Both the position numbers and the translations under genes were made by a program. 36,442 nt of DNA from a virus. Taxonomy: Duplodnaviria; Caudoviricetes. The stretch lies in the IMG/VR virus record IMGVR_UViG_3300027769_000071, positions 1 to 36,442 of that record; one strand, written 5' to 3'. Positions 1 through 36,442 of the stretch are shown in pieces; position 1 is the stretch's first letter; the number at the start of each line of letters is the position of its first letter. A model generated the notes under the pieces. The model did not search any database. It was not told where the DNA came from and saw only the letters and a list, made by a program, of their open reading frames with translations.

Positions 1-59
1 GCAGGTTTCCCGAGCACGGCGATGAACCGCCGCGCCTCGTCGAAGTCGATCTCTTTCAT
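1..59 (-). CDS. 5' end of a gene running off the window (MKEIDFDEARRFIAVLGKP...), possibly a primase/replication protein
   Basis: ATG at 59-57 overlaps the stop of the RHH gene (ATGA). Only 19 codons are visible, so the product is a guess from context. Confidence 0.4.
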   Translation of the reverse strand, partial: MKEIDFDEARRFIAVLGKP

Positions 60-232
60 GCCTGCTCACGTGTCGCCGTGGCTGGTAACACGCCATCACG
101 ATGGAAGCGGATCGACTGATCGAGCAGCAGCCGGATGGCAGCACTGCGGGAGATGGTGTCACCACGCCAGGAGTCCAGCCACTTCAGCTGGTTAGGCGCA
201 AGGCGCAACGGGATTGGTCGAGCTAGTGGCAT
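56..232 (-). CDS. small ribbon-helix-helix (CopG/Arc-like) DNA-binding protein, 58 aa
   Basis: Hand translation MPLARPIPLRLAPNQLKWLDSWRGDTISRSAAIRLLLDQSIRFHRDGVLPATATREQA shows the RHH pattern (I-x-L-R-L strand, SRSxxIRxLL helix). Below the ORF-track cutoff. Confidence 0.7.
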   Translation of the reverse strand: MPLARPIPLRLAPNQLKWLDSWRGDTISRSAAIRLLLDQSIRFHRDGVLPATATREQA

Positions 233-248
233 TGGCTGGCGGGCTGGC

Positions 249-277
249 TTGACAAGCGTATACGGTTAGTCTACGGT
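249..277 (+). promoter_or_regulatory. sigma70-type promoter for the helicase/methyltransferase operon
   Basis: TTGACA (249-254), 17 nt spacer, TACGGT (272-277), 20 nt upstream of the ATG at 298. Confidence 0.55.
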
Positions 278-297
278 GGCAAGGCCTGACACTGGCC

Positions 298-1662
298 ATG
301 ACCTACCAAGACTTCCTAGATCAGAAGACGCACGAGGGAGCGGCGCACGGCTTTGAGCCTGTGTTCATGCCGCCGCAGTTGTTTGATTTCCAGCAGTCAC
401 TCGTTGAGTGGGCGGTCCGCAAGGGCCGCGCAGCCATCTTTGCTGACTGCGGACTTGGCAAGACCGCCATGCAGCTCACATGGGCTGAAAACGTGGCGCA
501 GTACACGGGCAAGCCGGTTCTGATCCTGACGCCACTGGCAGTTGCTGCGCAGACCATCCGCGAGGGTGAGAAGTTCGGCATTGAGTGTCACCGCTCCAGC
601 GATGGCAGCGTGCCGGGACGGATCGTCATCACCAATTACGAGCGGCTGGAGCACTTCAGGTCTGCTGACTTTGCTGGTGTCGTGTGCGATGAGTCGAGCA
701 TCCTCAAGTCATTTGATGGCGCTCGCCGCAACGAGATCACCGACTTCATGCGCAAGGTGCCCTATCGGTTGTTGGCAACAGCAACAGCTGCGCCGAATGA
801 CTTTATTGAGCTTGGCACCAGCAGCGAAGCTCTCGGCTACATGGGCCATATGGACATGCTCGCTCGCTTCTTCAAGAATGATCAGAACAACTTGACCAGT
901 CGCCGCATGTATGGCGAGGCGCCAAAGTGGCGCTTCAAGGGTCACGCCGAGATGCCGTTCTGGCGATGGGTGACAAGTTGGGCCAGGGCTTGCCGCAAGC
1001 CGTCAGATCTTGGTTTTGATGATGGCCGGTTCATCCTGCCTGCATTGCATGAGAATGATCACCTGATCGAAACTCAAACCATTGCCGATGGAATGTTGTT
1101 TGCAATGCCAGCGACTGACCTACGCGAACAACGTGCCGAGAAAAAGCGGACGGTCGCTGAGCGATGCGAGCAGGTTGCCAGCATGGTTGCAAACACTGGG
1201 CAGAGTGCTTTGGTGTGGTGTCACCTCAACGAGGAAGGCGACATGCTTGAGAGGTTGATTCCTGATTCGATTCAGGTGTCAGGCAAGGACAAAGACGACA
1301 TCAAAGAGCGTCGATTGATTGATTTCGCCGAAGGACAATCCAGAGTGCTGATCACCAAACCCAAAATCGGCGCGTGGGGCTTGAACTTTCAAATCTGCAA
1401 TCATGTGACCTACTTTCCGTCCCATAGCTTCGAGCAGTACTACCAATCCGTCAGGCGCTGTTGGCGGTTCGGCCAAGATCGTCCAGTGACTGTTGACATT
1501 GTGCTCACGGAAGGCGAGCGGCGGATCATGGAGAATCTGCATCGCAAACGGTTACAGGCTGAGCAAATGTTCAGCAATCTGGTTTCCGAAATGAATCATT
1601 CGCTGGAAATCCAGCGCAAAGAATACAACACCGCACCTATCGAGGTTCCATCATGGCTGTGA
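298..1662 (+). CDS. SNF2-related SF2 helicase/ATPase
   Basis: Q motif LFDFQ, Walker A ADCGLGKT, Walker B DESS, motif III TATAAPN, motif V GLNFQ, motif VI QSVRRCWRFGQ. Confidence 0.85.
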   Translation: MTYQDFLDQKTHEGAAHGFEPVFMPPQLFDFQQSLVEWAVRKGRAAIFADCGLGKTAMQLTWAENVAQYTGKPVLILTPLAVAAQTIREGEKFGIECHRSSDGSVPGRIVITNYERLEHFRSADFAGVVCDESSILKSFDGARRNEITDFMRKVPYRLLATATAAPNDFIELGTSSEALGYMGHMDMLARFFKNDQNNLTSRRMYGEAPKWRFKGHAEMPFWRWVTSWARACRKPSDLGFDDGRFILPALHENDHLIETQTIADGMLFAMPATDLREQRAEKKRTVAERCEQVASMVANTGQSALVWCHLNEEGDMLERLIPDSIQVSGKDKDDIKERRLIDFAEGQSRVLITKPKIGAWGLNFQICNHVTYFPSHSFEQYYQSVRRCWRFGQDRPVTVDIVLTEGERRIMENLHRKRLQAEQMFSNLVSEMNHSLEIQRKEYNTAPIEVPSWL

Positions 1663-2621
1663 TCACCGACCGTTACGCGATCTACAACGGCGACTGCATT
1701 GAGGTGATGCAAGGACTGCCCTCCGAGTCCATTCATTTCTCGATTTACTCGCCGCCTTTTGCCGGGTTGTATGTGTACAGCTCAAACGAGCGTGACATCA
1801 GCAACTGCCGAGACTACGACCAGTTCATGGATCACTACAGCTATGTGGTTTGCGACCTGCATCGGTTGACCCTGCCAGGTCGGCTGACTGCCGTGCATTG
1901 CACTGACATCCCAAGCGGCAACAGCGGGCAAGACTCGCTGATGGACTTGCCTGGCAAGATCATTGCATTGCATGAACAATGCGGCTGGCATTACGTGGCA
2001 CGACACACGATTTGGAAAGAGCCACTATGGGTGCGCAATCGAACCATGGTTAAGAATTTGGCACACAAGACCATCGTCGATGATGCAGCCTACGCAGGTG
2101 TTGCATCTGCTGACTATTTGCTGATGTTCCGCCGTAGTGGAACCAATAAGATCCCGATCGCAAATCCGACAGGACTTGATCATTACGCCGGTGAATGTCT
2201 GATTCCGGCGGAGCTGCAACAGTACCGCAACTGGAAAGGCAAGCAGACCGAGAATAGATTCAGCCATTGGATTTGGCGTCGCTATGCGTCTTCAATCTGG
2301 GATGACATCAATATGGGCCGCGTGCTGCCATTTCGTGATTCAAAGGATCAAGATGACGAGAAGCACGTGCATCCGCTTCAGCTGGACGTGATTGATCGGG
2401 CAATTTGCCTGCGTTCCAATCCTGGCGAGACGGTGTTGACCCCATTTATGGGCGTCGGCAGCGAGGTTTATGGCGCGGTGCAAGCCGGCAGGCGCGGCAT
2501 CGGCATTGAGTTGAAGGAGTCCTACTACAAGCAGGCGATCAAGAACATGGAGATCGCCGTGGAGGACACGCGTATCCCCGATCAAGCCTCGTTGCTGGAT
2601 GACGCCGGAGACCTGCTGTGA
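1653..2621 (+). CDS. DNA amino-methyltransferase (N6_N4_Mtase, beta-class motif order)
   Basis: NGDC N-terminus, catalytic SPPF, HVHPLQ, SAM-binding VLTPFMGVGS, GIGIELK. Confidence 0.85.
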   Translation: MAVITDRYAIYNGDCIEVMQGLPSESIHFSIYSPPFAGLYVYSSNERDISNCRDYDQFMDHYSYVVCDLHRLTLPGRLTAVHCTDIPSGNSGQDSLMDLPGKIIALHEQCGWHYVARHTIWKEPLWVRNRTMVKNLAHKTIVDDAAYAGVASADYLLMFRRSGTNKIPIANPTGLDHYAGECLIPAELQQYRNWKGKQTENRFSHWIWRRYASSIWDDINMGRVLPFRDSKDQDDEKHVHPLQLDVIDRAICLRSNPGETVLTPFMGVGSEVYGAVQAGRRGIGIELKESYYKQAIKNMEIAVEDTRIPDQASLLDDAGDLL

Positions 2622-2722
2622 ACCTTCGCCCCTACCAGCAACATCTGACCACCGACATCCGCCTGCAGTACCAGCTCGGCAAGCGTGCGGTGCTGGCGGT
2701 GCTGCCGACCGGTGGTGGCAAA
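2618..2722 (+). pseudogene. stranded original 5' end (35 codons) of the SF2 helicase, ending at the Walker A lysine
   Basis: MNLRPYQQ...VLAVLPTGGGK matches the N-terminus at 3270-3377 at 23 of 33 aligned residues. It is GTGA-coupled to the upstream methyltransferase and reads in frame into the HNH gene. Confidence 0.75.
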
Positions 2723-2755
2723 TGGTATGATTTGCTTACCACCGCTTGTCGGGCT

Positions 2756-3277
2756 ATGCCTACCGTTTGCAAAATTGAAGGCTGCGACAAACCTTGCGAC
2801 TGCCACGGCATGTGCGGAATGCACGCTCAACGCATGCGTCGCTATGGCGACCCGTACTATGTCACACCAGAACAGGAGAGGCGCGCAAACAACCGCGCCG
2901 CTCAGATTGCTCGGCTTGATTCAGTCAAGCCCAGCACATACCGCAAGCGGCATGGTCGCCATGAGCATCGAGTTGTTGCTGAGCAAATGCTCGGTAGGGC
3001 ACTAATGCCAGGCGAAATTGTGCATCACATTGACGGTGATAAACACAACAACAATCCATCAAACCTGCAAGTTATGACACAAGACCATCACTTGCGTGAG
3101 CACCTTGCTCCTGACGCTGCGCCGATTGAATGGCAGGGACGGTCTATGTACCCAAAAGAATGGGCGCAAGAGTTTGGCATTAGCGTTCAGCGGTTTTATG
3201 GGCGCAGACGCGCAGGTTGGTCTATGGATCGGATTGCCGCAACTCCTACACGCAAATGGAATAAAGCCAATGCTTAG
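2756..3277 (+). CDS. HNH homing endonuclease with N-terminal Cys/His module and C-terminal DNA-binding helix domain (may also be made from GTG 2618 as a fusion)
   Basis: CKIEGC...GMCGMH..RMRRYGDP; HEHRVVAEQMLGR...VHHIDGDKHNNNPSNL; C-terminal EWAQEFGIS...R...GWS. A TG-TATGAT extended -10 lies at 2723-2731. Confidence 0.85.
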   Translation: MPTVCKIEGCDKPCDCHGMCGMHAQRMRRYGDPYYVTPEQERRANNRAAQIARLDSVKPSTYRKRHGRHEHRVVAEQMLGRALMPGEIVHHIDGDKHNNNPSNLQVMTQDHHLREHLAPDAAPIEWQGRSMYPKEWAQEFGISVQRFYGRRRAGWSMDRIAATPTRKWNKANA

Positions 3278-4625
3278 CCTGCGCCCTTACCAACAGGACA
3301 TGGTGGATCAGATCCGCCTCTCTTACCAGTTAGGCCATAAGTCTGTTTTGGCTGTCTTAAGCACCGGTGGCGGAAAAACCCGGATATTCACCCACATCGC
3401 CCAATCCGCTGCCCGCAAAGGCAACCGCACGTGCATCCTGGTCCACCGGCAAGAGCTGCTGGATCAGGCCAGCTGCAGCCTCACTGGCATGGGCGTCACC
3501 CATGGCTGCATCCGTGGAGGCCGCGGCATGGACCTGAGCCATGCGGTGCAGGTGGCCAGCGTGCAGACCCTGGCCCGCAGGCTGCACAAGCTGCCTCGGG
3601 ACTTCTTTCAGTTGCTGGTCGTCGATGAGGCGCACCACAGCAATGCAGGCACGTGGGTGCAGGTGATCGAGCACTTCCGATCCGCGCACCTGCTGGGGGT
3701 TACTGCGACCCCATGTCGTGGAGATAGCCGTGGACTTGGCGAGTGGTATCAGGCGATGGTTGAAGGACCAAGCGCCGCATGGCTCACCGACAACGGCTAC
3801 CTCGCGCCTGCGAGGGTGCTAGCGCCGCCTGGGTTCGATGCCAGCGGCATACGGAAGCGGATGGGTGATTTTGACACCCGTGAGGCCGAGCAACGCGTAG
3901 GCACGATCATGGGCGACTGCCTGAGCCACTACCGCAAACACCTAAGCGGTCAGACGGCAATCGCCTTCTGCTGCTCAGTGGCCCACGCCGAGGCCGTGGC
4001 TCAGCTGTTCATGGGCGCCGGCATCCCAGCCGCCAGCATTGACGGCAGCATGGATGGCGCCACACGCCGCGACCTGCTGCAGGCGCTGGGTACTGGTCGG
4101 ATACGCGTGCTCACCTCCTGCGCCCTGATTGGTGAAGGCGTTGACGTTCCCTCGGTCGGGGGCTGCATCCTGCTGCGACCAACCCAGAGCGTGAGCCTGC
4201 ACCTGCAGATGATCGGTAGATGCCTCAGGCCATCACCCGGCAAGGCGGCAGTCATCCTCGACCACGTGGGCAACACGCTACGCCTCGGCCACCACCTAGA
4301 GCCACGGGAGTGGACGCTGGAGGGGATCGCAAAGCGCGACCGCGACAAGGCGCCATCGGTGAAGGTGTGCCCGCAGTGCTTCGCCGCCATGGCCAGCCAG
4401 GTGCGGCAGTGCTTGGAATGTGGCCATCAGTTTGCGCCGGAGGTGCGGGAGCTGCAGCAGGTGGAGGGTGAGTTGGTGGAGCTTGCTGCCCGTGAGCGCA
4501 AGCGCGAGCAAGGCACCGCTCAATCCCTCGACGACCTCCGCCAGCTAGCGCAGCAACGGGGATACAAGCGAGGATGGGCCGAGAGGGTCTATCAGGCCAG
4601 ACTGGCCAAGAGGCATGGGCTGTGA
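3270..4625 (+). CDS. DEAH-box SF2 helicase (RadD/YejH/ResIII-like) with C-terminal zinc ribbon
   Basis: LRPYQ, STGGGKT, VDEAHH, TATP, EGVDVP, QMIGRCLR, CPQC..CLECG. The ATG at 3270 overlaps the end of the HNH gene. Confidence 0.9.
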   Translation: MLSLRPYQQDMVDQIRLSYQLGHKSVLAVLSTGGGKTRIFTHIAQSAARKGNRTCILVHRQELLDQASCSLTGMGVTHGCIRGGRGMDLSHAVQVASVQTLARRLHKLPRDFFQLLVVDEAHHSNAGTWVQVIEHFRSAHLLGVTATPCRGDSRGLGEWYQAMVEGPSAAWLTDNGYLAPARVLAPPGFDASGIRKRMGDFDTREAEQRVGTIMGDCLSHYRKHLSGQTAIAFCCSVAHAEAVAQLFMGAGIPAASIDGSMDGATRRDLLQALGTGRIRVLTSCALIGEGVDVPSVGGCILLRPTQSVSLHLQMIGRCLRPSPGKAAVILDHVGNTLRLGHHLEPREWTLEGIAKRDRDKAPSVKVCPQCFAAMASQVRQCLECGHQFAPEVRELQQVEGELVELAARERKREQGTAQSLDDLRQLAQQRGYKRGWAERVYQARLAKRHGL

Positions 4626-5461
4626 CGCTCCGTCTCCTTGACACCTTCAGCGGCATCGGCGGGTTCTCCTACGCAGCCGAGCGCTTGGTTGGCGGCTACC
4701 AGACCGTTGCCTTCGTTGAGCGTGAACCCTTCTGTCAGTCCATCCTCCGCAAGCACTGGTCCGATGTCCCCATCTACGACGACATCACTACCTTCAACCC
4801 AGAGCCGGGTTCAGCTGACGTTGTTTGCGGAGGGTTCCCTTGCCAAGACATCAGCACGGCAGGGAAGCAGGCCGGCATCAAAGAAGGCACCCGCTCTGGC
4901 CTGTTCTACGAACTCATGCGAGTCGTTCGCGTGGTGGGACCGCGCTACGTCGTCCTGGAGAACGTCGCAGCGATCACTTCTAACGGAATGGATGTTGTAC
5001 TCGGGACGCTGGCCGAGGCAGGGTTTGATGCTGAGTGGGCATGTATTCGGGCTGCAGATGTGGGTGCCTGTCATCGGCGTGATCGGTGGTGGTGCGTTGC
5101 CTACCCCCAGGGCCAACAGTGCAATGACCGTGGATCTGCGCACTCAGCAGGATCGGCCAGAGCTTCAGCCCAACTTGGAAACGGTGATGGCGCGGATGTT
5201 GCCCACTCCAGTGGCTCGGGATTGCAAAGGCAGGAGCCAGCGTGGAGACCTGCTGCCGGATCGCTTTGTCCCGACTGGGGGGGGTATTTATCTCAACCCG
5301 TCCTTCGTCGAGGAGATGATGGGCTTTCCGGTCGGGTGGACCGTTTGAAGGCGCTCGGCAATGCGGTGGTTCCTCAGGTGGCCGCCATACCATTGGCGCG
5401 TGTGCTTGATCTAGAGCGTGTCAGAGCAGCAAATCCAGCAGCACATCCGCCTTGCCCTTAG
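4622..5461 (+). CDS. C5 DNA cytosine methyltransferase, alpha chain (motifs I-VIII and X)
   Basis: FSGIGG (I), GFPCQD (IV), ENV (VI), HRRDR (VIII), LKALGNAVVP (X). GTG start is coupled to the helicase stop. Confidence 0.9.
   Translation: MTLRLLDTFSGIGGFSYAAERLVGGYQTVAFVEREPFCQSILRKHWSDVPIYDDITTFNPEPGSADVVCGGFPCQDISTAGKQAGIKEGTRSGLFYELMRVVRVVGPRYVVLENVAAITSNGMDVVLGTLAEAGFDAEWACIRAADVGACHRRDRWWCVAYPQGQQCNDRGSAHSAGSARASAQLGNGDGADVAHSSGSGLQRQEPAWRPAAGSLCPDWGGYLSQPVLRRGDDGLSGRVDRLKALGNAVVPQVAAIPLARVLDLERVRAANPAAHPPCP
4764..5348 (+). CDS. nested +1-frame gene: putative beta chain of the C5 methyltransferase (motif IX-like)
   Basis: The frame is open from 4638 to 5348, has two LPTP..A repeats and ends LNPSFVEEMMGFPVGWT. 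The start codon is uncertain. Confidence 0.65.
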   Translation: MSPSTTTSLPSTQSRVQLTLFAEGSLAKTSARQGSRPASKKAPALACSTNSCESFAWWDRATSSWRTSQRSLLTEWMLYSGRWPRQGLMLSGHVFGLQMWVPVIGVIGGGALPTPRANSAMTVDLRTQQDRPELQPNLETVMARMLPTPVARDCKGRSQRGDLLPDRFVPTGGGIYLNPSFVEEMMGFPVGWTV

Positions 5462-5813
5462 CCGCGGCCCGGTGCGCCTGTACCGCAACAACACCGGCAC
5501 GCTGCGTGACGCCAATGGCCGCCCGGTGAGCTTCGGCCTGTGCAAGGGCAGCGCTGATCTGATCGGCTGGACGACGCGCACGATCACACCGGACATGGTT
5601 GGGCAGCAGGTGGCGGTGTTCACCTCTATAGAGGTCAAGACCGCAACCGGCAGGCTCAGGCCTGAGCAGCGGCAGTGGCTGGAGTCCGTGCAGGCCGCTG
5701 GGGGCATTGCTGGTGTCGCCAGGAGCGTGGAGGATGCGCAGGGGTTGACCATGGTTGCTGGTGGTGGTATTGTTTCCAAGTCGCCAGCGATGGCGGCGAT
5801 CCACCGCACCTAG
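5418..5813 (+). CDS. VRR-NUC domain nuclease (PD-(D/E)XK)
   Basis: SEQQIQ..I, RNNTG, GSADLIG, IEVKT, LRPEQ..WL, VARSVEDA. Confidence 0.85.
   Translation: MSEQQIQQHIRLALSRGPVRLYRNNTGTLRDANGRPVSFGLCKGSADLIGWTTRTITPDMVGQQVAVFTSIEVKTATGRLRPEQRQWLESVQAAGGIAGVARSVEDAQGLTMVAGGGIVSKSPAMAAIHRT
5745..5773 (+). promoter_or_regulatory. early promoter copy A
   Basis: TTGACC-N17-TATTGT with extended TG, nearly identical to 6130-6158. Confidence 0.75.
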
Positions 5814-5817
5814 ACAG

Positions 5818-6006
5818 ATGAATACACTCGCAACCCAGTTGCAGGAACTGGCCACGACGCTCAACACTGCTGAGCAAGTGGTCACGGCATTCCAAGCGCT
5901 GCGGGATTTCTGCTCTGAAGAGCAGTGGGACGAGCTGTGCAGCTCGGGGCCACTCTCTGATCTGCTGGATGCCTGCAGCGACCTGGAGCACGACCTGGAA
6001 CGGTGA
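5818..6006 (+). CDS. small acidic hypothetical protein (62 aa)
   Basis: ATG after promoter A and its leader hairpin, followed by an intrinsic terminator. Confidence 0.7.
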   Translation: MNTLATQLQELATTLNTAEQVVTAFQALRDFCSEEQWDELCSSGPLSDLLDACSDLEHDLER

Positions 6007-6013
6007 TGCACTG

Positions 6014-6035
6014 GCCCGCTTCGGCGGGCTTTTTT
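6014..6035 (+). terminator. intrinsic terminator
   Basis: GCCCGC-TTCG-GCGGGC followed by T6. Confidence 0.85.
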
Positions 6036-6042
6036 ATTGCTC

Positions 6043-6121
6043 AGCGGTCGGTCCTGCCCGTAAGGATGGACGCGGTGCTGCGGTCGCGGTGGCCGCATCT
6101 GAAACCGTATCGGAGGCCGCT
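6043..6121. ncRNA. candidate structured ncRNA or ssDNA element (three-way junction)
   Basis: Pairings: AGCGGTC/GGCCGCT; GTCC..CC-GTAA-GG..GGAC; GCGGT/ACCGT enclosing TGCGGTC/GGCCGCA. It fills the gap between the terminator and promoter B. Confidence 0.4.
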
Positions 6122-6129
6122 CTCAACAG

Positions 6130-6158
6130 TTGACCATGGTTGCCGATGGTGGTATTGT
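6130..6158 (+). promoter_or_regulatory. early promoter copy B
   Basis: TTGACC-N17-TATTGT, with the palindrome TCAACAGTTGA overlapping the -35. Confidence 0.75.
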
Positions 6159-6198
6159 TTGATCAAGCCGGACGACCCGGCACCCCAACCCGAGAATC

Positions 6199-6432
6199 AT
6201 GACCTACGCCACAAACGAGCACTGCCTCAGCGATGATCCGCAGGTGTTCAGTTTTGCAGAGCACACAGATACCACTCACGACCTCATCGTTGTCACCCGC
6301 TGGACTGTCACGCTGATCAATGGTCGGCAACATCGCAAGATGACCGCTCAATGGAATTATTGCCGCAAAACCGCTCGCCAACTCTGGGTTCAACTCAAGA
6401 ACCAAGGGGCTAAGCCTTTCAGCTGGGCTTGA
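6199..6432 (+). CDS. hypothetical protein (77 aa)
   Basis: ORF behind promoter B with the conserved leader ending GAGAATCATG. Confidence 0.65.
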   Translation: MTYATNEHCLSDDPQVFSFAEHTDTTHDLIVVTRWTVTLINGRQHRKMTAQWNYCRKTARQLWVQLKNQGAKPFSWA

Positions 6433-6436
6433 CCCT

Positions 6437-6490
6437 CACGCGGCCCGCCGGAGCCCATCCGGCACCATTCACCCCAACCTGAGAACCATG
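6437..6490 (+). repeat. intergenic leader repeat, copy 1 (CACGCGGCC-GCCGGA...TCCGGC hairpin-ATTCA.CCCA..GAG..CCATG)
   Basis: Same motif order as 6915-6971. Confidence 0.75.
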
Positions 6491-6676
6491 ACCACCACAA
6501 CCATCGCCTTGATCGTTGCCCTGCTGCTGCTGCCCCTGGTGGTGCTGCTTTGGGCGACCGAGACCACCAAGGAACGCGCCTTGCGCCTGCGCCGCAGCGG
6601 CTGGAGCCAGCGCCGGATTGCTGAGCATATGGGCATTAGCCGCAGCCGTGTTCAACGGTTGACCATGGCGGCATAG
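6488..6676 (+). CDS. small membrane-anchored helix-turn-helix protein
   Basis: Hydrophobic N-terminal helix IALIVALLLLPLVVLLW followed by GWSQRRIAEHMGISRSRV. Confidence 0.75.
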   Translation: MTTTTIALIVALLLLPLVVLLWATETTKERALRLRRSGWSQRRIAEHMGISRSRVQRLTMAA

Positions 6677-6687
6677 GGTGGTACGAT
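6659..6687 (+). promoter_or_regulatory. early promoter copy C
   Basis: TTGACC-N17-TACGAT, with the palindrome TCAACGGTTGA overlapping the -35. Confidence 0.7.
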
Positions 6688-6728
6688 TTGGGGACAGGAG
6701 GCGAGAGCTTCCACCCAAACCGAGAGCC

Positions 6729-6911
6729 ATGACCGCTTCACCTTCTCAACTCAAGGCCCAAGCCCTTGAAACCGGCACCACCGTCTGGCACGACGGGTTA
6801 ACTGTTACGCCTGAAGGCATGTTCGTTATTTGTGGCCGCCGCTGCACTCTCAACGAGGCAATCATGTACCTCGGCAACCGAGCTGTGACACGCGCCAAGG
6901 CCGCCGCTTGA
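6729..6911 (+). CDS. hypothetical protein (60 aa)
   Basis: ATG in the conserved GAGAGCCATG leader after promoter C. Confidence 0.65.
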   Translation: MTASPSQLKAQALETGTTVWHDGLTVTPEGMFVICGRRCTLNEAIMYLGNRAVTRAKAAA

Positions 6912-6914
6912 TTC

Positions 6915-6971
6915 CACGCGGCCTGCCGGAGCCGCACCCAATCCGGCATTCATCCCACCTCTAGAGCCATG
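6915..6971 (+). repeat. intergenic leader repeat, copy 2
   Basis: CACGCGGCCTGCCGGAGCC...ATCCGGCATTCATCCCACCT..AGAGCCATG. Confidence 0.75.
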
Positions 6972-7109
6972 AAACGCCTCCTCAAAAATGCCGTGATGCT
7001 CGCCGCGCTGTCGATTGCTGGCTTCTGGTGCCTCACTAGCGCCCTCGACGACATGACGCACGCTGACTGCAACGCTGGCATCAAAGCCGCCTGTGATTCC
7101 CTGAAATGA
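6969..7109 (+). CDS. small exported or membrane peptide (46 aa)
   Basis: Hand translation MKRLLKNAVMLAALSIAGFWCLTSALDDMTHADCNAGIKAACDSLK, ATGA-coupled to the next gene. Confidence 0.65.
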   Translation: MKRLLKNAVMLAALSIAGFWCLTSALDDMTHADCNAGIKAACDSLK

Positions 7110-7306
7110 ACGACTCCGACATTTACTGGACCTTTGAGACTGCTGTTCAATACGGCGGTGGATTCTTCCAACAGCTCGGCATGGCCGGACTGAAGGCTGA
7201 TCCTGGCAACAAGCGTCGCATCCTTGCGGCGTTCCCGGAGATGGTCGCCACCTACGGCACCGCCAGCAAGCTGCATCGCCACCTGCGTGATGGTGTGGCG
7301 GCATGA
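7106..7306 (+). CDS. hypothetical phage protein (YGGGF...AD..N...I..AFP motif)
   Basis: ATGA overlaps at both ends. Confidence 0.7.
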   Translation: MNDSDIYWTFETAVQYGGGFFQQLGMAGLKADPGNKRRILAAFPEMVATYGTASKLHRHLRDGVAA

Positions 7307-8091
7307 CCTCTAACGCCGACTACCACGCCGATCCGGCCATCAGCGCCAGCCACCTGCACGCCGTCGCCGCCAGCCCGTACCACTACTGGAGCCGGTTCCT
7401 CAACCCAAGTCGTCCGCCGTCGGTGCAGACCGCAGCGATGAAACTGGGCAGCCTGGTGCATTGCGCCGTGCTGGAACCTGACGAGCTGGCCAATCGCTAC
7501 GGCATCTGCCTGCCGCGCAACACCAAGGCCGGAAAAGAAATGGCCGCCGAGATGGAGGCCAGCGGCATCGAAGCCGTGACCGCCTCCGACATGGAGCAGG
7601 CGATGGCCATGGCTGGTGCTGTACGGCAGCATCCCTACGCCGCGGCCCTGTTGTCCAGCGGCAATGCTGAGCAGAGTTTCTGGTTTGATGATGCGCAGTC
7701 CGGCTTGCGGTGCAAGTGCCGCCCGGACTGGCTTGATCGCTCGACGGTGGTTGACCTCAAGACCACCACGGACGCCAGTCCGGCAGCCTTTGCGCGATCC
7801 GTCGCATCCTTCCGCTACCATGTTCAGGCCAGCCACTATCTGGCGGGCACCTTTGCCGAACGCTTCCTCTTCATCGCAGTGGAGAAGACCTATCCGTTCT
7901 GCGTCGCGGTCTATGAGCTGGATGCAGAGGCGATGAAAGCAGGTGAGACGCTACGGCGCCAGAACCTGCAAACCATCGCCGACTGCCGCGCCATTGATGA
8001 ATGGCCTGGCTACAGCACCACCTGCGAAACACTGCGGCTGCCTACATGGGCGCTCAGTGCCACCCCAACCATGACCTCCGATGACTTCTAG
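7303..8091 (+). CDS. RecE/exonuclease VIII-like PD-(D/E)XK exonuclease (DUF3799-like)
   Basis: YHA..AISAS, GSLVHCAVLEP, KCRPDW, VDLKTT, YHVQA.HY, FIAVEK. Confidence 0.85.
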   Translation: MTSNADYHADPAISASHLHAVAASPYHYWSRFLNPSRPPSVQTAAMKLGSLVHCAVLEPDELANRYGICLPRNTKAGKEMAAEMEASGIEAVTASDMEQAMAMAGAVRQHPYAAALLSSGNAEQSFWFDDAQSGLRCKCRPDWLDRSTVVDLKTTTDASPAAFARSVASFRYHVQASHYLAGTFAERFLFIAVEKTYPFCVAVYELDAEAMKAGETLRRQNLQTIADCRAIDEWPGYSTTCETLRLPTWALSATPTMTSDDF

Positions 8092-8851
8092 CCTTGCGCT
8101 CTGGACACCAGAGCAGACCCAACTGATCAGCACCACCATTGCGCCAGGATGCAGTGTTGACGAGCTGCGCCTGTTCGCCTATGCCTGCCATCGGACGGGC
8201 TTGGATCCGTTCTCGAAGCAGATCTATGCCATCAAACGTGGCGGCAAGATGACCATCCAGGCCGGCATCGACGGCCTTCGCAGCATCGCCGAGCGCACCG
8301 GCCAGCTTGACGGATCCGAGACGTACTGGTGCGGTGAAGACGGCCAATGGGCTGACGTGTGGCTTGGTAGCAAGCCACCTGCCGCGGCCAAGACGATCAT
8401 TCACCGCAAGGGTGCCAGCCATCCATTCGTTGGTGTGGCGCGGTTTGCCGACTACAACGCCGGACAGGGCCTGTGGTCCAAGATGCCCGCCGCAATGATC
8501 GCCAAGTGCAGCGAGGCCCTCGCGTTGCGGAAGGCGTTCCCTGCTGACCTCTCAGGCGTCTACAGCACCGACGAGATGGATCAATCCGTTGAGCATGTTG
8601 CTGTGACCACTACTGCAGCACATGCACCGGCACTGCCCGCCAAGGCAGGCGATGCCAAGGTATTTGCCGCTGGCAAGGCTGCCATTGCCAAGGCTGACAG
8701 TCTGACCAAACTGGAGGAGGTCACAGCACGGATGGAGGCTCGTAAGGATGATCTGAGCGATGAGCAGTACCAGCAACTGCTAGCGCTTGCCTGCGAGCGT
8801 GAAGACAAGCTGACAGCACCAGTCGCGGAGGCTGATCCCTTTGACGACTGA
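8081..8851 (+). CDS. bet: Bet/RecT single-strand annealing recombinase
   Basis: GLDPFSKQIY, IDGLRSIAERTG, WSKMPAAMIAKCSEALALRKAFP, SGVYSTDEM. Confidence 0.85.
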   Translation: MTSSLALWTPEQTQLISTTIAPGCSVDELRLFAYACHRTGLDPFSKQIYAIKRGGKMTIQAGIDGLRSIAERTGQLDGSETYWCGEDGQWADVWLGSKPPAAAKTIIHRKGASHPFVGVARFADYNAGQGLWSKMPAAMIAKCSEALALRKAFPADLSGVYSTDEMDQSVEHVAVTTTAAHAPALPAKAGDAKVFAAGKAAIAKADSLTKLEEVTARMEARKDDLSDEQYQQLLALACEREDKLTAPVAEADPFDD

Positions 8852-9053
8852 GCCGTATCTGACCAATGATGAACTGGCTAAGCGTTGGGGAATGAAGCCT
8901 TCATCAATCAAAAACCAACGCGCCCGCGGCATTGGCCCTGCGTATTACACGATGCCTCGCGTCGGGTTCCCATCTCGGACACCACGCATCCGGTATCCGC
9001 TTTCACAAGTCCTGGCCTTTGAAGAGGCCAACAACATCACACCACTGACATGA
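8841..9053 (+). CDS. AlpA/excisionase-like helix-turn-helix protein
   Basis: YLTNDELAKRWG...R..G.GP.Y...IRYPL..V..FE. Confidence 0.75.
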   Translation: MTTEPYLTNDELAKRWGMKPSSIKNQRARGIGPAYYTMPRVGFPSRTPRIRYPLSQVLAFEEANNITPLT

Positions 9054-9394
9054 GCCTTTACGCATCCGGCATCGTTCGCATCATCACTGATCCGCAGCTC
9101 CGCGCCTTCGATAGCGGCACCATGGTCTGCAATTTTGCAGGCGGCATCCAGGAAGGCAAGGACAAGCAAGGCAACTGGATCAACAATGCCATCGACATCG
9201 AGGCATGGGGCAAGTCGGCTGAGGTGATCACCGACAAGTGCAGTAAAGGCGACTCGATCATGGTGACGGGCAGCATCCGCCGCCAGGAGTGGCAGGACAA
9301 GGAAACCGGCGCCAAGCGCAGCAAGCACATCTTGAGCGTGCAGCGGTTTGAGTTCCTGCCACGTGGTGCCGCCGCTACCGAGGAGCCGTTCTGA
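9050..9394 (+). CDS. ssb: single-stranded DNA-binding protein
   Basis: DPQLR, AWGKSAE, KGDSIMVTGSI..QEWQDKETG.KRSK, acidic EEPF tail. Confidence 0.9.
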   Translation: MSLYASGIVRIITDPQLRAFDSGTMVCNFAGGIQEGKDKQGNWINNAIDIEAWGKSAEVITDKCSKGDSIMVTGSIRRQEWQDKETGAKRSKHILSVQRFEFLPRGAAATEEPF

Positions 9395-9555
9395 TGGATC
9401 TTGAAGCCACTTTCAAGCAGTGGTGGGAGGCGTCTTACGGGCGCCCTCCCGGCACCCATGCCGTGATGACCCATGCGGCTTTCGCTCAATACATCCTTGA
9501 CAACCATGAACGACCCAGTGAACCATCCTGCCCATTACACGCAGGGAGAGATTGA
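9394..9555 (+). CDS. hypothetical protein (53 aa)
   Basis: Hand translation MDLEATFKQWWEASYGRPPGTHAVMTHAAFAQYIL..., TGATG-coupled to ssb. Confidence 0.55.
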   Translation: MDLEATFKQWWEASYGRPPGTHAVMTHAAFAQYILDNHERPSEPSCPLHAGRD

Positions 9556-9721
9556 GTGCATCGATGCCATACAAGCAGCGCTTACGCCTGAAGAGTTCGC
9601 CGGTTACTGCAAAGGCAACGCGCTGAAGTACATCTGGCGCGAGCAGCGCAAAGGCGGCGCTGAATCACTGCTCAAAGCGCAGTGGTATTTAGATCGACTT
9701 CTTGTCAGCCAGATCAGCTGA
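9506..9721 (+). CDS. DUF3310 / T7 gp1.7-like putative nucleotide kinase
   Basis: DPVNHPAHY, IECIDAI, GYCKGNALKYIWR, KAQWYLDRL. Confidence 0.85.
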   Translation: MNDPVNHPAHYTQGEIECIDAIQAALTPEEFAGYCKGNALKYIWREQRKGGAESLLKAQWYLDRLLVSQIS

Positions 9722-9882
9722 TGCGGCTCTGGCATCTACTGGCCCTGGCCTTAGGTGCCAAGGCGCACAGCAACGATCGCATCGCTGATCGCGTTGCACT
9801 TATCCGCTTTTTGATCTTTCTCTCTTACTTGGTGACCAACATGTTTATTTGTGCTGGCGTTATGAGGCATTGGAATGGCTGA
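9721..9882 (+). CDS. small membrane protein (53 aa)
   Basis: ALGAKA...ADRVALIR..I..SY.VTN.FI.AGV.RHW, TGATG coupling. Confidence 0.7.
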   Translation: MRLWHLLALALGAKAHSNDRIADRVALIRFLIFLSYLVTNMFICAGVMRHWNG

Positions 9883-10465
9883 GTACAAAGCGACATCTGA
9901 GCAGTGGGCTGACGTAGGGGCATTTGCTTCTGACACTCGTGCCTGCCTCCTCGAACTCCGCGCCAGGGTTGAACAGCTTGAGGCTGGGCTAAAAGATGAA
10001 GCTGATTGCAACAAAGCTTGTACTTTCAACATTGTAGACAGAGTGAAAGCGCTGGAAGCTAAGTACGAGACCATGCGTTTGGCCACGCTGGAATGGGGCG
10101 AAGACGTGGACAAGGTGAAACGCTGGAGCGATCAGCACCTGCAGCGGATTGAAAAGCTGGAAGGCACTCGACGCCCAGCTTCAAGGGTCCAAGAAATCAG
10201 CGAGCCGCTGCAACTGACACCAGAGCAAGCGCAGCACGTCAGAGACCTACTGGCGCCCAACTCCAAGCCAACTCCTAATCCAAGCCAAATTAGGAGTTCG
10301 CTGGTGGAGCGGGTGCAGCAGGCCATCAACACCGAGTACGAGGAGTCGCTCGGCACTGGCTCCATGGAAGCCCGCGCCGCGATCCGTGAAGTGGCGGCGT
10401 GGTTGCGCGATACGCACGCCCGCGTTCAGATACCTGTCTTGCTTGAGAAGGAGGCCGAGCGATGA
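9875..10465 (+). CDS. hypothetical coiled-coil protein
   Basis: Repeated RV..LE heptads, overlaps neighbouring genes. Confidence 0.7.
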   Translation: MAEYKATSEQWADVGAFASDTRACLLELRARVEQLEAGLKDEADCNKACTFNIVDRVKALEAKYETMRLATLEWGEDVDKVKRWSDQHLQRIEKLEGTRRPASRVQEISEPLQLTPEQAQHVRDLLAPNSKPTPNPSQIRSSLVERVQQAINTEYEESLGTGSMEARAAIREVAAWLRDTHARVQIPVLLEKEAER

Positions 10466-10806
10466 CCAACCCACTTACCCCACCGCCTGGGCTGGTGGCG
10501 TCACTGCGCAACTCAGCTCCACATGGCATTCGAGATTCAGGTGTCACCCGAGAGGTTTGGCTGATCAATCACGCCTATTCCGCTGGCGCCGATCAGGAAC
10601 TGGAGGAGTGCTGTGAGTGGTTAGCGAATGAAACGCCGGAACCGTACATCAAGGCACTCCGCACCGCCCGCCGCCCCAATCCGCCGAGTTTGAAGGAGCA
10701 GGCGCTTGAGCAGTTGGATGGGATTGCAGCCGTATTCCGAATGTCTCACGGCGGCAACCTCGTATGTGACACCATCCGCCGCGCACTGGAGGCGCTACCT
10801 GAATGA
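10462..10806 (+). CDS. hypothetical protein
   Basis: ATGA-coupled; GADQELEECC.WL...RRP.PPSLKEQAL motif. Confidence 0.7.
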   Translation: MTNPLTPPPGLVASLRNSAPHGIRDSGVTREVWLINHAYSAGADQELEECCEWLANETPEPYIKALRTARRPNPPSLKEQALEQLDGIAAVFRMSHGGNLVCDTIRRALEALPE

Positions 10807-11015
10807 CTTACGTTTCAGGCCACAGCCAAGAAGTACGAGGGCTGCTTGATGCTTTGGGCATTTCGCACAAAGCCGTTACAGGAGTTCGCTTGCTTGTTGA
10901 ACCCGATCAACTTGTTCGAGTTCAAGTAGAGCGGCTGGTTGCTACTGACGAGATAGGTGAGATAACAGAGTGGATTCTCAGGCACGGCATCAAGGCGGAG
11001 CAGCTCGATGACTGA
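10803..11015 (+). CDS. hypothetical protein
   Basis: ATGA-coupled ORF. Confidence 0.6.
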   Translation: MTYVSGHSQEVRGLLDALGISHKAVTGVRLLVEPDQLVRVQVERLVATDEIGEITEWILRHGIKAEQLDD

Positions 11016-11262
11016 CCTCTCCCCCGCCGCGCAGGCCATCTGGGAAGCCTTCAATGAAGACGAAGCTGGCGTGTTTGTTGACTACGGTGACAAGCTCGCC
11101 GCCGCCCTTCGCGCTGCTGCGGATCAAGTGGTGCCGGAGCTTGGCAGGCCCCGCACGGCAGACGAGCGCACTTTGTACCACGAAGGACGACTTGATGCGG
11201 TCATTCGGCACAGGCAACAATTCCTCGCCATCGCCGCCGATCTGGAGGGTAAGGGCCAATGA
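11008..11262 (+). CDS. hypothetical protein (LSPAAQA...AAALRAAADQVVP)
   Basis: Overlaps neighbours; N-terminus shared with the gene at 12055. Confidence 0.7.
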   Translation: MTDLSPAAQAIWEAFNEDEAGVFVDYGDKLAAALRAAADQVVPELGRPRTADERTLYHEGRLDAVIRHRQQFLAIAADLEGKGQ

Positions 11263-11576
11263 CTAACCACCTAACCCAACGCGCTCAGCGCTTGATTGAA
11301 GAGTTTGAGGAAGGCGAAAGCGTCCGCGAAGGTATCGCCAATGTGCTAATTCACTTAGCTGTTGCCTGGGACAGTTACAGCGATGACACCACCCTTGTAG
11401 GTGTTCGGTGCTCAACCCTAGAAGACATGGCCGCCGAGCTTACCGCTCCGTGCCTCCTAACTCGCGCTTTGGCTGGCGACAAGGACGCTGCCAGGCAGTT
11501 TCTTTTTGAAGCTGGTTTCACTGACGAACACGGCCAACTCACTGGACCTTACAAATCGGAGCAAGCTAATGACTGA
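11259..11576 (+). CDS. hypothetical protein
   Basis: ATGA-coupled ORF. Confidence 0.65.
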   Translation: MTNHLTQRAQRLIEEFEEGESVREGIANVLIHLAVAWDSYSDDTTLVGVRCSTLEDMAAELTAPCLLTRALAGDKDAARQFLFEAGFTDEHGQLTGPYKSEQAND

Positions 11577-11829
11577 CTTTCGTGTGCTGTGCGCCCGAAT
11601 GGCTGACGAGCTGGATCATTACCGCCAGCTCCTGATGGATGATCGCCGCGAAACTCATGCGCTGGCGACTGAAGCCCGCGCCGCCCTGGCCCAGCCCGAG
11701 CCGCAGGGGCCGACGGATGAGGAGCTGCGTGATCTCTGGAGTTGGGCGGCTGGACAAGATCAAGGGCCGTGGCCGACGCAGCAGCACTGTTTCGCCCGCG
11801 CCGTCCTCGCCCGCTGGGGGTGCCAATGA
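11569..11829 (+). CDS. hypothetical protein (AALAQPEPQGPTDEEL...ARAVLARWG module)
   Basis: ATGACTGA overlap; module repeated in the gene at 12055. Confidence 0.7.
   Translation: MTDFRVLCARMADELDHYRQLLMDDRRETHALATEARAALAQPEPQGPTDEELRDLWSWAAGQDQGPWPTQQHCFARAVLARWGCQ
11679..11710 (+). repeat. 32-nt exact direct repeat, copy 1 (copy 2 at 12171-12202)
   Basis: CGCCGCCCTGGCCCAGCCCGAGCCGCAGGGGC occurs twice. Confidence 0.9.
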
Positions 11830-12062
11830 CTGAGCTCCTTACAGAAAAACCACCTAAGGTGGTCAAAGTAGATAACACCTACTGTTATGTTCATTTCTTG
11901 CGGGAAGTCGAACAAGAGATTCAGCAGAAAGCCTTTGCGGTAAATGCTGGTCTGGACACCTTTTCCAAGGCCGAACTTTTTGCTTACATGCTTTTAGAAG
12001 CAAGAGGTTACTTTTCTGTACTACCTGAACCAACAAGTGAAGAGACTCCCGACGATGACTGA
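11826..12062 (+). CDS. hypothetical protein, visibly AT-richer than its flanks
   Basis: ATGA-coupled ORF starting MTELLTEKPPK. Confidence 0.6.
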   Translation: MTELLTEKPPKVVKVDNTYCYVHFLREVEQEIQQKAFAVNAGLDTFSKAELFAYMLLEARGYFSVLPEPTSEETPDDD

Positions 12063-12570
12063 CCGCACCCTTTCTCCCGCCGCTCAGGCGGTGTTAGATG
12101 CGGGACTGCTGCATGTGGTTCACTCTAATGAGCTTGTTCGAGGGCTCATGGATGCCATGGGTGCCACTGCCGCCGCCCTGGCCCAGCCCGAGCCGCAGGG
12201 GCATGGGCCGACGGATGATGAATTGCAAAAGGCTGCCGATGCCATGCGAGACGAAGACGACACGCTCTCGTTAGTTGAGTACGCCCGCACCGTGCTCTCC
12301 CGTTGGGGCCGCCCTGCCATCGAGCCGGTGCCGGTGAGTGAGCGGTTGCCGGGGCCGGAGGATTGCGATGCGGAGGGGAGGTGCTGGGTCTACGACCAAG
12401 GCGACACCTTTACGGCTCCGGCTTGGAATCTGGAGAACAAAGCCGACCTGCAAGACCTCAAGCAAATGCAAAACGAGGGCAAACTGATCGGCCTGTGTGA
12501 GCGTTGGCGATTGGCCTGGCTCCCCCACTGGGCGCTGCCGGTGCCTAAGTCGGAGGTTCACAATGGCTGA
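12055..12570 (+). CDS. mosaic hypothetical protein with DUF551-like C-terminal module
   Basis: PVPVSERLPGPEDCDAEGRCW...WLPHWALPVP. Confidence 0.7.
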   Translation: MTDRTLSPAAQAVLDAGLLHVVHSNELVRGLMDAMGATAAALAQPEPQGHGPTDDELQKAADAMRDEDDTLSLVEYARTVLSRWGRPAIEPVPVSERLPGPEDCDAEGRCWVYDQGDTFTAPAWNLENKADLQDLKQMQNEGKLIGLCERWRLAWLPHWALPVPKSEVHNG

Positions 12571-12775
12571 CTTCAGCTCCTGCGTCGCTGGCGTGCGCCT
12601 GTCTGCGCGCGATCGAGCGACTGCCTTGAGGCTTGGCAACGGCAACATCAGCCAAGGCGTGCGGTATGCGCTGCGGTTTGCTGCTGATGAACGCGCCAGT
12701 GTTGCTCCACTGTCCGAGATCCTGCGGTCTGCCGCGAGGATGGCCGAATCCCTTGAACAGAAACAAAAGGCATGA
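12563..12775 (+). CDS. small putative DNA-binding (RHH-like) protein
   Basis: VRLS..DR..A.RLG.GNISQGVRYAL. Confidence 0.6.
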   Translation: MADFSSCVAGVRLSARDRATALRLGNGNISQGVRYALRFAADERASVAPLSEILRSAARMAESLEQKQKA

Positions 12776-13401
12776 CCACCACCTTCATCCACTGCACGCC
12801 GAACGCTGAGCAGCTGATTGTCAAGATGGCCAGGGTGAGCAACCCCGCCAACGCCGACAACACCGCGACAGCGCCAAAGCTGCTGCAGTACCTGATCAGA
12901 CACCGGCACTGGTCACCGTTTGAGATGGCCAGCCTGTGCATCAAGATTGACACCGAGCGCGACATTGCGGCGCAGATCCTTCGGCACCGGTCGTTCAGCT
13001 TCCAAGAGTTCAGCACTAGGTACGCCGAGACCATGCGGGCCGAGATTCCGGCACTTCGCCGCCAGGACACCGCCAACCGGCAGAACAGCATCGATGACTT
13101 GGATACTGAGGTGGTCGATGTTTTGCAGATGGATGCCGGTGGTGTGATCGCCGCGGCCTTCCTGACGTATCAGAACATGCTGCTGCAGGGTGTGGCCAAG
13201 GAGACGGCACGCCGGATCCTGCCGCTCTGCACGCCCACGACGCTGTACATGCACGGCACCCTGCGCAGCTGGATCCACTACATCCACGTCAGAACCGACG
13301 CTTCAACCCAGCTGGAGCACCGGCTGATCACTGAAGGCTGCCGGGCGATCTTCGCCAAACAGTTTCCCACCATTGCCGAAGCCGCCTTTGAGGCGTCATG
13401 A
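12772..13401 (+). CDS. thyX: flavin-dependent thymidylate synthase
   Basis: HWSPFE, RHRSFSFQEFSTRY signature, KETARRILP, QLEHR. Confidence 0.95.
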   Translation: MTTTFIHCTPNAEQLIVKMARVSNPANADNTATAPKLLQYLIRHRHWSPFEMASLCIKIDTERDIAAQILRHRSFSFQEFSTRYAETMRAEIPALRRQDTANRQNSIDDLDTEVVDVLQMDAGGVIAAAFLTYQNMLLQGVAKETARRILPLCTPTTLYMHGTLRSWIHYIHVRTDASTQLEHRLITEGCRAIFAKQFPTIAEAAFEAS

Positions 13402-13742
13402 GGTGCCGCTGGTGCAACGGCAAGGCCAGAGTTACCCATGTGACCCATCGCGCAGACGGTACGCATCGCTGGCTGCGGTGCTTCGACTGTGACGGCGGCT
13501 TCCGCACGCTTGAGGCCTATCTGATCCCCAAGCCAGGGCCGCCACTTGGCTCCAAGAAGTCCGGACCTGCCGCCAATGGATCACGCAATGCAGCCTCAGT
13601 GCTGACCGAAGAAGACGTGACCCGACTGCGACAGATGGCAGCAGATGGGATGATGCAAAAGGAAATCGCCCGGATCTATGGCATCATGCCCAATACGGTA
13701 TCCCGTATCGTCAACCGCAAAGCTTGGAGACACATCCCATGA
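13398..13742 (+). CDS. NrdR-like zinc ribbon fused to a helix-turn-helix domain; putative regulator
   Basis: CRWC...R..RCFDC...FRTLE followed by GSRN..SVLTEEDV...QKEIARIYGI...VSRIVNRKAWRHI. Confidence 0.7.
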   Translation: MRCRWCNGKARVTHVTHRADGTHRWLRCFDCDGGFRTLEAYLIPKPGPPLGSKKSGPAANGSRNAASVLTEEDVTRLRQMAADGMMQKEIARIYGIMPNTVSRIVNRKAWRHIP

Positions 13743-14599
13743 CATCCGACCATTTCAGGGACTATCTCAACGAAATCGCTCGGTATCCACTGCTAACGCC
13801 AGACCAAGAGATCCAGCTGTCGCGGCAAGTGCATCGAATGCTGGAACTGGAGGCAATGCCAGGCGACCGGACGATGCGCGAAAAGCGTGAGATCAAGGTT
13901 GGCGCTCGTGCGCGTGACTCGATCATCCGCAGCAATCTGCGATTGGTGGTTCATATCGCAAAGCGCTATAACTCCAGGTTGCGCCATAACAGCCTCGACA
14001 TGATGGACCTGATCCAAGAAGGCGCCCTCGGATTGCATCGCGCAGCCGAAAAGTTTGATGGCACCAAGGGTTACAGGTTTTCAACCTATGCCTACTGGTG
14101 GATCAGGCAGGCGATCAATCGAGGTATTGACACAAAAGAGCGGCTGATCAGAGTGCCGCAGCACATGATCGAGCGGATTTATTCAATCACAAGAATCCAA
14201 TCTGAGTTTGCGCAAGAACATGGACGGCATCCAAGCATCAAGGAGATCTCTGAGATCATTGACCTTCCAATGGATGAGCTAACGATGTTGCTACAACGCA
14301 ATACAACGCACTCCAGCCTGGACTCACTGGCTGTTGAGGATGGCAGCGCATTGATCGACATGATACCCAGCCAAACCGACAACAACGACGATCTAACCAA
14401 TGAATACTACGATCAGCTTCATCTGGCTTTTTTTAAGCTTGATCCAGCGGAGCGAGAAATCTTAGCCGGCCAATACGGGCTGAATGACACGCCACATATC
14501 ACGATGCGAGAAATTGGTGAACGCCAAGGCGTATCACGCGAACGGATCAGGCAGAAGATGGTGGTTGCGCAGCAAAAGTTACGTATTGCGCTCTGCTAG
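13739..14599 (+). CDS. RNA polymerase sigma70 factor, RpoD/SigA family (group 2-like, no region 1.1)
   Basis: DYLNEIARYPLLT (1.2), NLRLVVHIAKRY, DLIQEG..GL.RAAEKFD..KGYRFSTYAYWWIRQAI (2), REIGERQGVSRERIRQ (4.2). Confidence 0.95.
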   Translation: MTSDHFRDYLNEIARYPLLTPDQEIQLSRQVHRMLELEAMPGDRTMREKREIKVGARARDSIIRSNLRLVVHIAKRYNSRLRHNSLDMMDLIQEGALGLHRAAEKFDGTKGYRFSTYAYWWIRQAINRGIDTKERLIRVPQHMIERIYSITRIQSEFAQEHGRHPSIKEISEIIDLPMDELTMLLQRNTTHSSLDSLAVEDGSALIDMIPSQTDNNDDLTNEYYDQLHLAFFKLDPAEREILAGQYGLNDTPHITMREIGERQGVSRERIRQKMVVAQQKLRIALC

Positions 14600-14803
14600 T
14601 AACCCTTGCATCTCAATCTCTGCGATGTGGCCGGTCGCCTGCTTGATGAGCCTAGACTGATAGGCGTTCTGCCTGATCAGGCTGGCGCATAGCTTGGCGA
14701 CTGATTGCGAGTCATGGTGAGCCAGTGCACAACGGACTTGTTTCTCAATTTCAAGTTGCTCTTCAAGCGTCAGATTCACCACCATCCATTGACCCCAGGC
14801 CAT
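14579..14803 (-). CDS. hypothetical protein (74 aa)
   Basis: MAWGQWMVVNLTLEEQLEIEK..., TAGAAT upstream, convergent overlap with the sigma gene. Confidence 0.65.
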   Translation of the reverse strand: MAWGQWMVVNLTLEEQLEIEKQVRCALAHHDSQSVAKLCASLIRQNAYQSRLIKQATGHIAEIEMQGLLAERNT

Positions 14804-14828
14804 GACAGACAGGCATGATTCCAATTCT

Positions 14829-14972
14829 ATGCCAACCATCGAAAACATTGATGGCGTCTGGCGTATTGAGTATGCAGGCATTGTTAAAGAGCATCGCCAA
14901 TACTGGCAGGCCGATTGGCATTACCAGCAGGCGATGCGCCTTTATTTAGCCACGCGAAGCGGTGACAGTTAG
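14829..14972 (+). CDS. small hypothetical protein (47 aa)
   Basis: Hand translation MPTIENIDGVWRIEYAGIVKEHRQYWQADWHYQQAMRLYLATRSGDS fills an otherwise empty gap. Confidence 0.5.
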   Translation: MPTIENIDGVWRIEYAGIVKEHRQYWQADWHYQQAMRLYLATRSGDS

Positions 14973-15461
14973 ATCACCGTTGTATCTTCCGGTGATTGCA
15001 TAGGACTTCTCGGGCCTGCCAGCGATGTGATGAAAGACCATCTGACCGATCTTCATCCCAGGCCATAGCGCGATGTTGTGATACCGGCGGCTGTTGTGCA
15101 GTTCCAGCGTCATGACACTCCCGTGGAAGCCTGGGTCGGCAAAACCGGCCATCAGGTGTTCCAACCCTTCGCGGGCACGGCTGCTCTTGAGCATGAACTG
15201 CGCAGCAACAAAATCAGGCAGGTTGAAGATCTCCTGCGTCTCGCCTAGCACGAACTCACCAGGCGCCAGATAGTACGGGCTGGATTGAGTGTGATGGCTG
15301 ATGTCGTACGGTTGAAGGTCCAGCGAGTGTTTGACCTCCAGCATCAGGTTGTTGCCGAGCAGTACGTCAAGGCTGGCAGGGTTCTGAAGATCTGGATTGT
15401 ACGGAAGCACCATGGCTTCATGGATGCACAATTCCCTGATTTCATGGTCTGGAATGATCAT
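14946..15461 (-). CDS. dcd: dCTP deaminase
   Basis: NPASLDV.LG, LAPGEFVL..T.E, KSSRAREG, AGFADPGFHG..TLEL, GMKIGQMVF, GRYNG. Confidence 0.9.
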   Translation of the reverse strand: MIIPDHEIRELCIHEAMVLPYNPDLQNPASLDVLLGNNLMLEVKHSLDLQPYDISHHTQSSPYYLAPGEFVLGETQEIFNLPDFVAAQFMLKSSRAREGLEHLMAGFADPGFHGSVMTLELHNSRRYHNIALWPGMKIGQMVFHHIAGRPEKSYAITGRYNGDLTVTASRG

Positions 15462-16048
15462 CAATAATCCCAACGAACGCGAGGTTGACCTTTGCGGATG
15501 CCAAGATGCACAAAGCCCTTGGGCGCCCCATAGCCTACCGAGTACGGCCAGATGCGATCACAGAACTTCTGCACTTCATAAATGTCGGTTTTTTCAACGT
15601 AGAAGTCAACCGCGCCGACGCTAGGTGCGTCGTACAGGTGCTCAGAGCTGCTAGCACCACCGACGCTGCGGTTGATGATTGGCGGTCTGTATCCGCTGGT
15701 GATGACCACGGTATTGTTCCCGAAGGTCATCCTGACGCGCTCTAGGAACTGCGCCAACTTCAGGGCTGTGTCGCATTGGTGCTGATGATCAAAGCGGCGC
15801 ACCTCTTGGTAGAGCGCAAACTCGCCGTAGACAATGTTGGGCGTGATGCGGAAGTCGAAGGGACTGTCGGGCTTGAACTGCCCAGACTGGCTCCAGGTCT
15901 TGAACCATGGCCTGTCGCGGCGCATGGCGATGCTGTAGCCAGCGGTGAGGATGTCCTGCTCCAGTTCAGCGATGGCTGCCAGCTGGTGCGGCATTCCACG
16001 ATTGAAGCGGAACAGCTGCTCCAGTGTGATCGGTGCGTTGTTAGTCAC
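15461..16048 (-). CDS. endolysin, Zn peptidase M15A family
   Basis: ITSGYRP..NRSVGGASSSEH, GAVDF, GFVHLG. GTG start inferred at 16048. Confidence 0.85.
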   Translation of the reverse strand: MTNNAPITLEQLFRFNRGMPHQLAAIAELEQDILTAGYSIAMRRDRPWFKTWSQSGQFKPDSPFDFRITPNIVYGEFALYQEVRRFDHQHQCDTALKLAQFLERVRMTFGNNTVVITSGYRPPIINRSVGGASSSEHLYDAPSVGAVDFYVEKTDIYEVQKFCDRIWPYSVGYGAPKGFVHLGIRKGQPRVRWDY

Positions 16049-16214
16049 GTTCCCATGGAGAGTGGATGCTGATCGGACCACCAAGTAGGCGGCTGTCGCC
16101 AGTTTGCGCCTCAGTGTCAACCGGATGATGCTGGATCACCGGCTCAGGCATGGCTGGTGGCTGCGTGGCGTGCCAGTCCTCGATAGCAGCGTCGAGCCGT
16201 GGCCCGACGGTCAA
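16041..16214 (-). CDS. -1 frame extension of the holin-like gene (or a separate TTG-start ORF)
   Basis: LTVGPRLDAAIEDWHATQPPAMPEPVIQHHPVDTEAQTGDSRLLGGPISIHSPWERD, reached by a -1 slip at CCCAAAG; its stop overlaps the endolysin start. Confidence 0.6.
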   Translation of the reverse strand: MTVGPRLDAAIEDWHATQPPAMPEPVIQHHPVDTEAQTGDSRLLGGPISIHSPWERD

Positions 16215-16354
16215 CGCTTTGGGAAGGCAAGCCGCAGGAATTGGAGGATCAGCTGGATGATGCTGTTGGACTTGAGGGGGCTGATTCCGATGATCTCACT
16301 AGCAGCTGCAACGGCAATGGCGATACCTGCTGCGGTGTTGGCGTCGATGCTCAT
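16211..16354 (-). CDS. small hydrophobic holin-like protein (47 aa)
   Basis: Hand translation MSIDANTAAGIAIAVAAASEIIGISPLKSNSIIQLILQFLRLAFPKR, ATGA-coupled, upstream of the endolysin. Confidence 0.7.
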   Translation of the reverse strand: MSIDANTAAGIAIAVAAASEIIGISPLKSNSIIQLILQFLRLAFPKR

Positions 16355-16620
16355 GGGTTGACGTGATTGGTTGCCTCAAGCCTAGCGATGCGTTGCTCAG
16401 CGGTGCCCAGTCGTCCGAACAGCTCTCGGCGGTCGGTACGCATGTCCTCGCGAATTGCGGTCAGCTCAGTGGCGATGTGCTCGACGCCAGAGGACAGCTT
16501 CGCAATGGCCAGGTTGGCGGCCTGATCTTCTTTGCCGCGACGATCTACCCATTTGGCGGCATTACCGCTGAGACCACCTAGCACAAGACAGGCCACGCCG
16601 ACGATAAGGTTTTCGATCAT
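16351..16620 (-). CDS. single-TM coiled-coil membrane protein of the lysis cassette
   Basis: N-terminal hydrophobic helix, C-terminal coiled coil ending EQRIARLE. Confidence 0.7.
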   Translation of the reverse strand: MIENLIVGVACLVLGGLSGNAAKWVDRRGKEDQAANLAIAKLSSGVEHIATELTAIREDMRTDRRELFGRLGTAEQRIARLEATNHVNP

Positions 16621-16650
16621 GACCTGTCGCGTGGTCCCTACCCAAACAGC

Positions 16651-16785
16651 CTACTTACCCTGCCCGCGTGTTTTCTTCCGCCTGTGATTAGGCTTGGATC
16701 GAGTGCCTTGGCCCTGGCGCGTGAGCTTAGGCTTGCCAGGGATGTGCTCGATGCGAGCGGTGCCGGTTTTGCTGCGGACGGCCAC
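16651..16785 (-). CDS. small basic protein (44 aa)
   Basis: Hand translation MAVRSKTGTARIEHIPGKPKLTRQGQGTRSKPNHRRKKTRGQGK, TAGTG coupling. Confidence 0.65.
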   Translation of the reverse strand: MAVRSKTGTARIEHIPGKPKLTRQGQGTRSKPNHRRKKTRGQGK

Positions 16786-16970
16786 TATTTCAGTCCTAGA
16801 AGTGCTTTCAGGTCAGCTACTTCCAGTCCAAGTGCTTCTAGCTTTTCCGCAGGAGTTGGATCAGGGATTGGCTTTGGTTTCGACTGGGATTGGATTGCAG
16901 CGATTTCCTCAGCAGTCAGCTCAATGACCTGCTGCTCGCCAGTTTGCAGATCAACAACGATGCGGTGCAT
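16785..16970 (-). CDS. small tail-fibre-associated protein
   Basis: Directly after the fibre gene; TGEQ..IELTAEE and TPAEKLEALGL.V.DLKALLG motifs. Confidence 0.7.
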   Translation of the reverse strand: MHRIVVDLQTGEQQVIELTAEEIAAIQSQSKPKPIPDPTPAEKLEALGLEVADLKALLGLK

Positions 16971-16973
16971 GAG

Positions 16974-18338
16974 TTAGCCCTCGTAAAGAATATTGATGGT
17001 GCCAGCGTCGAAGGTGTCGGTTGGCGTTCCAGTGGTGCTGCCGATGATGCGCAAGCGGTCGAGAGTGCCGGAAAGCACTTTTGAACCTGCGCTAGAACCT
17101 ACCTGTTGCGTATTGCTCAAAGCAATGGTTCCTACCTGCGCCCATGTGTTGGTTGCAGAATTAACCAGCAGCAAAGTGACGGCGCCATGGCAAATGCTGC
17201 TGGTCGCCATGTTCGACTTGATGATAAAACCATAAGAGTTTTGTAGAAAAGTCGCTCCAACGGGAGTGCTTTCAGCGCCAAGATAACTCGACACCGTGGC
17301 GTCAATACCAGCTGATGTTCCCAGTTGAACCTGAAGATAGCCCCCTCCATTGGTGCTGACACCGCTGAACACCACAGTGATCCGCTTCGCCCAGCTCGGA
17401 ATGCCCGTGAAGGTGATCGACGTGCCGCTGGTCGAGGCGACGGCAGTACCGGACTTGATGATGTTGCTGGGCGTCAGAGTGGTCGTACCATCGCTATTGA
17501 CCGTAAGGCTTTCAACGCCTTCAACGGTGACCGCGAATTTGCCATTGCTGCCGGTATCCGTGACCTCGGCTTTGGTGTTGCCGACTTCGATCTTGGTGCC
17601 ACCTGAACCCGTCCAGCTCAGGGTGCCGCTGCCGTTGGTGCTGAGTAGCTGGCCTGAAGTGCCGTCAGTGCCCGGCAGGGTCCAGGTGACGTTACTGGCA
17701 ACCGTGGCCGGGGCTTGGAATGCTACCCAGTTGCTGCTGTCGGAATCAGCAAAGCGCAGATCACTTTGCGCGTTGAGGGTGACATTGCCTCCATAGACCG
17801 TGACATCACCCGTGCTGGCGATGCCAACACGCCGCGTACCGCCGGTTGCGAAGTCAAGCGCATCAGCGCCACTGCTGTAGATGCCAGTGTTGAGATCACC
17901 TGTGAATGTAACCGATGGCGTGCCAACAGCGCCAAGCGGATGGACAATCGCGAGGGTTGATGTCGTTGCCGTGGTGCTGATGCTGAACCGCAGCGTGCCA
18001 CCGGTGCTGATGCCTACCTGATCGGCACCAGGGCTGTAGACGCCAGTATCAGTGCCGCTGTCTTTAAAGTAGAAGGCAGGCGCAGCTGCCGTGCCATTCT
18101 CAATGGCGATGGTGGTGTATTCGCCATCCAGCTGATACAGCGTGATCCATGCGCTGTTTGCGCCATTGCGCATCTTCATCACGCCAGCGGTCGTATCCGC
18201 CCAGCGCATGTAGGCATAGGTCGTTGCGGGTGCAGTGGCGCTGCTGTTCTGGCTGACGATCGCCGCCAGCGCATCATTCAGGTCGCTGCGTACCGCAGCA
18301 CCTGTCCCGTTGGCAATGACGTAATCGTGAGTGGCCAC
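16974..18338 (-). CDS. tail fibre / receptor-binding protein
   Basis: G/S/T-rich, repeated APAFYF..D.DTG.YS.GAD units, located after J. Confidence 0.8.
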   Translation of the reverse strand: MATHDYVIANGTGAAVRSDLNDALAAIVSQNSSATAPATTYAYMRWADTTAGVMKMRNGANSAWITLYQLDGEYTTIAIENGTAAAPAFYFKDSGTDTGVYSPGADQVGISTGGTLRFSISTTATTSTLAIVHPLGAVGTPSVTFTGDLNTGIYSSGADALDFATGGTRRVGIASTGDVTVYGGNVTLNAQSDLRFADSDSSNWVAFQAPATVASNVTWTLPGTDGTSGQLLSTNGSGTLSWTGSGGTKIEVGNTKAEVTDTGSNGKFAVTVEGVESLTVNSDGTTTLTPSNIIKSGTAVASTSGTSITFTGIPSWAKRITVVFSGVSTNGGGYLQVQLGTSAGIDATVSSYLGAESTPVGATFLQNSYGFIIKSNMATSSICHGAVTLLLVNSATNTWAQVGTIALSNTQQVGSSAGSKVLSGTLDRLRIIGSTTGTPTDTFDAGTINILYEG

Positions 18339-18365
18339 AAATCAGGCTCACACTATGCCCACAGT

Positions 18366-21300
18366 TTACACTTGCTTGCCGTAGCCGGTTGCGCTGTAGG
18401 TGAAGTTGCGGTCCACTGCCGTGCCAGCGCTGTTTTTGAACGTCACCGTAAAGCCGGTGCCGCTGATGCTGGTGACCTCGTAATAGTCACCGCTGGCCAT
18501 GTTCTGCGCAAGGATCCCGATGGTCGGAAAGACCGTGCCGCCCTTGGTGTAGAAGGGATAGTCGAACGTCACGGCCTTGGCAGCTGCGCCGCTGGCGATG
18601 GTGGTCGTGCTTTGATCGGTGCGGCGCTGGAATGTCGCCTCGTATCCCAAGGCATCGATCAGGATGTTCTGCGATGCGTTGCGGCTTTCGAGTTGCGCCT
18701 TGAACTGGAACGCCCGAGCGCGGAACGTGCCATTCACGAAATCCTGCCAGCCGGACCACGTTGGAGTGCCGCTCGGGTTGTCATCAGTGGAACGCAGCAT
18801 CAGGCGTGCATTGACCTGATCGACCACCGCACCATCGAAGTCGTTCCAGCTGTCGATCAGATCAAGCCGTGCGTCGATGGTGTCATTCGGGTAAAAGCCA
18901 CGGGTGACGAAGTAGCGCTTGAGGTCCAGAGCATAGACAGCGCCCAGGTCCAGCGTGCTGGCGAAGGCGTATTCGCCCATCGTCACGATGCTGCCGAGAT
19001 AGTCGAGACTGAGCACCGAATCCAGATCGAGAATGGCATCGAAATTGCCATCGCCGTCGAGGGTCAATGCATCAAAGTCACCGCTGTAGAACACATCGGT
19101 CTTAGCACCTTGGAATGGCGGCGAGTCCTGGTCTTCGCGGCGTGCATCGGCGACGAGGTAGCCGAGCGCATCAGGGAAATCAACGATGACGCTGGTTTCG
19201 CTGGTCGATTGCCTGCCGCCGTCGTCTTCAAACTTGACGAGAATTTCACCTTCGACCAATGGCACAATGGCCTCAGTAGCAGCGCCGGACTTTGCTGGAA
19301 TCAGGTCAACGCTGTCGCTCCATGTCGCCGTGCCGTCGGTCAGGTTGCTATGGCGGATGTGGATGCGTCCGCCGGTCTTGACGTCAAGGTCAACGGTTTG
19401 ATCCCACCTGAGCCGTGCGCTGTTGGCGCTGATCGGCTCAATCGTGAGGTTTTGTACGTTGCCTGGTGGTGCAGTCTTGCCGACGAGCGTGAACTCAGCA
19501 ATAGCGGCAGAGCTGAGCTTGCCAATGCCGTTCATGCTGCGAACTTGAACGTAGAGCGTGCCAGCCTTAAGGCCCGTCAGCCGGACTGAAGGTGATGGCG
19601 TCTCAACCTGAATCCAGTTATTGTTATCGAGGCGGTATTCAACGCGGAAGGTATCGACGCGACTGATTGGGCTGATCCAGCTCAGCTCGACGGCAGTGAG
19701 CACGCTTTGCCCATCAACGTAGAGATGTTCGGTCGCGGTGATCGAGCCTGGCGGTTCTGGGATGGCCGATAGGTTGCTGATGTCCCTGAATTCCAGGGTC
19801 AGGTCAGATTCGATCGCGGCATAGAGGGATTCGTTGTAGGCGAGTGCCGTGACTGAAAACGCGCCATCTTCGCCCTCGGCAACGCTTAGCACGCGGAACA
19901 GACTGCTTTGGATGTCGGTGGTTTCGATCAGGAAGACGCCGGCCGGGTTGGGCGCCTCACTGAAGGCTGATGACACGGTGAACACGCTGCCAGCAATGGA
20001 GCTGATGTTGCGCGTCTCAACAAGGCCTGTGGGCAGCAGGATGGAAATCGTTGGACTGTTTGCTGTCGTCGTCGGCAGGCCGCTAGTGCTGTCAACCGTG
20101 ATCGCGGTCGTGGTGGCAGACGTGATGCGACCTGATCTCCTAGATCCTGACTTGACTGGATCGGCGATACCAACCACCATGCCAGGCCGCAGCACGATGC
20201 CAGAGTCGATGCTGACGCCGAAGCTGACGGTTTCGGTCAGGTTCTGCTCAGTCAGCAGCGCCCACTTGCCGAGGCGATGGGCCTGGCCGCGGCTGTAGCA
20301 ACCAAAGGCCTTCAGGTCCTTGTTGATGACGCCGTACTTGCTGACCGCATCTGAATCCTCGACGTACTCAAACTCGACCTCTCCCAGCGTGTCGTAGGAC
20401 TGGTAAGAGACCGTGGCGGTGCTGTGGCGTGCCTTCTGCGAACTACCGCTGTAGCTGAAGTTGCCATCAATGACATTGCTTGGTCCGAGGATGTATTGAG
20501 CATCGCTGGGCTTGTCAGCCAGCACCACCATCGAACCAGCACCGTAGTAGGCGATGCCACGGAAGATCGAGACGAACTCCTGGATGATGTTGTAGACCTC
20601 ATCTCTGCTGTTGAGCAGCACATGGCACATGAAGCGCGGCTCCAGGGCGCCGAAGCCATTACTTACCAGCTCGTTGCAGTATTGGCTAATCGCGTAGAAG
20701 TCGTAACGGTCGAGGCTGGATTCTGGAATACCTGCGCCGTATCGAGTGCTGGTGAGCAGATCCCACAAACACCAAGCTGGATCGGCGCACCATGTAGCAG
20801 CGCCGAAGGTGCCATCCCAGACGCCAGCGTAGGTGATGCGGCCTTTGTAGGTGGTTGTATCGACCGTGGCATTAGATGGGAGGCGTATCTTGATGCCACG
20901 GATTAGGTACTTACGTTGTGGGATGTTGTTGAACTGGCGCGAATCGAAGCGCAGGTAAGAGAGTGCACCGTTTGGGTATCTCAGTTTTTCGTCAATAATT
21001 TCTGTGAAGCTGAACCAATAGGTCTTGTTCTGGCGGCGTGCGCTGGTTTCATCAGCTGAGACGCGCACCAGCTTGATCTCAACTGGAAACGCACCACTCA
21101 ACGAGACGATGTAATCACGTTGATAGCTGTTGGTTGTCTTACCGCTGATCGTGTCATCAGTGACGGTGGTGTAACCGCCGCCGTTGTACTGAACCTGGAT
21201 CTGAACGCGAACGGAATGGCCAACGATGTCGCCATCGTCTTCGATGATCTGAAGCGCCGGGAGCTGCACCGTGACACGAACGCGATCGACGTCGGCGTCG

Positions 21301-21650
21301 GTGATCGTGCGAACGACGGGCGTCGGGTTGGTGATCTCAACGTTGACGCCGTTTTCTGATTCGATGCCTTGCGTGCCAGCGATGTAGGTCTGGGCCTGCG
21401 TGCCGGTCTTGAACTCCGTTGTGTAGCCGGTGAAATTGGCGGCGCCACCTGCACCCGTGATCGGCGTTCCATCGAGGTAGACGCTTTTGAGCCCGTCGTC
21501 GAGGCCCTCGACCTCACCTTCACTGATCAGGTCGAGGACGGTGCCATATTGAATCGACTGGAGCGAATCATCGGCTTCTGTTGGCGTGTGCTGCCCACCG
21601 CCACCGCCCTTGCCGCCACCGCCACCTGCACCACGAATGAGGTCTGTCAT
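18366..21650 (-). CDS. tail tip / host specificity protein (lambda J-like, FN3 domains)
   Basis: GAGGGGGKGGG start, DLISEGE, DPAWCLWDLLT..RYG, QAHRLGKW, FN3-like repeats. Confidence 0.9.
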   Translation of the reverse strand: MTDLIRGAGGGGGKGGGGGQHTPTEADDSLQSIQYGTVLDLISEGEVEGLDDGLKSVYLDGTPITGAGGAANFTGYTTEFKTGTQAQTYIAGTQGIESENGVNVEITNPTPVVRTITDADVDRVRVTVQLPALQIIEDDGDIVGHSVRVQIQVQYNGGGYTTVTDDTISGKTTNSYQRDYIVSLSGAFPVEIKLVRVSADETSARRQNKTYWFSFTEIIDEKLRYPNGALSYLRFDSRQFNNIPQRKYLIRGIKIRLPSNATVDTTTYKGRITYAGVWDGTFGAATWCADPAWCLWDLLTSTRYGAGIPESSLDRYDFYAISQYCNELVSNGFGALEPRFMCHVLLNSRDEVYNIIQEFVSIFRGIAYYGAGSMVVLADKPSDAQYILGPSNVIDGNFSYSGSSQKARHSTATVSYQSYDTLGEVEFEYVEDSDAVSKYGVINKDLKAFGCYSRGQAHRLGKWALLTEQNLTETVSFGVSIDSGIVLRPGMVVGIADPVKSGSRRSGRITSATTTAITVDSTSGLPTTTANSPTISILLPTGLVETRNISSIAGSVFTVSSAFSEAPNPAGVFLIETTDIQSSLFRVLSVAEGEDGAFSVTALAYNESLYAAIESDLTLEFRDISNLSAIPEPPGSITATEHLYVDGQSVLTAVELSWISPISRVDTFRVEYRLDNNNWIQVETPSPSVRLTGLKAGTLYVQVRSMNGIGKLSSAAIAEFTLVGKTAPPGNVQNLTIEPISANSARLRWDQTVDLDVKTGGRIHIRHSNLTDGTATWSDSVDLIPAKSGAATEAIVPLVEGEILVKFEDDGGRQSTSETSVIVDFPDALGYLVADARREDQDSPPFQGAKTDVFYSGDFDALTLDGDGNFDAILDLDSVLSLDYLGSIVTMGEYAFASTLDLGAVYALDLKRYFVTRGFYPNDTIDARLDLIDSWNDFDGAVVDQVNARLMLRSTDDNPSGTPTWSGWQDFVNGTFRARAFQFKAQLESRNASQNILIDALGYEATFQRRTDQSTTTIASGAAAKAVTFDYPFYTKGGTVFPTIGILAQNMASGDYYEVTSISGTGFTVTFKNSAGTAVDRNFTYSATGYGKQV

Positions 21651-22264
21651 TGCAGCTGATCCACATCAAGGCCGCTGCTGATCACTGCAGAACCAGTGAA
21701 CACGCGACCGTAGGCGATCGGTACGGGCAGGCCTTGCTTAGTGGTGTTGACGATGCCGCTGAAGGTGAACGACTCAAGGCGTGCGGCTTCCTTGCCGGTG
21801 TTGAAGCCAAGCTCGGGCTGAGGGGAGATCATCTGGGCAATCCCACCAAGCAAAAGGCCGGTACCGATGGTTGTAAGAACGCTGCTGACTGCGATTGGCG
21901 CGGCAAGGCCGAACAGTCCGATGGTTGCGCCACCAGTGAAGAACGAAAGCGCAATCAACCCAATGCCTGCCAGCACGCTGCCAAAGCCTTCTCCAGCGCC
22001 GGCAATCACAGGCGTGATGCTGAAGACCTCACGCTCGCTCCAGGGCATCACGAGGCCTTCGGGCGCGGCGTTGGTAATCTTCTCGCGGCCGACGGTGACG
22101 CGGAAGTGCATCCCATCGCCTTCGCGGTCAACAAACCAACGGTCGAGGCCAGGGAAATTGACGCAAAGAGCCTTCAACGCCTGCGCTGGCGTGTCAGCGT
22201 GAAATTCAAAGCGGCACTGGCCCAGCTTCTTGCGGAGTGCGCCGTAGACCTTAACGACTTTCAT
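21647..22264 (-). CDS. tail assembly protein (lambda I-like)
   Basis: VKVYGAL, PVIAGAG, FSG.VNT..QG.PVPIAYG...GS.VIS. Confidence 0.9.
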   Translation of the reverse strand: MKVVKVYGALRKKLGQCRFEFHADTPAQALKALCVNFPGLDRWFVDREGDGMHFRVTVGREKITNAAPEGLVMPWSEREVFSITPVIAGAGEGFGSVLAGIGLIALSFFTGGATIGLFGLAAPIAVSSVLTTIGTGLLLGGIAQMISPQPELGFNTGKEAARLESFTFSGIVNTTKQGLPVPIAYGRVFTGSAVISSGLDVDQLQ

Positions 22265-22964
22265 GCCGTAGGACCATGGCCGTGTTCTTCACATAGTAGC
22301 CGCCGAAGACATCACGACTCGACAGCCTGCCTTGAACGTGGTGCAAGATCTGCTGATCACCCAGATAGATGGCGGCGTGGTTAGGCAGGTTGGCGCCAAG
22401 CTGCATCAGTATGGAGTCGCCGTGTTGGAGCTCGGCGAAAGGGATCTGGCGAAAGCCCTGGCTTTTGTAGTTGTCGAGGTACAGGTTCTCACCACGCTCC
22501 CAGAACAAATCGCGGCGCTCGAAGTTGGCTAGGTGCAGATTCAATTCACGGGCGTACCAATCACGAATCAGCGCATAACAATCGACGACGCCAAAGACAA
22601 ATTCCCTGCCGACGTATGGCAGCTCAAACTCAGATGGCTCGCATCCGCCCCATTGCTCGATCTTTGGATTGACGATCACCCATGGCAGCCCGGTGGCATT
22701 ACAGCTGAGCTGGTCCGCTGGTGAGGGGACGGGTTGCGTGGTTGGGTGGCTATGGATGACCGCCACGATCTCGCCAGCATCCTCGGCAGCGGCATAGTCC
22801 GTAGGGTCAAGGACAAAGTGCTCGTCTGGTGTGGCAGCAATGTTGCGGCAGGGGAGGTACCGGCGTCGGCCCTTGACCACAACGATCAGTCCGCAGCACT
22901 CGCGGGGATCTTCGGCCTTGGCATGAGCGAGAATTTCAGCCTTGAGGCGATCGGTCAGGTTCAT
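22251..22964 (-). CDS. tail assembly protein K (JAB + NlpC/P60)
   Basis: PRECCG, HSHP..PS.AD, GVVDCY, NHAAIY, ILHH. Confidence 0.9.
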   Translation of the reverse strand: MNLTDRLKAEILAHAKAEDPRECCGLIVVVKGRRRYLPCRNIAATPDEHFVLDPTDYAAAEDAGEIVAVIHSHPTTQPVPSPADQLSCNATGLPWVIVNPKIEQWGGCEPSEFELPYVGREFVFGVVDCYALIRDWYARELNLHLANFERRDLFWERGENLYLDNYKSQGFRQIPFAELQHGDSILMQLGANLPNHAAIYLGDQQILHHVQGRLSSRDVFGGYYVKNTAMVLRHESR

Positions 22965-23854
22965 TGTGTCAGCCCTGCGCCAGGGAAGGACCCGAACGGC
23001 AGCGGTGATGTAGCGCCGAAGCGCAGCTTGCATGAACTGAGCCGCTTACCGCACTTGTCAGCGCCGAGGGTGCCGACGGGTTCATCCTTGGCGTTCCAGT
23101 AGTTGATGCCGGTGTAACCGCACTCCGCCGAGCGGTATTGCCATTGGCAGATGTTGGCGATGATCTGTCGCTTGGGAATCATCATGCCTGCCAGGTCAAA
23201 CTTGCTGGCCAGCTCCCATTGCACCACGTCGCGGGTCTCGGCGCTCTTGCGGTCGATGTACCAGATCTCATCTGGGAACTTCGCGTGCGGATCAGCCGCC
23301 GCCTCGCCATCAAGAAATTTCTTCAACGTGCGGATGCGTGTCACGGTCGCACCGCCAAGGTCGTTTCCTGGCGTAAACGCATTGGCCAGCAGCAGCAGCG
23401 CGCTGATCTCACCGCCGAGATTGGCGACGCTCAATGTTGGCCGCGGCAGGGTGCCGGTGTTGCCGTACTCAAAGCCCTCGGCCTGGACTGGCAGACGGAT
23501 GTAGGTCTGACCGTTCCAGGTGATGTTGCCGGTGACCGCAGCATTAACGCCAGCGTGGAAATAGTAGGTGTCAGAGCTGCCGTGGAGTGCAGCAATCAGC
23601 TTCAGCTGGAACAGCTCGATGATGGCATTAGGCGCCAGCGCTGCCAGCTCCTCGTAGACGCTGCTGATCGCCTGCCAGGTCGCCGTGCCGTCGGCGATGG
23701 TGCTGCCGATGTCGGTCGGCCATACGGGCTCAGTGCTGGCACTGGTGCCTGCAACGGTGCAGCGGAAGACAAGCCCGCTGGTCTGAAGTGTCGTGGCGCG
23801 GCGTACATCACCGACGATGAACGCAGTGGTGGCAGCCCATGCCGTGAAGCTCAT
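22961..23854 (-). CDS. minor tail protein L with an extra N-terminal module
   Basis: IELF, LPRPTL, RIRT..KFLD, C.WQYRS.ECGY, DKCGK.L.SCKLRF. Confidence 0.9.
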   Translation of the reverse strand: MSFTAWAATTAFIVGDVRRATTLQTSGLVFRCTVAGTSASTEPVWPTDIGSTIADGTATWQAISSVYEELAALAPNAIIELFQLKLIAALHGSSDTYYFHAGVNAAVTGNITWNGQTYIRLPVQAEGFEYGNTGTLPRPTLSVANLGGEISALLLLANAFTPGNDLGGATVTRIRTLKKFLDGEAAADPHAKFPDEIWYIDRKSAETRDVVQWELASKFDLAGMMIPKRQIIANICQWQYRSAECGYTGINYWNAKDEPVGTLGADKCGKRLSSCKLRFGATSPLPFGSFPGAGLTQ

Positions 23855-24195
23855 GGCTCGAACACCTGCTCAAACGTTGCCGATAGGTTGGCTCTGCCGG
23901 TGTAGGGGATCGCCTTGCTCCATTCCCGGCAAACCCACTTGTAGGACGTTGCCGTATCGGGCGGCGTCCAATCGAAGGATTCCTGGCCTGCGCGTGCATC
24001 AAGGAACGCTTCAAGAGTGTCGCAGTTGGCCTCGGAGATGTTGTTCCATGTCAGCGCCCATGACTTCGGGTTCTGGTTCAATCCAAACGTCAGCCGCTGC
24101 TCGTAGCCGTCTCCAAACTTGACGCTACGAACCGCTGGCCTGCTGCGTTTCTCGGCGCCGTAGGCAGGTGCTGGCGTGGAGGGAAAGGTAGCCAT
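23851..24195 (-). CDS. minor tail protein M (distal tail)
   Basis: FGDGYEQR...GLN, FL.A.AG.ESFDWTPP, ATFEQVFEP. Confidence 0.9.
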   Translation of the reverse strand: MATFPSTPAPAYGAEKRSRPAVRSVKFGDGYEQRLTFGLNQNPKSWALTWNNISEANCDTLEAFLDARAGQESFDWTPPDTATSYKWVCREWSKAIPYTGRANLSATFEQVFEP

Positions 24196-26981
24196 CAGGC
24201 GAGCAGCCCTCCAGGCCGTTTCTGCTTGATCAATTCCGATTGTACCGCTGCTGCCACTGCTATTCCGAGCTGCCTACCCTGTGTTTGGTCGCCTTGCACG
24301 CTGCTGCCTCCAGTGGTGACGTTAACGGTGACATTGACGCCAGCGCCACCGAAGCTGCCGGTTGGCGCGATGCCGCCGCTGCGACCTGGCATGAACAGCT
24401 CAGGGCCACGCTCGCCGACGAGATACGGCTGGCCAGCGGTGACGCTGCCGCCTTGGGCTCTTTGTGGGATGCCGTAGTTGGGTCCGAAGGTGCCAAGATT
24501 GCCGATCATGCCGCCGCCTGCGCCGATCGAGGTAGGCGCAGCAGGGCTCAGAAATGTCTTGATGGCATTGACTGCCTGTTCGATGATGAAGATCCGGATC
24601 AGCTGGTTTGCGATGTCAACCAGTACGCCAGAGGCGATCTGTTGCAGGCTCTTCTCCCATGATTGCGCACCGCTGATCAATGCGCTGAATGCTGACCCCA
24701 TGCCTTGCCCAATGGCATCAGCGACGCCGTTGGCTAGCTGGATCTGGTTTTGCACTCCGGTATTCAGTTCGTACTGTTTCTCAATGGCCTTTTGCAGGGC
24801 ACTTAGCCGGTCCTGATCGCCTTGCCGTTGCAGTTCATTCAGCTCGCGTTGAACCTCGCGCTGACTGGCGACCAGCTCGGTGTTGCCGACGTAGATCAGC
24901 GCCTCTTGCGCCCTGATGTCTTTCTCCTGCGTCAGCTGCTGTGCATAGCGGTATTGGATGTCAAGCGCTTTCTCCTGACCTTTGAGCCTGGTAGCGAGCA
25001 TCTTGTCACCCGCCGCCTCGGCAGCGGTGATCCTGTCCTGCATCTCGGATTTGAGCCTGATGATCTGCCCTTCCGCCAATCGCTCGCGGATTACCTGAGC
25101 AACTCTGGCTTGCTCTTCAGCGGCAGCCTTGGCGGCTGCGGCTGCGGCATCAGCGGCACCTCTGTTCGCGCCGCCTCCGCCTCCGCCTGCGGATGGCACT
25201 CCAGAAGGCATGATGCCACCGCCGCCAGCTGGCGGCCTTGGAGCGGGGGCTGCAGCCCTTGTCGGCAACGCAAGGATGGCTTGTGCTTTTTTCAGTTGCT
25301 GATCTGCAAGCTGTAGCCGCAAGGGCAGGTTTTGCAGTTGCATCAGCCCCTGCGGAGCAATCGCAAGTCCCTGCAATGTCAGTCCGCCTTTTTCCATAAG
25401 CGACTGATTTTGCAGCCTTGCAACGATCTTGCGCTGTTCTTCTTTTTGCTGTGCCGTTGCCGATCCACCAAAGGATGCTCCATAACCGCCAGGCTGCGTA
25501 CGTTCGCCTCTGAGCCTGTTCAGTTCGTTGAGCGTATTGAATGCCTCGACTGCACCTTTAATCGCAATGTCAATTGTGACTGCAATTGCCCCGATCGCAG
25601 CAATACTGCGCAGTGCGGTGCCTAACGCGGTAACCTGAGGCGTTGCCGATGCCGCAGAGGCGGCGACGGTTTTAGTGTTGTTTGCATACAGCGCAAACGC
25701 ACCAGAGCTTGTAGCAGCAGCTGTACCGCTAGCCGCCACTGCCGTGGTCATTGGGGCGACGGCAGCAATGAATGCAGTTCGCAGTGCGATGAATCCTTGA
25801 AACGCCTTATAAAGCAACGCCATCTGAATGCCAAGCTTGATCACTTCACCCGTGGCATTCATCACCGGCTGTGGGATTGCGTTCATCGCTGACGCAAACC
25901 CGTTGACGCCTTTAGTGATGTCCTGAAGCGTGATAACAACCGTCGGCCCAAACGCTTTTAGCAGTGCTTCACTCAGGTTCTTAAATGATGTATCAAGCGC
26001 CTTAAGTGTATTCTCAACACTGCCCTTCATCGTTTGGAAGTCAGCATCGGTTTTGCCGGTGGCATTGCCAATCTCGGCAAGAATCATCCTGAAGTCTGAG
26101 CCATCCTTTGACGCAGCAGCAAACGCGCCACGCATAGCCTCCGTAGGGCCAACCATCCGGGCTGCAGCTTCCTTGTCTTTGTCAATAGCAATCGCCAGCT
26201 CTCTCATCAAGCCGCCAAGACCCTTGGTCTGCAGGCCCATCAGGTTCCATTGGATGCCAAGCTTTGCAGCGGCAGTTTGGCTTTCCTTGGTTGGTTGCAG
26301 CAACTGCGTCAATACAGCGCTGAGGCTCGTGAATGCAACTTCAGCCGTGGCGCCGTTCTTGGTGGCAGATGCGATGAACGCATTCATCTCATCCAAGCTG
26401 ACGCCAGCCAATGCCGCTGTAGATGCGACGCGGCCTAGCTGGCTGGTGTAGTCGCTCCATTCCTGGTTGCCCAGCTCCACGGCTTTCGAGATGCTGTCCG
26501 TGACCTTGAATGCCTGGCTGCCTGACATGCCATAGGCATTGAGGGTCTTGACAAGCACCTCCGTCACCGCCTGCGTATCCGCAAGTCCGCCGACTGCCGC
26601 TTTGGTGGCGGCATTCAGGATCTCGACATTGCCTGCGGTATCGGCAAAGCCAGCTGATGCAGCCTGGTAGGACGCCGCTGCCAGTTCCGCCTTGCTGGCA
26701 ACCCCGCCGAGGTTGTCACTCAGCTTTGACAGCGCTGGATTGATCTTCGCAACATCAACGCCAACTGTTCCGAGCCTGCGGATGTTGCGATCAAGATCCT
26801 TGACATCACTGACAATACGGCTCAATGCAAAGCCAGCCGCCAGCGATGCGGCCAGTCCGGCTACCTTGCCGGTCAATGCACTGATTGACGCTTGGCTGTT
26901 CTTGGATGCCTGATCAAGCTGCTGCAGATTCCGTACTGCAGCAGAGCTATCTACCCGTACGTCAACAACAGCAACAGCCAC
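24195..26981 (-). CDS. tape measure protein (TP901-type core)
   Basis: 928 aa Ala-rich helical protein with C-terminal GG.V...YLVGE.GPELF.P and QKRPGGLL. Confidence 0.9.
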   Translation of the reverse strand: MAVAVVDVRVDSSAAVRNLQQLDQASKNSQASISALTGKVAGLAASLAAGFALSRIVSDVKDLDRNIRRLGTVGVDVAKINPALSKLSDNLGGVASKAELAAASYQAASAGFADTAGNVEILNAATKAAVGGLADTQAVTEVLVKTLNAYGMSGSQAFKVTDSISKAVELGNQEWSDYTSQLGRVASTAALAGVSLDEMNAFIASATKNGATAEVAFTSLSAVLTQLLQPTKESQTAAAKLGIQWNLMGLQTKGLGGLMRELAIAIDKDKEAAARMVGPTEAMRGAFAAASKDGSDFRMILAEIGNATGKTDADFQTMKGSVENTLKALDTSFKNLSEALLKAFGPTVVITLQDITKGVNGFASAMNAIPQPVMNATGEVIKLGIQMALLYKAFQGFIALRTAFIAAVAPMTTAVAASGTAAATSSGAFALYANNTKTVAASAASATPQVTALGTALRSIAAIGAIAVTIDIAIKGAVEAFNTLNELNRLRGERTQPGGYGASFGGSATAQQKEEQRKIVARLQNQSLMEKGGLTLQGLAIAPQGLMQLQNLPLRLQLADQQLKKAQAILALPTRAAAPAPRPPAGGGGIMPSGVPSAGGGGGGANRGAADAAAAAAKAAAEEQARVAQVIRERLAEGQIIRLKSEMQDRITAAEAAGDKMLATRLKGQEKALDIQYRYAQQLTQEKDIRAQEALIYVGNTELVASQREVQRELNELQRQGDQDRLSALQKAIEKQYELNTGVQNQIQLANGVADAIGQGMGSAFSALISGAQSWEKSLQQIASGVLVDIANQLIRIFIIEQAVNAIKTFLSPAAPTSIGAGGGMIGNLGTFGPNYGIPQRAQGGSVTAGQPYLVGERGPELFMPGRSGGIAPTGSFGGAGVNVTVNVTTGGSSVQGDQTQGRQLGIAVAAAVQSELIKQKRPGGLLA

Positions 26982-27007
26982 AGCGGGAACCGACCTTTGG
27001 GGTCAGT

Positions 27008-27190
27008 CTACCGGCTGCGGCGTTTTGCCTTGTCCATCTCTTGCTGTTCGCGCTTTCCCTTCACCTCGTAGTACGCGGCGAAATGCACGAACTCATCGTC
27101 GGTCAATTCTTGCCGCAACTGGCTCACGGTCTTGCCTAGCTCAGTCGCCAGGAAGAACTCAAAAAAGAGCCAGTTGTCGGCTTCTAGTCG
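27008..27190 (-). CDS. tail assembly chaperone T part (-1 frame of G)
   Basis: RLEADNWLFFEFFLATELGKTVSQLRQELTDDEFVHFAAYYEVK..., no start of its own, entered at A AAA AAC. Confidence 0.8.
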   Translation of the reverse strand, partial: RLEADNWLFFEFFLATELGKTVSQLRQELTDDEFVHFAAYYEVKGKREQQEMDKAKRRSR

Positions 27191-27540
27191 TTTTTTGCTG
27201 TCTCCAAGGATTCAGCTTGGCCGAGGCCAAACAGAAACAACTCCAGCTCGTTCAGTACCTGCTCCGGCAGTTCCCGTTGCAGCTTCACTGCATCAGCTGC
27301 AGCGAAAGCCTTGGTGCCGTCTTCAAGCTCTGCCTTGTGGCACAGCATCTGCGTGCTGATGTCCAGCGCTTCATCAGTGCCAGAGAGTCCTGTGGCACGC
27401 TTGCGATCGGCGCGGGTGATCGGCGTGAAGTAGAGCGGCAGCACAACCGTGCCATCCTCTTTCTTCACGTCAAACCGCCGACGTTGCGTCAGATCAAAAG
27501 CGCCGGTGAGCAGGTCAACGGTGCGGGTTGTAGCAGGCAT
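27184..27540 (-). CDS. tail assembly chaperone G
   Basis: Between tail tube and tape measure; ends GCA AAA AAC GAC TAG. Confidence 0.8.
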   Translation of the reverse strand: MPATTRTVDLLTGAFDLTQRRRFDVKKEDGTVVLPLYFTPITRADRKRATGLSGTDEALDISTQMLCHKAELEDGTKAFAAADAVKLQRELPEQVLNELELFLFGLGQAESLETAKND

Positions 27541-27959
27541 CAGATACCGAGAGTGATTGTTCCGTTCATGGTGAAGTTGATCGTCACCATTTCAAGCTCG
27601 CCAACAGTGGCGCCGTATTCGGTGGAGTTGATCACGATGCTACCCGTGATCTTCTTGCCGCCGGTTTCATCAAGGTACAGCTCGACAAAGGCATTGCCTT
27701 CATCGGTTGCTGTGCCGACATCCTTGATCAGGTCCAGCTTATCGCCGGCGCCTGGAGCATCGTACAGCACTTCCATGCTGCCAGTGCCGCCAAGAAGGCC
27801 GCCAATGTTGGCCTTGTAGGTTGCGCCTTGAGCGGTGGTCTCAAGGACATCCTTTTCAACAGTCATCGACCATGAACGCACGGCAGCGATCTCGGAGATG
27901 CCGCCGCTGCTGTCTTTATCGAAAAAGACAGTACCTTGTTCGCCGCGATAGAAAGCCAT
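27540..27959 (-). CDS. tail tube (major tail) protein paralog 2
   Basis: MAFYRGEQG, RSWSMT.EKDVLETT, EYGATVGELE. Confidence 0.8.
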   Translation of the reverse strand: MAFYRGEQGTVFFDKDSSGGISEIAAVRSWSMTVEKDVLETTAQGATYKANIGGLLGGTGSMEVLYDAPGAGDKLDLIKDVGTATDEGNAFVELYLDETGGKKITGSIVINSTEYGATVGELEMVTINFTMNGTITLGI

Positions 27960-27961
27960 GA

Positions 27962-28378
27962 TCAGATCGAGGTGGTGATGGTGCCGGAGGTGGTGAAGTT
28001 ACAGGTGATAACTTCAAGCTCGCCGACGGTGGCGCCATACTCGGCGGAAGTGATCAGCCCGGTGAAGCTGATCTTCTTGGTGCCGCTGGTGTCAAGGAAC
28101 AGCTCAAAGGTAGCTGTCGCTCCATCAGTGGCGGTATTGGCCGCCTCGATGAAGACATTAGTCTCATCAGCACTTGATGCGGTGTAGAGCACCTCAACAG
28201 TGCCGCTGCCGCCGATCAGCCCGCCGATGTTGGACTTGTAAGTGGCACCGAGTGACGTGGTTTCGAGCACGTCCTTCTCAATGGTCATCGACCACGAGCG
28301 GGTGGATGCAATGGTGGCGTTGGTGGTGCCGGCATCGTCAAACTTGACGGAGCCTTGTTCGCCTCGATAGAAGGCCAT
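27962..28378 (-). CDS. tail tube (major tail) protein paralog 1
   Basis: Same motifs as the neighbouring paralog. Confidence 0.8.
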   Translation of the reverse strand: MAFYRGEQGSVKFDDAGTTNATIASTRSWSMTIEKDVLETTSLGATYKSNIGGLIGGSGTVEVLYTASSADETNVFIEAANTATDGATATFELFLDTSGTKKISFTGLITSAEYGATVGELEVITCNFTTSGTITTSI

Positions 28379-28380
28379 GG

Positions 28381-28806
28381 TTAGAGATCCTCGAAGGTTT
28401 CAAAGGTCATGCGGACCTGTGATTGGAAATAGCCTTCAGGAGATGGCGCAGCCATGACCTCCGGCCCGGTTGGGGGATCGAAGTGAACTCCCGACACGAT
28501 AACCCTATTGTAGAGATTGCGAACACGCTTGCCGATCACAAGGTTCGCGCCAGGACCAACACCTTTGGGCGTGAAGATGTTGACGACGACGACACCGATG
28601 ACGCTGTTGTTGCTGCCGGTAGTGCCGCCCATCGTCAGATAGGAGTTGTTGCCGAAGCTGACGAGGCATTGAAGCCATGTGCTGCCTGGTGTCGGCGTGT
28701 ACGCCATGTTGTGGAACACCACCGCATAGGACGGCGATTGCGCCATCTCAGTGGCGAGCCTGCCCTCGATGGTGGCGCGGACGGTGTTCAGGTCAATAGC
28801 AGCCAT
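28381..28806 (-). CDS. tail terminator-like protein (DUF4128-like)
   Basis: Synteny; V.F.N..Y.P, G...VNIFTP.G.G motif. Confidence 0.7.
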   Translation of the reverse strand: MAAIDLNTVRATIEGRLATEMAQSPSYAVVFHNMAYTPTPGSTWLQCLVSFGNNSYLTMGGTTGSNNSVIGVVVVNIFTPKGVGPGANLVIGKRVRNLYNRVIVSGVHFDPPTGPEVMAAPSPEGYFQSQVRMTFETFEDL

Positions 28807-29237
28807 CAGTCAGCCCTCCCGAGCTTGTCAGCCTCAGCACGCGCCCATTGCGTCATCTCGCGGGCGATGAGGTCAGTCCATCCTGCAGGTGCTTGCTGGC
28901 TATGGCCATTGGCCAACGGCTCAGCGTATGGAAGGTTGTTGTGGATGTGGTAGCTGTTGCCAGCGCGCTCCTGCTGATAGCCCACGCGGGCGATTGAGAT
29001 TGCCGATTGAGCTTCCTCAGCCGTGGCGTACTCTGATTTGTCGTAATCGCCGGCAGGTTGCATCCCACCAGCGGTGCCATTCTCGCTGACTTGCCAGCTC
29101 ATCCTGAACCTACCTGTGTCAACAGGACTGCCAAGCTTCAACCGGCCATCAACCTCCAGCACCACCACGCGCAGGAGCTGTTCGTACTTCTCAGTGGAGT
29201 AGCTGCCGATCTGGGATAGGTTGATGCGACGCGTCAT
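28806..29237 (-). CDS. HK97 gp10-like tail completion protein
   Basis: SPVDTGRFRMSW, NNLPYAEPL..GHSQQAP.G. Confidence 0.8.
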   Translation of the reverse strand: MTRRINLSQIGSYSTEKYEQLLRVVVLEVDGRLKLGSPVDTGRFRMSWQVSENGTAGGMQPAGDYDKSEYATAEEAQSAISIARVGYQQERAGNSYHIHNNLPYAEPLANGHSQQAPAGWTDLIAREMTQWARAEADKLGRAD

Positions 29238-29239
29238 GA

Positions 29240-29596
29240 TCAGGCCCTCAGGATCAGCTCGTAGGTGATGGCCGTATTGTCCTGCTCGATCGTCTGCACG
29301 CGGATGATCTGATGCGACACCGTGCTGATCACCACGCGGTCGGCCGTGTTAGGCGTCACCGCAAGATCAGCAGCTGCCAGGATCAGCCGCTTGTCGTTGG
29401 CTTGAATCAGCTCATTGACCTCGCGCTTGTTCACGTCTTCCAGTACGCCGCGCACCGTGTAATCGGCAGTGGTTTCAGTGATGGCGCCAGTGGTGGCGTT
29501 GTAGGTGCCGCCACTCACCTGGCGGTAGGTCAAGCTGCCACCGAACTTAGCCATCAGCTTGGTGGCTGCTTTTCGTAGCGAGCTTGCAAGTGCCAT
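29240..29596 (-). CDS. head closure / stopper-like protein
   Basis: Synteny; KFG..L, Y...TG, I...DKR...A, YEL.LR. Confidence 0.7.
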   Translation of the reverse strand: MALASSLRKAATKLMAKFGGSLTYRQVSGGTYNATTGAITETTADYTVRGVLEDVNKREVNELIQANDKRLILAAADLAVTPNTADRVVISTVSHQIIRVQTIEQDNTAITYELILRA

Positions 29597-29844
29597 CAGA
29601 GCTTGTAGGCGACGCAGTGGCCATTTTGCAGCTTGATGCTGGTGAACACACCGTACAGCGTGGAGCTAGCCGAAAATGATTGCCCCGAGATGGTCTCACC
29701 GTCCCAGTTCAGCGGCACCAACGTATCGATCTGCGTGTTAGTCGTGAAGTGAATCGCGCACCAACGGCCCGTATGAGTTGTGCTGTCACCAATGAAGGTG
29801 GCACCCTTCGCGTAATCAATGCCTAGGACGTTGGAGTCGCTCAT
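29596..29844 (-). CDS. small virion-associated beta-rich protein, paralog 2
   Basis: G..FI.D...HTGR...GVFTSI.L..G...AYK. Confidence 0.7.
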   Translation of the reverse strand: MSDSNVLGIDYAKGATFIGDSTTHTGRWCAIHFTTNTQIDTLVPLNWDGETISGQSFSASSTLYGVFTSIKLQNGHCVAYKL

Positions 29845-29846
29845 GA

Positions 29847-30074
29847 TCAGATCTTGTAGGCGGCGATCTTGCCCGAGGCCAACGTCACGCTGGTAAAGAC
29901 CGCCTCAACGCATTGACCGGCCTTCAGTGGCACATTGGTGAAGGTATTGCCAGTCTGATTCAGGATCACGGCACTGGCGATCACCGAATCTTCAAAGGCC
30001 ACAAGCTCATTGAAACGCCCCGTATGCGCAGCGGTGTCGCTGATGTATTCAAAGCCGATGGCGTATTCAGACAT
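29847..30074 (-). CDS. small virion-associated beta-rich protein, paralog 1
   Basis: G.EYISD...HTGR...VFTSV.L.SG...AYK. Confidence 0.7.
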   Translation of the reverse strand: MSEYAIGFEYISDTAAHTGRFNELVAFEDSVIASAVILNQTGNTFTNVPLKAGQCVEAVFTSVTLASGKIAAYKI

Positions 30075-30076
30075 GA

Positions 30077-30631
30077 TCAGCTCCGGCGGATGGCGATGTT
30101 ACCTGGTCCACTGATTCTAAGCCCTGTCAGGTAGCGCTCCATCAGTGGCGGCACCTTGTCAATCCCCATTGACTGCGCTGGCGTCACATCTAGGCTGCCA
30201 ATCTTGACATTCTTATAGTCCTCAAGTCCGGTAAGCCCCAGTCCGTCGGTGTTGTTGTTGAGGTAGATGGCAAGCACCACCTGCGCCCGCTTGATCTGAT
30301 CCGGGATCTCGGTGTCGGTGTAATAATCGGTGGTGATGCGGAATGGGAATCCGACTGCGTATGTATTGATGTAGGTGTCAGGCTTGCGAACGCCGGTTCT
30401 GGGCCATTGCATTGACTGAGTGTCAGTAGCGCGAGCACCAAGGAACCTTTCACGATCCAGCCTCTGCGCAGCGGTGTAAAGTGCGCGATTCTTGGCATCA
30501 GTGGTTGCTGTTCCCCATGCGGTGACATCAGCATCTTGCACCATGCCGTCAACGATGGCTTGCGCATCAGCCAGCGTCAGGTAGGAATTGGCGCTTGCGC
30601 CGCCCACTGTTGCGTCGAGGCTGATCGCCAT
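30077..30631 (-). CDS. head-tail adaptor (DnaT-like phage family)
   Basis: ANSYLTLADA, AL..A...LD, Q...WPR, IP..IK.AQ..LA. Confidence 0.75.
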   Translation of the reverse strand: MAISLDATVGGASANSYLTLADAQAIVDGMVQDADVTAWGTATTDAKNRALYTAAQRLDRERFLGARATDTQSMQWPRTGVRKPDTYINTYAVGFPFRITTDYYTDTEIPDQIKRAQVVLAIYLNNNTDGLGLTGLEDYKNVKIGSLDVTPAQSMGIDKVPPLMERYLTGLRISGPGNIAIRRS

Positions 30632-30755
30632 TGAATCGCTCGGTAGTGTCGTCGGTTGCTACGTCAAGCGTAGCCGGGCTCTCTGTGGAAAAAGAGGCCA
30701 CCTCAGAAGAGGCAGCCTCACGTTCACGCAGTCGCCTAAAAGCGAACAGCCCCAT
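30567..30755 (-). CDS. hypothetical protein (MGLFAFRR...)
   Basis: TGATG-coupled ORF in the head operon. Confidence 0.55.
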   Translation of the reverse strand: MGLFAFRRLREREAASSEVASFSTESPATLDVATDDTTERFNGDQPRRNSGRRKRQFLPDAG

Positions 30756-31168
30756 CAGGCAACGGCAGATCCGGTGGATCCAAGGCCGTAGAGGGTGATG
30801 GCCTGGGAGCCTGCGGTCACGCTGGTGACGTAGCCGATGAACTCCTTCGAGGCGTTCTGCACCACGGTGGCAACACCGGAAACAGTCACGCCAGAGCCGC
30901 CACCAACGGTGATGGTGATGGCGCTAGCCGCAGCGTTCAGAACAACAACGCGGAAACATGTGCCAACTGCGCAGTCACCGCCGATGGCGGAGATGATGGC
31001 GGAGGCGGCTGCCGTCGTGTAGGTGGCGGTGCTGGTAGGCACGCCGCGCACGATTGCGTTGTAGGACTGAGCAGCGGTCAAGGTGGCCGTGTTGGTCACC
31101 TCGGCAAGGGTGCATTGACCTGGCAGAAGGCCGCCAGGGATGTCACCGAGCTCAAAGATCGAAGCCAT
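30755..31168 (-). CDS. putative capsid decoration protein
   Basis: A/T/S/G-rich, immediately after the major capsid gene, GGAGG ribosome-binding site. Confidence 0.65.
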   Translation of the reverse strand: MASIFELGDIPGGLLPGQCTLAEVTNTATLTAAQSYNAIVRGVPTSTATYTTAAASAIISAIGGDCAVGTCFRVVVLNAAASAITITVGGGSGVTVSGVATVVQNASKEFIGYVTSVTAGSQAITLYGLGSTGSAVA

Positions 31169-31183
31169 GGTTAGGTCCTCCTA

Positions 31184-32188
31184 TCAGTCGTAGTTGGAAG
31201 TGATCGTGGCTCTAACGATCCCGATGTTTTTCGTCTCGTAAACTTTCGACCAGTTGCCAACCGTGGCCAGCTGAGCGCCGGTCGGGTTGGTGGTGGTGAC
31301 GGCCCACTTGGCACCTACCGGGTGGTAGATGTTGTGCCAGTCAACGGCCATGGCATCGGACTTGGCCAGGATGTCCCGGTCGGTCTCGGTGCGCAATGCC
31401 TGCTGCTCACCGGTGGCGACAGCGCCTTGGGTGAAGAAGTAGCAAGCGTAGTTGCCGCCGCTGTTGGTGATGTCGTCAGAGACGATCACGCGCAGGCCCA
31501 TGTAGGTCGGGACTGAGTTGTCACCGCCATAGGCAGAGACCAGCGAGCCGCCGCTGAAGGTGGTGGCAGTGCCGCGAGCGTCAGCAGTGCTGACGTAGTC
31601 GATGGCCTTGCGCTCCACGAGGTCGTAATAGCAGGCGCTGTGCATGGCAACAGCGGCCAGCTTGTCACCTTGATCGCCGAGCTTGGCGCGGGCCTGAGCG
31701 ACCTGCTTCGGCCCCAGGGTGGTCATGCCACTGGTGTCAAAGCGCAGCGCATCAAAGGCGGGAGAGTCGGAGCCGGTGAGACTGCCGAACACGCCTTCAA
31801 GGCACTTGTAGAGGTCCTTCTGTTGTTGGTTGGCGATGTACTCGCCGACCTTGGCGCCGATGGCAGCCATCGGATCAGCGCCGGCAGCAAGAGCCGCCAG
31901 GTCGCGTGATTCAAAAGCGCGGCCACGGTGGAGGATCACGCCGATTTGCTTGTCGGCAGTGATCTTGCCAGGGGTGAGACTGGTTGAATCGGTCAGCACT
32001 TCAGCGTCGCCGCTGAGGTTGGCTTTCCAGAATGGGATGTTGACAAAGTCACCGCCCTCGGTGGCATTCAACTCCGCCATGGGTTGAGCCACGCCACTTG
32101 CCAGGAATTGATTCCTGACGGTGGATTGCTCAAGCACATAGGGGGTAAAAACCTCGGGGATGATGACATCGGAGCGAAGAGTCGCCAC
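31184..32188 (-). CDS. major capsid protein
   Basis: DVIIPEVF..Y, P.W.A.LSG, DL..LAAG.DPM.AI, MHS..Y..L, ETDRDIL; AGGAGA ribosome-binding site. Confidence 0.9.
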   Translation of the reverse strand: MATLRSDVIIPEVFTPYVLEQSTVRNQFLASGVAQPMAELNATEGGDFVNIPFWKANLSGDAEVLTDSTSLTPGKITADKQIGVILHRGRAFESRDLAALAAGADPMAAIGAKVGEYIANQQQKDLYKCLEGVFGSLTGSDSPAFDALRFDTSGMTTLGPKQVAQARAKLGDQGDKLAAVAMHSACYYDLVERKAIDYVSTADARGTATTFSGGSLVSAYGGDNSVPTYMGLRVIVSDDITNSGGNYACYFFTQGAVATGEQQALRTETDRDILAKSDAMAVDWHNIYHPVGAKWAVTTTNPTGAQLATVGNWSKVYETKNIGIVRATITSNYD

Positions 32189-32261
32189 GGTGTTTCTCCT
32201 GAAGGGGATTTGTGATCAGTGGGCGCAGCCCTTGGCACCAGCGCGGCCGGTTGTGATTATC

Positions 32262-32933
32262 TTAGCGATTCGCAGATGCTTTGAGCCTTTCGTATAGATC
32301 CCGATCAGTCTTAAAGAGCCGTGATTGCTCGGTGAGATTGAACGATTCGCGGCTGAATGGGTTCTTGATGCCAATCGTGGCGGTGCTGCTCACCTGCCCT
32401 GATGGCGCGCCACCGCCTTGCGGCTTGGGCTGCTTCTGCATCCATGCCGGCAGACTCTTGGCCCATTCGCCCATTGGCGTCCGCTGGTAGCCGTCAACCA
32501 CAACCACAGTGCCGTCAGGCTCGCGTTCGATCTGATCGGCGCTGAGCTTGGTCTTTAGCACCATGTCTGGATCATGCACGATGTCCGCCAGTGCGGTCAC
32601 TGCTGGGGTGATGAGTTCCAGTTCTCGGACTCTGACTTCAAGTTCGGCGATGCGCTTGTCCTTCTCCGCCGTCGCCTCGCGGAACTGCTGCTCCAGAGCC
32701 TGTCGAGCTTCCTGATAGTTTCCTTTCGACTCAAGCTGTTGCTGCTCGTAGCTTCGCTTGAACTCCAGCAATTCATCGACATTGACACCATCCGGCAGCT
32801 TGGGCGCTTTCTTGGCTGCACGCAGCTCTGCAATCAGCTCTTGGTTCTTGCGTTCGAGCGCCTCAATGCTGCGCTGCAGCGTTTCAGCCTCACCAGTTGC
32901 CGCAGGCTCCTGGTTCTGGATTTCATCAGACAT
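32262..32933 (-). CDS. capsid scaffolding protein
   Basis: Coiled coil, G.GA linker, C-terminal NPF...FNLTEQ; upstream of the capsid gene. Confidence 0.8.
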   Translation of the reverse strand: MSDEIQNQEPAATGEAETLQRSIEALERKNQELIAELRAAKKAPKLPDGVNVDELLEFKRSYEQQQLESKGNYQEARQALEQQFREATAEKDKRIAELEVRVRELELITPAVTALADIVHDPDMVLKTKLSADQIEREPDGTVVVVDGYQRTPMGEWAKSLPAWMQKQPKPQGGGAPSGQVSSTATIGIKNPFSRESFNLTEQSRLFKTDRDLYERLKASANR

Positions 32934-32965
32934 GAACAACCCGCAGGGTCAAATACAGATCAAGG

Positions 32966-33241
32966 CTACCATTTTTCGCGGTTGGCCCAGTAGGCGGGCG
33001 ACATCTTGCCTTTGGCTATGTTGACGGCATGACGCGCCTTGAATGATGCCCTTCTGGCCTTGTCTGCTGCTGTTTCTCCTTTTCGTGGCGGCGAGCCAGA
33101 TACGCCCTGCTGACCGAAACGAATAAGCTTCACCATCTCGCCTTCCTTGGCGAGTACGGCATGGGATTTGGTTGGGTGGTTCGGTGTGCGCTTGGGTTGG
33201 TTGTAACCCTCGAACTGCTCACCGCGGTAGGTGATGGTCAC
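32966..33241 (-). CDS. small basic phage protein
   Basis: GYN.PKRTP.HPTKSH.V, IRFGQQG, RR.SFKARH, S.AYWA...W. Confidence 0.75.
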   Translation of the reverse strand: MTITYRGEQFEGYNQPKRTPNHPTKSHAVLAKEGEMVKLIRFGQQGVSGSPPRKGETAADKARRASFKARHAVNIAKGKMSPAYWANREKW

Positions 33242-33408
33242 TTGCGTTTCGGCTTGCGTGGCTTGGCAGTTTTGGCCGCGGCCTTGAATGCACCCTTGTC
33301 TGGGTAGTCAGCTTCACCGGGTCGCGCCTTGCGTTCCTTGGCGCCGGACTCGATCCGTTCGCGCTTGGCGTTGATGTTGGCGTAGAGGCCGGGCTTTTTG
33401 CGTGCCAT
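33238..33408 (-). CDS. small basic protein (56 aa)
   Basis: Hand translation MARKKPGLYANINAKRERIESGAKERKARPGEADYPDKGAFKAAAKTAKPRKPKRK, coupled at both ends. Confidence 0.75.
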   Translation of the reverse strand: MARKKPGLYANINAKRERIESGAKERKARPGEADYPDKGAFKAAAKTAKPRKPKRK

Positions 33409-33566
33409 TACTTCCGCTTCCGTGACTTACCGGCTTCGCTCAATGCGATGGCAATGGCCTGCTTGCGACTCTTGACCTTCGGTCCTTTGCCGGGACCTGG
33501 CTTGCCGGTGTTCAGGGTGCCGCGCTTGTATTCACCCATCACCTTCTCAACTTTCGATTTTGCCAT
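33408..33566 (-). CDS. small basic protein (52 aa, DUF6496-like)
   Basis: Hand translation MAKSKVEKVMGEYKRGTLNTGKPGPGKGPKVKSRKQAIAIALSEAGKSRKRK. Confidence 0.75.
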   Translation of the reverse strand: MAKSKVEKVMGEYKRGTLNTGKPGPGKGPKVKSRKQAIAIALSEAGKSRKRK

Positions 33567-34767
33567 ATCGCTTCTGAAGGTCTTTCAAGGTTAGCTCTGA
33601 CCCATCATCACGAACGAGCTTGGCGATGGCGTCCTTCGGTCCGTACTTGTCGGACAGTCGATTGAAGTAGGCGGCCTTGCTTTTGCCGAGCACTTCCTCC
33701 TGTGTCTCCTTGGATTGTTTGCTTAGCCAATCACCGTAGGACTGGTTTGCAGGCACTTGGCCATCCATTGACGCACGCCTTGCCGGTGGTGGTGGGCTGA
33801 AGCCGAGGCCCTCGTAGTCGATCACCGGGACTGTCGTTGAGCGGCAGTTGAAATGCTGTGGCGGCATTGGTCCTTGACCGTACGAAAACTCCCGGCCATC
33901 CAAGGCGCGGCAGATGCTGCTGGTTCTGGTGTCGAGCGTGGCGACGTACTTGTATTTTTTGGTGATGTCCTGATTCGCCTCGTAGACCTGCTGGCTGGCG
34001 GCATTGGCGACCTGGTTGATGCTGGTGCGGACGAGCGCCATGACCTGGTTGTTGGCCACGGCAGTGGACTGCCCGCCAGCGGCAATGAGCTGCTTCACCG
34101 TACGGGCTTCCTCGCCGAACTGGAGATTGCCGATCAACCGCTTGGCAATGGATGGTGTTGTCTCACCTGTTAGCAGGCCATTCCTCACCACCTGGCTGAA
34201 CCGCTCCGCCTGATCCACGGCGATGCCCCGAAACGCCTTCTCCACGGTGCTGCCATTGGGCAATGTGATCGTGGCACCCTTGGCTGCGGTGAGATTGAAC
34301 GTGCCGGTACCAGCCTGCGGAACTAGGGCTTCGGTGCCGTAGACGGACTTAAAAAGGTCATCCGATAGCGCAACCACATTCAGCTGCGTCGGGTCAGTCG
34401 TCACCACCGACTGCGCAAACTGCGGGCTGATCTCGACGGTGTTGACGATGTTGCGGCTGCCGGTCGGTAACGCCTTTCGCAGCTGCTCAGTCACAAACTC
34501 AGATTGGAGCTGCGCGAGGCCTTGCAGTTCGATCGCGGTCAGCTCAGTGCTGTCGCCTGCCCATGTCGCCAGGCTGTCCTTCAGCTGCGCCAAGATGCCG
34601 CGAAGCCGTGCAGCTTTCACCGGTGCCGACAACTCGTCAATGGTGCGGAGCTGGTTCACCGCATCAACGATGATGTCGTTGTAAGCATTGATCACCCGCC
34701 TGCCGACGCTGTTGCTGTAGCGATTCAGGTCGATCGCGTTGCGGTACAGGCTGCTAGGAGTGCTCAT
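33547..34767 (-). CDS. minor head / head morphogenesis protein (SPP1 gp7 / MuF family)
   Basis: LVRT, ATLDTRTSSICRALDG, PPQHFNCRST. Confidence 0.9.
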   Translation of the reverse strand: MSTPSSLYRNAIDLNRYSNSVGRRVINAYNDIIVDAVNQLRTIDELSAPVKAARLRGILAQLKDSLATWAGDSTELTAIELQGLAQLQSEFVTEQLRKALPTGSRNIVNTVEISPQFAQSVVTTDPTQLNVVALSDDLFKSVYGTEALVPQAGTGTFNLTAAKGATITLPNGSTVEKAFRGIAVDQAERFSQVVRNGLLTGETTPSIAKRLIGNLQFGEEARTVKQLIAAGGQSTAVANNQVMALVRTSINQVANAASQQVYEANQDITKKYKYVATLDTRTSSICRALDGREFSYGQGPMPPQHFNCRSTTVPVIDYEGLGFSPPPPARRASMDGQVPANQSYGDWLSKQSKETQEEVLGKSKAAYFNRLSDKYGPKDAIAKLVRDDGSELTLKDLQKRYGKIES

Positions 34768-35018
34768 GGCTCGATGCCAAGGTCCTGCGGGTTGTACGCC
34801 GATTGGATGCTGATGTTGGCGCCGCCGATCAGTCCGGTGCTGATGATTTCATCAAAGGCGTCGTATCCGCGTTGTCCATCTTCCATCAGGATCACTTCAT
34901 CAACGCCGTCTGCCTTGTCGCCCTTGTACCAAGTTGTGCGGATGATGGCCAGGATTTCATCGGGCAGGTTGGTGATCGTGTAATCGACCGTCTGGCCACG
35001 GTGGTTGGGCTTGGCCAT
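34764..35018 (-). CDS. hypothetical protein
   Basis: ORF between portal and MuF, ATGA-coupled to MuF; start could lie further upstream. Confidence 0.6.
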   Translation of the reverse strand: MAKPNHRGQTVDYTITNLPDEILAIIRTTWYKGDKADGVDEVILMEDGQRGYDAFDEIISTGLIGGANISIQSAYNPQDLGIEP

Positions 35019-35028
35019 GAGCGCAAGC

Positions 35029-36414
35029 CTAAGCAGCAGCTTGGCTGTCCATTGTCTCAAGGCCACCATTCGACGTTGCATCTAGCTCCTCTTCGACGTT
35101 GAAGTCATCCCCCAGGATCTCGCCATCAGCCAACTGCTGCAGCAAAGTTTCCTGCGTGATGGTCCCGGCAGTGTAAAGAGCCAAGAGTGACTGGATCTCC
35201 TGCGGTTCAAGCCTGCTGCCGACGAAGTCACGATTCACCAAGCAGCTGCCAGCGGCTTCATTCTGCCCGATGAACTGCGCGTGGAATTGCAGGCAGTTGT
35301 CGATCATGTCCTGCACGTTCTGCGCGATCACCATCATGGTGCTGTCGCCTTGACTGCGGTCGATCCGCTTCGCCTCAGCGGTTTCGGCGCTCAGCTTTTG
35401 GCCCAGCACTGCCGACAGTCCCAACTCGTTGATCTGCGCTGCCAGTTGCTCCAACCTGCGGAATTGGTAGTCGAAGCTGCGGCCTTGCGGTTCGATGTAC
35501 TCGGCACGGCCTTCAGCGGGGAAGGCGATCGCCTCGCCAGGTCCGGCTGACACTTCCTCGGCAGCAGTCGGAAAGCCGAAGAACGCCAGCATCGGCACTG
35601 CCGAGATGTGCAGTTGGTTGTCAAGGTCGGACTGCACCTGATAGGTCTTCAGGTTCAGCTCGGCGATGTCCTCCATTGGCGGACGAGACTCCATGAAGCC
35701 ATGGCGGTTGCCGTAGGCGACGCTGAACGGGATCACGTCAAGGCTGGTGGTGCCTTCATCCGTGACCTTGAACTCGCCATCGTCCTGCCGTTGATGGATC
35801 TGGAATTGCCCTGGCGTCAGCACTCGCACCTGCTCGATCGCTTTCTCGCCGTAGAGACCATCAGGCACGACGACGGATTCCATCAGCCGCAGCTGAACCA
35901 ACTGCTGCGCTCCATCGCGCTGCTCCGTGCGCCAGCCGAGGATCTGCCGTGGCGTGTAGGTGCACCAGTACGGGCGGCCGCCATCGGACGGAGCATCAAC
36001 CAACGTGCCGACGTGGCCGTAACGGATCAGTTTCCGTGCGGTTTCGTAGGTCCAGACGTTCAGGTCATTGCCTTGCAGGTCAACATCAAACAGCTGCTCA
36101 CGGATGGTGTCGCTGGTATCGGTAAGCCTGACGGGCTTGCGTGTCAGCATCCCGGCCAGCATCCGCTCCAGCCGCTGGTAGTACGGCGGCACCGCGCTGC
36201 GGGCCAAGCGGTTGTCGTAGGACTCATCAAGCTCGCGGGGCTCCTGCGGCAGGTACCGACGATGCTTCCGACGCATCCCGTAGGTGCCTTGCATCAGGTC
36301 TTCGATCAGGATCCAATGCGGCTCCTGCGCATACCATGCGGAGTTCGCATCCTGAACGCTGGTAACCTTGCGCTCTGCCGGGTTGCGATCGTAGAAGGAG
36401 TAGCCGGAATACAT
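35029..36414 (-). CDS. portal protein (DUF4055 family)
   Basis: YLPQ...E....Y..RL, DVDL.G..L, G..G.LVD, IA.LN...YQ..SD....LH....P, ETAEA. Confidence 0.9.
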   Translation of the reverse strand: MYSGYSFYDRNPAERKVTSVQDANSAWYAQEPHWILIEDLMQGTYGMRRKHRRYLPQEPRELDESYDNRLARSAVPPYYQRLERMLAGMLTRKPVRLTDTSDTIREQLFDVDLQGNDLNVWTYETARKLIRYGHVGTLVDAPSDGGRPYWCTYTPRQILGWRTEQRDGAQQLVQLRLMESVVVPDGLYGEKAIEQVRVLTPGQFQIHQRQDDGEFKVTDEGTTSLDVIPFSVAYGNRHGFMESRPPMEDIAELNLKTYQVQSDLDNQLHISAVPMLAFFGFPTAAEEVSAGPGEAIAFPAEGRAEYIEPQGRSFDYQFRRLEQLAAQINELGLSAVLGQKLSAETAEAKRIDRSQGDSTMMVIAQNVQDMIDNCLQFHAQFIGQNEAAGSCLVNRDFVGSRLEPQEIQSLLALYTAGTITQETLLQQLADGEILGDDFNVEEELDATSNGGLETMDSQAAA

Positions 36415-36416
36415 GA

Positions 36417-36442
36417 TCAGTACAGGCGGATTCCCGTGCTCC
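36417..36442 (-). CDS. 3' end of the upstream gene, probably terminase large subunit (...STGIRLY*)
   Basis: TGA-TC-ATG junction directly upstream of the portal; identity inferred from synteny only. Confidence 0.5.

Follow-up and report, generated by a model that had tools for sequence, protein, structure and literature searches.

Reviews class the homing genes of phages as intron-borne, intein-borne, intergenic or gene-splitting. Splicing-free replacement of a gene end has so far been shown in yeasts and fungal mitochondria; the phage case described here is proposed from sequence comparison. The statements on published systems below refer to the available parts of the cited papers. WHO elements, known from yeasts (Torulaspora and Lachancea) and described as a rare third category, occur in tandem clusters in the nuclear genome, encode a LAGLIDADG and zinc-finger enzyme and replace the 3' half of FBA1; allele-specific cleavage has been shown for them, and the element's own allele is reported to be resistant (PMC7282813; 10.64898/2026.08.13.744650). 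Mobile endonuclease ORFs of fungal mitochondria are described from atp6 of Allomyces macrogynus and from atp6, atp9, cox2 and nad3 of Glomus, with the native copy 91–98% identical to relatives and the inserted copy 64–81% (PMC3630166; PMC7487136), and GIY genes duplicated with the atp9 N-terminus are mentioned (PMC7487136). The T4 MobA element, with its HomR and gene 60 bypass, has a diverged homologous stretch of 67–81% identity around the nick site, and according to earlier work cited in the same source the diverged stretch of MobA alone did not block nicking but the bypass insert did (10.1101/2022.08.31.505936). Fractured genes, including that of the gp41 helicase, have a free-standing endonuclease between split-intein halves (PMC2677866). 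A literature search for a gene-start-replacing homing element in phages found none; supplements of the cited papers may list some.

The window, i.e. the whole analysed stretch of 36,442 nucleotides from a Caudoviricetes virus, includes a cassette that appears to work like the WHO elements, the fungal mitochondrial mobile ORFs and T4 MobA/HomR, but that replaces the 5' end of its target gene. The locus consists of the following features:

1653..2621, + strand: DNA methylase gene (Pfam N6_N4_Mtase, E=1.4e-14), context outside the cassette
2618..2722, + strand: copy 1, native helicase 5' end of 35 codons, from the Q motif to the Walker A Lys
2723..3391, + strand: mobile cassette of ~670 bp, formed by a promoter-like leader, the HNH gene and a replacement helicase 5' end
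2726..2731, + strand: predicted -10 promoter box (TATGAT) at the left end of the cassette, 30 nt upstream of the HNH ATG
2756..3277, + strand: HNH endonuclease, 173 aa (Pfam HNH_3, E=1.8e-12; PHROG HNH families)
3270..3391, + strand: copy 2, element-borne replacement 5' end, its ATG overlapping the HNH stop by 8 nt
3270..4625, + strand: complete hybrid SF2 helicase, 451 aa (Pfam ResIII, E=4.7e-30, and Helicase_C, E=6.7e-15; PHROG 16, E=2e-98)

As in gene-end-replacing elements, the full reading frame is restored by the element's own end, and the displaced native end beside the element matches the empty alleles. With the WHO elements the locus shares an endonuclease gene combined with an alternative host-gene end without splicing, a displaced native end kept as a fragment, and a target within an active-site motif. 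It is not a WHO element proper, having HNH_3 in place of LAGLIDADG and zinc-finger, a helicase in place of FBA1 and a 5' in place of a 3' replacement: the replacement covers 40 codons at the start of a phage helicase, no tandem cluster was seen, the cassette has to supply the start codon and probably also a promoter, and the resistance of its own allele is a prediction. Also in the fungal mitochondrial ORFs the native copy is nearer to relatives, the hybrid gene is intact and the inserted copy was apparently acquired horizontally, but their enzymes are of the LAGLIDADG or GIY-YIG type, the replacement is mostly C-terminal and the genomes are those of organelles.

Like MobA, the locus has a phage HNH cassette in a conserved enzyme gene without an intron or intein, a diverged homologous stretch carried along, repeated recent insertions and later loss of the endonuclease. 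In MobA, however, the topoisomerase is split into two polypeptides with added tails and a 50-nt ribosomal bypass is needed for immunity, while here the whole helicase N-terminus is replaced and one full-length protein results with no bypass; a MobA-type element (split host gene, CTE/NTE tails, translational bypass) was rejected on the uninterrupted helicase frame. The HNH_3 core is that of the T4 mob genes, mobE in Aeh1 nrdA and I-HmuI, with which it aligns (PMC2988022; PDB 1u3e). Like the T4 free-standing HNH enzymes the gene is free-standing and adjoins an essential replication gene, but those enzymes lie between genes or split a gene into two needed halves, and a duplicated gene start is not mentioned for them in the available part of PMC2988022. 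Fractured genes likewise place an endonuclease gene, under control elements of its own, within a phage helicase gene, but their host protein is rebuilt by protein trans-splicing (PMC2677866) and the present locus has no intein sequence.

An earlier note on this DNA, which read the locus as a splicing-free homing element rebuilding the helicase start, had reported two helicase N-termini, and these were confirmed: copies 1 and 2 share 23 of 35 residues (23 of 33 counted from residue 3, as given there) and 63 of 105 bases, and the quoted codon strings of both copies were correct. The 63 bases were the best ungapped match of copy 1 elsewhere in the window on both strands (next best 53, mean 27.5, sd 4.8). 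Copy 1 (VNLRPYQ...VLAVLPTGGGK) occupies the native coupled position, its GTG start sharing bases with the methylase stop in GTGA; in L006 a methylase 99% identical to that of the window abuts an uninterrupted helicase. The claim that copy 1 stops at the Walker A lysine held for the similarity, which ends there, but not for the frame, which has no stop codon and continues into the HNH gene as one ORF of 219 aa (2618–3277). Copy 2 has its ATG at 3270, is in register from 3273 and reads LSLRPYQ...VLAVLSTGGGK. GC3 was 0.80 in copy 1, 0.51 in the HNH frame, 0.60 in copy 2 and 0.77 in the helicase body, and it was lower in copy 2 than in copy 1 in all 17 carriers of the cassette described below (means 0.49 vs 0.73; empty alleles 0.79). 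The description of copy 2 as recoded did not stand: against the majority codon of 60 empty alleles, its 40 codons (3273–3392) had 15 synonymous and 15 non-synonymous differences, and a pure synonymous recoding was rejected. Copy 2 is evidently a foreign, diverged, AT-richer allele. Its diagnostic changes are Ser (AGC, 3360–3362) for Pro, the Ser being present already in 4 of the 60 empty alleles, and Arg-Ile (3381–3386) for Val-Cys; bases +3/+4 were conserved in 97–98% of these empty alleles and changed in 17/17 copy 2s. The hybrid helicase, an element-derived start with a native body in one uninterrupted frame, includes the motifs LRPYQ, STGGGKT, DEAH, TAT and QMIGR, and Pfam found helicase domains only in the translated 3270–4622. 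Since copy 2 and the body form one frame, also a split helicase was rejected.

All the comparative predictions of the earlier reading held. Of 63 distinct HNH-less relatives (74 loci), 60 (71 loci) were closer to copy 1, and the mean nucleotide identity of empty alleles was 80% to copy 1 vs 60% to copy 2. Other HNH genes flanked by duplicated helicase starts were found, giving 17 distinct carriers with an identical junction behind at least eight different upstream ORFs (judged by eye); as some of these related carriers are near duplicates (L085/L159, L090/L163), they represent fewer than 17 independent events. These occupied forms coexist with 74 empty loci, and a cultured phage with an empty allele, S-LBS1, is available. 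When the left-junction DNA pattern was searched, the ten matches were nine known carriers and one chance match (L149). Of 50,697 phage records searched by tblastn with the fused ORF, 61 matched, none of them closely over the whole query, and no cultured carrier was detected. In the tree, the copy 1s of the 17 carriers scattered among the empty alleles, while the copy 2s formed two clades, one of 12 carriers together with three HNH-less alleles (support 0.97) and the other of five carriers (support 0.98). Copy 1 is thus apparently the recipient's native helicase 5' end, left as a stub. The HNH-less helicase of L032, with a GC3 of 0.56 throughout, matched copy 2 of the window at 92 of 105 nucleotides and is a candidate for the donor lineage of copy 2.

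The left border of the cassette lies after GGC-AA and the right border between ~3391 and 3404. In comparison with the empty allele L003 the last mismatch was at +13 (3391), followed by 46 identical bases. The earlier note ended the duplicated start at 3377, but the replaced tract runs on to ~3391–3404, ~14–27 bases past the lysine. The allele reconstructed by joining 2618–2722 to 3378 onward is therefore likely to be resistant; it retains element-derived bases, including two positions changed in 17/17 carriers. The non-coding part of the cassette before the HNH ATG is 33 bases long, and the HNH stop overlaps copy 2. A repeat search of 2550–3450 produced short two-copy matches only, with no target-site duplication or terminal inverted repeats.

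Between L085 and L088/L089 the identity was high from offset 102 to 780 and collapsed at 781, being 78% in copy 1, 98% in the insert, 98–99% in copy 2 and 67–68% in the next 285 nt of the helicase body. L088 and L089 were 53% identical upstream and 100% in the insert. Because the identity of L085 to L088/L089 is 98–99% across the cassette and 67–78% outside it, the cassette moves as a unit and has recently been transferred between divergent phages. Data from two further studies place the window's cassette, at 98–99% identity, in different helicase genes. Run X10 agrees with the window over 2692–3404 except for six differences and then departs into another helicase body, and run X13 includes the occupied form plus an empty allele leaving at 2722.

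The HNH protein has a Cys/His-rich N-terminus, an HNH_3 core and a predicted C-terminal helical (HTH-like) domain. Residues H90, H91, D93, N98, N103 and H112 were invariant in 41 homologues. The top PDB sequence match was I-HmuI (E=0.01), with H90/H91/H112 aligned to D74/H75/N96 (numbering from the available part of PMC12724721), and the catalytic core has its metal-binding and general-base residues intact. The structure model (pLDDT 85.5, pTM 0.43) had no Foldseek match in the PDB at E≤0.001, I-HmuI being third at E=0.12.

Taken together, the earlier reading was supported, and the locus very probably represents a homing element that replaces the 5' end of the helicase gene at its Walker A codons. 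With good confidence it can be described as a mobile HNH cassette that sits at the P-loop codons of a freshwater phage's helicase gene, leaves a stub, brings its own replacement start and likely spreads by homing. In a co-infected cell the HNH protein would be expressed from its own -10 box and ATG (2756) and would nick the empty allele at a site that covers ...ACN GGN GGN GGN AAR / ACN GTG TGC, which is predicted from where copy 2 diverges. Repair, to judge from the borders, would then copy the donor, with the helicase body beyond ~+14 to +27 as right homology and copy 1 likely as the left arm, so that the element would not depend on the gene upstream, which differs from phage to phage in this group. 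The resulting order of stub, HNH gene, foreign start and native body is seen directly, and includes one intact helicase frame for which splicing is unneeded. The carrier would be immune, as the stub ends before the site's right half and copy 2 deviates from the site on either side; candidate determinants are +3/+4 and -18/-17. That the divergence of copy 2 confers immunity to the element's own nuclease is rather plausible, although the MobA case, in which the diverged stretch did not block nicking, means that divergence need not imply immunity. Finally, the HNH-less helicases with a foreign start in L027 and L046 could be explained by later loss of the HNH gene with the foreign start kept. The natural panels of empty, occupied and loss alleles, together with the 173-aa protein, make target specificity and nuclease–target co-evolution testable.

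The HNH gene could also be an ordinary free-standing ('intronless') homing gene upstream of helicases, with a cut site at some other place in the helicase or close to it, the stub being a trace of the founding event without a later role in homing or immunity. T4 free-standing enzymes do cut far from their insertion site according to the available part of PMC2988022, and 47 of the 48 distinct close-family HNH loci lie directly before the SF2 Q motif and Walker A, the 48th being also before a helicase by eye, an observation that favours the main reading as well. Furthermore, many more distant family members are without a detectable stub, and existing stubs vary (~14–35 codons), many of them internally deleted; the P-loop junction is for these reasons a trait of the subfamily, not of the family. 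This explanation is nevertheless improbable, since copy 1 differs among carriers and tracks the local empty alleles, not one founder, and since both borders are at most ~27 nt from the lysine codon, which leaves no deeper co-converted tract for a distant resistant site.

Still less probable is mosaicism without targeted cutting, in which the HNH gene would be an accessory gene of a module shuffled by homologous recombination between conserved helicase motifs. It would agree with the high variability of the gene upstream of the helicase, with the RecT and PD-(D/E)XK exonuclease encoded by the phage, and with the minority status of carriers: the best 80 helicase loci included three, of which two are identical to the window. 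It leaves unexplained the junction-side positions conserved in nearly all empty alleles and changed in every copy 2, the near-exclusive place of the HNH family before helicase starts across distant phages, and the loss alleles retaining a foreign start.

The duplication might further be kept for the 219-aa stub–HNH fusion as a functional nuclease with a helicase Q-motif/P-loop piece. The frame is open from 2618 to 3277, Pfam found HNH_3, ResIII and no other domain in the translated 2618–3274, and about a dozen protein clusters include fusion ORFs of full length. Such a function is very unlikely in view of an in-frame stop after the junction in L153, stubs out of frame in five carriers (L090, L161–L163, L240), internally deleted stubs and, in several carriers, a change of the stub Lys to Asn or Thr. 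In addition, the 11-codon leader had 0 synonymous and 7 non-synonymous differences in each of five comparisons; against L049 the HNH frame had 62 synonymous and 21 non-synonymous codon differences vs 0 and 7 in the leader. The stop in L153 and the out-of-frame stubs indicate that the HNH protein is likely made from its own ATG. In 33 of the 39 distinct sequences upstream of the gene, with differing reading frames, a TAnnnT hexamer begins 27–35 nt ahead of the start codon (control: 24/1360 windows), and the box at 2726 is likely the gene's own -10 box. A sigma-70 two-box promoter and terminator scan of 2400–3500 returned nothing, the promoter consensus because of no -35 match. No RNA run gave useful coverage of the locus (shares 0.04–0.10).

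An assembly chimera of two related phages, conceivable from the metagenomic origin and from the branching of the assembly graph just after 3409 in X8, can practically be dismissed, as this run of another study spans 2200–3409 in one contig with 0 differences at a depth of 703 and the layout is repeated among 17 distinct carriers, whose HNH identity goes as low as 71%.

The splicing-free nature of the element, as earlier claimed, agrees with Rfam, which gave 0 matches at the gathering score for the window and ten loci. A group I or II intron was rejected on the lack of a ribozyme match in the window and on the 33 non-coding bases before the HNH ATG, and an intein or split intein because Pfam found no Hint domain in 2618–3274 or 3270–4622. 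A possible C4-like RNA upstream of the HNH gene in L096 and L100 had no Rfam match at the gathering score.

The 670-bp phage element would bring the logic of WHO elements to viruses, using another type of enzyme and the other end of the gene. In these phages the N-terminus of the helicase is chimeric, and the helicase–HNH fusion that annotation pipelines report is spurious. As a tentative extension, one HNH family could be dedicated to the 5' ends of phage SF2 helicases, with two splicing-free forms of self-protection in a WHO-like arms race rewriting the P-loop. One route would be the 5'-end replacement of the window, and the other, in Firmicutes-like phages, Walker A inserts of 1–7 bases that ribosomes would have to hop. 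In most of these inserts a stop codon comes first and then a near duplicate of the codon ahead of it, as in GGT-TGA-GGT. If true, cycles of invasion, loss and re-invasion would drive the arms race, and a widespread third homing class would exist in phages beside introns and inteins.

Two starts of the helicase gene were present in the window. The native 5' end (copy 1) and the replacement start (copy 2), compared in register at 2618–2722 and 3273–3377, agree at 23 of 35 residues and at 63 of 105 nucleotide positions, which bears out the duplicated N-terminus claimed in the earlier note; the second-best match to copy 1 in the window was 53/105 (mean 27.5, sd 4.8).

2618–2722: copy 1, called the stub where the cassette is present
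2723 to about 3391–3404: cassette of ca. 670 bp (leader, HNH gene, copy 2)
2756–3277: HNH gene
3270–4625: complete ResIII/Helicase_C helicase, opened by copy 2 at ATG 3270

The supposed end of copy 1 at the Walker A lysine did not hold as a stop: copy 1 has no stop codon, and its frame is open into the HNH_3 frame (E=1.8e-12). The ATG of copy 2 sits 8 nt inside the end of the HNH frame. The layout is no assembly chimera: a depth-703 contig from another study covers 2200–3409 with 0 differences from the window.

The best 80 of 328 confirmed helicase loci in viral contigs included 74 HNH-less (empty) alleles, three too short upstream and three HNH carriers, namely L049 and the window-identical and thus not independent L001 and L002. 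As had been predicted of HNH-less relatives, copy 1 was closer than copy 2 to 71 of the 74 empty loci, i.e. 60 of the 63 distinct sequences (mean 80% vs 60% nt). Two of the exceptions, L027 and L046, have ordinary first 15 nt followed by 102/105 and 95/105 nt as in the copy 2 of L049, with GC-rich helicase bodies, and are likely products of HNH loss or conversion. Their copy-2-type starts lie at L027:3001–3120 and L046:2998–3120; L012 and L043 appear to be mosaic in part. The third, L032, has 92/105 nt identity to the window copy 2 and, over its whole helicase, the lowest GC3 among the empties (0.56; mean 0.74), and is a candidate for the donor lineage. Given these three alleles, the best interpretation of copy 2 is a foreign allele of higher AT content. 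Compared with the most frequent codon among the empties, 30 of its 40 codons differ, half of the changes being non-synonymous, so that the earlier description as recoded stands for the AT-richer composition and fails for a purely synonymous rewrite. The cultured phage S-LBS1 has a P-loop of the canonical empty type; S-H1, also cultured, has no HNH, yet its P-loop codons are as in the second copy-2 clade. The S-H1 locus is L575:1198–1330 (MK105819.1), where the GenBank helicase start is ca. 480 nt too late.

That the element is a recently mobile HNH cassette replacing the helicase 5' end is real and well supported. HNH-based searches identified 38 carrier loci, 17 of them distinct (including two near-duplicate pairs), all with the junction after GGN-A(A/C) and the copy 2 lysine 653–655 nt downstream of it. 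Between L085 and L088/L089 the insert is 98% and copy 2 98–99% identical, against 78% in copy 1, 53–57% upstream and 67–68% in the following 285 nt; mismatches are sparse after offset 101 and return at 781, 23 nt beyond the lysine codon. With positions counted from just after the Walker A lysine codon, the window differs from the empty L003 up to +13, and the next 46 nt are identical. Two further studies yielded sequencing runs that contain the window cassette, one with 6 differences over 713 nt and one with 15 over 735 nt. Run X10 departs into a different helicase body at 3404, and X13 additionally contains an empty allele departing at 2722. In the FastTree analysis, a short alignment of 96 sequences of 99 nt each, the copy 2s formed two clades (support 0.97 and 0.98) and the copy 1s were dispersed among the empties. 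The signature EIRGQYQLG of the L085-type copy 2 was found in the copy 1 stubs of L090, L154, L157 and L163, hinting that earlier replacement starts may have been re-invaded there.

P-loops are favoured intein sites. The Val codon after GKT (+3/+4), 97–98% conserved in 60 empties, is altered in all 17 distinct copy 2s. Twelve of the 17 are also changed at -18/-17, where Ser replaces Pro, and 12 at +6/+7; the most diverged blocks of copy 2 are 0 to +14 and -45 to -31 (0.55 match). The pattern is consistent with a predicted target that spans the junction, the stub retaining only its left half. Homing by cutting is likely, and so is an immunity conferred by copy 2. Two points count against this view of target and immunity: Ser already occurs at the Pro position in 4 of 60 empties, and in T4 MobA the diverged stretch by itself reportedly failed to block nicking (bioRxiv 10.1101/2022.08.31.505936).

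The HNH histidines aligned with the I-HmuI active site (E=0.01, the top match though weak), and for homing endonucleases of this HNH type nicking of one strand is reported (PMC2988022). TATGAT occurs among the first bases of the insert. The regions before the HNH start codon comprise 39 distinct sequences, which are related and therefore not 39 independent trials; 33 of them have a TAnnnT hexamer beginning 27–35 nt upstream of that codon, vs 24 of 1360 control windows. The offsets of the hexamer fall in differing reading frames. Given this conserved box, a stop directly after it in L153 and stubs out of frame in five carriers, the HNH is likely made from ATG 2756 under its own predicted promoter. 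Translation of copy 2 is likely coupled to the HNH. Comparison of the HNH frame with L049 gave 62 synonymous and 21 non-synonymous codons (four other comparisons: 22–67 vs 16–23), and the leader 0 vs 7 in all five comparisons; the counts indicate purifying selection on the HNH frame and not on the leader.

Yeast WHO elements are described as replacing the 3' half of FBA1, with allele-specific cleavage shown (PMC7282813; bioRxiv 10.64898/2026.08.13.744650), fungal mitochondrial ORFs as carrying foreign C-termini (PMC3630166; PMC7487136), and T4 MobA as carrying HomR, but with a split host gene (bioRxiv 10.1101/2022.08.31.505936). The WHO and fungal elements work similarly to the window cassette, which lies outside both families and, unlike WHO, swaps the 5' end of a phage helicase. 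A replaced gene start is not described in the available parts of PMC10448857, PMC2988022, PMC2677866 and PMC12724721, and a full-text literature search, covering main texts and few subscription papers, gave no phage report of one.

Other HNH genes beside duplicated helicase starts, which the earlier note had proposed to look for, were found. Where the HNH scores at least 100 bits (48 distinct loci), an SF2 Q motif and Walker A follow directly downstream in 47. The stub is absent at many family loci and about 14–35 codons long at others, and full, shortened and absent stubs are all represented among the 120 protein homologues listed. Because of this variation the P-loop junction, as judged from the sequences, is the mark of this HNH subfamily. 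The matches listed also include duplications of this kind outside helicases, in L304 (terminase-like gene) and L324 (cytosine methylase).

Stubs of ca. 14–35 codons (among the matches listed): L096, L171, L180, L184, L185, L186, L196, L249, L314
L304:2390–2990: related HNH flanked by two copies of the first ca. 35 codons; gene terminase-like by eye
L324:1770–2330: related HNH flanked by two copies of the internal cytosine-methylase motif PAAxVGAPHRRDRVWIVA
L096:2830–2995 and L100:2830–2965: common, structured-looking leader upstream of the HNH

This leader is reminiscent of C4 antisense RNAs; Rfam at the gathering score gave no match for it.

At distant HNH loci the downstream motif was intact in 55 distinct cases and not intact in 55, the latter being by eye 42 SF2 Walker A sequences interrupted by a few bases and 13 mis-picked motifs. 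Inserts in SF2/SNF2 Walker A have 1–7 bases, mostly a stop after which the preceding codon is repeated exactly or nearly so (GGT TGA GGT AAG; ACC TG ACC GGG); by eye, a stop immediately follows the preceding codon in 38 of the 42.

Broken Walker A loci: L102, L106, L115, L117, L187, L188, L198, L202, L203, L212, L219, L223, L252, L262, L266, L268, L273, L275, L276, L285–L287, L289, L292–L295, L298, L300, L307, L308, L311, L317; L352–L451

An HNH-blind search for the in-frame broken form gave 100 loci, 63 distinct. Eight of these 63 have an HNH upstream and none of the 76 intact controls does (Fisher p=0.0014), with a profile built partly from those very HNHs; independently of it, Pfam found HNH_3 in 7 and VRR-NUC in 22 of 61 broken-locus picks, only broken loci being scanned. 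The association is real but loose, as 55 of 63 broken loci have no HNH. All 63 continue for 100 further codons without a stop, and the inserts are candidates for short ribosomal hops.

The window, a stretch of tailed-phage genome, carries tail, capsid, RecT, Thy1 and sigma-70 genes. Among cultured phages the nearest helicases are those of the Synechococcus phages S-H1 (78.5%) and S-LBS1 (67.9%). All nine runs containing at least half of the locus are freshwater metagenomes, and six of the nine carry a flag as potential origin of the window DNA; the host would be picocyanobacterial. In the cytosine methylase at 4622–5461 the Pfam match spans only profile positions 2–168, and its C-terminal motifs appear to be encoded by a second, overlapping frame (4638–5348), which suggests a possible two-chain enzyme. 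Upstream, at 298–2621, a second, SNF2-like helicase gene is followed by the methylase gene; some relatives, L027 and L018 among them, have both fused into a single ORF of ca. 750 aa.
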